Positions 1 to 64,000 of a stretch of 64,000 nt of DNA are shown here, in pieces. The translations under genes and the position numbers were made by a program. Under the pieces are notes generated by a model. That model was not told the origin of the DNA. It did not search any database and saw nothing but the letters and a program-made list of their open reading frames with translations. Where the stretch lies: positions 27,620 to 91,619 of the forward strand of contig CAIWVP010000141.1 of the NCBI GenBank assembly GCA_903916195.1, read 5' to 3'. The stretch is from an uncultured Verrucomicrobiota bacterium (GTDB taxonomy: Bacteria > Verrucomicrobiota > Verrucomicrobiia > Limisphaerales > UBA9464). Within the stretch, counting starts at the first letter, position 1, and each line of letters begins with the position of its first letter.

Positions 1-2179
1 CGGGCGTGTCGAGGTCGGGACCCGGGTGAAGGTCCCGTTCGGCCATCGGCAGGTGCTCGGCGTGGTCACGGCGTTGGCGGACGATTCCGCGCACGCCAAC
101 CTCAAGGCCATCACCCGCGTGATCGGCACCCAGAGCCTGGTCACGCCCAAGGTGCTCGCGCTCGCGCGTTGGATCTCCGATTACTACTGCTGCCCGGTGG
201 AGACGGCTCTGAAGAGCGTCCTCCCCGATTCGGTGCGCAAGGAGGAGGAAGGCTGGCGCGAACGCCTCCATGTGCATGCTTTGCCGCCGCCGGCCGAGTT
301 CCCGAAGTTGACCCAGCGGCAGGAGACCATCTGGCGGATCATCGAGGAATGGCGCGAACTTCCGCTCCAAGAACTGCTGCGGTTGGGCGAGACCACGGGG
401 GAGACCGTCCGCAAGCTCGAGGACAAAGGCTTGGTGCGGATCGCTCCCAAGGTGGACGAGCGCGACCCCTACGCGAAGGAACAGATCGTCGCGACACAGC
501 CTCTTCCGTTGAACGCCCGTCAATCCGAGGCGCTGGCCAAGATCATCGCGGCAACGGACCGGCCGGCGCAGAACGACGGCCCCGGCGGAGGCGTTCCTGC
601 TCCGGCGTTCCTGCTCCACGGCGTCACCAGTTCAGGCAAGACGGAGGTCTATCTCCAGGCCATCGCCCATGTGCTGGAGCAGGGCAGGGGAGCCATCGTG
701 CTGGTGCCCGAGATCGCGCTCACGCCGCAGACGGTCGAGCGGTTCAAGGCCCGGTTCTCGTCGGGGCCGCAGCAGACCTTGGTGGCGGTGCTGCATTCGC
801 ATCTGAGCAGCGGCGAGAGGCATGACGAGTGGCACAAGATCCGGCAAGGCCGGGCCAAGATCGTCATCGGCGCCCGGTCGGCGATCTTCGCGCCGGTGGA
901 CCCGCTCGGGCTCATCATCGTCGACGAGGAGCACGAGCATTCGTACAAGCAGGAAGAGGCGCCCCGGTACCACGCGCGGGACGTCGCGGTCGTCCGCGGC
1001 CAGCGCGAAGGCGCGGTGGTCGTGCTCGGTAGCGCGACGCCTTCGCTCGAGAGCTACCACAACACGAAGCGAGGAAAGTACATGTTGTTGGAGATGCCGG
1101 ACCGGGCGACCGAGATGAAGTTGCCGGTCGTGCGCGTGGTCGACATGCGGCAGGAGCAGCTCCGTCGCAAGGGCCCGCCCCCGATCTTCTCCGAGCCGCT
1201 CAAGGAGGCGATCACCCAGCGCCTCGAACGGGGCGAGCAGACGATGCTCTTCCTCAACCGCCGCGGCTACTCGACCTCGCTGCAGTGCGAGAAATGCGGC
1301 TTCGTGGCCGGTTGCCCGAACTGCAGCGTCTCGCTCACCTTCCATAGGGCCGCGCAACGGCTCATGTGCCATATCTGCGGGCACGAGGAACGGGTCCCGA
1401 CGAAGTGCCCTCAGCCCCAGTGCGGCAATCCGGCGATCCGTTTTTCGGGAGTGGGCACCGAGCGGGTCGAGGACACGCTGGCGAAGCTGTTCCCCAAAGC
1501 GCGCGTCCAGCGGATGGATTCTGACACGCTCAAGCGGAAGGACGATTTCCGCAGGATCCTCACGGATTTCCGCATGGGCAAGACCGACATCCTGGTCGGG
1601 ACGCAGATGATCGCGAAAGGGCTCCATTTCCCGAATGTCACGCTCGTCGGCATCATCTACGCCGACATGGCCCTGCACATCCCTGATTTCCGGGCGGGCG
1701 AAAGGACCTTCCAACTCCTCACCCAGGTCAGCGGGCGCGCCGGGCGGGGCGATATCGAGGGCGAGGTCTTCGTGCAGAGCTTCACGCCGTTCCACCCGGC
1801 GATCCAGTACGCGCGCCGGCACGATTTCCTCGGCTTCTACGACCAGGAGATCGAGTTCCGGGAGCAACTGCGGTATCCGCCGTTCGCGCGGGTGGCGTTG
1901 CTCACGCTGAAAGGGCGGAACGAGGAGAAGGTGAAGTTCACGGCCGACCACATCCGGAGGTGGCTCGACGGGCATCTTGCCGGATGGACCGATCTGGTGA
2001 TCGCCGGACCGGCACCGGCGCCGTTGGCCCGGGCGGAATCGTTCTTCCGGTACCAGCTGATGCTGCGCGCGCGCCAGATGTCGCGCCTGAGCTCCGAACT
2101 GACGAAGCTCCAGATCGGCGTGGCGCTTCCGGAGGACATCACGCTCACGGTCGACGTCGATCCGGTGAGCCTGGCCTGA
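1..2179 (+). CDS. priA: Primosomal protein N' (replication restart helicase), 5'-truncated by window edge
   Basis: Walker A-like GVTSSGKT, DEEH box, two Zn-finger CxxC pairs, GTQMIAKG and QVSGRAGR motifs; frame is open upstream of GTG 26 to the window start. Confidence 0.97.
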   Translation, partial: GRVEVGTRVKVPFGHRQVLGVVTALADDSAHANLKAITRVIGTQSLVTPKVLALARWISDYYCCPVETALKSVLPDSVRKEEEGWRERLHVHALPPPAEFPKLTQRQETIWRIIEEWRELPLQELLRLGETTGETVRKLEDKGLVRIAPKVDERDPYAKEQIVATQPLPLNARQSEALAKIIAATDRPAQNDGPGGGVPAPAFLLHGVTSSGKTEVYLQAIAHVLEQGRGAIVLVPEIALTPQTVERFKARFSSGPQQTLVAVLHSHLSSGERHDEWHKIRQGRAKIVIGARSAIFAPVDPLGLIIVDEEHEHSYKQEEAPRYHARDVAVVRGQREGAVVVLGSATPSLESYHNTKRGKYMLLEMPDRATEMKLPVVRVVDMRQEQLRRKGPPPIFSEPLKEAITQRLERGEQTMLFLNRRGYSTSLQCEKCGFVAGCPNCSVSLTFHRAAQRLMCHICGHEERVPTKCPQPQCGNPAIRFSGVGTERVEDTLAKLFPKARVQRMDSDTLKRKDDFRRILTDFRMGKTDILVGTQMIAKGLHFPNVTLVGIIYADMALHIPDFRAGERTFQLLTQVSGRAGRGDIEGEVFVQSFTPFHPAIQYARRHDFLGFYDQEIEFREQLRYPPFARVALLTLKGRNEEKVKFTADHIRRWLDGHLAGWTDLVIAGPAPAPLARAESFFRYQLMLRARQMSRLSSELTKLQIGVALPEDITLTVDVDPVSLA

Positions 2180-2240
2180 GCGACGGGGCATCGCTTACGT
2201 CGGACAGCGTGTGTCCGACCCCTTGGTGGAAGCTCTCGGC

Positions 2241-2471
2241 ATGAAGAACGAGATGCCGCCTGCCAAGACCTGGATAGCGACCGCGATCGCTCCCGCGGCC
2301 CACCGGGACCACGCCGACCAGCTCGACCTCACGTTGTTGTCGGAACCGGCGGTGCGCCGCGCTCCGCGCCGTCAGCGTCCTTGCTCGCGGGAACGGGCCC
2401 GGTGGTGGTTCGCGCAGATGCGCCGCGTCGTCGACGAGGTCTGCGACGCCGGCCCCATGGCCGCGCGATGA
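2241..2471 (+). CDS. Small basic hypothetical protein (RARWWFAQMRRVVD motif)
   Basis: ORF with ATG at 2241 filling the priA-eboE gap; alternative start 2211. Confidence 0.55.
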   Translation: MKNEMPPAKTWIATAIAPAAHRDHADQLDLTLLSEPAVRRAPRRQRPCSRERARWWFAQMRRVVDEVCDAGPMAAR

Positions 2472-2530
2472 CCGGGGCGGGCTGTTTTTTGGTTCGAGCC
2501 TTCCCTTTGTCCCCTCCTACATTGCCCCCC

Positions 2531-3706
2531 GTGAGACTCAACCACGGGCTTCATCTGGCCTATTGCACCAACGTCCACCGCGGTGGCGATTGGGCGGAGA
2601 CCTTCGCCGGGCTGGAGCAGCACACTCTCGCGGTCCGCCGCCGGGTCTCGCCGGGCCGGCCGTATGCGATCGGCCTCCGCCTGAGCGACACCGCGTCCCG
2701 CGAGTTGTCGGAGCCGGCGAAGCTCCGGGCCTTCCAGGCCTGGCTCGCGCGGAACGACTGCTACATCTTCACGATCAACGGATTCCCTTACGGCAACTTC
2801 CACGGCACGCGCGTCAAGGAACAGGTCTCGCAACCGGACTGGACCACGCAGGACCGGCTCGCCTACACCAACCGGCTCTTCGACCTGCTCGCGGTGCTCG
2901 TGCCGGACGGCGTCGAAGCCTCTGTCAGCACGGTGCCGGTGAGTTTCAAGGCGTTCCGGCTGGGCGAGCGCGGGTTGCGGACGGCGCGCGAGAACCTTTG
3001 GCGGTGCGTCGAGCACCAGGAGCAGCTCACCCGCCGCACCGGGAAGAAGTTCCATCTCGGGTTGGAGCCGGAACCCTTCGGCACCGTCGAGAACACCACC
3101 GAGTTCCTCACGCTGTTCCGCCAACTGGAGAACGATCGTCCGGGCGACCTGCGGCTGCGCGAGCACCTCGGCATCAACTACGACACCTGTCACTTCGCGC
3201 TCCAGTACGAGTCGCCCGCCGAGGCCCTGGGCCATCTGGCCAAGCACGGCGTCAAGATCAGCAAGCTCCATCTGAGCAACGCGCTCCGGGTGCATCCGAC
3301 CCCGGAGGTCCGGGAAGCGCTCCGGGCGTTCGTCGACGACATCTATTTCCACCAGGTCATCGAGCGCCGCGCGGACGGCGAACTGTTCCGGTACGCGGAC
3401 CTCGACGAAGCGTTGGCGACGTCGGTGAGCGACGGCCCGCAGTTCGATCGGGAGTGGCGGATCCACTTCCATATCCCGCTCCACGCGCCGGAGACGGCGA
3501 TGTTCGGCACGACCGCCGGCCATCTGCGCGGCGTGCTCGACGAGGTGAAGCGCCGACCCGCGCTCTGTTCCCATCTCGAGATGGAGACGTACACCTGGGA
3601 AGTGCTCCCTCGCGGGCTCAAACAGCCGACCGTCGTGGACATGCTCGCCAGCGAGTACGCGTGGACGCTTTCGGAACTGGAGCAACGTGGGATCCGGCCG
3701 GTCTGA
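2531..3706 (+). CDS. eboE: Metabolite traffic protein EboE (xylose-isomerase-like TIM barrel)
   Basis: LAYCTNVH, TINGFPYGNFH..VKE.V..PDW, LEPEP, WRIHFHIPL, HLEMETYTW motifs; GTG start 7 nt after TACATT. Confidence 0.9.
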   Translation: MRLNHGLHLAYCTNVHRGGDWAETFAGLEQHTLAVRRRVSPGRPYAIGLRLSDTASRELSEPAKLRAFQAWLARNDCYIFTINGFPYGNFHGTRVKEQVSQPDWTTQDRLAYTNRLFDLLAVLVPDGVEASVSTVPVSFKAFRLGERGLRTARENLWRCVEHQEQLTRRTGKKFHLGLEPEPFGTVENTTEFLTLFRQLENDRPGDLRLREHLGINYDTCHFALQYESPAEALGHLAKHGVKISKLHLSNALRVHPTPEVREALRAFVDDIYFHQVIERRADGELFRYADLDEALATSVSDGPQFDREWRIHFHIPLHAPETAMFGTTAGHLRGVLDEVKRRPALCSHLEMETYTWEVLPRGLKQPTVVDMLASEYAWTLSELEQRGIRPV

Positions 3707-3775
3707 GCCCGCGCTTCCGGCCGCAAATGGCGGCTGGTATCCGCCGGTTGCTCTGAGAGATTGACCCCGTCGAAC

Positions 3776-4618
3776 ATGAACCTGAAGAAAGCCGTCATCA
3801 CCGCCGCGGGTAAGAACCAGCGCACGCTTCCTCTCCAGTCGCTCGTGGACAGCGACGGCGCGACGAAGACCGCGCTCGCGATCATCATCGAGGAGGCGCT
3901 CGCCGCGGGCATCGAAGAGGTCGCCATCGTCATCCAGCCTGGTGACCAGACGGCTTACGCCACCGCCGCGGGACCCCATGCGGGGCGCATCACCTTCGTC
4001 GAGCAAGCCGAGCCGCTCGGCTACGGCCATGCCGTGGCCTGCGCCCGGACCTTCACCGCCGGTGCGCCGTTCCTGCTGCTCGTCGGCGACCATCTTTACG
4101 TCAACAGCGAGGCCCGCGGATGCGCCCGGCAACTGATCGAGCTGGCGGCTTCGACGTCGTGCTCGGTATCCGCCGTCCAAGCGACCCACGAGAGCAAGCT
4201 GCCCTATTACGGGGCGGTCGGCTGCAAGCGGGTCACCGGTCAGGACGGCCTCTACGAAGTGACCGAGGTGCTCGAGAAACCGACGCCCACGGAGGCCGAG
4301 CAACGCCTCGTCGTCCCGGGGCTGCGCGCCGGCCATTACCTCTGCTTCTTCGGCATGCACGTGCTCACCTCCACCGTCATGGACCTGCTCGTCGGATCGG
4401 TCGAGGCGGCCGGCGGGAAAGGGGTCCATCTTTCCGCCGCGCTGGCGAAGCTCGCGAAGAAGGAGCGCTACCTCGCGACCGAGCTGAAGGGCCGCCGCTA
4501 CGACATCGGCGCGAAGTACGGCCTGCTGACCGCCCAGCTCGCGCTGGCCTTGGCCGGCGACGACCGCGACGAAGTGTTGGGCGGCCTCGTCGAGCTCCTT
4601 GCCCAGCGGACCCGGTGA
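3776..4618 (+). CDS. GalU-like sugar-phosphate nucleotidyltransferase with a shortened N-terminal signature
   Basis: [36 protein letters not shown] motifs; canonical GxGTRxLPxTKxxPK is replaced by [10 protein letters not shown]. Confidence 0.8.
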
Positions 4619-4667
4619 ACCCGCACCGCCGGCCGGAACCGGCCGCCCCCCCTTCCCGCGCCCGACC

Positions 4668-7600
4668 ATGATCTCCCTGCTACCGCTCATCACCTCCGCC
4701 GATCCGGCGGTGCGCGACCAGTCGCTCGATGCCTCGTGCCGCGCCGCCTCGGTCGCCGAGCTGCTCGCCGCCTGCGACGAGCTCGACGGCTTCCGCCGCA
4801 AGGCCGAGAACCTCTACGAACGCGTCCGCGCGCTGTTCTTCCTCTCGGCGATCCACCGGTTCCATCTGCCCGAGAAGCTCCGGTCCGCCGGTCCGCCGGT
4901 CCGGTCCGCCGCCTTGATCCCGTTCCGCGGCTACGAGCAGCTGCTCCATCGGCGGTTCGAGGAAGCGATCGACACCTTCCTCGCGCTCCAGACCGGCCAG
5001 GGCCCGAGCGACGGGCTGGCCTCCGCGCTCGCCAACGCCTACCACCGGCTCGCCTTCCAGACGCTGGCCGACCAGGTGCGGCGCAGCGTCCGCAGCGTGC
5101 GCGGCAACCAGTGGATGTTCCGCATGGGACACCCGGCCGACCAGCCGCTGCGCATCCGGCCCGAGCTGCTCCGGAGCGGCGCGGACGGCGCGTATCCGAT
5201 CCTCCGCGAACTGACGCCGGTGCGGATGGACCTCACGCATTCGGCGTGGAGCGACATCTTCTTCCTCGGGATGGATTTCCCCGAGGGCGCGAAGGTCGTC
5301 AACGTCTCCGTCGATCTCGGTGTCCATGGCCGCGACGCCAAGCCGCGTCCGCCCGTCAGCGCGTGGTTGCGCGTGCTCGACGAACCCGTGCTGCGCCTCA
5401 CGTCCGTCGACCTCGGCGCGACCGCGGACATCACCGCGCTGGGCGAGGTGTTCGATTTCGCGAAGGACCATCTCGGCCTGCTCAAGGCGGCGGTGATCGC
5501 TTCCGGCATCGTCCCGCCCGGGATCGAAGGCTCGGGCCAATCGCTGGCCGATCTGCTCGCGCGCGTCGTCGGGCCGGGCCGCGGCCTCGAGATCGTGTCG
5601 TGCGTGAACGACATCCCGAAAGGATCGCGTCTGGCCGTCAGCACGAACCTGCTCGGCTCGCTCATCAGCGTCTGCATGCGCGCGACCGGCCAGACGACCG
5701 GCGGCGCGGACACGGGCGATGTGACCGGACCGTTGTCGGAGTCCGACCGGCGGATCGTGCTCGCGCGGGCGTTGCTCGGCGAATGGTTGGGCGGCAGCGG
5801 AGGCGGTTGGCAGGATTCCGGCGGTGTCTGGCCCGGCATCAAGCTCATCACCGGCGTGCCCGCGGCGGAGTCCGATCCGGAGTGGGGCATCTCCCGCGGA
5901 TGCCTGATGCCGTCGCACCATGTGTTCTCGACGGACGAGATCCCCGAGAGCGCGCGGCAGGCGCTGCAGGATTCGCTCGTGGTCGTCCACGGCGGCATGG
6001 CGCAGAACGTCGGCCCGATCCTCGAGATGGTGACCGAGAAATATCTGCTCCGCTCGGAGGCCGAATGGATCGGCCGCAAGGACGCGCTCACGGTGCTGGA
6101 CGAGGTCGTCTCGGCCCTGCGCCGCGGCGATATCCGGGCCTTGGCCGCGGCGACGACGCGGAACTTCCGCCGACCGATCCAGACGATCATCCCGTGGGCC
6201 TCCACGTTCTACACCGAACAGCTCATCGCCAAGGCGAGCGCGGCGTTCGGTGAGGATTTCTGGGGCTTCTGGATGCTCGGCGGGATGAGCGGCGGCGGCA
6301 TGGGCTTCATCTTCGCGCCGGACCGGAAGGTCGAGGCGCAGGCGCGGATGCAGGAGATCATGTCGGCGACCAAGCGCGAGCTGCAGCACGCGTTGCCGTT
6401 CGCGATGGAGCCGGTCGTGTTCGATTACGCCATCAACGAGCACGGCACCTCCGCTGATCTTCTCGACGGCGACGACGCGCTGATGCCGCCGGGCTACTAC
6501 GCGCTGACCGTGCCCGCTCTCGTCCGCCAGGACCGCCGGGAACTCCCGCTGGCGCGCCGGGCCGAGCTCGACAAATTCGGCGCTGCCGCCCGCACCCGGC
6601 CCGAGCTCCGCGGCCTGGTGCAGACCCTTTTCGACGTCCTCCTGCCGCGCGGCCGATCCGAATCCGCGGGCGGTGTCCCGTTGGTCGAACTGCTGGACCA
6701 GAACGGGTTCGACCGGGCCCAACACGAGCAGATCCGCGAGGATCTCCGGGAAGGCCGGATCGGTCTCGCCCAGAACCGTCTCCGCGCCGACGCCATCATC
6801 GAGGACGTGAGGCCGGAGGACGTGGCCTTCGTGGACGTGGCCTTCGTGGACGGGGCGCACGAGCTCGGCGAAGCCGCCCTGCGCGCGGGCGAGGTCGCCG
6901 TCATCACGCTCGCCGCGGGCGCGGGCTCGCGTTGGACGCAGGGTGCCGGCGTGTGCAAGGCGCTGCATCCCTTCGCCAAGTTCAGCGGACGCCATCGCAC
7001 CTTCATCGAGGCGCATCTGGCGAAATCTCGCCGCACGTCCCGCGCTTCCGGCACGCCGCTGCCGCATGTCTTCACGACCAGCTATGCGACGCACGGGCCG
7101 ACCGAGCGGTTCCTCTCCGCCGTCGGCAACTACGGCTACCCGGGCCCGCTCCATCTTTCGCCGGGCAAGAACGTCGGGCTCCGCATGGTGCCCACGGCGC
7201 GGGACCTCCGCTTCGCTTGGGAAGAGATGCCGCAGCAACGCCTCGACGAGCAGCAGCAGAAGGTGCGCGAAAGCCTGCGGGCCGCGCTGATCGGTTGGGC
7301 GAGATCGGCGGGCGAGGCGTCGGATTACACGGACAACGTCCCGCTGCAGTCCATGCATCCGGTCGGCCACTGGTACGAGGTGCCGAACCTCTTCCGCAAC
7401 GGCGTGCTCGCCCGGCTGCTCACCGGGCGGCCGCAGCTGCGCTGGCTGCTCCTGCACAACATCGACACCCTCGGGGCCGACGTGGATCCGACCCTGCTCG
7501 GCCAGCACATCCGGAGCGGCGCGGCTCTGACCTTCGAGGTCATCACGCGGCGCCTCGAGGACCGCGGTGGCGGGCTTGCCCGGGTGAACGGCCGTCCGCG

Positions 7601-8024
7601 TCTGGTCGAAGGACTGGCGATGCCGCGCGAGGAGGACGAGTTCCGGCTGAGCTACTACAACTCGATGACGACCTGGATCGACCTCGACCGGTTGCTCTCG
7701 GCGTTCGGGCTGACGCGCGAGGACATCGTCGCCGGCGACACGGTCAAGATCACCGCCGCGATCCGCGGGCTGGCCGCGAGGATGCCCACCTACGTCACGC
7801 TCAAGGAGGTGAAGAAACGTTGGGGCCACGGCCAGGAGGACATCTTCCCGGTGACGCAGTTCGAGAAGCTCTGGGGCGACCTGACGGCGTTGCCGGAGAT
7901 CGACAGCCGCTTCGTGGTGGTGCCGCGTCCGCGCGGCCAACAGCTCAAGGACCAGGCCCAGCTCGACGGCTGGCTCCGCGACGGTTCGGCGGCCCATGTC
8001 GAGGGCCTGTGCGAGTGGGAGTGA
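4668..8024 (+). CDS. Fusion of GHMP sugar kinase (fucokinase-like) and C-terminal UDPGP-family UDP-sugar pyrophosphorylase
   Basis: PVRMDL...[28 protein letters not shown] (kinase); [10 protein letters not shown]...K, HPVGH, HNIDTLG, DRGGGL (pyrophosphorylase). Confidence 0.8.
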
Positions 8025-8191
8025 ACCCTCGGGACACGCACGAAGCGGAGCCTGCTTCACGGTTGACCGGGCCGGATATCCGGGAGGAAGCGTTCCGGCC
8101 ACCCGTTCTATCCACGCCATCGGATCATCCAGACCGGGAATCAGGGGTCGACTTCGGAGCCGGGTCCACGGTAGTGAGGGACCCCTTCGCC

Positions 8192-8599
8192 ATGAGCACC
8201 CCCTCGCATCGATTCATCACCACCGCCGAGGCCCTGAAGGAAGAGCACAAGGGCCGCACCAACCATTGGCTTTGCCACGCCGAGGTCTGCGGCGCGAAGG
8301 ACATCCAGATCTGCCGCGCGACCCTGCCTGCGGGCGAAGGCCACGGCTTCCACACGCATCCGGAACTGGAGGAGGTGATCTACGTGCTCGAGGGCGAGGT
8401 CGAGCAATGGGTGGAGCGCGAGCATCGCGTGCTGAAGCCGGGCGAGGTCGCGCACATCCCCAAGGGAGTGGTCCACGCGACGTTCAACCCGACCGCGAAG
8501 GACGCCGTGATCCTGGCGGTGCTGTCGCCGGCGGTGTTCACCGGGCCGTTCGCGGTGGATGTCAGCGACGAGGAACCCTGGCGGTCGTTGCGCGGATGA
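8192..8599 (+). CDS. Cupin domain protein
   Basis: HGFHTHPELEEVIYVLEG and IPKGVVH metal-binding cupin motifs. Confidence 0.9.
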   Translation: MSTPSHRFITTAEALKEEHKGRTNHWLCHAEVCGAKDIQICRATLPAGEGHGFHTHPELEEVIYVLEGEVEQWVEREHRVLKPGEVAHIPKGVVHATFNPTAKDAVILAVLSPAVFTGPFAVDVSDEEPWRSLRG

Positions 8600-8641
8600 C
8601 CAGGCGGGATTCCCGCCGGTACGGGCTCCACACCGGCCCGC

Positions 8642-10093
8642 TCAGGCCAGGATGCTCTTCACCACTTCGCCGGCGACGTCGGTGAGGCGGAATTTCCGCC
8701 CGCTGTGCAGGTAGGTGAGGCGCTCATGGTCGAAGCCGAGCAGGTGCAGCACGGTCGCGTGGAGGTCGTTGAAACTCACCTTGTCGACGACCGCCTTGTG
8801 GCCGAGCTCGTCGGTGGCGCCGTGGTGGACGCCGCCCTTCGCGCCGCCGCCGGCCATCCAATAGGTGAACGCGTGGGGGTTGTGGTCGCGGCCCGGCTTG
8901 CCGCCTTTCTGCGACACCGGCAGGCGCCCGAATTCGCCGCCCCAGATCACCAACGTCTCGTCGAGCAACCCGCGCTGCTCCAGGTCGGCGAGCAGGCCCG
9001 CGATCGGCTGGTCGGTCTCGCGGGCGAAACCGCCGTGGTTGCCCACGATGTCCTCGTGGCCGTCCCAGCTGCGCTGGTTGTCCATGCCGCCGGAGTAGAT
9101 CTGCACGAACCGCACGCCGCGTTCGACCATGCGGCGGGCCATGAGGCACTGCGCGGCGAAGTGTTTGCAGTGCGGTTGGTCGAGGCCGTAGAGCCGCTGG
9201 ACCGGCGCCGGTTCGCGTCCGATGTCGAAGGCCTCGGGCGCAGCGGTCTGCATGCGGTAGGCGAGCTCGAAGCTCCGGATGCGCGCGTCGAACTCGCCGT
9301 CGAGCGGCGAATGCCCGAGGCGGCCGCGGTTGAGGCGCGCGAGCAGATCGAGTTGCGCGCGCTGCGCTGCGTCCCCCATCCCGGCGGTCGGTCGGAGATT
9401 GTCGATGGGCTCGCCCTTGGGCCGGAGCCATGTGCCCTGGTAGACGCTGGGCAGGAAGCCCGCACCCCAGTTGCTCGCATGGCCCTTGGGCAATCCGCGG
9501 TCGAGCGGATCGCTCATCACCACGAACGACGGCAGGTCGCGGCTCTCGCTGCCGAGACCATAGGTCGCCCACGATCCCACGCAGGGGAAGCCCATCCGGG
9601 TCGAGCCCGTGTTCGCCATGAACAGCGCGGGGCTGTGGTTGTTCGACTCGGTGTGGCAGGAGTGGAGGAAGGCCATCTTGTCCACATGGCGCGCGAGGTG
9701 GGGGAACAGGCTGCTCACCCAGGTGCCGCTCTGGCCATGGCGCGCCCAATCGAACGGCGACTTCATCAACGGCCCGACCGATCCGGTGAAGAACCCCGTG
9801 TTCTTGTCGAAGCCGGGCAGCTCTTTTCCGTCGCTCTTGGTGAGCTCCGGCTTGTGGTCCCACGTGTCGACCTGGCTGGGACCGCCGTTCATGAAGAGCC
9901 AGATCACCGACTTGGCGCGGGCCGGGAAATGAGGCGGTCGCGCGATGAGCGGATCGCCCGACACCGCGGCCGACGCCGACGGCAGCAGCGATCCCGAGTC
10001 CTGGAAAAGCCCCGCGAGCGCGAGCATGCCGGCACCCGCACCGGCGCGGCGGAGCATCTGGCGACGGTCGATCAGAGAAGGGTCATTCCACAT
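8642..10093 (-). CDS. DUF1501 family (sulfatase-like) protein, probable Tat substrate
   Basis: RRQML twin-arginine-like leader, VIWLFMNGGPSQVDTWD.KP, WDGH, WGGEFGRLP, GRDH, RLTDVAG. Confidence 0.92.
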   Translation of the reverse strand: MWNDPSLIDRRQMLRRAGAGAGMLALAGLFQDSGSLLPSASAAVSGDPLIARPPHFPARAKSVIWLFMNGGPSQVDTWDHKPELTKSDGKELPGFDKNTGFFTGSVGPLMKSPFDWARHGQSGTWVSSLFPHLARHVDKMAFLHSCHTESNNHSPALFMANTGSTRMGFPCVGSWATYGLGSESRDLPSFVVMSDPLDRGLPKGHASNWGAGFLPSVYQGTWLRPKGEPIDNLRPTAGMGDAAQRAQLDLLARLNRGRLGHSPLDGEFDARIRSFELAYRMQTAAPEAFDIGREPAPVQRLYGLDQPHCKHFAAQCLMARRMVERGVRFVQIYSGGMDNQRSWDGHEDIVGNHGGFARETDQPIAGLLADLEQRGLLDETLVIWGGEFGRLPVSQKGGKPGRDHNPHAFTYWMAGGGAKGGVHHGATDELGHKAVVDKVSFNDLHATVLHLLGFDHERLTYLHSGRKFRLTDVAGEVVKSILA

Positions 10094-13000
10094 AGATGGT
10101 CTCGTTGAGGCCGAGCACGACCTGGGCGAAGTCGGCGAACGCCGCGGCATCGGGATCCGGTTTCTGCGCGGCCTGGTAGCGTTCCGTCTGCTGACGGATG
10201 AAGGCGAGGGCGTCGTCGGCCTCGGGTCTCGTGGGCGGCCGGTTCAGCGCGAGCGCGTAGGCGCGGCGGACGCCATCGGACGGCGACGTGCCGGGACCGG
10301 GCGCGAACCTCCGCGCGAAGGCCTCGGCCCACGACCGGACCTGCGGGCTGTTCATCAGCATCAGGGCCTGCGGCGCCACGGTCGTGGCCTGGCGCGAACC
10401 TTGGCTGGCCAGCGGCTCCGGCGCGTCGAAGGCCTGCATGGCCGGGACCATCTGGCTGCGCTTCACGGTGAAGTAGATGCTGCGTCGGCGACTGGCTTGG
10501 TCGAGCGAACCGGGACCGTACATGTTCGTCTCCAGGACGCCCGAGACGCAGAGCAACGTGTCGCGGATCGCCTCCGCCGACAGCCGGGTCGGGATCCGGC
10601 CGGGAGGCTTCCCGGTTGCGTCGGCCTTCATCGGCCCGGACTCTCCGGCCACCCGTCCGCCGGTCGCCGGGACGCGTGCCGGCGCCTGCTGGTACAGCGC
10701 GCTCTCCATCATGAGCCGATGGACCGGCTTGAGCCGCCAGCCGCCGCGGATGAGCTCGGAGGCGAGCCAATCGAGCAGCTCAGGATGGGACGGCTTCGCG
10801 CCCTGGACGCCGAGATCGTTCGGGGTCGCGACGAGACCTTCGCCGAAGTGGTGCTGCCAGAGCCGGTTCACGATCACCCGGGCGAGCAGATGGCCGGCAC
10901 CGGCGTCGGCGTCGGTCATCCAGTTCGCCAAGGTGCGCCGACGTCCCGAGAATCGGGCGCCAGCCGGCGGCTGCCATGCCCAACGGGGATCCGGATCGGC
11001 GCCGCGTCCGACGACCTGGAGGAACCCGGGCGTGGCCACCCCGCGCTTCAGGTCGGTGCTGCCGCGTTGCAGGAAGTGCGTCTCGGGCAGGAAATCGCCG
11101 CCCTGCGTGTGCATCCGGACCGCCGGATAGCCCTCGGCGCAGACGAGCACCTTGGTGAGCGCGGCCTTCGGCGCCCGGCGCGAATGCTCCTCGACCGCTT
11201 CGTGGACCGCGCGCCAGCCGGGATCGGACCGCTTCCACCAACCCAGGAGCGCGGCGTGTCCGGTGGCGGTGAGCGCGGTCCGCGAGGCTCCGGTCCGGCG
11301 CAGCGTGGCGATCGCCGCCGCGACGTCGCCGGGCAGCGCTCCATCGTCGGGAGCCGCATCGGCAGCCGTGGTCACCGAGATCCGCGGACGTCCGATGTTG
11401 TGGCGCGTGTTGAGCGCGAACTCGAGCCGGACCTCGAAACGGGTGCCGCCGTCGGATCCCACCGGCCGCTCGAGATCGAACACCGCCGCGTGGTCCTTTC
11501 CGAACTTCGGGTCCACGGCCCAACCGGTCTTGGGGTCGTCGTCGATGGCGGATGCCGCGGACAACGATGCGGCATCCTGCTGGAAGGTGGCGCGGGCCCG
11601 GACGAGCTTGATCTCGTTCGTCTCGCCGCCGGCCGCCGGCGACACGGACACGCGGACGCGGCTGAGCCCGATGTTCCCGTTGTCGGCGCGCCCGGGGCCT
11701 CCCTGCGGCAAGCTGGGATGCGCGAGCGCCTCCACACGGATCGCGCGGATCCCCGAGGTCCGCGAGACCGCGACGAAGGTGTAGGTGTCCGAATCGCCGT
11801 TCTTCCCCTCGGCGAGATACGAGCCGTCGTCGAGCTTGCGGAAGGTCGTCCCCGCCTTGGACGTCAGACCGACCGGGTCGAGCAGCTCCCAGCGCGAGGC
11901 CGGCATCGTCGCGACGCCGGACGCCTGCCAGGCCTTGAACTTCGCGGGCAGTTCGCGTTCTTCGTACGCTTTCTCGGCGGCGACGAACGGCGCGTGGGCC
12001 TCGTCGAAGGCGAGCTTCGCCCGTCGGGTGACGTCGGGTTGGAGGTCGAGCTCCAGCTCGCTGCGCACGGTCGTGGTGAAGGTCGAGAGCATCCGGTAGT
12101 AATCGCGCGCCGGGATCGGGTCGAACTTGTGGTCGTGGCAGCGCGCGCAGCCGACGGTGAGGCCGAGCATCGCCGTGCCCGTCGTCGCGAGCATGTCGTC
12201 CAGCGCGTCGTAGCGGGTGCGCTCGACCTCGTTGGCGGTGATCTGCGTGGGGAAGACGCCGGCGCCGAGGAATCCCGTCGCCATCAGCGCCAGCGGGTCG
12301 TCGGGCGCGAACTCGTCGCCGGCGATCTGCCAGCGCACGAACTGGTCGTACGGCATGTCCGAGTTCAGCGCCTTGATGACGAAGTCCCGGAAGTGGTACG
12401 CGCCGGGCCGGTCATAGTCGTGCTCGAAGCCCGAGCTCTCGGCGAAACGCGCGACGTCCAGCCAGTGGCGCGCCCAGCGCTCGCCGTGCCGCGGGCTCTC
12501 GAGCAGGCGGTCCACCACCTTCGTCCACGCACCGGGGGAACGGTCGCGCTCGAAGGCCTCGACCTCCTCCGGCGTCGGCGGCAGTCCGAGCAGATCGAAC
12601 GACGCGCGGCGGACCAAGGTACGGCGGTCCGCCGCCGGGACCGGCCTCGCGCCGCGCTCCTTGCCGGCCGCTACCACGTCCACGGCGTTGCCGCGTCCGC
12701 CGCGGGGGCGGGCGTCCACGGCGACCGCAGGTGGACGGAGCGGACGGAACGCCCACCAATCGCGATCGCTCGCGGTGATGCTGCCGCGGTCCTTCTTGGC
12801 CGGCGCCTTGCCCTCGACGAGCGGTGCGTCGTACGGCGCACCGTCGTTGATCCAAGCGGCGAGCTTGCCGATCGCATCGACCGGCAACTTGTCGGCCTTG
12901 GACGGCATGTGCGGCTCTTTGGCGTGCGAGACCAGCTGGAGCAGACGGCTCGACCGGGAGTCGTACAACGTGACGACCGGTCCTTCGGCGCCGCCTTTGA

Positions 13001-13211
13001 CCAGCCCTTCACGCGTGGCGAGATCCAGCTCTCCTTTGGTCTGCTCGCCGCCGTGGCACTTCAGGCAATGCGCGGTCAGCAGCGGACGCACCTGGGTCCG
13101 GAAGGTCTCGAGGCCCCGGGCCAAGCGCTCGGCATGATCGGACGGCAGAGCCGCGGCCGCGACGGACCCGCAGGTCAGCGCGGAAAGGACGAGGAGAACG
13201 GCGAGCTTCAT
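10083..13211 (-). CDS. PSD1/planctomycete cytochrome c protein (PSCyt1 + DUF1549 + DUF1553)
   Basis: Signal peptide, CLKCH heme motif, GERWARHWLDVARFAES, GCARCHDHKFDP, PSHPELLDWLA, TTVAPQAL. Confidence 0.92.
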   Translation of the reverse strand: MKLAVLLVLSALTCGSVAAAALPSDHAERLARGLETFRTQVRPLLTAHCLKCHGGEQTKGELDLATREGLVKGGAEGPVVTLYDSRSSRLLQLVSHAKEPHMPSKADKLPVDAIGKLAAWINDGAPYDAPLVEGKAPAKKDRGSITASDRDWWAFRPLRPPAVAVDARPRGGRGNAVDVVAAGKERGARPVPAADRRTLVRRASFDLLGLPPTPEEVEAFERDRSPGAWTKVVDRLLESPRHGERWARHWLDVARFAESSGFEHDYDRPGAYHFRDFVIKALNSDMPYDQFVRWQIAGDEFAPDDPLALMATGFLGAGVFPTQITANEVERTRYDALDDMLATTGTAMLGLTVGCARCHDHKFDPIPARDYYRMLSTFTTTVRSELELDLQPDVTRRAKLAFDEAHAPFVAAEKAYEERELPAKFKAWQASGVATMPASRWELLDPVGLTSKAGTTFRKLDDGSYLAEGKNGDSDTYTFVAVSRTSGIRAIRVEALAHPSLPQGGPGRADNGNIGLSRVRVSVSPAAGGETNEIKLVRARATFQQDAASLSAASAIDDDPKTGWAVDPKFGKDHAAVFDLERPVGSDGGTRFEVRLEFALNTRHNIGRPRISVTTAADAAPDDGALPGDVAAAIATLRRTGASRTALTATGHAALLGWWKRSDPGWRAVHEAVEEHSRRAPKAALTKVLVCAEGYPAVRMHTQGGDFLPETHFLQRGSTDLKRGVATPGFLQVVGRGADPDPRWAWQPPAGARFSGRRRTLANWMTDADAGAGHLLARVIVNRLWQHHFGEGLVATPNDLGVQGAKPSHPELLDWLASELIRGGWRLKPVHRLMMESALYQQAPARVPATGGRVAGESGPMKADATGKPPGRIPTRLSAEAIRDTLLCVSGVLETNMYGPGSLDQASRRRSIYFTVKRSQMVPAMQAFDAPEPLASQGSRQATTVAPQALMLMNSPQVRSWAEAFARRFAPGPGTSPSDGVRRAYALALNRPPTRPEADDALAFIRQQTERYQAAQKPDPDAAAFADFAQVVLGLNETIYVE

Positions 13212-13240
13212 CGCGGATGCGGGCAGGGATGCGTTCCGGT

Positions 13241-14656
13241 TCAGGCGAGGATGCCTTTGACGACCTGGCCGGCCACGTCGGTGAGCCGGTAATCGCGGCC
13301 GGTGTGGCGATAGGTGTGGCGTTCGTGGTCGAGGCCCATGAGATGGAGGATGGTCGCGTGGAAGTCGTGCACATGGACCTCGTCGCGTCCGACGCGGATG
13401 CCGTGGTCGTCGGACGCCCCGTACACCGTGCCGGCCCGGACGCCGGCACCGGCGAGCCACGAGGAGAAGACCCAGTGATGATGCTCGCGGCCCTTGTGGT
13501 CGGCGGTGGCGTTGAAGGGCGTGCGGCCGAACTCGGTGGTCCACACGACGAGCGTGTCGTCCAACATGCCGCGTTGCTTGAGGTCGCGCAGCAGCCCCGC
13601 GACGGCCTGGTCCACGTTCTTGGCCAGCGGGACGTGCGTCATCATGTCGCCGTGGGCGTCCCAGTTGTCGGACGACCCGACGTCGATCAGCTCGACGAAG
13701 CGCACGCCGCGTTCCGCGAGCCGGCGGGCGACGAGGCATTGCCAGGCGAAGCCCTTGGTGCTGCCCCGTTCCAGGCCGTAGAGCGCGAGAGTGGCGTCGC
13801 TCTCGCGGGACAGGTCGAAGACGTCGGGCAGCTCCATCTGCATCCCGAAGGCGGTCTCGAAGGACTTCATGCGCGCTTCGAGCAGCGGGTCGCCGGCGCG
13901 GCGGGCGAGATGCCGGCGGTCCATCGCCGCCATCGCCCCGAGCTCCAGCTCCTGCAGCAGCCCGCTGGAGGCGCGGCGCCGGAGGTTGGCGACCGGTTCC
14001 GCGCCCGGCACCACGAGCGTGCCTTGATGCGCGCCGGGCAGGAAGTCGCTCGCCCAGACCTGGCCGCCGGCGTAGGGCGTCTTGGGCGCGATGACCACGA
14101 AGGACGGGAGGTTGCGGTTCTCCGTGCCGAGACCGTAGCTGACCCACGAGCCGATGCTCGGCCGGCCGAAGGTGAACGACCCGGTGTGCATGCCGAGCGT
14201 CGCCTCGTAGTGGTTCGTGTGGTCCGACCGCATCGAGCGGATGACGCAGAGGTCGTCCACGCAGCCGGCCATGTGGGGGAAGAGGGCGCTGACCTCCGTG
14301 CCGCAGCGGCCGTGCGGCGCGAAATCCCACTGCGGCCGCTTGGCGAACATCTTGAAGTCGCCCTTGCGCCCCTGGAACTCGTCCACCGCCACCGTCTTGC
14401 CCGCGTCGGCGAAGAGCCTCGGCTTCGGGTCCCACGAGTCCACGTGCGAGACCCCGCCGCTCATGTAGAGGAAGATCACGCGCTTCGCCTTGGGAGCGAA
14501 ATGCGGCGCGCGCGGCAGCAGCGGGTCCGCCGCGGCGGCCGTTCCGCCGTCCTGCGCCAAGAGCTCGGCGACGAGCCCGGGGAACATCGCGGATCCGCCG
14601 ACGAGCGATCGTAGGAATCCGCGGCGGGAAGGAGCGAAGGCGGGATACGTTTTCAT
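13241..14656 (-). CDS. DUF1501 family (sulfatase-like) protein, probable Tat substrate
   Basis: SRRGFL Tat motif, VIFLYMSGGVSHVDSWDPKP, WDAH, WTTEFGRTP, RLTDVAG. Confidence 0.92.
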   Translation of the reverse strand: MKTYPAFAPSRRGFLRSLVGGSAMFPGLVAELLAQDGGTAAAADPLLPRAPHFAPKAKRVIFLYMSGGVSHVDSWDPKPRLFADAGKTVAVDEFQGRKGDFKMFAKRPQWDFAPHGRCGTEVSALFPHMAGCVDDLCVIRSMRSDHTNHYEATLGMHTGSFTFGRPSIGSWVSYGLGTENRNLPSFVVIAPKTPYAGGQVWASDFLPGAHQGTLVVPGAEPVANLRRRASSGLLQELELGAMAAMDRRHLARRAGDPLLEARMKSFETAFGMQMELPDVFDLSRESDATLALYGLERGSTKGFAWQCLVARRLAERGVRFVELIDVGSSDNWDAHGDMMTHVPLAKNVDQAVAGLLRDLKQRGMLDDTLVVWTTEFGRTPFNATADHKGREHHHWVFSSWLAGAGVRAGTVYGASDDHGIRVGRDEVHVHDFHATILHLMGLDHERHTYRHTGRDYRLTDVAGQVVKGILA

Positions 14657-14663
14657 GGCGCCA

Positions 14664-17498
14664 TCAATCGACCGTGAGGAATTCGTTGCTGCCGGCCAGC
14701 ACGCGGACGAGCGCTGCCAACGCTTCGGCGGTGGCAGCGCCCTTGCCGGCCGCGGTCGTCCCGGACCGGTAGGCCGCGAGGAACTCCGCGCCCTCGCTGC
14801 GCTCCGTGCCGTCGGGATCGCGGCCGAGCACCGACCGGTAGACGACGACGACCTGCCGGGACTCGTCCGCGACGGCCGCCAGGGTGCGGTCGGCGAGCAG
14901 GCGCGAGTTCGCATGGACGAACGGGTCGTTGAGGAAGAACAGCGCCTGCGTCGGGACGGTCGTGGTCCGGCGCTCCGCGGTGCTGGCGTTCGGGTCCGCG
15001 CCGTCGAACAGCGCCAGGAACGGATGCCGCCGGATCCGCTGCGTCATCAGATAGACGCTGCGGCGGCCATGTTCGTAGACGGCGTTGAAGGGGCCGTGCT
15101 GCGTGAAGCCCCACGAGGTCGGCGCGGGGAACGGATGTCCGAGGCCGGGCGAAGGGTCGAGCGTCCCGCAGGCCTTGAGGACCGCGTCGCGCGTCTCCTC
15201 GGCACCGAGGCGACGCCGCGGGAACGGCGACAGGTCTTCCCCGCCGCCCTCCGCCACGCCATCGGTCGGCGAACGGGAGGACGGGATGGAGGTCGCGACC
15301 GGGCAATCGTCCGTCGCGGTGGTGCCGGCCGTCTTCGGGGCACCCAAGGCGGTCGTGGAGCGGCTCTGCTGCTGGTAGACGGCGCTCGCCATGATGAGCC
15401 GGTGCATCGCCTTGATCGACCAACCGCTCTTCACGAAGGCCGTCGCCAGATGGTCGAGCAGCTCCGGATGCGTCGGAGGGCGGCCACGGATCCCGAAGTC
15501 GTTGGGCGTCCGCACGAGACCTTCGCCGAAGTGGTATCGCCAGATGCGGTTGATCATCACCCGCGCGGTGAGCGGGTTCTCGGGACGTGTCAGCCAACGG
15601 GCGAGTTCCAGGCGTCCGCTGCCCGTCGGGGCCCCGTTGCCGGACGCGAACGGACCGCCGCCGAGCACGGCAAGAGCGCCGCGCGGCACCGCCTCGCCCA
15701 GGCGGTCCGGCTCGCCGCGGAGCTGGATGCGCGCATCACGCGGCGTGCCTTCGCTCACCGCGTAGGCCAGCTCGAACGGCCCGTCGGCCAGCAACGTCTC
15801 GAGCTCTTTCCGCGCCCGCTCGCCTTCGGCTTTGAGGCCGGCCGGGTCGACCGGAGCCCGAGCGATCCCGCCATCGGCCACGGCGGCAAACGGGGTGGAA
15901 ACCGGCGGGATCGGCGCGGTCTGCACGCCCAGGTTGTCCCAAGCCAGCGCGCAATGCGCCGAGGCCTCCGGTCGCGGCCCCTCGATCCCGACGCATCCCA
16001 GCCCGCGCGTCGCATTCGTCACGAAGGGGCGCGACGCGATCTCGGTGAGGTCACCCGGCCGGCCGATCCGGCCCGACACCGTGCCGGCTGCTGGATCGAG
16101 GGTGAGCTGCAGGTTGTTCCATTCCTTCGGCTTCAGCGCGCGCAGCGGTTCGCTCCGGTCGCCGATCCGGAGCGACGCGCCTTCCGATGAGATCAGGACC
16201 TCGATCACGTGGCCGGCCCCGGTGGCCGCGGACGTGAGCGGGCCGATCCAGAAGACGTGCGGCTGCTCCGGTCCCGCAGGCGAGGCCTCGGTCCGGAAGT
16301 CGAGGTTCACCTCCAGCTTCTCGCCGGGAAGCGATGCCAGCTTGGCCGGCAAGGACTGGACCAACCGATAGCTCCCGGTGCCGGCCGCGACGCTCGCGCC
16401 GACCTTGCCGAGCGGGAAGAGATTTTTGAACGGGCTCTGCGCCTCCGTGGTGACGGCGATCGCTCCTTCGTAGACCCATGGCGGCACGAGCACGCCCTTG
16501 CTGCCGCCGGCCGCGGGCGCCTGCATCTCGAAGTCGCCGTCCATCTCGTCCAGCGACCGGAGCACGGCGGACGGCGGGGACATCTTGGCCCGCTCCATCA
16601 CGGCCACGAGCGAGGCGACGCGCGCCTCGAACGCGCGCCACTTCGGACGCGATTCCTCGGGCGGCGACAACGGCACGAGCGCGCGGCTCCGCTGTTTCTG
16701 CTCGGAGCCGGGGAACGCGTAGCGCGTGCTCTCGAAGATGCCATAGAGCGCGTAGTAGTCGCGCATCGGCACCGGATCGAACTTGTGGTCGTGGCACCGC
16801 GCGCAACCGAGCGTCAGCCCGAGCACGCTCTGCCCGAGGGTGTCGATGGTGTCCTGGAGCGTGAGGTGGTGGTAGTTCTCCGAGTCGAACCCGAAGCGCC
16901 GCGAGATCGCCAAGAATCCGGTCGCGGTGACGCGTTCGGCGTAGCGCGACCGGGGGCCGTCCTTGGCGAGGATGTCGCCGGCGATCTGCTCCTGGAGGAA
17001 CTCGTCGTACGGCTTGTCGGCGTTGAAGGCGTCGATGACGTAGTTGCGGTAGCGCCATGCGACGGGCACCGGATAATCCGCGGTCTCGCCCGCCGTGTCG
17101 GCGTAGCGGACGACGTCGAGCCAATGGCGACCCCAGCGCTCGCCGTAGGCCGAGGAACCGAGCAGACGGTCCACCACCTTGGCAAAGGCGTCCGGCGACG
17201 GATCGGCGACGAAGGCATCGGTCTCGGCCGCGGTCGGCGGGAGCCCGGTGAGGTCGAACGTGGCGCGGCGGAGCAATGCGCGACGGTCGGCGGCCGGCGC
17301 GGGTTTCCGGTGGTCCGCTTCGAGACGCGACAAGACGAAGTCGTCGATGCGCGTCCGGCTCCATGCGGTGTCCACGACCCTCGGCGACGCGGGATCACGG
17401 ACGGGCTGGAATGCCCAATGCGGAGCCTTCGGACCGGCCGCGTCCACGCGCAGCAACGACCCGATCAAGAGAACCACGCTGATGTGCCAGTTCCTCAT
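14664..17498 (-). CDS. DUF1549/DUF1553 (PSD1) protein lacking the N-terminal cytochrome c domain
   Basis: Signal peptide directly followed by HWAFQP, GERWGRHWLDVVRYADT, GCARCHDHKFDP, PTHPELLDHLA, TTVPTQAL. Confidence 0.9.
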   Translation of the reverse strand: MRNWHISVVLLIGSLLRVDAAGPKAPHWAFQPVRDPASPRVVDTAWSRTRIDDFVLSRLEADHRKPAPAADRRALLRRATFDLTGLPPTAAETDAFVADPSPDAFAKVVDRLLGSSAYGERWGRHWLDVVRYADTAGETADYPVPVAWRYRNYVIDAFNADKPYDEFLQEQIAGDILAKDGPRSRYAERVTATGFLAISRRFGFDSENYHHLTLQDTIDTLGQSVLGLTLGCARCHDHKFDPVPMRDYYALYGIFESTRYAFPGSEQKQRSRALVPLSPPEESRPKWRAFEARVASLVAVMERAKMSPPSAVLRSLDEMDGDFEMQAPAAGGSKGVLVPPWVYEGAIAVTTEAQSPFKNLFPLGKVGASVAAGTGSYRLVQSLPAKLASLPGEKLEVNLDFRTEASPAGPEQPHVFWIGPLTSAATGAGHVIEVLISSEGASLRIGDRSEPLRALKPKEWNNLQLTLDPAAGTVSGRIGRPGDLTEIASRPFVTNATRGLGCVGIEGPRPEASAHCALAWDNLGVQTAPIPPVSTPFAAVADGGIARAPVDPAGLKAEGERARKELETLLADGPFELAYAVSEGTPRDARIQLRGEPDRLGEAVPRGALAVLGGGPFASGNGAPTGSGRLELARWLTRPENPLTARVMINRIWRYHFGEGLVRTPNDFGIRGRPPTHPELLDHLATAFVKSGWSIKAMHRLIMASAVYQQQSRSTTALGAPKTAGTTATDDCPVATSIPSSRSPTDGVAEGGGEDLSPFPRRRLGAEETRDAVLKACGTLDPSPGLGHPFPAPTSWGFTQHGPFNAVYEHGRRSVYLMTQRIRRHPFLALFDGADPNASTAERRTTTVPTQALFFLNDPFVHANSRLLADRTLAAVADESRQVVVVYRSVLGRDPDGTERSEGAEFLAAYRSGTTAAGKGAATAEALAALVRVLAGSNEFLTVD

Positions 17499-17638
17499 GT
17501 GGTTGGATCCGCCGGAAACTGCCATGCGGTTCGACCAGCAGGAAGCGTTAGGTTGGACCGGTTGCGATCCCGGCCGGCGACCTCCGCGATCCACGGCGCC
17601 GGATCCTTGCGTGACGTCCACCGGAGATCTGCTAACCA

Positions 17639-18547
17639 ATGCGTGTGACCTCCCTCCGCTTTGCCGCCGGCCTCGCCGCGGCGCTCGCCATCGGGCTGCC
17701 GATCGCCTCGGCCGCCGAACGGCTCTTCGTCTCCACCGCGTTGACCTCCGGCGATTTCACCGGTGGCATCGAAGGACCCGCCTGCGACCGCGCCGGGAAC
17801 ATCTACTGCGTCAGCTTCCGCGAGGCCCGCAACATCGCCCGCGTGACATCGGATGGACGCGCCGAGCTGTTCCTCGCCTTGCCGGAGAAGAGCGCGGGCA
17901 ACGGGATCCGGTTCGATGCGGCCGGGACGATGTTCATCGCCGACCACACCGGCCACAACGTCTTCCGCGTCGACATGAAGACCCGGGCGGCGACCGTCTT
18001 CGCCCACGACGACGCGATGAACCAGCCCAACGACCTGGCCATCGCGACGGACGGCACGCTCTACGCCAGCGACCCCGATTGGAAACACGGCACCGGGCAG
18101 CTCTGGCGGATCGGCACCGACGGCAAGACGCATCGCGAGGCCGCGGACATGGGCACGACCAACGGCATCGAGGTCAGCCCCGACGGCAAGACCGTCTACG
18201 TGAACGAGAGCGTGCAGCGGAACTTGTGGGCCTTCGACCGGTCGGCGGACGGCTCGCTCAAAGGCAAGCGCCTGCTCCGCCGGTTCGAGGACCACGGGTT
18301 CGACGGCATGCGCTGTGACGTGGACGGGGACCTCTACATCACCCGGCCCGGCAAAGGCACGGTGGTGAAGGTCTCGCCCAAGGGCGATGTGCTCCGCGAG
18401 ATCGACGTGCTCGGGGAGCACCCGACCAACATCTGCTTCGGCGGCGACGACGGCCGCACCGCGTATGTGACCGAGGCGAAGACCAAGCGGTTGGTCCGGT
18501 TCCGCGTGGACCGACCGGGCTTGGAATGGGCCCGGATACATCCCTGA
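17639..18547 (+). CDS. SMP-30/gluconolactonase/LRE family beta-propeller, secreted
   Basis: Signal peptide, IEGP, PNDL, NGI..SPDG, DGMRCD..G.LY, TN.CFGG. Confidence 0.9.
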   Translation: MRVTSLRFAAGLAAALAIGLPIASAAERLFVSTALTSGDFTGGIEGPACDRAGNIYCVSFREARNIARVTSDGRAELFLALPEKSAGNGIRFDAAGTMFIADHTGHNVFRVDMKTRAATVFAHDDAMNQPNDLAIATDGTLYASDPDWKHGTGQLWRIGTDGKTHREAADMGTTNGIEVSPDGKTVYVNESVQRNLWAFDRSADGSLKGKRLLRRFEDHGFDGMRCDVDGDLYITRPGKGTVVKVSPKGDVLREIDVLGEHPTNICFGGDDGRTAYVTEAKTKRLVRFRVDRPGLEWARIHP

Positions 18548-18548
18548 T

Positions 18549-19454
18549 ATGCGATTCGTGAGCTGCGATTGGGGGACGACGCACTTCCGCCTGCGCTGGG
18601 CCGGTGGCACGGACGCTGTCGCCGAGGTCCGCACCGACGAAGGCGCGGCGAAACTGGCCGCCGCCGGCGGCGACCGCGCGGCGATGTTCCGCGAGACCTT
18701 GGCCCGCGGCCTCGAACAGTTGGGCGCGCCGGCGGACATGCCCGTGGTCGTCTCGGGAATGGCGAGTTCGACCATCGGATGGCGCGAGCTGCCGTACGCG
18801 CGGCTGCCGTTCGCGCTCGATGGACGCGATGTCGTCTCGTGCTGCCTCGACGGACGGGTCCACCTGGTCTCCGGTGTGCGCGGCGAACGCGACATCATGC
18901 GCGGCGAGGAGACGCAGGCGCTGGGGCTGGCTACCTCGCTCGGCGCGGCCCTGCCGGCAGAAGCGACCTTCCTGTTGCCGGGCACGCATTCCAAGCACCT
19001 GGAAGTCCGCGACGGAGCGGTCACCGGGCTGACCACCTGGATGACCGGTGAGCTGTTCGACGTGCTCACCCGCCACAGCGTGCTGCGGCACACGACCGAT
19101 GCCAAGGCTCCGACCGACCGGGAAGGTTTCGTCGAAGGAGTCGATGCGGCGCGCGGAGGTCATCTGACCGCGATGCTGTTCCAAGCGAGGACGCGACAGG
19201 TCCTGGACCAGCGCAGTCCCGCCTCGAACGCCGGCTTCCTCAGCGGATTGCTCATCGGTGCGGAACTCGCGGGGTTGTCCCGCGACGGACGCCCGGTCGT
19301 CCTCGCCGCGGGGCCGCCGCTCAGCGAGGCGTACGCGCTCGCCGCCCAGGTGCTGGGCTTCGGCGACCGCATGAGGATCGTCGCCTCGGGCCCGCTCTCC
19401 GCTATCGGGCAGGCAGTGGTGCTGCGCCGGTTGCAGGGCGGTGTCCGCGCCTGA
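18549..19454 (+). CDS. dgoK: 2-dehydro-3-deoxygalactonokinase
   Basis: CDWGTT.FRL, GMASS..GW.E.PY, DIMRGEETQ, LPGTHSKH, MTGELF, LSGLLIG.E. Confidence 0.9.
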   Translation: MRFVSCDWGTTHFRLRWAGGTDAVAEVRTDEGAAKLAAAGGDRAAMFRETLARGLEQLGAPADMPVVVSGMASSTIGWRELPYARLPFALDGRDVVSCCLDGRVHLVSGVRGERDIMRGEETQALGLATSLGAALPAEATFLLPGTHSKHLEVRDGAVTGLTTWMTGELFDVLTRHSVLRHTTDAKAPTDREGFVEGVDAARGGHLTAMLFQARTRQVLDQRSPASNAGFLSGLLIGAELAGLSRDGRPVVLAAGPPLSEAYALAAQVLGFGDRMRIVASGPLSAIGQAVVLRRLQGGVRA

Positions 19455-19515
19455 CCGCGGACGGATCGCAGCCGTCCCCTGCGGATGTCCTACCCCCGCG
19501 GCGAGGATCACGCCC

Positions 19516-19743
19516 ATGATGTTGAACCTGCTGTTCCGTAGGAGCCCCGACTTCGGGGCCGAAGTGATCGTGCGTATCGGCGAAGCGCGTCTGCTGCACC
19601 TGGCGAGCGGCCTCTACGAGTTGAGGGGCGGGACCTGGCACGACCGGCAAGCCGTGAAGGAATGGGCGAGCCTGTTCCACCAAGAAGCCGTCTGGGATGC
19701 TGGTGCGACGCTGCGGTGGGTTGGTGCCCCGACCAGGAATTGA
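19516..19743 (+). CDS. Small hypothetical protein (GEARL...G.YEL.GG...DR....EW.SLF)
   Basis: 75-aa ORF with coding-like codon usage; 3' end overlaps the tRNA-Arg(CCT) antisense. Confidence 0.55.
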   Translation: MMLNLLFRRSPDFGAEVIVRIGEARLLHLASGLYELRGGTWHDRQAVKEWASLFHQEAVWDAGATLRWVGAPTRN

Positions 19744-19797
19744 ACCTGGATATGTCGTTTAGGAAACGACTGCTCTATCCATTTGAGCTATCGGGGC
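19722..19797 (-). tRNA. tRNA-Arg(CCT)
   Basis: Acceptor GCCCCGA/TCGGGGC, anticodon stem GTCGT/ACGAC with loop TTCCTAA, T-arm CCAGG-TTCAATT-CCTGG, encoded CCA; 76 nt. Confidence 0.97.
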
Positions 19798-20033
19798 CAA
19801 CCGTGCGGACGAGGAGCCGCCTCGGCTCCCTCCGGGGCAGCTACTACGGACTAGTGGAAGTTCCCGGCAAGGAGATTCTCCCTCGTCGACCGCTGGCCGC
19901 GCGTAGGGGGTCCCGTTCCAAGGGCGGTTCTCGTCCGGGCCTCGGCGACCGGGCGGGTTCTGGCTCGAAGGTCTGGAACAACCCGTCGGCAAGCGGCCGG
20001 AGCCGGACTCGCTGCCGCATCCGCCCCAGCCGA

Positions 20034-20069
20034 TTGACTCCGACCATGTGTCACCTCATTGTGTCACCT
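20034..20069 (+). promoter_or_regulatory. Sigma70-like promoter with direct-repeat operator for the Phd-VapC operon
   Basis: TTGACT(20034)-N17-CATTGT(20057); TGTGTCACCT repeated at 20047 and 20060. Confidence 0.65.
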
Positions 20070-20315
20070 ATGAAGACGGCCAGCATCCGTGAACTCAAGC
20101 ACGACACCAACACGGTCCTCGCCTGGGTCACGTCCGGCGAACGCGTCGAGATCCAGCGGCGGGGCAAGCCCGTGGCCATGCTGAGCCGTCCGGCCCGCAA
20201 GGCGAAGGCCCCGGCGCGGCCCGACTTCGCCGCCCGGCTGAAAACCATCTACGGCGACAAGGAACTGGCGGTCACCGCCAACGACCTCCTCGCGCAAGAG
20301 CGAGGCGACCGATGA
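20070..20315 (+). CDS. Type II TA antitoxin, Phd/YefM family
   Basis: MKTASIRELK...VL..V..GERVEI.RRGKPVA.L; ATGA overlap with the toxin. Confidence 0.9.
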   Translation: MKTASIRELKHDTNTVLAWVTSGERVEIQRRGKPVAMLSRPARKAKAPARPDFAARLKTIYGDKELAVTANDLLAQERGDR

Positions 20316-20749
20316 CCGCCTACGCCGACACCGCCTTCTTGTGCTCTCTGCACGCGCCGGACGCGCACACCGGGCGGGTGGTCGCGTGGCTCCAGCGCCC
20401 CCGCGCACCGCTGCCCTTCACCGGGCTGCATCGCTTGGAATTCCGGAACGCGCTCCGGCTGCGCGTCTTCCGGAAAGAGATCACACCGGAGCAACGCGAA
20501 CTGGCCATCCAAGCCATGCTCTCGGACATCGCCGCCGCCGTGTTCGCCTACGCGGAACCTTCCTGGCCCGAAGTGCTGCTCGAAGCCGAACGCCTCAGCG
20601 GAGGTCACTCGGAGACCATCGGCACCCGGAGCCTCGACATCCTGCACATCGCTTCTGCCCTTGTGCTGGGTGCGAAGGATTTCCTGACCTTCGACACCCG
20701 CCAAGGGACGCTCGCCAAGGCCGTCGGCCTACGGGTGCCGGCGATCTGA
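20312..20749 (+). CDS. vapC: Type II TA toxin, VapC/PIN domain
   Basis: YADTAFL, LEF.NAL, RSLDILHIASA, FLTFD.RQ acidic PIN residues. Confidence 0.9.
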   Translation: MTAYADTAFLCSLHAPDAHTGRVVAWLQRPRAPLPFTGLHRLEFRNALRLRVFRKEITPEQRELAIQAMLSDIAAAVFAYAEPSWPEVLLEAERLSGGHSETIGTRSLDILHIASALVLGAKDFLTFDTRQGTLAKAVGLRVPAI

Positions 20750-20924
20750 GGACATGGCGGTGATACTCAAAACCGACAGCCGAGGCCGCCACACGCTGGG
20801 CCGATCTTTGCCCGGCGTGTCCAAAGTGCGGGTCGAACGGCACCTCGATGGGTCAGCCTCCGCAACGGTCGATCGACTCCCGACTCGGCTTGACGGTGGG
20901 ACCGTCCCACTCTCTGCTTGCGGC

Positions 20925-21155
20925 ATGATCGCGACGCTCAAAAGTGACGAGAAGGGCCGTTATGCCTTGGGTCGTTTCCTGCCCCGCAAGCCCGAGGTGC
21001 AGGTCGAGCCTCATCCTGACGGCTCGGTGACGCTGCGCCCGGTGAAGCGGCGGATGACCCGGGCGGAGGCCGAAGCATTTGTCCGCAGCCGGGCGGGCAC
21101 GTGGGATGGACCTATCTCCGGGGCAAACCTGCTCAAACTGACGCGCGGGGAATGA
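20925..21155 (+). CDS. Putative AbrB/MazE-like antitoxin (ORF extends in frame to 20754 with a duplicated N-domain)
   Basis: D.KGR..L...L.......V....DGSVTLRP swapped-hairpin pattern; ATGA overlap with the PIN toxin; upstream TTGACG and palindrome GTGGGAC-C-GTCCCAC. Confidence 0.7.
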   Translation: MIATLKSDEKGRYALGRFLPRKPEVQVEPHPDGSVTLRPVKRRMTRAEAEAFVRSRAGTWDGPISGANLLKLTRGE

Positions 21156-21535
21156 TTCTCATCGACACTTCGACCGTCGTCGCTTGGCTCGATGAAGTCC
21201 ACCCGGACCATCAATCGTCCGCAGTGGCGGTGATCCAAGCCTTGGAGGAGGACGAAGTTGCCGTGAGCGTGGTCACGCTGGCGGAACTGGCCGCAGGCGG
21301 ACGGACCCGAGAAGCCATCGCCCAAGACCTGCGAGGGATGACCGTCGTGGAAGTGACCGAAGATGACGCTTGGCACGCCGGCCGTGTGTTTGCGCGCACA
21401 CCCCGCAAACAACTCGCCCCGTTGCCTGATTTCTTCATACGCGCCCAAGCCGCCGAACGCGGCTGGAAACACCTGACGAACGACCGCCGCCGGCTCAAGT
21501 GGTGGCCAGACGTCGAGTTCGTCTTCGGGAACTAA
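21152..21535 (+). CDS. vapC: Type II TA toxin, VapC/PIN domain
   Basis: MILIDTS, VTLAEL, LPDFFI.AQA, LTND. Confidence 0.88.
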   Translation: MILIDTSTVVAWLDEVHPDHQSSAVAVIQALEEDEVAVSVVTLAELAAGGRTREAIAQDLRGMTVVEVTEDDAWHAGRVFARTPRKQLAPLPDFFIRAQAAERGWKHLTNDRRRLKWWPDVEFVFGN

Positions 21536-21571
21536 GTTTCTCCACGACCTCTGCCCCAACCTATCGGGGCC

Positions 21572-21826
21572 TCAACCCGGCTGGCCGGATCCGAGGTCGT
21601 AGAGCATGTGCCAGATGCGGTCCATCTCGCCGCGCTCCACCACCGGCTGCGGAGTCGAGCCGTCGAAGGCCGGCTGCGGCGATTTCAACCAGCGGCCTAC
21701 CTGCGCCGGCTCCATGACACGGGCGAGCAGTTTCCATGTGGGCTCCCGGAACTGGGGGACCATCAGCACGACGGCGACAACGGCGGCCTTCTCGCGAGCC
21801 GCTCCGCGGTCCCTTCGTCGCGCCAT
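21572..21826 (-). pseudogene. Remnant of Xre/MbcA/ParS antitoxin toxin-binding domain (DUF2384-like)
   Basis: WLKSPQPAFDGSTP..V.ERGE.DRIW pattern; no HTH N-terminus or RES toxin partner visible. Confidence 0.6.
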
Positions 21827-21926
21827 AGATGTCCGTCGACACTGGAGCGAAGGTCCCTTGGGAAGAATCGCCAGTTCTGCTGAGGACCGACAAGCGGCAT
21901 GACCGTCGCGTACAATCGGCGACGGC

Positions 21927-22215
21927 AGGGTGTGATCAGAAGTGGGCGGTCAGGTTGGCGGATGGAGCGCAGCCCGGCAGGGTGTGCGGTCTAGTTGCCT
22001 GAAGGCGGATCCCTCGACGACGCGGGAAGAATCCACGGACGGGCAGCTGCCCGTTGCTACCATACCATCGTGGGTAAGGTCCGCGCGGCCGCGCGGACCC
22101 ATCTGCCCTGCCAGGGACCTCCATGGGTAGGAAGTGGCCGCCGACCTGCTCGGACACACCTATCGGGAACTTCGCTCATACTCCCTCAACTGACCGCCAC
22201 TTCCGATCACACCCT
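21927..22215. mobile_element. MITE-like non-autonomous element, 289 bp
   Basis: About 30-bp imperfect terminal inverted repeats (AGGGTGTGATCAGAAGTGGGCGGTCAGGTTG / CAACTGACCGCCACTTCCGATCACACCCT) flanked by direct repeat GCGACGGC at 21919-21926 and 22216-22223; no transposase. Confidence 0.75.
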
Positions 22216-22306
22216 GCGACGGCAGCGCGCCCGTTGACATCGCCGGGCGGAACCGTTTCTTTCACGACGCTGCAATATGCGCCGCCATCCGATCCCCTCC
22301 CATCCC

Positions 22307-22729
22307 ATGAAACTCAAGCTTGCCCTCCCTCTTCTGGTCGCCGCGTCCACCGTCGCATTCGTCGGCTGCAACAAAGAAGAGGCGAAAGAGAACGTCTCCG
22401 GGTTGAAGGACAAGACCGCCGAGGCCGCCACCCAGATCGGCGAGGCCGCCAAGGATATGGCCCATCAAGCCGGCGAAAAGGCGAAGGACGTCGGCGAGAG
22501 AGTCGCGCAGGAGGCGAAGGTGATCGGCGAGAAGGCCGCCCACGAAGCAAAGGAGATCGGCGGAAAGACGCTCGACGCCGCGAAGGTGAAGGCCGGTCAA
22601 GCCTACGAGGCCGCCAAAGAAGGCACCGAGAAAGCGGTCGATGCCGCGAGGGAAGCCGCCGCGGTCGCCGCGCGGAAAACGGCGGAGGCCGCCAACAAAG
22701 CGGCCGACAGCCTCAAACCGAAGCCATGA
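22307..22729 (+). CDS. Lipoprotein with LEA/YtxH-like 11-mer helical repeats
   Basis: Signal peptide ending FVG-C; A/K/E-rich 11-residue periodicity. Confidence 0.8.
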   Translation: MKLKLALPLLVAASTVAFVGCNKEEAKENVSGLKDKTAEAATQIGEAAKDMAHQAGEKAKDVGERVAQEAKVIGEKAAHEAKEIGGKTLDAAKVKAGQAYEAAKEGTEKAVDAAREAAAVAARKTAEAANKAADSLKPKP

Positions 22730-22798
22730 TGCGGCGGCGCCGTCGGATGGGTCTGCATGCCGGGCCGTCGCTGGGACGGCCCGGCACGGGGCACCCCA

Positions 22799-23989
22799 TC
22801 ACTTGCCGACAGGGCCGTAACCGGCGGCGGGCGTGCCGTCGTCGTTGAGGTGGCGGGTGCTCCAGAGCACGCCGCGCGTGACGAGGTCGAGATAGCGGGC
22901 ATCGGCGACGGTCTCGTTGTTGTGGCCGATCGTGGTCGAGAAGACGCGGGTCTTCTTTGCGCCGTACTCATGGGTCCACACCACCGTGGAATCGTTCTGG
23001 CCCGGACGGTCGCCGGCATCCTGCTTGCCGCGGGCGAGGGCCTTGGTGGAGCCGGCCACCTGGATGTTGTTGTAGAGCTCCTCGTTGACGGTGGTCCAAT
23101 CCTTCAGGCCCTTGGTCACCGGGTTGCTGCTGTCGAGGAAGGTGATGGCGATCGGCTTCTGCGCGCCGTGGCCGCTGGACTGGAGGCCGAGATAATCGAA
23201 CCAGAACGAATGCGGCGTGCCGGACTTGGCCGGATCGTTCGGGTTGCCGATGCGGTAGCAGTGCATGGCGCAGTGCAGGTTGACGCCGGCGATGCCATCG
23301 CGGTGCGGCTTGAGCACGCCTTCGATGACGGCGGGGTCGTTGATGTCGGCGGCGCACTCGTCGTGGATGACGATGTCGTAGCCCTTCGCGTAATCCGGGT
23401 TCCCGTAGATGGGCAACGGCGGCTTGGTGCTGCCGTCCGGAGAGAAGATGACGTCGACCTTCGCGTTGGCGCGGGCCTCGATCCCGGCCTTCAGGATGTC
23501 CTTCTGCTTCGCGTAGTCATGGCAGCAACCGCCAGCGAGGAGCAGCACGCGGATCGGGGCGACCGCCGGCTCGGTGCCGGGCTTGCGCTTGTACGCCGCG
23601 AAGAAGATGCCGCTGTCGGCGGTCGACTTGAATTCCTTGGGCCGGGCGCCGCCCTGGATGGAGACCGCGGAACGCCAGCCGTCCGGCGTCAGTTCGGCGA
23701 TGGCCTCGAGCACGCGGCCGACGTTCTGGCCTTCCGTCTCGGTCAGGTCCAGGGCCGGGGGCGTCTTGCTGGCGTCGAGCTTCACCTTGCCCTTGGCCGT
23801 CGAGTCGTTGGTCTCGAAGACGTAGGTGCCGTCCTTCATCGTCATCACGATGCCGTCGGTGAAATTGGCGGCGACATCGTCGCCGTTCATCTCGGCGGAC
23901 TTGATGAGCCAAGTGCCGTTGAAGGAGCTGATGTCCACCGCGAACAGCGTGGTCGCGGTCGCGAAGAAGGCGAGGAGGAGGCGTTTCAT
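22799..23989 (-). CDS. Secreted TIGR03067-like domain + ThuA-like (trehalose utilisation) domain protein
   Basis: Signal peptide, FNGTW..S.E.NG, LDASKTP..LD, RPKEF; then RVLLLAGGCCHDY, LHCAMHCYR, EELYN, RVFSTTIGH. Confidence 0.8.
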   Translation of the reverse strand: MKRLLLAFFATATTLFAVDISSFNGTWLIKSAEMNGDDVAANFTDGIVMTMKDGTYVFETNDSTAKGKVKLDASKTPPALDLTETEGQNVGRVLEAIAELTPDGWRSAVSIQGGARPKEFKSTADSGIFFAAYKRKPGTEPAVAPIRVLLLAGGCCHDYAKQKDILKAGIEARANAKVDVIFSPDGSTKPPLPIYGNPDYAKGYDIVIHDECAADINDPAVIEGVLKPHRDGIAGVNLHCAMHCYRIGNPNDPAKSGTPHSFWFDYLGLQSSGHGAQKPIAITFLDSSNPVTKGLKDWTTVNEELYNNIQVAGSTKALARGKQDAGDRPGQNDSTVVWTHEYGAKKTRVFSTTIGHNNETVADARYLDLVTRGVLWSTRHLNDDGTPAAGYGPVGK

Positions 23990-24233
23990 GAGCGAGGGAT
24001 GCACTTTATCCGCATCCACGGCACCGGTCAGCAACCAATTGGGTGCACCGGCAGGGGGGCAGATTCGCCGGGAAGACCTACCGGGTGGAGAGCAAGGCTG
24101 CGATCGGCGGCCCCGATGGGACGTTCCGCGGTGATCGCGCCGGCAATGGCGCGGATCTCGAGTCCAGCGAAGCGACCGGTGCCGCCGCGTGCTATCGGGT
24201 GATGTTTCTCCCCTGATCTCTCTGGCGCGGAGC

Positions 24234-24461
24234 TCAGATGAAATCCCGCCGCATCAGCCAGCGCACGCCAAAGATCACCGCGATCGAGACCAGCGACATG
24301 AGCCACCAAGCGTCGATGAGATAAGACGTCCCGATCATCACCAACCCTCCGGCGAACGGCCACGGCTCCTTCTGCCGCGTGCCGTAGACGAAGTACGCGG
24401 TGCCGACGGAACCCCACACCAGCGAGGCCCAGAGGAAGGATTCATTCAAGGCGAGGAGCAT
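24234..24461 (-). CDS. Small membrane protein (G.AYFVYG.RQ motif)
   Basis: 75-aa hydrophobic ORF at the end of a long antisense frame; about 3 short TM segments. Confidence 0.7.
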   Translation of the reverse strand: MLLALNESFLWASLVWGSVGTAYFVYGTRQKEPWPFAGGLVMIGTSYLIDAWWLMSLVSIAVIFGVRWLMRRDFI

Positions 24462-24596
24462 CGGTCCCGCACCGTGCGCCGGGACGCCCTCGTTGGCGAG
24501 CGCCCGCTCCGACGCGGGGCGCCGAGGTCCCGACCATGGCCGCGAGGATCCCCCAAACGGCTTGCGTTCACGGAAACCACGCCCGGTAATCGCGCT

Positions 24597-27341
24597 GTGC
24601 CGCGCGCCAAGTCCAACGACACCGATCTGCCCCAGAAACGTCCCGGAGAACTGCTCGGTCTGGCGCTCCTGGGCATCGCCTTCGTGCTGCTCGTCGCGCT
24701 GCTGTCCTACGACCGCAACGACATCTCTTGGGTCAAGCAACCGCCCAACCATCCCCCGCACAACACGCTCGGCCTGATGGGAGCGTGGGTCGCCTACGTG
24801 CTGACGCTCGGGTTCGGTGCATCGATGTTCGTGCTCGTCGCGCTGCTCATCGGGTTCGGTTTGGCCACCTTCGTCCCCGCGCTCGGTTATCTTTGGCGCG
24901 GATGGCGCACGCTCTTCGCCGCCATCGGCCTCCAGGTCGCGAGCATGGGCATCCTCGACCTGCTGACCGGCTACGGGTTCCACTTCGGCACCCACGGTAA
25001 TTCCAAAGGCGCCGGCGGCCTGCTCGGGAGCGAGCTCGATCGCGCGGTCGTCTTCCTGGTGAACCCCGCCGGCGCCACGCTGGTCTATGCCGCGCTGTAT
25101 CTCGGATGCTTGGCGGTCCTCGCCGACGTGCATCTGCTCGACCTCGCGAAGCGGCTCCTGGTCCGCGAACCGAAGACCGACGACGAGAAGTTCGCCGCCG
25201 ACCAAGCCGCGCTCGCCAAGCAATCGAAGGAACTCTCCAAGCAGGCCAAGCTGCTCGAGCTGAAGGCCGCCGCCGAGACCGCCGCGAAGGCCAAGGTCGC
25301 GAAGGCACCACGGCCGGCAGCCCAGGAGCCCGTGGCCTTGGAGCCGGCCAACGGCGGCCTCGGTGCCGATCTGCGTCCGGTCCCGGAGCCGCGGTTCCAG
25401 GACAACAGCCTTCCCCGCAGCCGTCCCGAACCCGGCAAAGAACCGGTCGCCGATGGCTTGGTCATCACCGGCAAGGAGATCGCCGCGGCGACGCCGGCCG
25501 AGGCCATCCTCGGCCGCAGATCCGCGCTGAAGACGACACCGCCGGCCCCGGCCGCATCCGACGACGATTGGAAGCCGGGCCAAACGGATCCCGACGCGAC
25601 CGACGGCGAGACCCTGGACGAGGCCGATGCGCTCGCCGCCGCCGCGGTGCCCTTCTCGCCGGTCTCCGGCGGCAATCTCGTCCGCGGCGGCAAGATGCAG
25701 CCGCGCCGGCCCCGGCCCATCACGGTCGCCAGCACGCCGATGATCGACGGCTACCGCCTGCCCGACCTCGATCTGCTCAACCGTCCCGATCTCACGGTGA
25801 AATCCACCGAGACCAAGGAAGACTACCTGGCCAATTCGCGGCTGATGGTGCAGACGCTCGCCCAGTTCGGCATCGAGGTCTTCCCCGGCGACATCACCCG
25901 CGGCCCGACCATCACGCGCTACGAGCTGCATCCGGCGGCCGGCGTGAAGCTCGAGAAGATCACCGCCCTCACCAACAACCTCGCCGCCGCGCTCAAGGCG
26001 GAGCGCCTCAACGTGCTCGCGCCGATCCCCGGCAAATCGTCCGTCGGCATCGAGGTGCCGAACCTGGTGAAGACCAAGGTCATCATGCGCGACCTCCTGG
26101 AGTCGCCCGAGTGGCTGAACTCGAAGGCGCGCATCCCGCTCGCCCTGGGCAAGGACGTCTACGGCCACCCGATCATCGCCGACCTCGCCGAGATGCCGCA
26201 CGTGCTCATCGCCGGCAGCACCGGGTCCGGAAAGTCCGTCTGCATCAACACGATCATCGCGTCGCTGCTCTACAAGTTCGGCCCCGACCAGCTGCGCTTC
26301 GTGATGATCGATCCCAAGGTCGTCGAGCTCCAGCAGTACAACGCCCTGCCCCACCTCGTCGTCCCCGTCGTCACCGACCCCAAGAAGGTCATCCTCGCGC
26401 TGCGTTGGGTCGTGAACGAGATGGAGAAGCGTTACCAGATCTTCGCCAAGGTCGGGGTCCGGAACATCAAGGGCTTCAACGAACGACCCAAGGACAAGCC
26501 CCTTCCGCCGAGCGAGCCCGAGCTGCCGTTGATGGCCAAGAAGGAGAAGGTCGAGCCCGGCGCGGAAGGCTTCGCCGTCGAGGTCGACGTGCAGATCGTC
26601 GTCCCCCGCGACGATGACATCATCATCCCGGAGAAGCTCAGCTACGTGGTCGTCATCATCGACGAGCTCGCCGACCTCATGCTGGTCGCTCCGGCGGACG
26701 TCGAGATGGCCATCGCCCGCATCACCCAGATGGCCCGCGCGGCCGGCATCCACTGCATCGTCGCCACGCAACGGCCGTCGGTGGACGTCATCACCGGCGT
26801 GATCAAGGCGAACATCCCGGCGCGCATCGCCTTCCAGGTCGCGGCCAAGGTCGATTCCCGCACGATCCTCGACCAGATGGGTGCCGACAAACTTCTGGGC
26901 AAGGGCGACATGCTCTACCTGCCGCCGGGCAGCGGGAAGCTCACCCGGGCCCAGGGCGCCCTCATCACCGACCAGGAGATCGAGAAGCTCGTCGAGTTCA
27001 TCGCCAAGCAGGGCAAGCCCAGCTACGAGCCGGAGATCCACCAGCGGCTCCAGAGCACGCCCAGTTCCATGGGCTCGATGTCGCTCGATCCCGAATCCGA
27101 GGTGAGCGACGCGGACGAGGACCTGATCCAGAAGTGCATCGAGGTCATCCGCTCCGAGAAGAAGGCCAGCGTGTCCTTGCTCCAGCGCCGCCTGAAGCTC
27201 GGCTACGGCCGCGCCTCGCGCCTGATGGATGAGCTCGAGGACCGCGGGATCGTCGGCCCGAGCAAGGGCGCGGAGCCCCGCGACATCCTGCTCGACCTCG
27301 ACGGCCAGGGCTACGACGGCGGCGGACAGAGCATGGTGTGA
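24597..27341 (+). CDS. ftsK: DNA translocase FtsK
   Basis: N-terminal TM domain, Pro/Ala linker, PHVLIAGSTGSGKS, IIDELADLM, ATQRPSVDVITG, gamma domain SVSLLQRRLKLGYGRA; start inferred at GTG 24597. Confidence 0.97.
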   Translation: MPRAKSNDTDLPQKRPGELLGLALLGIAFVLLVALLSYDRNDISWVKQPPNHPPHNTLGLMGAWVAYVLTLGFGASMFVLVALLIGFGLATFVPALGYLWRGWRTLFAAIGLQVASMGILDLLTGYGFHFGTHGNSKGAGGLLGSELDRAVVFLVNPAGATLVYAALYLGCLAVLADVHLLDLAKRLLVREPKTDDEKFAADQAALAKQSKELSKQAKLLELKAAAETAAKAKVAKAPRPAAQEPVALEPANGGLGADLRPVPEPRFQDNSLPRSRPEPGKEPVADGLVITGKEIAAATPAEAILGRRSALKTTPPAPAASDDDWKPGQTDPDATDGETLDEADALAAAAVPFSPVSGGNLVRGGKMQPRRPRPITVASTPMIDGYRLPDLDLLNRPDLTVKSTETKEDYLANSRLMVQTLAQFGIEVFPGDITRGPTITRYELHPAAGVKLEKITALTNNLAAALKAERLNVLAPIPGKSSVGIEVPNLVKTKVIMRDLLESPEWLNSKARIPLALGKDVYGHPIIADLAEMPHVLIAGSTGSGKSVCINTIIASLLYKFGPDQLRFVMIDPKVVELQQYNALPHLVVPVVTDPKKVILALRWVVNEMEKRYQIFAKVGVRNIKGFNERPKDKPLPPSEPELPLMAKKEKVEPGAEGFAVEVDVQIVVPRDDDIIIPEKLSYVVVIIDELADLMLVAPADVEMAIARITQMARAAGIHCIVATQRPSVDVITGVIKANIPARIAFQVAAKVDSRTILDQMGADKLLGKGDMLYLPPGSGKLTRAQGALITDQEIEKLVEFIAKQGKPSYEPEIHQRLQSTPSSMGSMSLDPESEVSDADEDLIQKCIEVIRSEKKASVSLLQRRLKLGYGRASRLMDELEDRGIVGPSKGAEPRDILLDLDGQGYDGGGQSMV

Positions 27342-27427
27342 GGCGACGGGAGCGATCGGGCATCCGGCTCTCGCCCGGTCACCCTGACCTCGCGGACTCC
27401 GCATGGGGCCGACGGGGTCGCGACAGC

Positions 27428-27561
27428 GTCTTGGAGTGCGTGCGGCGAAGCAGAGCGGAGCTGCCGCTTTGGCGTGGAGCGGTCGAGCGGTCGAGCGCCC
27501 CAGAAGTTCGTTGCCAGGTCCGGCGGACGAAAAGCGGGGCAAGCCACACGCACTCCAAGAC
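27428..27561. repeat. REP-like nested inverted repeat
   Basis: Perfect 15-bp IR GTCTTGGAGTGCGTG / CACGCACTCCAAGAC with inner CCGCTTT / AAAGCGG. Confidence 0.8.
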
Positions 27562-27681
27562 CTCGCGGAGAACGAACGGTCCATGGGCAGGGGAAAGCTG
27601 TCGGACGCCGTCGTCGCATCGCCTGCCGTTCTCCGCGCGTTTTTCGCTGACCGTCCCCGGGACGTTCCGCAGGCTGCGCGC

Positions 27682-28593
27682 ATGTCTTCTGCCGGAGTCC
27701 TGCCCCGTCTGTTGCTCGTGGATGGCCACGCCTACGCGTATCGTGCCTTCCATGCCATCCGCTCGATGAACGCGCCGGACGGGCGCCCGACCAACGCCAT
27801 CTTCGGCTTCGTGAAGATGCTGCTCAAGATGGAGGCGACGCTGCGTCCGACCCATCGGCTCGTGGTCTGGGATGCCGGGCTCGCCGCCGATCGCGTGGCC
27901 GCCCTGCCGGGCTACAAGGCGGACCGCCCGCCCACGCCGGATGCCTTGGTCGAGCAGTTCCCGCAGCTCCAGGCCTGGCTCGCCGCCGCCGGTTGGGCCT
28001 CGCTCCAAGAGGACGGCACCGAGGCCGACGACTGGCTCGCCACCTACGCCCGCCGCGCCGAGGCCGCCGGTTGGCAGAGCATCATCGCCAGCTCCGACAA
28101 GGACTTCATGCAGTTGGTCAACGACCGCGTCGGCCTGTTCAACCCGAACGATAAATCGGACAAGATCTGGGCCGCTGCCGACGTCGAGACCAAGACCGGC
28201 GTGCGTCCCGACCAGGTGGTGGATTGGCTCAGCCTCGTCGGCGACAGCGTGGACAACATCCCCGGGGTGTCCGGCGTCGGCCCGAAGACCGCGACCGATC
28301 TGCTCAAGCGGTTCGGCGACATCGAAACGCTCTTGGCCCGCTCCCATGAGCTCAAGTCCGAGACGCAGCGGAACTCGGTCCAGGCCAGCGCCGACGCCTT
28401 GCGCCGGAACCAGATGATGATCCGGCTGCGTGATCAGCTTGCCGGCGGACCGGCGTTGGACGGCCTCGCGCCGCGTCCCGCCGATCGCCCGGTGCTCCGC
28501 GAGCACTATCGCCGATGGAACTTCCGCAGCCTGCTGGCCGAGCTCGGCGAAGAACCGGTGCCCGGGACGGAGACGCAGGGCGATTTGTTCTGA
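27682..28593 (+). CDS. Stand-alone 5'-3' exonuclease / flap endonuclease (PolA N-terminal domain)
   Basis: LLLVDG..YAYRAFHA, YKA.R, EADD, SSDKD..Q, LVGDSVDNIPGV.GVGPKTA; no polymerase domain. Confidence 0.92.
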   Translation: MSSAGVLPRLLLVDGHAYAYRAFHAIRSMNAPDGRPTNAIFGFVKMLLKMEATLRPTHRLVVWDAGLAADRVAALPGYKADRPPTPDALVEQFPQLQAWLAAAGWASLQEDGTEADDWLATYARRAEAAGWQSIIASSDKDFMQLVNDRVGLFNPNDKSDKIWAAADVETKTGVRPDQVVDWLSLVGDSVDNIPGVSGVGPKTATDLLKRFGDIETLLARSHELKSETQRNSVQASADALRRNQMMIRLRDQLAGGPALDGLAPRPADRPVLREHYRRWNFRSLLAELGEEPVPGTETQGDLF

Positions 28594-28704
28594 TTGGTGT
28601 CGGGTTTCGGATCTTTGATCGCCGCGGATGGCCGCGGCAGATCTGGTCCCGCCGGACCTCGGCGATGGGCCCAGCGAAGGGACCATGAGAAGAAAGAGCG
28701 CGGC

Positions 28705-29116
28705 GATGGGATTCATCCGTGCGCGTCCTTCGCGGATGGATCAGGGCGCGGGTGGAACCGCGACCTCCCGGGACACGGTTGCACGGGCGGCCTCTCGGCC
28801 GGGAGGGCGGCGGTTCCACCCGCGCCCCATATTCTCCTCCGCCGCACGGGTCGGGGGTTCCAAGGCGTGATGCGCGGTGAGGGGTTCATCCGTGCGCGTT
28901 CTTCGCGAATGGATCAGGGCGCGGGTGGAACCGCGCCCTCCCGGGGAACGGTGGCACGGGCGGCCTCTCGGCCGGGAGGGCTGCGGGTCCACCCGCGCCC
29001 CCATATTCTTCTCCGCCGCACGGGTCGGGGGTTCCAAGGCGTGATGCGCGCCGAGGGGTTCATCCGTGTGGGTTCTTCGCGAATCGATTTCGGCGCGGGT
29101 GGAACCGCCCCCTCCC
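28705..29116. repeat. Tandem array (about 173-bp unit, about 2.3 copies) of REP-like inverted-repeat doublets (BIME-like)
   Basis: TTCATCCGTG recurs at 28712, 28885 and 29059; each full unit has GGGCGCGGGTGGAACCGC..CTCCCGG ... CCGGGAGGG....TCCACCCGCGCCC. Confidence 0.9.
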
Positions 29117-29373
29117 CGGCCACGCCGGCAGGGGCGGCCACTAGCTGCCGTGCAAAGACTTGGCGGGGCCGTATGACGGGCTTGCCAGCGGTGGATGTTG
29201 CGGTTGCAGTGAGAGAAACAGTGGCGATGCCTTCGCGTTCAACCCACAGCACCGGTGACTGTGCGCCCCATGTCGCGCCCTCTTCCATGGCCGCTTCCCC
29301 AGCGGTCCCTTCGCGGTCGGCATCCGACGCCCTCGGGGTCCGGTCCGGGGAGCGGGGTGGTAGGAGGAGCTCG

Positions 29374-29682
29374 ATGACCGCGACGAGACTAGGGCGCCAC
29401 ATCGCGGTCGGCCTGATCGCCGCAGGTCCCGGGGGAGGATTCCTGTTCGGGCTTCTCAACGCAGGGGATCCTGACCCCAATCCAATCGGGCGGATGGTCT
29501 ATGCGTGCTTGATGGCGGTGCGGGCTCCGTTGCACGGCGGATTCCCGCCCCATGACGGGGCCGGGGCCGGCCGGCCGGTCAATGTCTGGGCGCACATGTT
29601 CATCGCGTTCCTGCTGTTGATCAGCGGGCTCGTTCTCCGTGACCGGAGGAGATCCTCACGGCGGAACGAACCGACGGCCTGA
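29374..29682 (+). CDS. Hypothetical membrane protein
   Basis: AGGAGG SD upstream of ATG; hydrophobic segments and a basic tail. Confidence 0.55.
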   Translation: MTATRLGRHIAVGLIAAGPGGGFLFGLLNAGDPDPNPIGRMVYACLMAVRAPLHGGFPPHDGAGAGRPVNVWAHMFIAFLLLISGLVLRDRRRSSRRNEPTA

Positions 29683-29761
29683 CCGTGCGTTGCTGCGGCT
29701 GGTGACGAAATGGGGCGATTCTTGGGGGGGTGGCCGACTGGGTGGCCTGCTCCAAAGCGAA

Positions 29762-29790
29762 GGGGGTCCCGTCTTGCGACAGAACCCCCC
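29762..29790 (-). terminator. Hairpin terminator downstream of tRNA-Arg(ACG)
   Basis: Minus strand GGGGGTTCTGTC-GCAA-GACGGGACCCCC, 12-bp stem with G-U pairs and GNRA loop, then TTCGCTTT. Confidence 0.65.
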
Positions 29791-29797
29791 GAAAAGC

Positions 29798-29874
29798 TGG
29801 TGCACCCGTGAGGAGTCGAACCTCAAACCTGCTGATCCGTAGTCAGCTGCTCTATCCAATTGAGCTACGGATGC
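29798..29874 (-). tRNA. tRNA-Arg(ACG)
   Basis: GCATCCG/CGGGTGC acceptor, anticodon stem GCTGA/TCAGC with loop CTACGGA, GTTCGACTC T-loop, encoded CCA; 77 nt. Confidence 0.97.
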
Positions 29875-29886
29875 ACAACGCGGCGC

Positions 29887-29916
29887 AACTTAGGAACCCG
29901 GCGGGCTAGGGAGCAA
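29887..29916 (-). promoter_or_regulatory. Sigma70-like promoter of tRNA-Arg(ACG)
   Basis: Minus strand TTGCTC-N18-TAAGTT followed by a GC-rich discriminator-like stretch. Confidence 0.55.
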
Positions 29917-30059
29917 GCCGTTTCTTGGAAATGGTACGGATTCATCGCTGGGCGGTCCCCGTGGAAACCGAAAGACAGCAGGTGGATGCCCCGGCCTTCG
30001 CTTCTTTCGCTGCCCTCGCCGTCATCGTTCCAGGGCTTTTCTGAGGTTTTCCGGACGGT

Positions 30060-31334
30060 TCAGACGATGAGCAGGCGTTCCAGCCCCGCCGCCGATCTCC
30101 GTGGGCTGACGAGGGCGAGGGTCATCCGTTCGGGCCGGAAGAAATCGCGGGCGGCCGACCGGACCTCGGAGGGTTTCACCGCGAGCAGCTTGGCTTTGGT
30201 CTCGGTGAGCGGGACCAGCCTACCGAAGCCGAGCCATTGCTCGCCCAGGATCATCATGTGGTTCTCGGTGCCTTCGAGGTTCAGCTCCGCTTGGCCGAGG
30301 ACATAGTCGCGGGCGCGGTCGAGTTCCGCCCGGCCCGGCGCGACGTCCCGCAGCCGGTGGAGCTCGGCGACGACCAGCTTCAGGGTGCGCTCGATCTGGG
30401 CGGGGTCGAGGCCGGCCGAGACCACGATGTCACCGGCGTCGGCCCAGAGGCTCAGCGAGCTCTGGATGTTGTAGGTGAGCCCGTTCTCTTCGCGGACCTT
30501 CTGGAACAGCCGGGAGCTCATGTTCTCGCCGAGCAGCACGTTGAGCAGGCGCAGCGCGTACCGTCGCTCGTCGTGGCGCGAACCGGTGCGGAGGGCGAGG
30601 CTGAGGTTCGCCTGTTCGGTGCGGCGGCATGCGGAGATGATCCGCGGCGCGGTGGCCAGGGGCGGCGCGGGTTCGTGCGTCCGGCGATCACCGGTGCGGA
30701 AGGCTTTGGCTCGCTTGGAGACGAGCTTGACCAGTTCGTCGTGGTCCACGTCGCCGGCCGCGGCGATGACGGTGGCGCCGGTGACGTAGTGGGTCGCGAG
30801 GTATCCGACGAGATCCCCCCGGCCCATCGCGTCGAGGGTCTTGGTCGTGCCGATTACCGGGCGGCCGAGGGGATGTGCCGGGAACTGCGCCGCGTTCAGC
30901 AGGTCGTGCACGTGCTCGGCCGGTTGGTCGCGATACATCGCGAGCTCTTCCTTGATGACGTCGCGTTCCTTGTCGATCTCCGCCGGCGCGAAGGCGGAGC
31001 CGAGGAACATATCGAGCAGCACGTCGAGCAGCTCCGGCATGCGTGATGCCTGCGCGCGGCTGTAGAAGCAGGTGTGCTCCTCGTCGGTGAAGGCGTTCAG
31101 GTAGCCGCCGATGCCCTCCACCGCCTGCGAGATCTGCGCCGCGGTGCGGCGGCCCGTGCCCTTGAAGAGCAGGTGCTCGATGAAGTGGGAGATGCCGTTG
31201 AGCGGTGCGGGCTCGTGGCGTCCGCCCGCCCCCACCCAGATGCCGAGCGAGACGCTGGCCATGTGCGGGAGGGCGGCGGTGAGGACGGTCAGGCCGTTGG
31301 GCAGTCGGGTCGATCGGTACACGGTGGGGATCAC
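30060..31334 (-). CDS. M16 family (pitrilysin/processing peptidase-like) Zn metallopeptidase
   Basis: GISHFIEHLLFKGT (HxxEH), LNAFT, SSRLFQ.VRE..GL.Y. Confidence 0.95.
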   Translation of the reverse strand: MIPTVYRSTRLPNGLTVLTAALPHMASVSLGIWVGAGGRHEPAPLNGISHFIEHLLFKGTGRRTAAQISQAVEGIGGYLNAFTDEEHTCFYSRAQASRMPELLDVLLDMFLGSAFAPAEIDKERDVIKEELAMYRDQPAEHVHDLLNAAQFPAHPLGRPVIGTTKTLDAMGRGDLVGYLATHYVTGATVIAAAGDVDHDELVKLVSKRAKAFRTGDRRTHEPAPPLATAPRIISACRRTEQANLSLALRTGSRHDERRYALRLLNVLLGENMSSRLFQKVREENGLTYNIQSSLSLWADAGDIVVSAGLDPAQIERTLKLVVAELHRLRDVAPGRAELDRARDYVLGQAELNLEGTENHMMILGEQWLGFGRLVPLTETKAKLLAVKPSEVRSAARDFFRPERMTLALVSPRRSAAGLERLLIV

Positions 31335-31419
31335 AGGGCAGGGATGGGGATGGGGCCCGGTCGGTGCGTCCGCCTGAAGGGAGGTCCAGGAGTCGCGGCG
31401 AGCCGGTCGGGCCGGCGGT

Positions 31420-32103
31420 TCAGCGGAAGGCCGATGGCACTTGTTCGGGGACGCCGACGGTCCGGCGGTAATCGACGATCCATTTCACCGCCTCGGCCGG
31501 ATCATCGGTGACGCGGAGCAGGTCGAGGTCGCCGGGCGAGATCAGGCCGGCCGGCTCGAGCGTGGACGCGATCCAGTCGAACATGCCGCGCCAATGGTTC
31601 TTGCCGAAGAGGATGATGGGGAACGCGGGGAGACGCTGCGTCTGCACCAGGGTCACGACCTCGAACAGCTCGTCCAGCGTGCCGAAGCCGCCGGGCATGT
31701 AGACGAATCCCATGCTGTACTTCACCAGGCAGACCTTGCGCGTGAAGAAGTAGTGGAAGTTGATGGAGATGTCGGCGTGGCGGTTGCCCTTCTGCTCGAA
31801 GGGCAGCTCGATGTTGAGGCCCACGCTGGGGACCTTCTTCGGCTTGGCGCCGCCGCGGTTGGCCGCCTCCATGATGCCCGGGCCGCCGCCGGTCACGATC
31901 GAGATGCCCTCCTTGGCCAGGCCTTCGCCGATGGCGACGGCGGCCTTGTAGTAGACATCCTCGGGCTTGGTGCGGGCCGAACCGAAGATGGTCACCGCCG
32001 GTCCGAGCCTCGACAGGGTGTCGAACGATTCGACGAACTCCGCCATGATCTTGAAGACGCGCCATGGGTCCTCGGACATGCGCGACGCTTGTGTTTCAGG
32101 CAT
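31420..32103 (-). CDS. LOG family (TIGR00730) Rossmann-fold nucleotide-binding protein
   Basis: VTIFGSAR, TGGGPGIMEAANRG, FFTRK, PGGFGTLDE. Confidence 0.93.
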   Translation of the reverse strand: MPETQASRMSEDPWRVFKIMAEFVESFDTLSRLGPAVTIFGSARTKPEDVYYKAAVAIGEGLAKEGISIVTGGGPGIMEAANRGGAKPKKVPSVGLNIELPFEQKGNRHADISINFHYFFTRKVCLVKYSMGFVYMPGGFGTLDELFEVVTLVQTQRLPAFPIILFGKNHWRGMFDWIASTLEPAGLISPGDLDLLRVTDDPAEAVKWIVDYRRTVGVPEQVPSAFR

Positions 32104-32328
32104 GGCGCAAGGTCGGGCAACGATCCCCGCGGCGCAACCCCGGCGCGCGCCGGGGATCGGGAAACGGTCGGAAGTGGCGGATAGAATCTGCTGGATCGTG
32201 CTCGGCTGTTTCGCTGGGCCGGACTTGGCTGGGCGCGAGGAGTTCCTTGGGCGCTGGGCAGGAGACAGCGTCTGCGGGTCACCGACCTGCGGTGCAACGG
32301 AGTGCCATCGGCTCTGTGGAACAGATAG

Positions 32329-32390
32329 ATCTGGAAAGCAGGAAAGCAGGAACGGAGCCGGCAAAGCTCCGGTCTTCCTGCTTTCCAGAT
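32329..32390. repeat. 16-bp inverted repeat built from 8-nt GGAAAGCA units
   Basis: ATCTGGAAAGCAGGAA(AGCAGGAA) ... TTCCTGCTTTCCAGAT with an inner CGGAGC/GCTCCG hairpin. Confidence 0.7.
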
Positions 32391-32555
32391 TCTCTCTCCG
32401 GCCCGTGTTTTCATCAGAGCAAGCGCGAGCCTGCCCGGCTGCCTTGTCCGCCGCATCTGATCGCACTTGCGGGTGCTTCGCTGCTTGTGCGGGCCGGAGA
32501 TCGTGAGGATCGTCGGACGGTCCGGCTGCCCTCCGCGTCCGCACAGATCCAAACG

Positions 32556-32945
32556 ATGCAAACCCTCTCCCTTTACGAGCGGCTCGGCGGACGTCCGGCG
32601 CTGGATGCGCTGGTGGCGGCGTTCTACGGCGACGCGCAGCATGATCCGGTGCTCGGTCCGGTGTTCGCCGCGCACGTGCACGACTGGACGTCGCATCTCG
32701 CCACCGTCGCCGATTTCTGGAGCACCCAGACCGGCGGTCCGCCGCTCTACCGCGGGGGCATGGGCCGGCACATCCGTCTCGGGCTCCGGCCGGAGCATTT
32801 CTCCAGTTGGCTCGCGCTGTGGGAGAAGACGGTGCGCCGCCTCTTCGCCGCGGATCTGGCCGACGAGCTGATGGTCATCGCGCGCTTCATCGCGGGACGG
32901 CTCGAAGGGATGGCCGCGGGAGTGCCGGCGTTGCGCGTCGGATGA
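32556..32945 (+). CDS. Group III truncated hemoglobin
   Basis: LYERLGG, LV..FY, DPVLGPVF, DW..HL..VADFWS, H..L.L.PEHF..WL.LW. Confidence 0.88.
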   Translation: MQTLSLYERLGGRPALDALVAAFYGDAQHDPVLGPVFAAHVHDWTSHLATVADFWSTQTGGPPLYRGGMGRHIRLGLRPEHFSSWLALWEKTVRRLFAADLADELMVIARFIAGRLEGMAAGVPALRVG

Positions 32946-32997
32946 CGCGGGATCGAAAAGGTTGAAGGGCGCTGCCGCCGGGCGAAGAGTCGCCGCG

Positions 32998-34338
32998 ATG
33001 AGACCGGCCCGCTTCCTCGCTCTCCTGATCGGCATCGTTTCCGTCTCCGCCTTGGACGCCGCTCCGCCGGATCCGTCCGCCGCTCTGGTCAAGGCCAAGG
33101 TCGAAGCGGAGTATCCTTCGCTCTTCGGCATCTACACCCATCTGCACGCGCATCCGGAGCTCTCCTTCATGGAGGTGAAGACCGCGGCGCTCGTCGCCGG
33201 CGAGCTGCGGGCGCTCGGGTTCACGGTCACGGAGAAGGTCGGCAACACCGGCGTCGTCGGCGTGCTCACCAACGGGACCGGCCCGACGGTGCTCGTCCGT
33301 GCGGACATGGACGGCCTGCCGATCAAGGAGAACTCCGGTGTCGCCTACGCGAGCACCGATATCGTGAAGGACCTGTCCGGCAAGGAGCAGCCGGCCATGC
33401 ACGGGTGCGCGCACGACACGCATGTGACCGGCCTGATCGGCACGGCGCGCACGTTGGCGTCGATGAAGGACCGGTGGAGCGGCACGTTGGTGCTCGTGGC
33501 CCAGCCTGCGGAGGAGATCGTCGCGGGCGCGCGGGCGATGTTCGCGGACGGGCTGTACACCCGGTTCCCGAAGCCCGATCTCGCGGTCGCGTTGCACACC
33601 ACGTCGCTCTTGGCGGCCGGGAACATCGGCTATGGCGAAGGGCCGCGCTACGCGAGCGTCTCCTCGATGGACATCCTCGTCCGCGGCTTCGGCGGGCACG
33701 GGTCCGCACCGCACACGACCAAGGACCCGGTCGTGCTCGCCTCGCAGATCGTGCTGGCGCTCCAGACCATCGTGAGCCGCGAGATCAAGCCCGGCGTCCC
33801 GGCGGTGGTCACGGTCGGGTCCATCCACGGCGGGCTGAAGCGCAACATCATCTCGGACGAGGTGAAGCTGGAGCTGACGTTGCGCGCGTTCGACGAGAAG
33901 GTCATGGCGCACCTGGTCGCGTCGATCCGCCGGATATGCGACGGCCTCGCGCGGTCGGCGGGGCTGCCGGACGACCGGATGCCGGTCGTGACGCTCACGC
34001 CGGAATCGATCGATGTGACCCGCAACGATCCTGTCCTTTCCCGCCGGCTCGCGGCGCGGTTCGGCGAGTGGTTCGGCGACGAGAAGGCGCGGCCGGTGGA
34101 CCCGGTGATGGGCGGCGAAGATTTCTCCGAGTTCAGCCGGCAGGGCGTCCCGATCTGCATCTGGTGGGTCGGGGCGACGGATCCGGCGCGCATCGCCGAG
34201 AGCGAGCGCACGGGCGTGCCGGTCCCGTCCAACCACTCCGCCACGTTCGCTCCGGTCCCGGAGCCGACCATCAAGGCGTGCGTCACCTCGATGACCGCGG
34301 CGGTGCTCGAGCTCATGGGTGGGCGAGTGAGCCGGTGA
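32998..34338 (+). CDS. M20 family amidohydrolase with signal peptide
   Basis: LHAHPELSF.E, RADMDGLP, MHGCAHD.H, QPAEE, GGHGSAPH, MGGEDF, NHS. Confidence 0.93.
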   Translation: MRPARFLALLIGIVSVSALDAAPPDPSAALVKAKVEAEYPSLFGIYTHLHAHPELSFMEVKTAALVAGELRALGFTVTEKVGNTGVVGVLTNGTGPTVLVRADMDGLPIKENSGVAYASTDIVKDLSGKEQPAMHGCAHDTHVTGLIGTARTLASMKDRWSGTLVLVAQPAEEIVAGARAMFADGLYTRFPKPDLAVALHTTSLLAAGNIGYGEGPRYASVSSMDILVRGFGGHGSAPHTTKDPVVLASQIVLALQTIVSREIKPGVPAVVTVGSIHGGLKRNIISDEVKLELTLRAFDEKVMAHLVASIRRICDGLARSAGLPDDRMPVVTLTPESIDVTRNDPVLSRRLAARFGEWFGDEKARPVDPVMGGEDFSEFSRQGVPICIWWVGATDPARIAESERTGVPVPSNHSATFAPVPEPTIKACVTSMTAAVLELMGGRVSR

Positions 34339-34455
34339 GCCGGCGAGTGGGTGAGTGGGTGAGTGGGTGAGTGGGTGGGGGAAGCGGCGGGTCCGCCGAC
34401 TCTGGCCTACTGGCTCACCGGCTCACTGGCCTACTGGCTCACTGGCTCACTGGCT
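34327..34455. repeat. Inverted octamer tandem arrays
   Basis: (GTGAGCCG/GTGAGTGG) x6 at 34327-34374 facing (CTGGCTCA/CTGGCCTA) x6 at 34402-34449 around a CGGCGG-GT-CCGCCG core. Confidence 0.85.
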
Positions 34456-34581
34456 TTCTCTTCCAATGGCAGATCTCTTCGTGTCGGCTTACACCGAGGA
34501 GGTGGGCCCGCTGCGAGTCCGCCCTCCCTCTCTCCCGTTTTCCCCGTGGCCACCGGCCGGGGCGCGCTGTTCACTTCGGGC

Positions 34582-36519
34582 GTGAACTCCTTCCGACGAC
34601 AGGTCGCTCTCTTCGCGGGCCTCATCCCGATGTTGTCCGGGATCTTCGCGGTGGTCGCGGCGGATGCCACCGGACCGAGACAGGGCGCGGCGTTGCTGAA
34701 GACCGATGTGATGGGCGTGTTCGCGCATCCGGACGACGAGACCGGGGCCGCGGCCTTGCTCGCCACCTACGCGTTGGGCAAGGGGGCGGCGGTCGCCAAC
34801 GTCTACTGCACGCGTGGCGAAGGCGGCGGCAACATGGTGGGCACGCAGGCCGGGCCGGCGTTGGGGATCCTGCGCGAGGCGGAACTGCGGGACTGCCTCG
34901 CCAAGCTGGGCGTGCGCCACTGCTACTTCCTCGGCCAGGCCGATTTTGCCTACACCGAGAGCCTGTCGGTCACGCTGGAGAAGTGGGGCCACGAGCAGAC
35001 GCTGCGCAGCCTGGTGCGGCTCTTCCGCGCGCTGCGGCCGGAAGTCATCGTCACGATGAACCCCGCGCCGACCGCGGGGCAGCACGGCAACCATCAGGCC
35101 GCGGGCCTGCTGGCGATCGAGGCGTTCGACCTCGCGGCGGATGCGAAGACCTTCCCGGAGCAGATCGCGGACGAAGGGCTCCGGCCTTGGCAGCCGCGGA
35201 AGCTCTATTTCGGCGGCCCGGCCGGGACCGGCGCGACCATCGCCGTGGACCGGCCGCTGCCCGACGGCCGCACGCCGGCGCAGGTCGCGGGCGAGGCGTT
35301 GTCCCACCACCGGTCGCAGGCGTTCGGGAACTTCGGCAACTCGCCGTGGCTCCGCCGTCCGCAGAACCTGGCGCTGGTGAAGAGCGTCGTCCCCTTCGCG
35401 ACCGACGAGACCGATCTCATGCGCGGCCTGCCTGTCGCGGACCCGACGCCGGCGCGCATGCCCGCGCCGGGCGACGGCGTGGCCGAGAGCGGGTTCCAGC
35501 TGGCCTTCGTGCCGCGCCCCGCGGTCGAGCGCTACCGCCGATGGGTGAAGGAACAGCGGATCGAGCACGCGGCATCGGAGTTCGCGGCGGACGTGCCGGT
35601 CGTGGCCGGTGAGGTGAACGACGTGTTCCTCCGCACCTTCAATCCGACCGCCGACGGCGCGAACGCGGTGGTGGACTTCACGCCGCCGCCGGGCTGGAAG
35701 CTCAACTTCGAGCAGGTGAACGTGCGCTTCTCCCCGGCCGTCGAGAACCGCATGCGCGTGCTGGTCACGCCGCCGGAGGGCTTCCCCGCCGATGCCGAGC
35801 TGACCGCGACGACGACCATCGCGGGGACCGTCCTGAAGACCACGACGCGGCTGCATCCGGTGCCGTCGCTGCGCGTCCGGCACGTCGCCGGGGCGCTCAC
35901 GGTCGGCACCGATGACGCGGCTGCGGCGTGGGTCGCGCTGCCGGTCCACGCCATCCCGCACACGCGGACGTGGCAGGGGACGGTCACAGATGCGGCGGAT
36001 TGCAGCGGCGGGTTCCGCATCGCGCACGACGGCGCGACGCTCTTCGTCGAGGTGCGCGTGCACGACGACGTGGTGGTGGGCAACATCGCGCCGGACGACA
36101 TCAAGGGCCACTGGCGCAGCGATTCCGTGGAACTGTGCATCGACCCGCAGGTCGGGGCGGAGCACACGCTCGGCTGCTACAAGCTCGGCATCTTCCCGTT
36201 CGATTCCACCGGCAAGGTCCGCGCCGCGCGCGACGCGGACGCAAACGCCGGTCCGGTCGAGGTGACCGCCCCGGGGACGAAGCTCGCCTCGTGGCGGACG
36301 GCGGACGGCTATGCCATCCGCGTCTCGGTGCCGTTCTCGGAGCTCGGACTCAAGCCGTCGAAGGAAGCGGCCCGCTTCGGGCTGAACGTGCTCATCTACG
36401 ACGGCGACAAGGCCGGGGCCGCGCCGGGCGAGAACATCAACAAGTCGCGTCTTGCGTGGGCTCCGCGGTCGGGCGTGCAGGGAAGGCCCGAGGACTGGGG
36501 CCGGGCGGACCTCGAATAG
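34582..36519 (+). CDS. Secreted PIG-L family deacetylase with C-terminal CBM9-like domain
   Basis: Signal peptide, AHPDDE, TRGEGG.N, LR.AE, HG.H, H.SQ; C-terminal V.V.DD, DSVEL.ID, GLNVLIYD. Confidence 0.85.
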   Translation: MNSFRRQVALFAGLIPMLSGIFAVVAADATGPRQGAALLKTDVMGVFAHPDDETGAAALLATYALGKGAAVANVYCTRGEGGGNMVGTQAGPALGILREAELRDCLAKLGVRHCYFLGQADFAYTESLSVTLEKWGHEQTLRSLVRLFRALRPEVIVTMNPAPTAGQHGNHQAAGLLAIEAFDLAADAKTFPEQIADEGLRPWQPRKLYFGGPAGTGATIAVDRPLPDGRTPAQVAGEALSHHRSQAFGNFGNSPWLRRPQNLALVKSVVPFATDETDLMRGLPVADPTPARMPAPGDGVAESGFQLAFVPRPAVERYRRWVKEQRIEHAASEFAADVPVVAGEVNDVFLRTFNPTADGANAVVDFTPPPGWKLNFEQVNVRFSPAVENRMRVLVTPPEGFPADAELTATTTIAGTVLKTTTRLHPVPSLRVRHVAGALTVGTDDAAAAWVALPVHAIPHTRTWQGTVTDAADCSGGFRIAHDGATLFVEVRVHDDVVVGNIAPDDIKGHWRSDSVELCIDPQVGAEHTLGCYKLGIFPFDSTGKVRAARDADANAGPVEVTAPGTKLASWRTADGYAIRVSVPFSELGLKPSKEAARFGLNVLIYDGDKAGAAPGENINKSRLAWAPRSGVQGRPEDWGRADLE

Positions 36520-36553
36520 CGCGGGCGCCGCGCCGGTGGCCGCCGCGGCCGGG

Positions 36554-37626
36554 TCAACCGCCGATGCAGCTCATCGTGCGCGCCGGCTGGACGAAATCGG
36601 CCTGCCGATGCGATGGCCGGCTTCTTTGTGGGCGACGAGCCCGACGAGCTCGGCCGCGATGTCGTCGTCGGTGGCGTCGCCGCGGAGGAGGGGCTTGAGG
36701 TCGTGTTCCTCGACGCTGAAGAGGCAGGTGCGGAGCTTGCCGTCGGCGGTGAGCCGGAGCCGGTTGCAGTGGCCGCAGAACGGTTCGGTGACCGGCGCGA
36801 TGATGCCGACCTCGCCGCGTCCGTCGGCGAAGGCCCAGCGGCGCGCGGTCTCGGCGGGATTGCCGGACTGGTCCACCGGCACGAGGTCGAAGCGCGCGCG
36901 GAGCCGTCCGAGGATCTCGCGTCCGGAGACCACCATCTCCTTCTGCCAAGCGTGCCCGGAATCGAGCGGCATGAACTCGATGAAGCGGAGGCTGAGGTCG
37001 TGTTCCCGGGCGAACGCCGCGAGCGCTTCGATCTCGTGGTCGTTGAGGCCGCGGATCACGACGGCGTTGACCTTCACCGGGGAGAACCCGAGTTGCTTGG
37101 CCTGGGCGATGCCGGCGAGGACCTCGGCGAGGCCTTCGCGGCCGGTCATCTTCTTGAAGTTCACCGGATCCAGCGAATCCATGCTGAAGCTGACGCGCCG
37201 GAGCCCGGCGGCGCGCAGCGCCTCGGCGTGCCTGGCGAAGAGGAAGCCGTTGGTCGTCATCGCGAGGTCGCGGATGCCGGCGATGGCGGCGAGCTTGACG
37301 AGGAGTTCCGGGACGCCGTGGCGGAGCAGCGGTTCGCCGCCGGTGACGCGGACCTTCTCGACGCCGAGGCCGGCGGCGATGCGCACGAGGCGCTCGATCT
37401 CCTCGTAGGTGAGCAGATGCTCCTTGGGCTTCCACTCGTAGCGGATGGGCGTGAGCGCGACTGGTTTCGGGTTGCGGAGCGCATCGAACTTGGCGCGATA
37501 GAAACGCGCGGCCTCCTCCGTCTCGGGCAGGCAGTAGAGGCAGCGGAAATTGCAGCGGTCGGTGATGCTGACCCGGAGGTCCTTCATCACGCGGCCGTGG
37601 GAATCGCGCAACCCGGCGGCGGTCAT
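36554..37626 (-). CDS. moaA: GTP 3',8-cyclase MoaA with apparent 1-nt frameshift near the 3' end
   Basis: LRVSITDRCNFRCLYC, VTGGEPLLR, RFIEFMP, FCGHCNRLRLTADGKLRTCL; canonical tail QADFVQPARTMSCIGG lies in an adjacent frame ending at 36554 (unshifted ORF ends 36571). Confidence 0.93.
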
Positions 37627-37738
37627 ATCGGGGCCAAGCTACCGCAGCCCCTCCGGACGGCGGACACCGAACCGACGGCGTGCGCGGGCGGAGGGCAGGG
37701 GGGAGGGCAGGGCGGTGCCGGTTGGTGGGCGGGGGGCG

Positions 37739-38512
37739 TCACTTGGCGGCCGGCGCGTTGGTGGAGACCGAGACCTTGGCGCTGCCGTCGGTGCCGACCT
37801 CGGCGTTGAGTCGCACCGGGGCGTTCGTGGCCTTGGCGCCGGGCGAGCGGATGCCTTCCGAGAGGGCCTGCGCGCCCTTCTTCTCGAAGCCGTAGAGGCT
37901 GCGACGGATGAAATCGAGGCGGTTGGCGATGCTGAGCTCTTCCTTGAGCTTGCGGACCTGGTCGCGGAGCGCCGCGAGGTCCTGGAACTTGCGCTCGAGC
38001 TCGGCCTTCTCGGCGAGCAGGCGCTTGAGCTCTTTCTGGAGCAGTTCGCGGTCGCCTTCGCTGGCGGCGAGCTTGCGTTCGGTCTCGCGGATCTGGCCGG
38101 CGAGGCCGGTGATCCGGGTGTTGAGGCCGTCCATCTTTTTGGTGAGCTCGTCCTTCTGGCCTTCGAGTTCAGTGATCTTGGCGTTGCGCTCGTCGAGCTC
38201 GGCCTTGGCCTTCTCGGCGGCTGCCTTGGCATCGGCCTCGGTCTTGGCGAGCTCGCCGGTGACCGCGGTGAGCTTGTTGGAGGTGAGCTTCAGCTCTTCG
38301 CCGCGCTGGCCGAGCGTGGTCTCTAGGTGGACGTTGACCTTCTGCTGCTCGGTGAGCTTCACCGTGGTGGCGAAGACGTCGTTCGAAAGTGCGATGATGC
38401 GGGATTCGGCCACGACGCGTTCATCGGCCGCCTTTTTGCTGGTCAGGAACCAGCCGACGCCGAGACCGAGGGCGGCGATGACGAGCACGATGGTGATGGT
38501 CTTGGCATTCAT
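37739..38512 (-). CDS. Membrane-anchored coiled-coil protein
   Basis: Single N-terminal TM helix then about 190 aa of K/E/L-rich heptads. Confidence 0.8.
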   Translation of the reverse strand: MNAKTITIVLVIAALGLGVGWFLTSKKAADERVVAESRIIALSNDVFATTVKLTEQQKVNVHLETTLGQRGEELKLTSNKLTAVTGELAKTEADAKAAAEKAKAELDERNAKITELEGQKDELTKKMDGLNTRITGLAGQIRETERKLAASEGDRELLQKELKRLLAEKAELERKFQDLAALRDQVRKLKEELSIANRLDFIRRSLYGFEKKGAQALSEGIRSPGAKATNAPVRLNAEVGTDGSAKVSVSTNAPAAK

Positions 38513-38603
38513 TGGCAGGTTGACGGTGCGGGCAGGCCGGAAGGTTGGCAAGCGCCGTCCGGGCAGCGCTTGCACTACGACCGGGCGGCGGTAGCCTGAA
38601 TTC

Positions 38604-39269
38604 ATGGAGATTCCCGAACGAGCGGGCGTGATGGTCGTGCGAGGGTGCGTCTTGTTCCCGCGTTCGTTGATGCCGTTGTTCATCTTCGAGCCGCGGTACC
38701 GGACGATGCTGTCCGAAGCGTTGGAAACGGACCGGATGTTCTGCCTCGCCGTGCCGAAGCCGGGGTCGACCCGGGGCTCGCCGTGCGAGGTCGCCGGTCT
38801 CGGGCTGGTCCGGGCGTCGGTGCTGAACAGCGACGGCACCTCCAATCTCGTCCTGCAAGGGCTGACGCGGGTCCGGTTGGGGAAGGCCGTCCGGTACAAA
38901 CCCTATCGGCAGCATCTGATCGAGCCGTTGGAGGACGTCGTCGAGGAGAGCCTGGTGGTGGACGCCTTGGTCGCCCGGGTGCTCGACCTGACGGAGGCCC
39001 GCTTGCGCATCGGCACCCAGATCCCGCTGGCGTTGCTGCGTCAACTGGCGGGTGGCGGCGAGACCGAAGGTCCGGTGACCGTGGAGGGCTGCGTCGACCC
39101 GTTGCGACGGATGACCGATCCGGGGGCGATGGCCGACATGGTGGCGACGATGCTCCTGCCCGACGGGGCGAAGCGGCAGGTCATCCTCCAGGCGGCCGGG
39201 GTCGAGGAGCGGCTGAGGCATCTGGTGCGCTTGCTGTCGGCCGAGGTCACCCGGGCCAAGAAATCCTGA
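38604..39269 (+). CDS. LON peptidase substrate-binding domain protein (no ATPase or protease domain)
   Basis: VLFP..LMPLFIFEPRYR.ML, DG.SNLVLQG..RV, KRQ.IL....VEERL. Confidence 0.88.
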   Translation: MEIPERAGVMVVRGCVLFPRSLMPLFIFEPRYRTMLSEALETDRMFCLAVPKPGSTRGSPCEVAGLGLVRASVLNSDGTSNLVLQGLTRVRLGKAVRYKPYRQHLIEPLEDVVEESLVVDALVARVLDLTEARLRIGTQIPLALLRQLAGGGETEGPVTVEGCVDPLRRMTDPGAMADMVATMLLPDGAKRQVILQAAGVEERLRHLVRLLSAEVTRAKKS

Positions 39270-39292
39270 GACGATGACGCATCCCCGCGTCA

Positions 39293-39624
39293 CCCGATGA
39301 AGAAGCTTCGGCCGGTCCCGGTCCGGGCTTGTTCGGGCCGCTCGTGACCGGCCGCGCGCAGACGGGCCCACGTTCCTGGGCAAGGTCGACGCCCCGCGGA
39401 CCGGGAATCCCGACGGCGTCGACACCGGGGCGGCGAAGGTCTTCATCGACCCGCTCCAGAGGCTCCGGTCCGAGACGCGAGGGAACCGCGATGCGGAGGA
39501 GACGCGTCTCCTGGCGCCGGTGCCGGATGTCGTGCGGACGGGTTGCGTCGAAGTGATCGACGCCGCGGCCTCCGCGGCCAAAGATGGGGCGCGACGACCG
39601 GGAGGCCCGGCGGAACTTCGCTGA
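39293..39624 (+). pseudogene. Degenerate DUF1844-like pseudogene
   Basis: LFGPLV..RAQT in one frame, shift near 39365-39370, then FLGK...P.TG....VD..AAK.FID.L..L...TRGN...EE..LL; no clean start. Confidence 0.5.
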
Positions 39625-39655
39625 AACCCGCCGTGACCCGGCGGGTTTTCCGACC

Positions 39656-39874
39656 ATGAAACTTTTCATCGCCCTCGTGCTCTGGTGCCTGCTGTTCGTG
39701 CTGTGCTGGCCGCTCGCGCTGCTGGCACCGGTGCTGTTCCCGCTCGTCTGGCTCGCGGCGCTGCCGTTCCGGTTGGCGGCGATCGTGGTGGTATCGTCGT
39801 TCGCGCTGTCGCGGGCGGTGCTGATGCTTCCTGCGCGTCTGTTGGGTGGCGGACCCGCCCGGGGCGCGGCATGA
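39656..39874 (+). CDS. Small hydrophobic membrane protein (LWC.LFVLCWPLALL motif)
   Basis: 72-aa very hydrophobic ORF; ATGA overlap with the downstream permease. Confidence 0.75.
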   Translation: MKLFIALVLWCLLFVLCWPLALLAPVLFPLVWLAALPFRLAAIVVVSSFALSRAVLMLPARLLGGGPARGAA

Positions 39875-40677
39875 CGAAGTATCTCCACGTGCTCTCGATC
39901 GGCGTGCAGAACACGCTGGTCTACCGCGTGAACTTCCTGTTCCGCGCGGCGTTCGGGCTGGTCCCGCTGATGGGCACGCTCTACGTGTGGCGCGCGATCT
40001 ACGCCGGGAAGGCCGATGGCGAGCAGATCGGCGCCTACACCTTGAGCGGGATGGTGAGCTACTATCTCCTGGTCAACTTCGTGGACGCGCTGACGGCGGT
40101 CGCGGAGGACGACTGGCAGATCGCGGCGGACATCAAGGACGGGAACATCAGCCAGTTCCTGCTGAAGCCGATCGATTACCTCGCCTACCGCCTCTGCCTC
40201 TATCTCTCGGGCCGCGCCATCTACACCGGCGTCGCGCTGGTCCCGGTCGCGGCGTTCACGTACCTCTTGCGGGCCGATTTCACCTGGCCGGCCGACGCCG
40301 GGACCGCGGGATTGTTCCTGCTCTCGGTGCTGATGGCGGGGTTGATCCAGTTCTTCTTGGCCTACACCTTGGCTCTGCTCGCGTTCTGGGTGCTCGACGT
40401 GAGCACGTTCATCTTCATCCAGTTCGCCTTCGAGTACCTGGCGAGCGGCCATCTTTTCCCGCTGGATCTCTTGCCGGCATGGCTCGCGCAGATGCTCAAG
40501 CTCACGCCGTATCCGTATCTGTGCTGGTTCCCGGTCTCGGTCTACCTCGGGCGCGTGACCGGACCGGAACTGTGGACCGGTCTCGCGATCCAAGCGGCAT
40601 GGGTCGTGGCCGGGTACGCGTTGGCGCGGCATGTCTGGGCGCGAGGGATCCGCAAGTATTCGGCGGTCGGAGGTTGA
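39871..40677 (+). CDS. ABC-2 family transporter permease (DUF990-like)
   Basis: YR.NF, IA.DIKDG.I..FLLKPIDY, SG.LFPLD.LP, 6 TM segments. Confidence 0.88.
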   Translation: MTKYLHVLSIGVQNTLVYRVNFLFRAAFGLVPLMGTLYVWRAIYAGKADGEQIGAYTLSGMVSYYLLVNFVDALTAVAEDDWQIAADIKDGNISQFLLKPIDYLAYRLCLYLSGRAIYTGVALVPVAAFTYLLRADFTWPADAGTAGLFLLSVLMAGLIQFFLAYTLALLAFWVLDVSTFIFIQFAFEYLASGHLFPLDLLPAWLAQMLKLTPYPYLCWFPVSVYLGRVTGPELWTGLAIQAAWVVAGYALARHVWARGIRKYSAVGG

Positions 40678-40684
40678 GGAGCCG

Positions 40685-41488
40685 ATGAAGACCTTGGCGC
40701 GCTATCTGTCCCTCTATGCCGCGATGTGGCGCAACAGCGTCACGCGGGAGATGTCGTTCAAGCTCAACTTCGTGCTCTGGATCGTGGTGGAACTGCTCTG
40801 GTTCGCGCTGCAGCTGGTCTTCATGTCGGTGCTGTACTCGCACACGGACAGCATCGCCGGATGGTCGAAATGGGAGGTCGTGATGCTGGTGGGCTGCGCG
40901 AACTTCATCCAGCAGCTCTTCACGGCGTTCTTCCTGACCAACCTGACCGACATCTCGGAGCACATCCGCACGGGGAAGCTCGATTTCATGCTGCTCCTGC
41001 CGGTGAACACGCGGTTCCTCGTGTCGCTGCGGAAGGTCGACCTCGGCTCGTACATCAACTCGGCCTGCGCGCTGGCCGTGATGGCCTACGCGGCGTGGCG
41101 GCTGGATTTCACGCCCACGGCCGTGCAGGTGGCCGGTTTCGCTGTGATGGCCCTGGCCGGGTTGACGGTCCACTACTCGCTGATGTTCCTGCTGGTGACG
41201 ACGTCGTTCTGGACGGTCCGCGCCCAAGGGGTCGTCTACGGCTACTACAACCTCTTCAACATCGCGCGGCTGCCGGATTCCGCCTTCCCGCGCGGGGCCT
41301 TCAAGGCGTTCTTCACCTTCGGCCTGCCGATGCTGCTGGTGTCGAACGTCCCGGTGAAGGTGCTGCTCGGGAAGCTCGGCTCGCCGTGGGAGATGGCGAT
41401 GCTGGCCGGGATGGCGGGCGCGTGCCTCGGCGTCAGCGAACTCGTCTGGCGCTGGTCGTTGCGGCATTACACGAGCGCCAGTTCCTGA
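40685..41488 (+). CDS. ABC-2 family transporter permease (DUF990-like)
   Basis: IAGWS..E, IRTGKLDF.LL.PV, multi-TM. Confidence 0.88.
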   Translation: MKTLARYLSLYAAMWRNSVTREMSFKLNFVLWIVVELLWFALQLVFMSVLYSHTDSIAGWSKWEVVMLVGCANFIQQLFTAFFLTNLTDISEHIRTGKLDFMLLLPVNTRFLVSLRKVDLGSYINSACALAVMAYAAWRLDFTPTAVQVAGFAVMALAGLTVHYSLMFLLVTTSFWTVRAQGVVYGYYNLFNIARLPDSAFPRGAFKAFFTFGLPMLLVSNVPVKVLLGKLGSPWEMAMLAGMAGACLGVSELVWRWSLRHYTSASS

Positions 41489-41549
41489 GGTGCGCCGTTC
41501 GCGGAGAAATCCCTTCCCGATCCTCCGCGGTCTTCCACAGTCTCGCCGC

Positions 41550-42437
41550 ATGCCGATCCAGGAAGCGCCGAAACTCGTGAAATGGCCGTTTTTGTTGGGG
41601 GATGCGCTGCTCGTCGGGGCGGCCGCGTTCCTTATCTCCACCGCTTCGTGGCCGCTCAGCCGTTGGGAGATCGCGGCGGTGGTGCCGTGCTGCATCATCG
41701 GCGCCGTGTTGGCCGTGCTGCCGTTCATCCGCGAGCACAACGCCGCGGTGAAGCTCTGGGAGCAGTCGAACCTGGCCGAGGCTTCCCGGCAACTGGACCA
41801 ATTGGTCACCATCGCGAACCAGATCTCCGCGGCCACCACCCATTGGCAATCCGTCCAGGATTCGGCGGCGAAGACGGTCGCGTCCGGCGACGACCTGGCC
41901 AAGAAGATGACCGCCGAGGCGCGGGCCTTCGCGGAGTTCCTGCAGCGCGGCGATGCGCAGGAGAAGGCGGCGATGCGGCTGGAGATCGACAAGCTCCGGC
42001 GCGGCGAAGGTGAATCGCTCCAGGTCGTGATCCATCTGCTCGACCATATCTATGCGTTGTTCCTCGCGGGCGTGCGCTCCGGACAAGCGCCGTTGGCGCA
42101 GCAGCTCGGGCAGTTCCGTGGGGCGTGCCTGGACACCGTGCGGCGTCTCGGCGTCGTCGCGCATGAGGCCCGGCCCGGGGAGGACTTCGACCCGAAGGCC
42201 CACCAGACGCCCGACGGCCAAGAACCGGCGCCCGACGCGAAGGTCCAGGGCACGCTGGCCTGCGGCTACACGTTCCAAGGCCAGGCGGTCCGGCGGATCC
42301 TGGTCGCCATCGCCAAGCCGGAGCTGACGAACGAGCCCGCGGCCGAAGGCGCAAGCGGACCGGACGCGATCGCCGAAGGTCCGGCTGCCCATCCCGCGGC
42401 CGCGGACCTGCCGCTCGACGAGGGGGGGCCGGTCTGA
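41550..42437 (+). CDS. Membrane-anchored GrpE-like protein
   Basis: Two N-terminal TM helices, coiled coil, then LLD, GEDFDPKAHQ, GY.FQG..VR..LV GrpE head motifs. Confidence 0.7.
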   Translation: MPIQEAPKLVKWPFLLGDALLVGAAAFLISTASWPLSRWEIAAVVPCCIIGAVLAVLPFIREHNAAVKLWEQSNLAEASRQLDQLVTIANQISAATTHWQSVQDSAAKTVASGDDLAKKMTAEARAFAEFLQRGDAQEKAAMRLEIDKLRRGEGESLQVVIHLLDHIYALFLAGVRSGQAPLAQQLGQFRGACLDTVRRLGVVAHEARPGEDFDPKAHQTPDGQEPAPDAKVQGTLACGYTFQGQAVRRILVAIAKPELTNEPAAEGASGPDAIAEGPAAHPAAADLPLDEGGPV

Positions 42438-42449
42438 GCCGGGGCATCG

Positions 42450-42509
42450 GTGTCCCGGCGCATGCCGGGACACGGCACGAAAAAGCCCGCCTAGGGGTCA
42501 GGCGGGCTT
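42450..42509. terminator. Two tandem hairpins between convergent genes (bidirectional terminator)
   Basis: GTGTCCCGGC-GCAT-GCCGGGACAC and AAGCCCGCCT-N7-AGGCGGGCTT with an A-run on the left. Confidence 0.75.
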
Positions 42510-42537
42510 CAACGGTTCCGGTCGGTGACCGGTCGGA

Positions 42538-42933
42538 TCACTTCGCGCCTTGGTCGACCCAAGCGCGGATCAAGGCGACCTGGTCCTTGGTCCAGGGTTC
42601 TCCTTTGCCTTCGGGTGGCATGGCTTCGTCGTCGACGAGCCGGCCGACGCTGTGGACCAGGGTGCTCTTGGCGCTGTCCTTGGCGACCACGTTCGGGCCG
42701 TTCTCGCCGCCCTTGAGGGTGGCTTCGAGCGAGTCGAGCCGGAGCTTGCCTTTCTGCTTCTCGGCGCCGTGGCACTTGAAGCAGGACTTCTCGAACATCG
42801 GACGGATGTCCTTGTCGTAGGTGAGCCCGGTCGTCTTGGCGGCGGGCGGCAACTTGCTGATGTCGGGGCCGGCGGCCAAAGCGGTGAGGGCGATGGCGGA
42901 CAGGGTGGACAGGGCGAGGAATGGTGTCTTCAT
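42538..42933 (-). CDS. Stand-alone planctomycete-type cytochrome c (PSCyt1)
   Basis: Signal peptide, DIRP.FEKSCFKCHG.EKQKG.LRLDS, MPP, LIRAWVDQGA. Confidence 0.88.
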   Translation of the reverse strand: MKTPFLALSTLSAIALTALAAGPDISKLPPAAKTTGLTYDKDIRPMFEKSCFKCHGAEKQKGKLRLDSLEATLKGGENGPNVVAKDSAKSTLVHSVGRLVDDEAMPPEGKGEPWTKDQVALIRAWVDQGAK

Positions 42934-43135
42934 GCTCTAGATCGGGTCGTACCGCGCGAACGTGTGGGATGACGGCAGGACGGTCAAAACCATTCAACGG
43001 ATGACGGCCGGGCCGTATCCCGGCGGCTGGATTTTTCGACGAAGGTCCGGCGACTCGGCATTGCGGGTGCTTCAATCGCACCATTGCCGAGCCAACGACC
43101 GATCGTCACCGGGAAATTCTCGTTGGGTGGTTGGT

Positions 43136-43168
43136 TTGACAAAACCGTGAAGTTTGCGTGACGTTTTT
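43136..43168. promoter_or_regulatory. 11-bp-periodic direct repeats (OmpR/PhoB-like box candidate) overlapping TTGACA
   Basis: TTGAC 43136, GTGAA 43147, GTGAC 43158 in an AT-rich divergent intergenic region. Confidence 0.4.
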
Positions 43169-43215
43169 CAACATTCAGTGATCGTGAAGGCGGCGCCGAG
43201 GCGTCGATCATCCCT

Positions 43216-44058
43216 ATGTCGGAAGACAAGATGCAGCTCCAAAGGTGGGAGCTGAAGTACCTGATCCCGGAGGCGCTGGCGCTGACCGTGCGCGAGTTCG
43301 TGCGCTCGTACCTCGAGTTGGACGAGTACGGGGCGAAGCGCGCGGACCTGAGCTACACGATCCACAACCTCTACCTCGACTCGGATGCCCTCGCCATCTA
43401 CTGGGGCACGATCAACGGCGACAAGAACCGCTACAAGCTGCGCCTGCGTTTCTACGAGGACAACCCGAACGCCCCGCTCTTCTTCGAGATCAAGCGCCGG
43501 ATGAACGACGCCATCCTCAAGCAGCGCGGCGGCGTGAAGCGCCACGCGGTCCATGCGGTCTTGGGCGGGCAGCAACCGGCCGGGCCGGAGCTGGTCTCCG
43601 GCGACGTCCGGCAACTCGTCGCGATCCAACGTTTCGTGGAGCTGATGTCGGTCGATCGGGCGGTGCCTGTGGCCCACGTCTGCTACGAACGCGAGGCATG
43701 GATCAGCCCGACCGACAACTCGGTGCGGGTCACGATGGACCGCAGGGTCATGATCTCGCCCGAGTTCACCACCCGGTTCACGGCGCAGATGGACGCCCCG
43801 GTCTGCGTTTTCGGGCCGTTGGTCGTGTTGGAATTGAAGTTCACCGGACGTTTCCCGGATTGGTTCAAGGAACTCGTGCGCATCTTCAACCTCCGACAAG
43901 GCTCGGCGTCGAAGTACGCCGACGGCATCGCCCTCAAGGGCGAGCACCATTTCTATCCGCCCAGCGGGATGCCGCCCGTGCACGCGGACCCGTCCGGAGC
44001 GGCCAGCCGCGAGGAGCGGTTGGCCAGACTCGACAACCTGCTCTCGAAGGCGGCATAA
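43216..44058 (+). CDS. VTC (polyphosphate polymerase) domain protein, CYTH-like
   Basis: R.ELKY, YTIHNLYLDS, RYKLRLRFY, FEIKRR, YEREA, RVT.D, LELKF, SKY. Confidence 0.9.
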   Translation: MSEDKMQLQRWELKYLIPEALALTVREFVRSYLELDEYGAKRADLSYTIHNLYLDSDALAIYWGTINGDKNRYKLRLRFYEDNPNAPLFFEIKRRMNDAILKQRGGVKRHAVHAVLGGQQPAGPELVSGDVRQLVAIQRFVELMSVDRAVPVAHVCYEREAWISPTDNSVRVTMDRRVMISPEFTTRFTAQMDAPVCVFGPLVVLELKFTGRFPDWFKELVRIFNLRQGSASKYADGIALKGEHHFYPPSGMPPVHADPSGAASREERLARLDNLLSKAA

Positions 44059-44070
44059 CGCATCGACCAC

Positions 44071-44757
44071 ATGGGAAACTGGCTACTTCGCGGCGATTTC
44101 GGCACTGTGCCCGACGACTTGGAAGGGATGGCTCTGGGGCTGATGCTCGCGTTCCTCTGTGGGCATGTCATCGCCTGGGTCTACATGGCCTGCCATAGCG
44201 GCCTGAGCTACTCCCGCTCCTTCGTCAACGCGCTCATCGTGCTGTGCCTCATCGTGTCGGTCGTGATGATGGTGATGGCCAACAACATCCTCGTCGCGTT
44301 CGGCCTGATGGCGGTGTTCGCCATCGTCCGCTTCCGCAACGTCCTCCGAGACACGCTCGATGCCACGTACATCTTGGCGTCGATCACTGTCGGGATGGCT
44401 TGCGGCACGAGGAAGTTCAGCACCGCGGTCCTCGCCACCTTGGTGTTCGCGGCCCTCATGATGTATCTGCACTGGTCACGCTTCGGCGCGCGGCACCGGT
44501 ACGACCTGATCCTCAACCTCCACTGGGCGCGCCCCTTGGGTGATCTGCCGGACCTCGCCGGCCTGCTCGACCGGCATTCCCGCAGGACCCAGCTCGCCAG
44601 CCAGCGGAGCAACACGGGTTACGACGGCTCCGACCTCAGTTACCGTCTGCTCCTGCGCGACACCGGGCGCATGGATGAACTCGTGACCGAGCTGAGATCG
44701 TTCCCGGGCGTCTCCCGGGTCACCAGCCTCAAGGCCGAGGACGAATCCGAAGTCTGA
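44071..44757 (+). CDS. DUF4956 membrane protein
   Basis: SYSRSF...L, AFGL.AVFAIVRFR..L.D..D, GMACG; C-terminal ACT-like domain. Confidence 0.88.
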   Translation: MGNWLLRGDFGTVPDDLEGMALGLMLAFLCGHVIAWVYMACHSGLSYSRSFVNALIVLCLIVSVVMMVMANNILVAFGLMAVFAIVRFRNVLRDTLDATYILASITVGMACGTRKFSTAVLATLVFAALMMYLHWSRFGARHRYDLILNLHWARPLGDLPDLAGLLDRHSRRTQLASQRSNTGYDGSDLSYRLLLRDTGRMDELVTELRSFPGVSRVTSLKAEDESEV

Positions 44758-44760
44758 TCG

Positions 44761-45852
44761 ATGGACAAACTACCTAGAATCCCGAGTCCTCCCGGCACCC
44801 TGTGGCGCGAATTCCGCGTGACGGCGATGCCGTGCATCGTGTTCGCGGCGGTGCTGGGGCTGACCGCTGTCACCTGGCGCAGCTACGTCGGACCCTCGTC
44901 GCTCGTCGGCGAAGTGGAGGCGGTGAGGGCCCTGGTCGCTGCCCCGCAGGCCGGCCGCATCGTCGAGCTCGACGTCCGCCACATGGAGCGGGTGAGCAAA
45001 GGCCAGCTGCTGGGCCGCATCGTCGTGGCCGATCCGAAGGTCCTCCAAGCGAACCTGGCCCTGAGCAAGGCCCGGATCGAGTTGATCCGGATGTCGCCCG
45101 TGCCGGAGCTCCGGCTGGGGAACAACGGCATCAGCTACGAGAACCTGAGGCTCCGATGGCTGGAGCAACGTCTCTCTTTGGCCACCGCCAAGAGCGATCT
45201 GACCTACTACGAGGCCGAGTTCGCCCGGGCGCAGAAGCTCTTCTCCGAACAGCTCATCAGCCAGGCCTCGCTGGACCTCGCCCGCAAGAACGTCGAGATC
45301 ACCCGCACCAAGATCGACGAGCAGACCAAGCTCCTCGCCGAGGCGGAGATCGCCATCCGGTCCGTCAAGCCGGCGGATCCTTCCCCGTCCGTCGACGGCA
45401 TGCCGGGCTCGGTGAAGGCGGCGATGGATGTGGAACAGAGGAACCTCGACCTGCTGGAGGCGCAGATGGCGCCCTTGCCGCTCGTCTGCCCGATCGACGG
45501 CGTCGTGAGCGTGGTCAACCATCGTGTCAACGAGAGCGTCGCCGCCGGCGAAGCGGTCCTCACCGTCAGCGCCATCGCAGCCGACCGCATCGTTGCGTAT
45601 CTTCGCCAACCGCTCACCTACGAGCCCCGGATCAACCAACGGGTCGAGGTCCGGGCGCGGTCGCATCGCCGCGGATCCGGGCAGGGACAGATCATCGCGA
45701 TCGGCGCGCAGTTGGAGCCCGTCCTGGCCGAACTTCTCCCGATGAAGGCGGCGAACGGGGCGGCTGAATACGGCCGGCCGATCGTCGTCAGCGTTCCTCC
45801 CGGTCTGGGGGTCCTGCCGGGCGAGATCGTGGACCTCCGGCCCATCGATTGA
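44761..45852 (+). CDS. HlyD-family periplasmic adaptor (membrane fusion protein)
   Basis: One TM helix, AAPQAGRIVEL.V...ERV.KGQLL and CPIDGVV lipoyl halves flanking a helical hairpin, PGE.V end. Confidence 0.85.
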   Translation: MDKLPRIPSPPGTLWREFRVTAMPCIVFAAVLGLTAVTWRSYVGPSSLVGEVEAVRALVAAPQAGRIVELDVRHMERVSKGQLLGRIVVADPKVLQANLALSKARIELIRMSPVPELRLGNNGISYENLRLRWLEQRLSLATAKSDLTYYEAEFARAQKLFSEQLISQASLDLARKNVEITRTKIDEQTKLLAEAEIAIRSVKPADPSPSVDGMPGSVKAAMDVEQRNLDLLEAQMAPLPLVCPIDGVVSVVNHRVNESVAAGEAVLTVSAIAADRIVAYLRQPLTYEPRINQRVEVRARSHRRGSGQGQIIAIGAQLEPVLAELLPMKAANGAAEYGRPIVVSVPPGLGVLPGEIVDLRPID

Positions 45853-45939
45853 CGGCGGCCGCTAAAATGCAGCTTGCCGCAAAGGGGTCGCGACACCATA
45901 TATCCCCGCGCATTTCGCAACTTTAAACAGAATCTGACT

Positions 45940-46173
45940 ATGGCTGACCTCGCCAACCGCTACCAAGAGAACGTCACCGGCAAGTATTTCGTCGACAACC
46001 AGTGCATCGATTGCGATCTCTGCCGCGAGACCGCTCCCCAGAATTACACCCGCTTCGACGACGGTGGCTACAGCTACGTCAAGAAGCAGCCCGAGACCCC
46101 CGAAGAAGAGGCGGCCTGCAAGGAAGCCATGGAAGGCTGCCCGGTCGAGGCGATCGGTGACAAAGGAGCCTGA
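45940..46173 (+). CDS. Single-cluster ferredoxin
   Basis: CIDCDLC ... CPVEAI; 77 aa, acidic. Confidence 0.93.
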   Translation: MADLANRYQENVTGKYFVDNQCIDCDLCRETAPQNYTRFDDGGYSYVKKQPETPEEEAACKEAMEGCPVEAIGDKGA

Positions 46174-46196
46174 TCCGGACGCCCTGTAGGTCCATG

Positions 46197-46228
46197 ACGC
46201 CCGCCTGCCCGGCGGGCGTTTTCGTTTC
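46197..46228 (+). terminator. Rho-independent terminator after ferredoxin
   Basis: ACGCCCGCC-TGCCC-GGCGGGCGT followed by TTTCGTTT. Confidence 0.75.
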
Positions 46229-46273
46229 CGGATCCCCGTCCGCGACCGATCCAGTCCGAGGGGTTTGGTGGGG

Positions 46274-47638
46274 TCACTTCCCGAGACAGAACTGGGAGAA
46301 GATCGCGTCCAGCAGGTCGTCGGTCGTGGTCTTCCCGACGATCTCGCCGACCGCGTCCGCCGCGAGTCGCAGGTCGATGGCGACCAGTTCGAGGGAGGAT
46401 CCGCCGCGCAACTCGGCCGCCGCCCGTTGGATCGATCCTTGGGCCCGGCGCAGCGCGTCCGCGTGCCGCGCGTTCACCGTGATCTGCGACGGGACCGACG
46501 CCAAGCGGCCGCTCCATACGGCCCCTTCGATCGCGTCCTTGACCGCCTCGATCCCGTCCCCGCTGGAGCAGCTGGTCGCGACGCCGGTCAAGCCTTCCGG
46601 GAGCCGGAGCACCGCCGGCAGGTCGGCCTTGTTCAGGACGATGACGCGTGGCCGACCCGAGGCTTCCGCGAGCAGGCTCCGGTCGTCCTCCGTCAACGGT
46701 CCCGAGGCATCGAGGACGTGCAGGACCAGTTCCGCTTTCCCGAGCGCGGCACGGCTCCGGCGGACGCCTTCCGCCTCCACATGGTCGTCGGTCTCGCGCA
46801 GTCCCGCGGTGTCGATGAAGATGACCGGGATCCCGCGGACATCGGCGGTCTCCTCGACGGTGTCGCGGGTGGTGCCGGCGACCGGGGAGACGATCGCGCG
46901 ATCATGGCCCAGCAACTGGTTCAGCAACGACGATTTCCCTGCGTTGGGGCGGCCGATGATCGCGGCCCGGATCCCGCGTCGGAGGACCTGCCCTTCCTTG
47001 GCGGTCTTCAGGAGCCCGGCGATGAGCACGTCGCCCCGGTCGAGCCGGCCGAGCAACGTCCCGTGGGTATCCGGCGAGATGTCTTCGTCGGGGAAATCGA
47101 TATGGGCTTCGATATGCGCCGACGTCCGCATCAGGTCGTCGCGGAGCGTCTGGATGCGATGGGAAAGCGTGCCCGCGAGCTGTTCGTTCGCCGCGTCGAG
47201 CGCAAGTTCCGTCCGCGCATGGATGAGATCCGCGACGGCTTCCGCCTGCGCCAGGTCGATCCGTCCGTTGAGGAAGGCGCGCAGGGTGAACTCCCCCGGG
47301 CCGGCCGCGCGCGCTCCGGCGGCCAGGACCGCCTCGAGCACGAGCCGCGTGACGAGCACGCCGCCGTGGCAGGAGATCTCGACGGTGTCCTCGCGGGTGA
47401 AGGTCCGCGGAGCGCGCAGCACCGTGAGCAGGACCTCGTCGATGCGCCGGCCGTCGCGCACGATGTGACCGTAATGGACCGTATGGGTCGCTGCGGCGCC
47501 CGGCCGGACCGTTCGTTTGCCGGCGGGCACGAAGATCCGCTCTGCCAGGCCGACCGCATCCGGGCCGGAGATGCGGATGACGGCGAGCCCGCCTTCGCCG
47601 AGAGGCGTGGCGATCGCGGTGATGGTTCCGGATGACAT
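46274..47638 (-). CDS. mnmE: tRNA modification GTPase MnmE
   Basis: TITAIATP.GEGG, EISCHGG, GEFT.RAFLNGR.DL.QAE, GRPNAGKSSL, GTTRD, DTAG, NKAD, FCLGK. Confidence 0.98.
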   Translation of the reverse strand: MSSGTITAIATPLGEGGLAVIRISGPDAVGLAERIFVPAGKRTVRPGAAATHTVHYGHIVRDGRRIDEVLLTVLRAPRTFTREDTVEISCHGGVLVTRLVLEAVLAAGARAAGPGEFTLRAFLNGRIDLAQAEAVADLIHARTELALDAANEQLAGTLSHRIQTLRDDLMRTSAHIEAHIDFPDEDISPDTHGTLLGRLDRGDVLIAGLLKTAKEGQVLRRGIRAAIIGRPNAGKSSLLNQLLGHDRAIVSPVAGTTRDTVEETADVRGIPVIFIDTAGLRETDDHVEAEGVRRSRAALGKAELVLHVLDASGPLTEDDRSLLAEASGRPRVIVLNKADLPAVLRLPEGLTGVATSCSSGDGIEAVKDAIEGAVWSGRLASVPSQITVNARHADALRRAQGSIQRAAAELRGGSSLELVAIDLRLAADAVGEIVGKTTTDDLLDAIFSQFCLGK

Positions 47639-47673
47639 GGGGGGCGATGGCGGTCCCGGATCCTCGGGCTGCT

Positions 47674-47928
47674 TCAGCGATGGCCGCAGTTGCCGGCCGC
47701 GTTCTCGGTGTCGCGGCCCTGCAAGAACAGGCGCGCCTTCTCGTGGCTCCGCTTGTGGAGGTAATGCAGGAGTTCGGGAGCGGTGCCCGGAGGGAGTCGC
47801 CCGATCGCAACGTCCAATCCGGCCAAGATGGGCCGGAGATCCGGCTTGGCGGAGGCCGTCCGCATCCCGGCGACGGCGGAATCGAGGACCAGCAACTGGT
47901 CGAGGACAGCTTGTTCGGCGGCGTTCAT
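47674..47928 (-). CDS. Small hypothetical protein (HYL.KRS.EKA..FL motif)
   Basis: 84-aa helical ORF co-oriented upstream of mnmE. Confidence 0.65.
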   Translation of the reverse strand: MNAAEQAVLDQLLVLDSAVAGMRTASAKPDLRPILAGLDVAIGRLPPGTAPELLHYLHKRSHEKARLFLQGRDTENAAGNCGHR

Positions 47929-48013
47929 GGGGCGATGGGTAGCGCTTAAGGAGTGCCGATCCAAGCCTGACCGTTGCGTCCCGCATCGGGCTGGGGCAAC
48001 TTGCAGCACACGA

Positions 48014-49087
48014 ATGCGAATCTTCCTCCGCGAACCGCTCGTCGTCGGCCTGTTGGCGTTGGTGCTCGGCTCCGGGGTCCTGGCCGCGGATGCCGCGGGT
48101 GCGCCTCCTGCGGCGACCGTCGCAGGGGCTGCGGTCGTCCTGGCGAAGGGGAAAGGCGTGACCATCACGAGGCGGGACCTGGACGAGGTCTACGAGCGGA
48201 TCCAGACCGGTCTGATGAACGTCGGACAACTGCTCGCACCTGAACGGCGCGAGCAGTTCCAAGCGCAGGTCCTCGACCAGATCATCTTCGTGAAACTATG
48301 CGAGGCGCGCGCGACCGATGCGGACAAGACCCGCGCCCGCTTCGAGTCCGATGCGTTCGTCCGCGGGTTGCGCGACGAAGCCGGGGACGAAGCAGGTTTC
48401 CAGCGCCGGATCATGCGGGCGGGATACACGGAGCCCGTCTTCTTGAAGGAGAAATTCCTGGAGACCCTCGCCACCACGGTCGTGGACCGCGAGTTGAAGT
48501 CCAAGATCATCATCACCGACGTGCCCCTGCGGAAGGCCTACGCCGATGCTCCCGCGCGGTGGACCAAGCCGGAAACGGTGCGGATCACCCAGCTGCTGGT
48601 CTCCACCCGCGACTTGGTCACCGGCCAGGAACTTTCGGAGGAAGCGAAGAAGGAGAAGCTCAAGACGGCATCCGCGCTTCGTGCGCGCGCCGAGAAGGGC
48701 GAGGATTTCGCCGGCCTGGTCCGGCAGTCCAGCGACGACACGGCGTCGCGGGCGCGGGGCGGTGGATACACGTTCACGCGGGGCCAGATGGTGATCGAGC
48801 TCGAGGCCGCCGCGTTCAGCATGAAGCCCGGCCAGCTCAGCGATGTGGTGGCGAGCCATTACGGCTACCATCTGATCAAACTGCTCGAGAAGGCGCCGGC
48901 TTCTGTCCGGCCGTTCGACGAGGTGAAGGCGGGTATCCGCGACGAGATGGTGGCGATGGAGCTCAAGAAGCAGCTGCCCGGCTATGGCACCCGGCTGCGC
49001 GATGAAGCCGGTCTCCAGTTGACCGCGCTCGCCCCCAAGGCGCCTTCGTCGGGCGGATCCGACGCGGCGGTCCCGCCCGCGAAGTGA
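48014..49087 (+). CDS. PpiC-type peptidylprolyl isomerase (SurA/PrsA-like)
   Basis: Signal peptide, SurA-like N-domain, GEDFA.L....SDD..S..RGG, F.RGQM, S.VV.S.YGYHLIK. Confidence 0.9.
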   Translation: MRIFLREPLVVGLLALVLGSGVLAADAAGAPPAATVAGAAVVLAKGKGVTITRRDLDEVYERIQTGLMNVGQLLAPERREQFQAQVLDQIIFVKLCEARATDADKTRARFESDAFVRGLRDEAGDEAGFQRRIMRAGYTEPVFLKEKFLETLATTVVDRELKSKIIITDVPLRKAYADAPARWTKPETVRITQLLVSTRDLVTGQELSEEAKKEKLKTASALRARAEKGEDFAGLVRQSSDDTASRARGGGYTFTRGQMVIELEAAAFSMKPGQLSDVVASHYGYHLIKLLEKAPASVRPFDEVKAGIRDEMVAMELKKQLPGYGTRLRDEAGLQLTALAPKAPSSGGSDAAVPPAK

Positions 49088-49219
49088 CCGTTGCCGCGCG
49101 TCGGCCGGCGATCCGTCCCGCCGGAAGCCCCGGGTCCCGCTTCGTTCTCCGATGATGATATCGAGGGACGGAACCTCCGGGCTGGTGCCTGTCCCGGTGT
49201 TCAGCCATTCTTCGTGTGC

Positions 49220-49555
49220 ATGTTCCAGAAGGGCCAGAAAGTGGTTTGCATCGACGACGAGTTCCCGCCGCATGCGCACGAGCTGTTCGACCGGGTCCCG
49301 AAGAAGGATTCGGTCTATACCGTCCGGGCGATCTATATCGGACGAGGCAACTACACCAAGGACGAGAGCGGGAAGAAGGACGGCGAGATCGGCGTCCTTC
49401 TCGAAGAGATCCGCAACCCGGCCGATCCGTCGCTGCGCGCGGGTCTGAACGGTGAGCTGGGATTCAATTCCGAGAGATTCGCCCCGTTGCTGGACAACGA
49501 GGACGAGATCCTCCGGACCGCCGAGAAGGAAGACAAAGACCTGGTGCCGGCCTGA
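49220..49555 (+). CDS. Hypothetical protein (small beta-barrel-like; GQKVVC.DD, YTVR, LEEI.NP, GF..ERF)
   Basis: 111-aa ORF with strong coding-like codon bias. Confidence 0.7.
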   Translation: MFQKGQKVVCIDDEFPPHAHELFDRVPKKDSVYTVRAIYIGRGNYTKDESGKKDGEIGVLLEEIRNPADPSLRAGLNGELGFNSERFAPLLDNEDEILRTAEKEDKDLVPA

Positions 49556-49635
49556 TCCGGGACGGCCTCGGCCGAGAGAAGGACATCGGATATCCGATGT
49601 CCTTTCTGCTCTTGCCCTCCCGGCCCGGGCTCTCC

Positions 49636-50901
49636 TCAGTGCGCTGCCTTGCCGGAGACCTCGGCGGCGTGCTGGGAGAACGATTTGCCCCGGCCCGTCG
49701 GGGCGATGACGGAATCGATGATGCCCCGCTCGAACTCGTCCCACATCGGCGACATGCCGCGGAGCTTCGTGGCGATCTTGGCGAAGGTCTCGACCGTGTA
49801 GTCGATGTCCTCTTCGGTGTTCATCATGCCGAGGGTCATGATGATGTTGCCCTGCGCGAGCGCGTGGTCGAGGCCGATGGCGCCGAGCACGTGGGAGACC
49901 TTGAGCGACTTGCTGACGCAGCTCGAACCGCTCGCGACCGCGATGCCGTTGAGGTCGCAGAGCAGGAGCTGGCCCTCGCCCTCGATGAACTCGGTGGAGA
50001 GGTTGAGGTTGGTCGAGACGCGCTTCGGCCCGGGTTCGGCGCCGTTGAGCTTGATGTAGGTGATCTTCGACCGGAGGCCGTCCCACAGGCGCTTCTGCAG
50101 ATGCGCGGTATGGGCGATGCGCTTGGGCAACTCGGGGAGCGCGATCTCCGCGGCCATGCCGCCACCGACGATGGCGGGGACGTTCTCGGTGCCGGCGCGG
50201 CGTCCGCCTTCCTGCACGCCGCCGTGCATCATCGAGACGATGCGGGCCTTCTTGTTGCGGTAGAGCACGCCCACGCCTTTCGGTCCGTAGAACCGGTGCG
50301 GAGAGAAGCTGACCAATGCCGCGCCAAATTCCTTCACATTGATGGGCAGCCAACCGGCGCTGGCCTCGCAATCGACGTAGAGCGGCACGCCCTTCTCGGC
50401 GCAGACCTTGCCGACCTCGCGCATCGGCTGGACCGTGCCGATGTCGTGGTTCACATGGTGGACGGCGACGAGGACGGTCTGCGGGGTGATGGCGGCACGC
50501 AGTTCATCCAGCTTGAGCACGCCCTCGGCATCGACGCCGACGCGGGTGCAGGTCCAGCCCTGCTTCTCGAGGAACTCGATAGAATTGATGACGCTCGGAT
50601 GCTCGGTCGCGGAGATGACGAGGTGCTTGCCTTTGCGCTCGTTCGCGTAGGCCACGCCCTTGATCGCGAGGTTGGCGGACTCCGTGCCGTCGGAGGTGAA
50701 GAAGATCTCCTCTTCGCTGTCGGCACCGATCAGCGCCGCCATCTGTTGACGGGCCTTCTTGAGGGCATCGCGGACGCGCAACCCGTGCTGGTGGAGCGAC
50801 GACGGGTTGCCGAAGGCCTCGGTGAAGAACGGCTTCATCGCGTCGAAGACTTCGGGCAGCACCGGCGTGCTGGACTGATGGTCGAGAAAAACGTGGCGCA
50901 T
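49636..50901 (-). CDS. iscS: IscS/NifS-family cysteine desulfurase homolog lacking the PLP lysine
   Basis: GNPSS.H, TES.NLAIKG, EHPSV, YGPKG.G, GG.QE.G.RAGTEN, SGSSC, SP.W; SPHR in place of SGHK. Confidence 0.9.
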   Translation of the reverse strand: MRHVFLDHQSSTPVLPEVFDAMKPFFTEAFGNPSSLHQHGLRVRDALKKARQQMAALIGADSEEEIFFTSDGTESANLAIKGVAYANERKGKHLVISATEHPSVINSIEFLEKQGWTCTRVGVDAEGVLKLDELRAAITPQTVLVAVHHVNHDIGTVQPMREVGKVCAEKGVPLYVDCEASAGWLPINVKEFGAALVSFSPHRFYGPKGVGVLYRNKKARIVSMMHGGVQEGGRRAGTENVPAIVGGGMAAEIALPELPKRIAHTAHLQKRLWDGLRSKITYIKLNGAEPGPKRVSTNLNLSTEFIEGEGQLLLCDLNGIAVASGSSCVSKSLKVSHVLGAIGLDHALAQGNIIMTLGMMNTEEDIDYTVETFAKIATKLRGMSPMWDEFERGIIDSVIAPTGRGKSFSQHAAEVSGKAAH

Positions 50902-50920
50902 AGGTCGGTGGCGGTCGCCG

Positions 50921-51244
50921 TCAGGCGTTGGGCAGGAAATAGAAACGGAAGCCGCCTTCGCGCAGCAGGAGGAAACCACGCACGGTCTCGTCCCCGAACA
51001 CCTCGTCCAACACCTGCAGGTTGGCTGCTTGCGGGTCGAGTTCGTGCCGGCCCAGGTCCATGGCACCCACCCCGAAGGCCACAGCGAGGTCGAAGCTCTC
51101 TTCCGGGTTCAAGGCGACGAAGACGTTGGTCACGACGGTCGAGCCTTCCGGGACCTTGGCGTAGTCGGACGCGGGATATTCCAGGCCGTCCAAGACCTTT
51201 TGGGAGAAAGGACCGATGGCGATGATCTGGGCGGCGGATTCCAT
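50921..51244 (-). CDS. Hypothetical protein between iscU and iscS
   Basis: 107-aa acidic ORF ending GFRFYFLPNA; stop 19 nt upstream of the iscS start. Confidence 0.7.
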   Translation of the reverse strand: MESAAQIIAIGPFSQKVLDGLEYPASDYAKVPEGSTVVTNVFVALNPEESFDLAVAFGVGAMDLGRHELDPQAANLQVLDEVFGDETVRGFLLLREGGFRFYFLPNA

Positions 51245-51272
51245 TTTCGGACGGGTCAGCTGGGCAAGTGAC

Positions 51273-51318
51273 AAAAAATCCTGCGACGGAAAGGCGCGAA
51301 CCTTCCAGCCGCAGGGAT
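51273..51318 (-). terminator. Hairpin plus U-tract downstream of iscU
   Basis: Minus strand ATCCCTGCGGCTGGAAGG-TTCGCG-CCTTTCCGTCGCAGGA-TTTTTT. Confidence 0.7.
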
Positions 51319-51338
51319 CCATCGGGGTCGGCTCCGGT

Positions 51339-51767
51339 TCAGGCCGCGACGGTCTCCGCCTGACCTGCTTTGGCAGCGGCCTCGGGGTGCTTCTTCATGT
51401 AGTCCTCCAGCGCGGCCTTGAGCGCTTCCTCGGCGAGGACAGAGCAGTGGATCTTCACCGGGGGCAGGCCGCCGAGGGCGTCCACGACCTCTTGGTTCGA
51501 GAAATCCATCGCCTCGGCGATGGTGCGGCCCTTGATGAGCTCGGTGGCCATGCTGGAGCTGGCGATCGCCGAGCCGCAGCCGAAGGTCTTGAAGCGGGCG
51601 TCCTCGATCTTGCCGTCCTTGATCTTGATGGAGATCTTCATGATGTCGCCGCAGGCGGCCGCGCCGACCTCGCCCACGCCGTCGGCGTCCTTGATGTCGC
51701 CCATGTTGCGGGGATTCATGAAGTGTTCCATGACCGTCGGATTGTAAAGGGTATAGGTATCGCTCAT
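51339..51767 (-). CDS. iscU: Fe-S cluster assembly scaffold IscU/NifU-N
   Basis: HF.NPRN.G, ACGD, FKTFGCGSAIASSS, LPPVKIHC. Confidence 0.97.
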   Translation of the reverse strand: MSDTYTLYNPTVMEHFMNPRNMGDIKDADGVGEVGAAACGDIMKISIKIKDGKIEDARFKTFGCGSAIASSSMATELIKGRTIAEAMDFSNQEVVDALGGLPPVKIHCSVLAEEALKAALEDYMKKHPEAAAKAGQAETVAA

Positions 51768-51810
51768 AGGTCCAGATCAGTTGAAAGTTCGAAGTGTTCG
51801 GACGGGAAGA

Positions 51811-52332
51811 TCAAGGGGTCGCGGCCAAGTGGGTCGCGGTCGCGGTCGCGGTCGCGGTGGTCCGTTGCGGACGGAAGACCATGGGCATGCGGGAGCGGGC
51901 TCGGGCGTCTTTCACCAGGCCGGCAGGGATGTGCCGGCCGGCGAGCTGGGCCACGGTGGTTCCGGCGAAGACTTCTTTCACCTTGTCCTGCGCCTCGGAG
52001 AACAAGCTGCACAGCGCGCATCCCCCTGCGTGCTCGCAGCCGGCCTCTTCGTCGAGGCAACGGGTCAGCGCCACCGGGCCTTCGACGGCCTCGATGACTT
52101 CGAGCGCGGTGATCAGCGCCGGGGACCGGGTCAGCACGAAGCCGCCGCCGGATCCGCGGCTGGATTTCACCAGGCCGGCGCGGGCGAGGCTCTGGAAGAT
52201 CTTGCCAAGGAAGCTCACGGGCACGTCCTCCTCGCGGGCGATCACGTCCAGCATCGCGACCTCGGCCGGGCCTCGCCGGGTGAGGGCGAGAAGGCCGAGC
52301 ATGGCGTATTCGCTGGCGCGGGTGACTTGCAT
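51811..52332 (-). CDS. Rrf2 family transcriptional regulator (IscR-like, three Cys)
   Basis: wHTH with SFL.KI.Q.L..AGLV.S.RG..GGF.L; C-x6-C-x5-C. Confidence 0.92.
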   Translation of the reverse strand: MQVTRASEYAMLGLLALTRRGPAEVAMLDVIAREEDVPVSFLGKIFQSLARAGLVKSSRGSGGGFVLTRSPALITALEVIEAVEGPVALTRCLDEEAGCEHAGGCALCSLFSEAQDKVKEVFAGTTVAQLAGRHIPAGLVKDARARSRMPMVFRPQRTTATATATATHLAATP

Positions 52333-52350
52333 CTCGGGGTTCTTTTCGTG

Positions 52351-52408
52351 AACCGGACTGATTCAGTCCGGTTGCCGGTCACGTTAGTCGGCGGCACCTC
52401 GGTGTCAA
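52351..52408 (-). promoter_or_regulatory. Promoter and 11-1-11 palindromic operator of the rrf2-isc operon
   Basis: Minus strand TTGACA-N16-TAACGT, then perfect IR AACCGGACTGA-T-TCAGTCCGGTT at 52351-52373. Confidence 0.85.
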
Positions 52409-52447
52409 ACCGCTTTCCCTGCCGTGGCGGTCCGACACACTCGCCGC

Positions 52448-52951
52448 GTGCCGCACTCTCTTTGGGCCACCTTCATCGAGCTGATCCGTGTGCCGTTCCA
52501 CCACGAGGACCTCGTCTGGGGCATCGTGCCGCTCTACTTCAGCTGGGTGGTGAACGAGCTGACCTCGTCGCGGGCATCGTTCAGCACGGCGATCCAGACC
52601 GGCTTCGCGCTGCTCTGGGCAGGCGCCCATTGGGCGTGGGTCGCGACGGGTCACGGACGGGCCAAGCTTCCGCACCTCGGCACCGAGACGCTGCTCGCGG
52701 TGAACACCGGCGTCACGTTGCTCGTGCTGGTGCTGGGCGCGCTGGCGTTGTGGAGCGGGTTGCGGCGGCGGTATCCGAAAGGGATGCGGTTCCTCGGCCA
52801 CACGCGGTCCGTCGCGTACTTCATGATCGCCATCTTCCCGATCCAATCCGGCTATCTCGTGTGGTCGTGGCCCCGGGTGTGCGCCATCGCGGTCTTCGCG
52901 GTGCCGCTCTGGCTGGTCCTGCACTTCGCGCTGATGCCGGTGCGGAAGTGA
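52448..52951 (+). CDS. Hypothetical multi-pass membrane protein
   Basis: About 5 hydrophobic segments; start 52448 or 52424. Confidence 0.7.
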   Translation: MPHSLWATFIELIRVPFHHEDLVWGIVPLYFSWVVNELTSSRASFSTAIQTGFALLWAGAHWAWVATGHGRAKLPHLGTETLLAVNTGVTLLVLVLGALALWSGLRRRYPKGMRFLGHTRSVAYFMIAIFPIQSGYLVWSWPRVCAIAVFAVPLWLVLHFALMPVRK

Positions 52952-52960
52952 ACAGGCCAG

Positions 52961-53072
52961 CGTGCTGCCGTGCGTCCCGCCGGCAGGGGGGCGGACATGG
53001 CCCGGGCGCGCCAGTGTTGGTCCGCGGCTCACCTGACCAGGCCGCTTCTGTCGGCAAGATGCCGGCGTCACG
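52961..53072. repeat. Degenerate REP-like inverted repeat
   Basis: CGTGCTGCCGTGCGTCCCGCCGGCAG ... CTGTCGGCAAGATGCCGGCGTCACG. Confidence 0.55.
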
Positions 53073-53156
53073 TTGCTCAAAGATCGGCACAACCTCGCCC
53101 TTCGGCGTGTCAGCTGGACCGTTGCACCCGCGCATTCCGCACCGCACCTTCCCTGC

Positions 53157-53366
53157 ATGCGCGAGTTCTTCACCGGGCCGGTCATCAAGACCGAGCTGCT
53201 GGTCGTGTGGTTGGAGAAGCACGGCATCGCCGCGGTCCAAGAATTCACCGACCCGGAGGCCCCGGACGACGGCGACCTGGACCGCGAAGCCAAGGTGTTG
53301 CTGCCCGAGGCCGACTACGACCGCGCCTGGCGGCTCTTCTACGCGGATCGCCAAGACGAACTATGA
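53157..53366 (+). CDS. DUF2007-like small protein
   Basis: ELL...LE.HGI.A ... KVL.PE.DY.RA pattern. Confidence 0.65.
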   Translation: MREFFTGPVIKTELLVVWLEKHGIAAVQEFTDPEAPDDGDLDREAKVLLPEADYDRAWRLFYADRQDEL

Positions 53367-53581
53367 ACCTGACCGAACTGGCCGCCCGTCTGGCGAAACT
53401 GGAGTCCGACCACGCCCATCTTGAGCGCCAATACGACGAACTGAACGGCGTGGCCATCGACCAAGGCAAGCTGCTCTCGCGGCTCCAGAAGAAGCTCGGC
53501 CAGATCGACGAGGCCATGCAGTCGCAGGACCTCGAACGCGTCCGCGAGACGAACCAGAAGCCGCCGCACTACGCGCCTTGA
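53363..53581 (+). CDS. slyX: SlyX family protein
   Basis: RL..LE...AHLE....ELN....Q coiled coil ending KPPHY. Confidence 0.85.
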   Translation: MNLTELAARLAKLESDHAHLERQYDELNGVAIDQGKLLSRLQKKLGQIDEAMQSQDLERVRETNQKPPHYAP

Positions 53582-53587
53582 ACGGCG

Positions 53588-55270
53588 TCAGCGCGCCTTG
53601 AGCATCTCCTCGGCGTGCCGGCGCGAGGCGGTCGTGGCGCCACCGAGCATGCGCGCCAGTTCTTCGACGCGTCCGGCGTCGTCGAGCAGCACGATCTGCG
53701 ATTCGGTGCGGCCTCCGATGATGGATTTGCTGACCACGTAATGCGCGTCGCCGTGGGCGGCGACCGGCGCGAGGTGGGTGATGCAGAGGACCTGATGCGT
53801 CCGGGCGATCTGGCGCATCTTCTCGCCGACGGCGGTCGCGGTCTCGCCGCCGACGTTGGCGTCGACCTCGTCGAAAACGAGCACCGGGACCTCGTCCTCG
53901 GCGGCGAGGACGGTCTTGAGCGCGAGCATCACGCGGGCGAGCTCGCCGCTGGAGGCGATGGCCCGGAGCGGTCGGGCCGGTTCTCCGGGGTTCGGCGCGA
54001 ACTGGAACTCGATGTCGTCGGCCCCGGTCGGGACGTGGGCGGTCGTCCCGTCCGGACGGGGCGCGCGGCGCGTGAGCTGGACGTCGAAGGAACTTTGCTT
54101 GAACCCGAGCGCCGAGAGCTCCTTGGCGACCGACTTCGAGAGCCTCGGGACGAGTTTCTTCCGTCCGGCCGAGAGCGCGCGGCCGGCGGCGTCGAGTTCG
54201 GCGTCAAGCCGGGCGAGGGCCTGGTCGAGGCGGGCGACTTCTTGGTCGCGGCCTTCGAGCGCGGCGAGCCTCTCGGCGGCACGGGCACCGGTCTCGATCA
54301 CCTCGGCGAGCGATCCGCCGTGCTTGCGTTGGAGCGAGTGGATGAGGTCGAGGCGGGCTTCGACCTCGGCGAGCCGCGCGGGATCGACCTCGATCTTGTC
54401 GGCGTAGCGGGCGAGGTCGGTCTGGAGGTCGCGGAGCACGGACACCGCCTGGCCCTGGGCTTCGGTGAGCGGGGCCGCGGCGGGGTCGAGCCGATGCAGA
54501 TCCTGCAGGACGCGGCCGAGCGCGCCGAGCCGGACGAGGAGAGCGTCGTCGTCCTCGCCGAGCGCGCCGAGGGCGGCCTGCGAGAGCCCGAGGAGCTTCG
54601 CGGCGTTGCTGGCGCGGTTGAACTCGGCCTCGATCTCCTCCGCTTCGCCGGGGCGCAGCCGTGCTTCCGTGATCTCGCGGGTCTGGAACCGCAGCAGGTC
54701 GAGCTGCTGGGCGTAGGTCCGTTCGTCCACGATGAGCGCCGCCTTCTCCGCCTCGGTCCCGGCGCGGCGCCTCACCAGCGCCGAGAAGGCGTCGCGCTCC
54801 GGGCCGAGCCCGCCGAACGCGTCGAGGATCGCGAGCTGCTTCGCCGGTTGGAGCAGCGACTGGTGCTCGTGCGGTCCGTGCAGGTCGACGAGCCATTCGC
54901 CGAGCGCGGCGAGCGTGGCGAGCGTGGTGGGCGAACCGTTGACGAACTGCCGGTTGGTGCCGGCCGCGGTGAAGGTGCGCTTGAGCACGAGCTGCCCGTC
55001 CTCGCAGGGCTCCAGACCGTTCTCGTCGAGGAACGCGCCGAGCGGCGCCCGCAGGCCGCGGACGTCCAGCACGGCCTCGACCGCGCAGGCGTCGGCTCCG
55101 CTGCGGATGGACGTCCGGTCGGCGCGTTGGCCGAGCACCAGGTCCAAGGCGCCGAGGATGACGGACTTGCCCGCGCCGGTCTCGCCGGTGATGACGCACA
55201 GCCCCGGGCGCAGCTCCAGCGTGAGGTCGGCCACGAGGGCGAGGTTCTTGATGCGGAGCGAGGTGAGCAC
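53588..55270 (-). CDS. recN: DNA repair protein RecN
   Basis: [64 protein letters not shown]. Confidence 0.97.
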
Positions 55271-55340
55271 GGCGGGGACATTTCCGATCTTCAATCGCCG
55301 GTTGCCAACCGGAATCTGCGCCCGGCATCGTTGGAGGACG

Positions 55341-56123
55341 ATGTCGTTCTCGTTCCGCTTCCTCGGCTCGGGCACGTCGCAGGGCGTCCCGGTCATCGGC
55401 AAGGAGTATCCTGCCGCCTTCCTCGCCAACCCTCGGAACCATCGGCTCCGCCCGTCGATCTATGTCGAGACGCCCGGGACGAAGCTGGTGGTGGACACCA
55501 CGCCGGATTTCCGCACGCAGATGCTGCGCGAAGGGCTCGGTTATCTCGACGCGGTGCTGTTCACCCACGCGCACGCCGACCACATCATGGGCCTTGATGA
55601 TTGCCGCCGCGTCTGCGACCTGCGGGGAGGTCCGCTGCCGGTCTACGGTTCGGAGGAGACCTTGGCGGCGCTCGGGCGGGTTTTCGCCTACGCGTTCGAC
55701 GGACGGCCGATCCCGAAGGGCTACTTCCATCCGGAGCCGCGGATGGTCACCGGGCCGTTCGAGGTGGGCGACCTGACGGTGACGCCCTTCTCGCTGCCGC
55801 ACGGCCGGATCCTCTCGACGGGATATCTCTTCGCCCAGCGCCATGGGCCGCGGATGGCTTATCTGACCGATTGCAAGGAAGTGCCGGATGAAGTGGTCCG
55901 GCAGATCCATGGGGTCGACGTGGTCGTGCTCGACGCGCTGCGTCCCGCGCCGCATCCGACGCACATGTGCCTGGACGAGGCGTTGACCACCGCGCGGCGG
56001 ATCGGCGCGGACCGGACGTACCTGACGCATCTCACCCACGACTACGACCACGACCGCGACCAAGCGGAGTTGCCCGACCGCGTGTGGTTCGCCCACGACG
56101 GTCTGCGCGTCGAAGTGGCATGA
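55341..56123 (+). CDS. MBL-fold metallo-hydrolase (PhnP-like)
   Basis: [42 protein letters not shown]. Confidence 0.92.
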
Positions 56124-56226
56124 GCGGTCATCGGGACCCGGCCCCGGGAGCGGACTGCGCCGTCGCCGACGTCGGGCAGTTACGGGCTTCGCGTCCTGGC
56201 GGGTCCGTTGTTCAATCCGCCCGCGC

Positions 56227-56913
56227 ATGACGACCGAGCCCGAGCCCACACGTCCCGCTCCCTTGCCACCTTTCTACCGACGGTTGCGGTGGATCGCCGT
56301 ACCGGTGTTCCGGGCGTGGTTCGGGATGCGCGGCCTGAACGTCGACCGCGTCCCGCCGACGGGGCCGGTGATCTTGGCGTCGAACCACGTGGCCTTCTCG
56401 GATCCTCCGATGATCGGCGCGGTCGTCGAGCGGACGGTCAATTGCCTGGCGAGGGACACGTTGTTCCAGAAACCCGGTTTGGGATGGCTGGTCCGCACCC
56501 TGCAAGCGGTTCCAGTGGACCGCCAGAACGGCGGCGCGGGGTTGAAGGCGATCCTCGATCGTCTCACGGCCGGCGGATGTGTCGTGCTCTTCCCGGAAGG
56601 CACCCGTTCGCCGGACGGCTCGCTTCAACCGGCGAAAGCCGGTGTCGGGCTGACCGTGATCAAGTCGAAGGCCCCGGTCGTGCCGGTGCGCATCTTCGGG
56701 GCATTCGAGGCCTATGGGCGGCACCGGCTGCTGCCGCGTCCGGGGAAGATCACCATCAAGTTCGGGCGACCGCTGCTGTTCGCCGCGCTTCGTGCCGAAG
56801 CCGGGACCTGTTCCAAGCCGCGCCTGAAAGTCATCTACCAACAGATCGCCGACGAGATCATGGAAGCTTTGGCGGCGATGGACGCGAGCGAAGAAGTGTC
56901 GAAATTTCCGTGA
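56227..56913 (+). CDS. plsC: 1-acyl-sn-glycerol-3-phosphate acyltransferase
   Basis: SNHVAFSD (NHxxxxD), FPEGTRS, VPV.I.G. Confidence 0.9.
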   Translation: MTTEPEPTRPAPLPPFYRRLRWIAVPVFRAWFGMRGLNVDRVPPTGPVILASNHVAFSDPPMIGAVVERTVNCLARDTLFQKPGLGWLVRTLQAVPVDRQNGGAGLKAILDRLTAGGCVVLFPEGTRSPDGSLQPAKAGVGLTVIKSKAPVVPVRIFGAFEAYGRHRLLPRPGKITIKFGRPLLFAALRAEAGTCSKPRLKVIYQQIADEIMEALAAMDASEEVSKFP

Positions 56914-57063
56914 ACCGGCACCGGTCCGGTCACCGCGAAACCGGGACGACACGGCCAGGCCACGGACAAAGCCAGCACCAGCCCACCAACGGCCGCGACG
57001 GCCGGCTGTCATCGATGGGCGCCAAGGTGGCGCGAACCTGCACCGGATCGCGGGATCGGTTGC

Positions 57064-57309
57064 TCAGCTCTTGCTGGCGGCAGCCTTGGCCGGGGCCGCT
57101 TTGGTCAAGACGGCCTTGTTCTGCTTCAGGAACTTCGCGAGGACATCTTTGCTCGCCAACGACACGGGGGCGCGCTTGGTCTCGCCCTTGTAATGCTTGT
57201 AGTGGACCAAGGTTTTCCCAACGAGATCGATCTGCAAGCTGGAGTCCACCATCTTCCAGATCTGTCCGTTCTGGAAGAGGGTCTGTGCGCTGGTCTTTTC
57301 GGTTTTCAC
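57064..57309 (-). CDS. Small basic hypothetical protein (GQIW.M, VGK.LVHYK motif)
   Basis: 81-aa Lys-rich ORF with GTG start downstream of an AT-rich TGTTATCGT extended -10-like element. Confidence 0.65.
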   Translation of the reverse strand: MKTEKTSAQTLFQNGQIWKMVDSSLQIDLVGKTLVHYKHYKGETKRAPVSLASKDVLAKFLKQNKAVLTKAAPAKAAASKS

Positions 57310-57440
57310 GTCGTTCAAGTCAGTACGATAACAGAAATCTCGCTTTGTGCAGACAAATTTGTCCCACGCCCGGGGGAGGGGAAGACCGCCGATCCGTGAA
57401 GTGTCCGTGACCGCTTGTGCCGAAAGTCCATCGGAAAAGC

Positions 57441-58136
57441 CTATCCCGGCGGAGCGCGGAACAGGAACTTTGCGTAGAGGTAGGCGATGAACTCCGTCGT
57501 GGTGGTCCGGAATCCGTCGCTGGAGGTCCACCAACGGGATGCCTCGTAGCGGTCGTCCGGTAACGCGATGACGCCCACTTCGACCGTCTTCGGGAACGCC
57601 GCGCGGAAGAGCAACAACGTCCGCCGAGCGTGCGGGCCGACCGTCAGGACGTCCAAGCTCTTCGGCAATGGTCCCGAGGCGGCGAGCCATCTGCGCAACG
57701 CGACCGCGGCGGCATAGGTCCGGTCCGCGCGGACGTCAGGAGCCGGGACCGCCACCGCGAAATTGGTCCGCCCCGTCATGCTGTCGATTGTCGAGGCGCC
57801 GAGCGCCGCATAGCTTCCATACGCAAGGAACGGGGCGCCCTTCTCGATCGGTCCCCCTGTGACGATCAAACGGGTGTATCCGTTCTTCTCCAGTTGTCCG
57901 GCCGCCGCCCGGAGCGCGAAATCCGGCATCCAGCCTTCGACGACGACCAGGTCGCCGCCGGTCCGCTGCGTGATCTCCAGGAACGGATGGAGCGTCTTCA
58001 CGAAGACGACGCTGGCGACCATCAGCAGGACGATCGACAGCAGGACGACCGGCCATGTCGGCACCCAGACGGTCCGCCGCCGGAACAGCACGAAGCAGCG
58101 GCGATTCTCTGTCGGTCCTGGATCAGGATCAGTCAC
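57441..58136 (-). CDS. YdcF/DUF218 (ElyC/SanA-like) protein
   Basis: N-terminal TM, VVEGW.PD, IVTGG, RTY..A, HARR, WW.SS.G. Confidence 0.8.
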   Translation of the reverse strand: MTDPDPGPTENRRCFVLFRRRTVWVPTWPVVLLSIVLLMVASVVFVKTLHPFLEITQRTGGDLVVVEGWMPDFALRAAAGQLEKNGYTRLIVTGGPIEKGAPFLAYGSYAALGASTIDSMTGRTNFAVAVPAPDVRADRTYAAAVALRRWLAASGPLPKSLDVLTVGPHARRTLLLFRAAFPKTVEVGVIALPDDRYEASRWWTSSDGFRTTTTEFIAYLYAKFLFRAPPG

Positions 58137-58163
58137 GGGGACGCGTGGCGGGGCTCCGGATTT

Positions 58164-59195
58164 TCAGCGTTGCAGCGCGGACACGTCCTCGCGCGCCGCG
58201 CGCTCCACCTCTTCCAAGGTGAACTGCGAGGTGTCGCCGCGCGTCGTGTGGACCAGTGCCGCGTGGGCCAAGGCCAGCGCCAGCGTCGATTCCTGGGTGC
58301 GTCCGGTCAGGTGCCCGAAAAGGATCCCGGCGGCGAAAGCGTCGCCGCTGCCGATGCGGTCCTCGATCTCCACGTCGTGCCATCCGCGTCCGACCTGCAG
58401 TTCGCCGTCGCGCCAGAGCCAACCGCCCAAGTCGTGGCGCGATCCGCTGTCGACCGTCCGTTTCGTGGCCGCCACGGAGCGCAGCCCGGGGAACGCGGTT
58501 GAAAGGCCGTCGACCCACGCGCGCTCGTCCATCCCCGTCGTGCCCATCCCGAGCAAGGCGGCGAAACCTTCCGCGCTGCCGAGCAGCAGGTCCGCTTGCG
58601 CGGCGAACTCGCGGTTGACCTCCGCGGCCTGCGCCGGAGTGCAGAGCTTCGAGCGGAAGTTCAGGTCGTAGCTGAAGCCGACCCCGAGCCGGCGCGCCGC
58701 ATCGACCGCCGCCCGCAACGTCTCGCGGCAGCCTTCCGACAAGACCGGGAAGATCCCTCCGCAATGGAACCACCGGCATCCCGTGAACACGCGGTCCCAA
58801 TCGAGGTCGTCCGGCTTCATCCGGCTCGCGCTCGAATGCCCGCGGTCGAACATCGCCGTCCCGCCGCGTGGACCCATGCCGATCTCGGCGAAGTAGAGGC
58901 CGACGCGTCCGTTCTTGCCCACGCCGTCGTACGGTCCGGACACCGTGTGCCGCAGGTCGAGCCCGACGGCTCCGGCGTGCGCGCGGATGATCCGCGCGAC
59001 CTCGTTGTCCGGCAGGCTTGTGACGAAGCCGGCGCGGAGCCCGAAGCGCGCGCAGGCGTACGCCACGTTGTAGTCGCCGCCTCCCACGTCCACTTCGAGC
59101 GTGCGCGCGAACTCGAGGCGTCCGTGTCCGGGCGGCGAGAGGCGCACCATCACTTCGCCGAGGGCGAGGAGGTCGGTCGTCGGGGGGGTGTTCAT
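58164..59195 (-). CDS. PfkB family sugar kinase (2-keto-3-deoxygluconate kinase-like)
   Basis: LGEVM.RLSPP, GGG..NVA, GLYF.E.G, SYDLNFR.KL, DRIGSGDAFAAG. Confidence 0.9.
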   Translation of the reverse strand: MNTPPTTDLLALGEVMVRLSPPGHGRLEFARTLEVDVGGGDYNVAYACARFGLRAGFVTSLPDNEVARIIRAHAGAVGLDLRHTVSGPYDGVGKNGRVGLYFAEIGMGPRGGTAMFDRGHSSASRMKPDDLDWDRVFTGCRWFHCGGIFPVLSEGCRETLRAAVDAARRLGVGFSYDLNFRSKLCTPAQAAEVNREFAAQADLLLGSAEGFAALLGMGTTGMDERAWVDGLSTAFPGLRSVAATKRTVDSGSRHDLGGWLWRDGELQVGRGWHDVEIEDRIGSGDAFAAGILFGHLTGRTQESTLALALAHAALVHTTRGDTSQFTLEEVERAAREDVSALQR

Positions 59196-60274
59196 CGGAA
59201 GGCCGTGCGCAGGACGCGCAGGAAATTGCCGTGGAAGATGCCGCGGATGTCCTCCTCGGCATAGCCGCGCGCGGCGAGCAGGCCGGTCAGTTTTTGCAGG
59301 TCGGCGATCGTGCCGAGGTCCTGCGGCGTCTGCTCCGTGCCGAAGGCGCCGTCGAGGTCCGATCCGATGCCGACGTGGAGCGCGTTCCCCGCGAGCTGGC
59401 ACATATGGTCGATGTGGTCGACCAGGTGCCCGAGCATCAGCCCGGAGCTCTGCGGCGTGGTCTCGCGCCGGATCCAGCCGGGGACGATCATCCACGCGTC
59501 CAGCGCCACGCCGGCGACGCCGCCGCGGGCGAAGACCGCCTTGAGCTGCTCGTCGCTGAACTGGCGGTTGTGCGGCACCAGCGCGCGGCAGAGCTGATGG
59601 CTCGCCCACACGGTCCCGCCGAAGATCTCCATCGCGTCCCAGAAGCACTCGTCGCAGAGATGGGTGACGTCGAGGATCATCCCGAGGCGGTCCATCTCGC
59701 GGACCAGGTCCGCGCCCCGGGCCGGCAGCCGTCCGCTGGCATCGGTGCCGAAGGCGTGGACGCCGGGCCCGTAATGGGCCGGGCCGACCGCCCGGAGACC
59801 GTCCGCGTAGGCGCGCTCCAGATGGCCGGGCGTCACGATGGAATCCGCGCCTTCGAGGCTGAGCACGTAGCCGACGGGCAGAGGGTCGGTCTCGGTGGCG
59901 GTCTCCCAGAGCTCGAGATGGCGATCGAGCCCGGCGCGGTCGTGGATCAGGACCATCTCGCCGGCTTCTTCCATCGCCCGGTACCAGGCGCGCTGCGCCT
60001 GCGTCATCGCCCACGCCTGGGCGGGCGAACGCCATCCGAAGACCGGGCTATAACAGTCGTGCTCCAACCGGGCGATCTGCGTGGCGACGACCAGGCCGGC
60101 GCGGGCGCGCCGGAGCTCGGGCAGGCTGACGGTGCCGTTGCCGCGGTCGGGCTTGTCCCGGAGATGCGCCTCCCGGGCGCGCACCTCGGCGAGCGGTCGC
60201 GTGAGGTCGCGGTTCCATTCGATCGCGTTCATCGCGATGTCGAGGTGGGCGTCGAAGAGCAGGGGTGGGTTCAC
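59192..60274 (-). CDS. Membrane dipeptidase (M19 family)
   Basis: FDAHLD, SLEGAD, LDVTHL, ASH, RQ..DEQ, HIDH, GIGSDLDG, GNF.R. Confidence 0.9.
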   Translation of the reverse strand: MNPPLLFDAHLDIAMNAIEWNRDLTRPLAEVRAREAHLRDKPDRGNGTVSLPELRRARAGLVVATQIARLEHDCYSPVFGWRSPAQAWAMTQAQRAWYRAMEEAGEMVLIHDRAGLDRHLELWETATETDPLPVGYVLSLEGADSIVTPGHLERAYADGLRAVGPAHYGPGVHAFGTDASGRLPARGADLVREMDRLGMILDVTHLCDECFWDAMEIFGGTVWASHQLCRALVPHNRQFSDEQLKAVFARGGVAGVALDAWMIVPGWIRRETTPQSSGLMLGHLVDHIDHMCQLAGNALHVGIGSDLDGAFGTEQTPQDLGTIADLQKLTGLLAARGYAEEDIRGIFHGNFLRVLRTAFR

Positions 60275-60377
60275 AGGATTCGGAACGGCTCGTCTACCGG
60301 CGGAGCCGGTGGTTGTCAGGAGAAATGGGTGGGTGATGAGCGGTCGGTGAGGCGTGAGGCCCTGGATCCGGGACCGT

Positions 60378-62525
60378 TCACCCGTTGGCTTCCATGAGCG
60401 CGCGATGGTTCACCTTGCCGGTGCCGAGCTTGGGGATCTCGCGCACGGCCCGGATCTCGCGGGGCACGCAGAGATTGGTCAGGCCCTTGGCCTTGATCGC
60501 CTGCCGAAGGTCGTCGATGGTGAGCTCCGGCTCGTTGGTGAAGGCGACGAGCTTCTCGCCTTTGTCCTCGTCCGGTACCGCCACGACGGCGACTTCGCAG
60601 CGCTGGCCGTGCCGGGGGAACGCGCCGGCCAGCGCGTCCTCCACCGCGGTGAGGCTCACCATCTCGCCGCTGACCTTGGCGAAGCGCTTCAACCGGCCGA
60701 GGATCGTCACGTAGCCGTCGGCATCGACGCGGACCATGTCGCCGGTGTCGTACCATCCGCCCAGCTCCTTGAACTCCGCGTCCGGGCCCGGGTTCAGGTA
60801 GCCTTCCATGATGTTCGGTCCACGCACGAAGAGGCGACCGCCCTCGGCGACGCCTTCGACCGGTTCGAGCCGCCATCCGATGCCCGGCAGGAAACGTCCG
60901 ACCGATCCGAACTGCACGTCGACGCGGGTGTTCAGCGTGATCACCGGGCTGCATTCGGTGGCGCCGTAGCCTTCGAGCAGGCGCACGCCGAACTTCCGTG
61001 CCCAGATGTCCGCCGTCGCGGTCTGCACCTTCTCCGCGCCGGCCACGAGGTACTTCAGCGAGTTGAAATCGTACGGATGCGCCTTGCGGGCGTAGCCGTT
61101 CAGGAACGTGTTCGTCCCGAGCATGATCGTGCACGCGCGGTCGTACACCACGGCCGGCACCATCCGGTAGTGGAGCGGCGACGGATAAAGGAACGTGTAG
61201 AGTCCTCGGACCAGCGGATACAGCGTGCAACCGGTGAGGCCGAAGCTGTGGAACAAGGGCATCGCGTTGAAGAACCGGTCGTCGTCCGTCAGATCCATCG
61301 TCGCGGTGAGCTGCCGGATGTTCGCGAGCAGGTTCGCGTGCGAGAGCGCCACGCCTTTCGGCACGCCCTCGGAACCGGACGTGAAGAGCACCACCGCGAT
61401 GGCCGCCCGGCCGGCCCTTGTCGCAGGCCCGGAAGCAAATCCGGATCCGCAAGCGAAGGTGTGCTTCGCCAGTTTCGCCAGCTTCGTGGCCGCCGGGATC
61501 CCGGTGCGCACATCCTCGAGATAGACCAGCTCGATCCCGGCCTGCGCGAGCGGTTCCAGCTTGAGCTTCGCCTTCTCGGCGAAGGCTCGCGACGTGATGA
61601 CCTGCTTCAGCCCGGCGAGCTGCGCGCATTGCAGCATCACCGGGATGCCGGTCGAGAAGTTGAGCAGCGCCGGGACCTTGCCCGCGGCCCAGAGGCTAAG
61701 GACCACGACCGGCGTGCCGTTGATGTTGGGCAGGAGCACGCCGACGTTCGCACCGTCATCGCCCGGCCATCGGCGCTTCCACTCGGAGGCGAGCACATCC
61801 GTGCCGACCATCAGGCGACGATAGGTGAGCCCGGTCGAGGTGAAGTCCTCGAGCGCGATCTTGCCCGGGACGTTGCCGGCGGTCTCGGCGACCGCGGCCA
61901 GCACGGTGCGAGGACCGAACGTCATCTCGGTCTCGAACTGCTGCCGGACCATCGCGTCGCGCAGCCATGACGTGCGCATCTGCCGGGCGTGCGCGTTGGC
62001 CGTGCCGGGCGGCAGCCCGGGCGCGGTGAGCACCTCGCTGAAGTGCGCCGTCACGGTCGGGAACCAGCGCGTCCAGCCCTTGTGCCTCACCCAGGGCAGG
62101 CGGTTCGCGCCGCGGAGATAGACGGTGATGACCTTCGCGCCGGTCTTGTGGACGAGGAATCCCGTGCCGTCGAAGAGCTTCATCAACGATCCGGTGAGCG
62201 AGATGCGCCCTTCGGCGAAGAGCACCAGCCTTCCGCCGCCCGCGAGATGTTCCGCCATGCGCTTCACTGCGTAGGGTGAAGCCGTGTCCACCGGGAAGGT
62301 CCGCCCGTTCACCATCATCTTCTTGTGGACCCAACTGGTCTCCGCCGTCGTGCTCGAGGTGACGAATCTCCAGTCGTCGTCCAACAGGACCGCGAGGAAG
62401 AGCCAGTCGAGCCACGAGGTATGGTTGGGCAGCAGCAGCACCGGGCCGGGCGTCGCCAGGACCTCGGTGCCGTGGGCTTCGAAGCGGTAGAAGAACCGGA
62501 CCAGGAGCCGGAGGAGCGATTTCAT
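60378..62525 (-). CDS. aas: Bifunctional 2-acylglycerophosphoethanolamine acyltransferase / acyl-ACP synthetase
   Basis: PNHTSWLD and FAEGR (acyltransferase); FTSGSEGVPKGV, EGYGATE, WYDTGD, GRLKRFAK..GEMVSL (AMP-binding). Confidence 0.92.
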   Translation of the reverse strand: MKSLLRLLVRFFYRFEAHGTEVLATPGPVLLLPNHTSWLDWLFLAVLLDDDWRFVTSSTTAETSWVHKKMMVNGRTFPVDTASPYAVKRMAEHLAGGGRLVLFAEGRISLTGSLMKLFDGTGFLVHKTGAKVITVYLRGANRLPWVRHKGWTRWFPTVTAHFSEVLTAPGLPPGTANAHARQMRTSWLRDAMVRQQFETEMTFGPRTVLAAVAETAGNVPGKIALEDFTSTGLTYRRLMVGTDVLASEWKRRWPGDDGANVGVLLPNINGTPVVVLSLWAAGKVPALLNFSTGIPVMLQCAQLAGLKQVITSRAFAEKAKLKLEPLAQAGIELVYLEDVRTGIPAATKLAKLAKHTFACGSGFASGPATRAGRAAIAVVLFTSGSEGVPKGVALSHANLLANIRQLTATMDLTDDDRFFNAMPLFHSFGLTGCTLYPLVRGLYTFLYPSPLHYRMVPAVVYDRACTIMLGTNTFLNGYARKAHPYDFNSLKYLVAGAEKVQTATADIWARKFGVRLLEGYGATECSPVITLNTRVDVQFGSVGRFLPGIGWRLEPVEGVAEGGRLFVRGPNIMEGYLNPGPDAEFKELGGWYDTGDMVRVDADGYVTILGRLKRFAKVSGEMVSLTAVEDALAGAFPRHGQRCEVAVVAVPDEDKGEKLVAFTNEPELTIDDLRQAIKAKGLTNLCVPREIRAVREIPKLGTGKVNHRALMEANG

Positions 62526-62708
62526 GGGCGACCAGGGATCAACCGACGACGGCGGCGGCAAACGACACGGCCGAACCTCGCCCCCGGACGCTGCCGGACC
62601 GCAAGCTGGAATTCACGGAATCCTCGGGCGCTCGCCTTCGCGTGCCGGGCCGCCGGCTCCACCGTTTTGGCTATGTCCGGAAGCGGCCCTCGGCTCACCA
62701 TCGGCTCC

Positions 62709-63626
62709 ATGATGAAGACGAAGACCCTTCGCGTCGCGGGCTGGTGTGCCGGCCTGGCCGTCTTCGACCCTGCTGTCGATGCCTTGGAAGCCGCTCCGGC
62801 CGTCGTCGGGTCCAAGCTGCCGTGCGCCGACAGCGAGGTCGTCCGCTACACCGCCCACCGTGTCGCCCGGCCCATGGTGATCGATGGCAAGCTCGACGAG
62901 CCGGCTTGGAAGCTCGCCCCTTCGTCGTCGCGCTACGTGGACATCCTCACCGGAGCGCCGGCGATCCACGACACCCGGGCGAAGATCGTCTGGGACGACC
63001 AGAACCTGTATCTGGGCATCCACGTCGAGGAGCCGTCCGTCCGGGCCGCTTTCACCCAGGAGAACTCGCCGATCTACCAGGAGAACGACATCGAGGTGTT
63101 CATCGCCGGCCCCGACGCCTACTACGAGTTCGAGGTCAACGCGCTCAACACCACCTACGAGGTCTTCTTCCTGTGGGGGTCCGCCTACGAACGTGCCGGG
63201 TTCGCCGCCGCACCGGAATTCGCCCGGAAGAATCTCGTGCCCTTCAACGGCGTCGGTTTCACGACGCATCCGCGCGGGCCGCGCCTCGGACATTTCGATT
63301 GGCACTTCCCTGGCAAGCGCACCGCGGTCTTCGTCGACGGCACGCTCAACGACGACCGCGACCGCGACCGCGGATGGACCGTGGAGATCGCCCTGCCATG
63401 GGCCGGGATGAAGTGGCTCAGCCCCGACGGCAAACCCGGCGCGCCGAAGGACGGCGACGTGTGGCGTATCGATCTGTCGCGCTTCAACACTTACAAGGAA
63501 GCGCCGCCCGCGAAGGATTCCGGCGGCTGGGTCCTCAGCCCGCACCGGGTCTGGGATTCGCATGTCCCCGAGTGCTTCCCGTACATCCGCTTCTCGACGG
63601 ACGAAGCGCCGGCGCCGAAGCCTTGA
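62709..63626 (+). CDS. Carbohydrate-binding family 9-like secreted protein
   Basis: IDGKLDE.AW, WDD..LY, ENDIEVFI, YYEFEVN, GWTVEIALPW. Confidence 0.8.
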   Translation: MMKTKTLRVAGWCAGLAVFDPAVDALEAAPAVVGSKLPCADSEVVRYTAHRVARPMVIDGKLDEPAWKLAPSSSRYVDILTGAPAIHDTRAKIVWDDQNLYLGIHVEEPSVRAAFTQENSPIYQENDIEVFIAGPDAYYEFEVNALNTTYEVFFLWGSAYERAGFAAAPEFARKNLVPFNGVGFTTHPRGPRLGHFDWHFPGKRTAVFVDGTLNDDRDRDRGWTVEIALPWAGMKWLSPDGKPGAPKDGDVWRIDLSRFNTYKEAPPAKDSGGWVLSPHRVWDSHVPECFPYIRFSTDEAPAPKP

Positions 63627-63638
63627 CCCGGCGGGCAG

Positions 63639-64000
63639 CTACTTCCGCCCCAGGCCGAACTCGCTGCCCATCCCCACGACCTTGCCGTCGCGGAACTGGA
63701 CCTCGATCAGCTTCGAGCTGCCGACCCGCTTGCCGTTCTCGTCGCGCAAGGTCGCGACCTGCCGCTTCGTCCGAGCGTCGAACACGTCCGGTGTGTGGTT
63801 CCACGCGAACCTCCCGTCGAGGCTGAAGTTCACCCAGCCATGGCCGCCCACGCTCAGCGCGACCTCGGCCTTCGGTGCCGGCGGCATCTGCGTCGCGTCG
63901 AACACGAACAACTTCTTGCCGTCCTGGTCGCTGATCCACAGCTCGCCCTCGTCGGGCGTCAGCGCCGCGCCGTGGGTCCGGTGTGCGATCGGCGCGTCGC
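63639..64000 (-). CDS. YncE/YVTN-like beta-propeller protein, C-terminal fragment (5' end outside window)
   Basis: HG.ALTPD..ELWI.D, GWV.FS.DGR.A; frame open to the window edge. Confidence 0.7.
   Translation of the reverse strand, partial: DAPIAHRTHGAALTPDEGELWISDQDGKKLFVFDATQMPPAPKAEVALSVGGHGWVNFSLDGRFAWNHTPDVFDARTKRQVATLRDENGKRVGSSKLIEVQFRDGKVVGMGSEFGLGRK

Follow-up and report, generated by a model that had tools for sequence, protein, structure and literature searches.

The window, a stretch of 64,000 nucleotides of bacterial DNA, holds a small cassette of same-strand genes in the order rrf2-iscU-orf-iscS*, where IscS* designates a protein of the IscS/NifS fold that lacks the Schiff-base lysine. 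The genes, and the codons and segments of iscS* that bear on the argument, are as follows.

50901..49636, minus strand: IscS*, a 421-residue protein of the IscS/NifS fold without the Schiff-base lysine (profile, structure-sequence and fold matches)
50293..50295, minus strand: Arg203 (CGG) in place of E. coli Lys206 (alignment)
50362..50364, minus strand: Ala180 in place of E. coli Gln183 (alignment)
50446..50448, minus strand: His152 in place of E. coli Asn155 (alignment)
49840..49842, minus strand: Ile354, at the position of the substrate-carboxylate Arg354 (alignment)
49918..49920, minus strand: Cys328, the loop cysteine, retained in IscS* (alignment)
49639..49755, minus strand: C-terminal segment of IscS*, residues 383-421, corresponding to the helix by which E. 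coli IscS binds IscU, followed by a conserved extension
50921..51244, minus strand: open reading frame of 107 residues, or 133 if begun at the ATG at 51322, without a match in Pfam, NCBIfam or the Atlas
51339..51767, minus strand: IscU-type scaffold, 142 residues (TIGR03419, 196.2 bits, above the cut-off of 187.9)
51811..52332, minus strand: Rrf2-family regulator with four cysteines, 92, 99, 105 and 108 (TIGR00738, 107.2, above 73.3)

The iscS* frame opens with the ATG at 50901 and runs on the minus strand without a break to a stop at 49636, giving 421 residues; it is intact and full length, as the original prediction stated, and all of the motifs quoted there are present. SFSPHRFYGPKG covers residues 198-209, the region of the Schiff-base lysine motif, and is accompanied by DCEAS (177-181), TSDGTES (69-75), HVNHDIG (149-155), GNIIMTLG (351-358), ASGSSCVS (with Cys328), EHPSV (with His101) and MSPMW (383-387). 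With E. coli counterparts taken from an alignment with 1P3W, the Gln, Asn and Arg are indeed lost beside the lysine, and the loop cysteine, the histidine of EHPSV and the MSPMW segment are kept, as had been claimed. Retained overall are His101, Asp177, Thr73, Ser200, His202, Thr238 and Cys328, of which His101, Asp177 and Cys328, the equivalents of E. coli His104, Asp180 and Cys328, occur in 120 of the 120 matches listed. Among the active-site changes put forward, those in DCEAS, HVNHDIG and GNIIMTLG hold; that in TSDGTES is weaker, Gly at E. coli position 75 being common in intact enzymes and Asp71 being present in just 27 of 42 cassette-type proteins. IscS* scores 217 bits against Pfam PF00266 (Aminotran_5), has the long type I Cys loop, and falls under every desulfurase equivalog cut-off (413.6 against 530.75 for TIGR03402; 373.4 against 643.2 for TIGR02006). 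Its AlphaFold model (pTM 0.79) matches E. coli IscS 3LVM in a fold search with Z 39.6 and an rmsd of 2.9 over 369 aligned residues. IscS* thus keeps the fold and is outside the active IscS/NifS family.

Given that Lys, Gln, Asn and Arg are all lost, that the corresponding E. coli variants K206A and Q183E are reported to be without activity (PMC9978102), and that the IscS of Archaeoglobus fulgidus is inactive, IscS* is almost certainly inactive as a cysteine desulfurase. This prediction from sequence rests mainly on the Lys and the Gln, because R354K is reported in the same source not to abolish the activity of the E. coli enzyme. IscS* may still bind a cofactor, because His101, Asp177, Thr73, Ser200, His202 and Thr238 are kept, and by analogy with the A. 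fulgidus protein, reported to hold PMP without the lysine (PMC8918507), such binding could be non-covalent. The description of IscS* as PLP-independent therefore went too far.

The codon CGG at 50293-50295 encodes a true arginine and not a miscall, as argued at the outset: Arg203 occurs in 120 of the 120 matches listed (80-100% identity; one is the window's own protein, and several bear Verrucomicrobiota names), and relatives encode it with all four CGN codons. His152, Ile354 and Cys328 are each equally constant among these matches, and none of the 120 has Gln at position 180. Across 80 metagenome loci, position 203 is Arg in 73, His in three and Lys in one, with three not covering the site, and Cys328 is present in all 80. 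In cassette-type proteins, Arg stands at 203 in 37 of 42 and Lys in the other five, which still lack the Gln, Asn and Arg; Cys328 is kept in all 42 and in all 32 outer members. The clade that the original prediction envisaged exists and is under purifying selection, with dN/dS below 1: 0.062 and 0.080 for IscS* against two same-genus genomes, and 0.05-0.32 in the 35 computable of 38 comparisons. An isolated, decaying allele or a sequencing miscall was considered and is ruled out by the constancy of Arg203 and Cys328 among the 120 matches listed together with the same-genus dN/dS of 0.06-0.08. IscS* is a real, conserved pseudoenzyme.

A wider IscS set comprised 133 of 150 representatives (after a length filter), 29 class-level loci, the query and two paralogs from its own genome, with one poor row dropped. 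The losses move together, since 85 of the 164 rows have all of Lys, Gln, Asn, Arg and Cys; further, all 73 lysine-less rows retain the cysteine. In an unrooted tree built without the active-site columns, 18 Arg-clade rows lie on one side of a 100/98 branch. They group with IscS proteins of Nitrospirota, Chloroflexota and Caldimicrobium that also lack the lysine, and a branch with 99/94 support parts all of these from the intact enzymes and the A. fulgidus-like Asp type. When all columns are used (FastTree), nearly all lysine-less rows fall on one side; once the active-site motif columns are removed, the Asp type moves among the intact enzymes. Other lysine-less lineages have Asp, Gln, Leu or Thr at the lysine position. 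An origin of the Arg type independent of the archaeal Asp type, as originally proposed, is favoured by the best tree, which sets the two apart, but only favoured, because the tree is unrooted, A. fulgidus IscS is represented in it by relatives (P0142, L051 and L062), and a single clade holding every lysine-less row survives an AU test (p 0.167). A scan for contig patterns returned one Arg-type protein among the 80 loci listed, and the patterns are unspecific, so that it sets no bound on the range outside Verrucomicrobiota.

The ligand residues of the neighbouring IscU are intact (Cys39, Asp41, Cys64, LPPVK, His107 and Cys108), and the Rrf2 regulator falls under the IscR cut-off (TIGR02010, 74 against 207.55). 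The 107-residue frame has a 64% match in one same-genus genome and is absent from the 80 metagenome loci; it is not a fixed part of the cassette. Adjacency to iscU, in contrast, holds both in the window and in metagenome loci, as had been anticipated: iscU lies upstream of iscS* in 51 of the 55 loci with at least 1 kb of upstream sequence, and in the remaining four the Cys loop is changed and the tail is short or could not be traced. E. coli IscS is reported to contact IscU through residues 309-316, 347 and 379-391 (PMC2854127). Glu309, Trp387 and Phe390 occur in 42 of 42 cassette-type proteins and decay in 32 members without an adjacent iscU, where the C-terminal segment is shortened or drifting, and the Trp/Phe helix is absent from nine of nine intact NifS-type paralogs. 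The Cys loop, residues 322-336, likewise hardly varies where iscS* is linked to iscU and drifts where it is not. Contigs from RNA libraries of four studies cover the cassette, two of them bridging iscU to iscS*, and long RNA-library pieces end at 52257-52368, near the rrf2 start, a weak hint that the cassette is one transcript; a promoter scan found no promoter. Support in the IscU tree is too weak to name a donor.

The source genome (96% complete) contains a single NifU_N gene, the cassette iscU, and neither SufBD nor a NifU C-domain match was found in it. A hidden SUF or SMS system was considered and rejected, as orthologs of SufBD, SufS, SufU and SufC were not found there; SufS was over its cut-off in none of five genomes tested, and SufE was found in one of five relatives tested. 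A TusA/DsrE sulfur relay was rejected on similar grounds, TusA and DsrE both being not found in the source genome (DsrE2 occurs in one of five genomes tested); no carrier of this type was found among the recurring cassette neighbours, and none is linked to iscS*-iscU. The pattern extends beyond the source genome. In a class sample of 201 genomes SufBD was not found in 11, ten of them among the 12 cassette genomes and the other among the remaining 189 (that genome is 91% complete), and in an order sample of 151 the genomes in which it was not found were 28 of the 37 that have the pair and three of the 114 that do not, figures to be read with the two samples overlapping, kin not independent, most genomes incomplete assemblies, and 11 unlisted negatives of the order sample derived by subtracting the listed positives. 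Fisher p-values exaggerate the contrast, the genomes being related. The 28 include two single-contig genomes, G289 and G301.

All 37 genomes of the order sample with the cassette IscU type also have IscS*, the two genes lying within 2.5 kb of each other in 29 of them. An RpoB tree covering 27 of 30 hand-picked genomes requires nine changes to account for the no-SUF state, and well-supported branches force at least six of them; read most simply, an ancestor would have had both systems, one or the other then being lost repeatedly. Because SUF is absent from most pair genomes and the source genome has one scaffold gene, the iscS*-iscU pair appears to be a main assembly unit and likely stands in for SUF in most genomes that carry it. 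Counting the other way are the nine of 37 pair genomes that keep SUF, the eight of 37 in which the two genes lie apart or on different contigs, and the five of 42 cassette-type proteins with lysine at 203. Of 22 cassette genomes, 21 have an HscB-like gene; so do all 15 genomes with a suf-linked second IscU, but none of 15 with neither. In the source genome this gene scores under the HscB cut-offs and adjoins iscA, unlinked to the cassette; two A-type carriers, Mrp/ApbC and SufT are also encoded elsewhere.

Two desulfurases in the source genome, both unlinked to the cassette, retain every active-site residue. One is a NifS-type paralog (TIGR03402, 564.4, above the cut-off of 530.75) that is 39% identical to IscS*. 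Intact desulfurases are thus encoded elsewhere in the genome, in which no true SufS was found. Another IscS-family gene is found in all 31 further genomes and is NifS-like by identity (36-41%) in 30 of them, with motifs checked in nine genomes of this identity-based set; in the loci read nifS is never linked to the cassette, and the NifS type is present also in genomes without IscS*. Because two desulfurases have all active-site residues, cysteine sulfur could still be available to the IscU pair in trans, and the different sulfur source that the original prediction took to be implied does not follow. An intact NifS-type enzyme could also serve IscU directly, which is conceivable because A. fulgidus IscS binds IscU without a long C-terminal helix; this counts against a relay through IscS*. 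The source genome further encodes an assimilatory sulfite reductase over its cut-off, cysH, cysD and cysK. It has three matches to heme-copper oxidase subunit I, and its DNA occurs in lake and freshwater sequencing runs; plentiful free sulfide is therefore unlikely, and outside sulfide is probably scarce for the bacterium.

Lysine-less IscS proteins are already known from A. fulgidus and have been noted for Methanosarcina acetivorans IscS1. The A. fulgidus protein, whose IscS2-IscU structures are PDB 4EB5, 4EB7 and 4HVK (D199K variant, 4R5F), resembles IscS* in lacking the Schiff-base Lys, the Gln and the substrate Arg (its motifs are DATAS and GTLLLTLG), in retaining the loop cysteine and in being paired with a normal IscU; it is reported to be inactive and proposed to lend its cysteine to the cluster (PMC8918507). 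It differs in having Asp where IscS* has Arg, whereas IscS* keeps the preceding His and also lacks Asn155. The two are 38% identical, and the tail of IscS* is longer, the A. fulgidus chain ending at about the long C-terminal helix. The source genome, moreover, has terminal oxidases, and A. fulgidus is reported to have a working SufB*C (10.1101/2024.03.20.586028), whereas most pair genomes here are without a SUF-type scaffold. In the same preprint an E. coli isc/suf mutant is reported not to have been rescued by A. fulgidus iscS2U2, even when sulfide was supplied, an observation that speaks against IscS*-IscU as an assembly unit; a separate NifS or HscB was not added there and may have been the missing part. 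By analogy, the comparison supports the view that IscS* may work like A. fulgidus IscS2. In M. acetivorans, IscS1 (MA0808) is reported as similarly devoid of the catalytic lysine and beside iscU (PMC7585200). That organism, unlike the source bacterium, is an anaerobe with three iscSU copies and SMS (PMC13066941), and its IscS1 is grouped with four additional genes instead of rrf2 and mrp.

The best PDB sequence matches are seven recent entries labelled 'cysteine desulfurase', 9WEP, 9WER, 9WEW, 9WF8, 9WFB, 9WFE and 9WFY (406 residues, E about 1e-106). Five of the alignments represent variants of one protein, intact versus Lys to Leu, Gln to Pro, Asn to Arg and Arg to Val at the same four positions, which shows that other workers are already studying a lysine-less IscS. 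The protein differs from IscS* in having Leu at the lysine position, none of these entries is among the fold-search matches listed, and literature searches found no paper on them. A further point of reference is the MIS system (MisS-MisU), the least studied system according to a 2026 review (PMC13066941). Like MIS and E. coli ISC, the genes described here combine a ligand-complete IscU scaffold with a type I fold partner and a regulator of the Rrf2 family, and iscA adjoins an HscB-like gene in another part of the genome; unlike them, the linked 'desulfurase' is without catalytic residues, the order is rrf2-iscU-iscS*, the carriers and co-chaperone are unlinked and the regulator falls under the IscR cut-off. 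As in MIS, the IscU-like scaffold is the only one found in the source genome (96% complete). The intact desulfurases, however, are unlinked here, unlike in MIS as described in that review. MIS is said to have no carriers or chaperones; the cassette contains none, and two A-type carriers, an HscB-like gene, Mrp and SufT are encoded elsewhere in the genome.

Taken together, the genomic evidence suggests that IscS* is probably an IscU partner in the main assembly route. The fuller proposal, that it is a dedicated non-catalytic partner of IscU and that the pair is the main Fe-S unit, replacing SUF and receiving sulfur relayed from NifS, stands at about even chances. IscS* would dock IscU through the helix at 309-316 and its C-terminal helix, and Cys328 would swing into the scaffold site of IscU, acting as a transient fourth ligand and a sulfur carrier. 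In the weakest step, persulfide from the unlinked, intact NifS-type enzyme would be passed to Cys328, much as SufE or SufU relays sulfur for SufS; among the readings of the sulfur source, this relay carries somewhat less than half of the weight. Clusters would then leave IscU by way of the HscB-like co-chaperone for the A-type carriers, Mrp/ApbC and SufT. The clade also extends beyond the pair. In at least 32 other Arg-clade loci iscU does not adjoin iscS*; many of these loci are in SUF genomes without an IscU-type match, and 12 outer iscS* loci adjoin and precede mrp/apbC. Since loci without iscU stay under selection (dN/dS 0.07-0.36 in eight pairs), IscS* has some role that does not depend on IscU in the outer genomes. 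Outer IscS* and the suf-linked second IscU do not co-occur tightly, although a very divergent IscS* could be missed.

Several other readings account for part of the same evidence. Sulfide from the cell's own sulfite reductase might reach IscU with no desulfurase involved, IscS* holding the scaffold and lending Cys328, as proposed for A. fulgidus (PMC8918507). The sulfite reductase and cys genes and the lack of linkage to nifS fit such a scheme, and E. coli deleted for iscS is reported to be rescued by sulfide through IscU, chiefly under anaerobic conditions (PMC13015791); in air, however, that rescue is only partial (same source), the source bacterium has aerobic respiratory genes and a freshwater habitat, sulfide did not help A. 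fulgidus iscS2U2 in E. coli (10.1101/2024.03.20.586028), and every cassette genome examined keeps another IscS-family gene, all of which makes this an unlikely reading. Alternatively, NifS could feed IscU directly while IscS*, off the sulfur path, holds, protects or regulates the scaffold by binding apo or loaded IscU, guarding the cluster from oxygen or limiting flux. IscU-like domains are the usual clients of NifS-type enzymes, the genome encodes an intact type I enzyme and an Rrf2 regulator heads the cassette; still, a Cys loop that is so nearly invariant beside iscU, and drifts away from it, fits a chemical role for the loop, and this reading seems rather improbable. A mixed dimer of IscS* and intact NifS, in which NifS would make the persulfide and IscS* would give IscU its docking site, draws on the IscU helix kept by IscS* and lacking in the NifS paralog, and on Thr238, kept in 119 of the 120 matches listed, whose equivalent we take to complete the phosphate site of the neighbouring subunit. 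Against this arrangement, the two genes are unlinked, only 39% identical, and the NifS type occurs also where IscS* does not, leaving it a slim chance.

Slimmer still is a changed chemistry, in which a pocket of His101, His152, Asp177, His202 and Arg203 would bind PLP or PMP non-covalently, or an anion or metal, and IscS* would mobilise non-cysteine sulfur or supply iron. The replacements are conserved (among the 42 cassette-type proteins, 41 have His152 and all have Arg or Lys at 203), selection also acts on members without IscU, mrp/apbC adjoins 12 of the outer loci, and PMP is held by A. fulgidus IscS (PMC8918507), but the pocket residues drift in outer members (His101 in 25 of 32, His202 in 20 of 32), no donor gene is linked, and other lysine-less lineages carry quite different residues at the lysine position. 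That IscS* is an ordinary desulfurase whose residues happen to be unusual, or a lone copy in decay, is scarcely credible: databases label its relatives 'cysteine desulfurase' and a few carry Lys at 203, yet four active-site residues are lost jointly across a clade with 100/98 support, the lysine-bearing proteins are without the other three, and dN/dS is far below 1.

The mechanism of a lysine-less IscS-IscU pair, and its ability to function in cells, are both described as open in a 2022 review (PMC8918507) and in a 2024 preprint with unsuccessful complementation tests (10.1101/2024.03.20.586028). Literature searches, mainly of open-access papers, found no Arg-type or Verrucomicrobial lysine-less IscS; supplements of phylogenomic Fe-S surveys could list such genes. 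What is added here is that IscS* and IscU recur together with the loss of SUF in bacteria that respire oxygen and lack TusA/DsrE. Earlier work concerned anaerobic archaea that have SUF-type systems in reserve, whereas here the pair is the sole scaffold system found across dozens of mesophilic bacterial genomes, some of them single-contig. The association of the pair with SUF loss is thus natural evidence of function, and NifS, the HscB-like protein and Mrp are candidates for the missing partners. More tentatively, a dead IscS might be the essential sulfur-transfer adaptor of the sole Fe-S line in many aerobic Verrucomicrobiae, with free-standing NifS or endogenous sulfide loading Cys328 as the one route by which sulfur could pass to IscU, and might repeatedly have made SUF dispensable; we regard this broader claim as doubtful at present. 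Many Verrucomicrobiae genes labelled 'cysteine desulfurase' are probably misannotated. Finally, if the broader claim is correct, the three-part route would represent a distinct mode of Fe-S biogenesis, in which catalysis and scaffold docking are split between two paralogs.

IscS*, the lysine-less IscS homolog encoded beside iscU in the rrf2-iscU-orf-iscS* cassette, has Arg at position 203. Lysine occupies this position in a few cassette-type proteins (L005, L290-L293 and L222, L numbers denoting loci in other genomes or contigs), and histidine in three metagenome proteins of the same type, with the counterparts of E. coli Gln183, Asn155 and Arg354 still missing from all of them; the lysines are probably Arg-to-Lys reversions that arose within the Arg clade. 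In one further family (L144, L146, L148, L188, L189) the lysine region has been rewritten more extensively, with Gly or Gln at 203, and His101 is also gone; Cys328 and low dN/dS are retained. Other lysine-less IscS proteins, with Gln, Asp, Thr or Leu at the lysine position, are encoded at at least twelve loci (L034, L039, L051, L053, L054, L057, L058, L062, L063, L077, L098, L109) from Nitrospirota, Chloroflexota, Bathyarchaeia, Aminicenantes, Nitrospinota and Caldimicrobium, and iscU lies directly downstream in 10 of these 12.

The mrp/apbC gene, whose product may have a link to IscS*, directly follows the gene of outer Arg-clade members, the relatives without adjacent iscU, in 12 loci (L124-L153, L032 group), often with pyrR-pyrB or a DUF59 gene next. 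Likewise, mrp lies downstream of iscS* in 41 of the 60 metagenome loci having at least 1 kb of downstream sequence. In the window, that place is taken by another ORF, which had no match in a Pfam and NCBIfam search, and the mrp of the window's own genome is on a different contig from the cassette:

Window 49091-49555, + strand: convergent ORF in the place of mrp in relatives

In three genomes with the cassette (L162, L163, L165), sulfite reductase-cysH-cysD and the intact NifS-type gene lie back to back, an arrangement absent from the window's own genome. The second type of intact desulfurase has one conserved neighbor across 15 loci (L169, L172-L178, L181-L187), which resembles a serine acetyltransferase. 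In SUF-bearing relatives (L155-L160; e.g., L157:8024-9066), a rhodanese-domain gene and a second, divergent IscU, besides SufU, are often found in or near the suf operon. This IscU retains C-x-D, Cys and LPP-K-HC. Of the 201 genomes in the class sample, 51 have it, and it was not found in any of the 12 that carry the cassette.

Candidate Fe-S partners of the cassette include:

L307:3222-4344 (contig G000:C13 of the window's own genome): iscA, then an HscB-like J-domain gene
Window 45874-46173, + strand: short ORF resembling a ferredoxin, CxxCxxC motif present, ~3.5 kb from iscS*

The HscB-like gene tracks any IscU-type scaffold, being present in 36 of 37 genomes with one and 0 of 15 without. 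Three small SUF-less genomes (2.6-2.7 Mb; L300, L301, L311) carry the cassette next to genes that resemble those for Fe-S subunits of a hydrogenase or NADH dehydrogenase; one of the three has a DsrE2 gene elsewhere. The ferredoxin-like ORF of the window may encode an electron donor.
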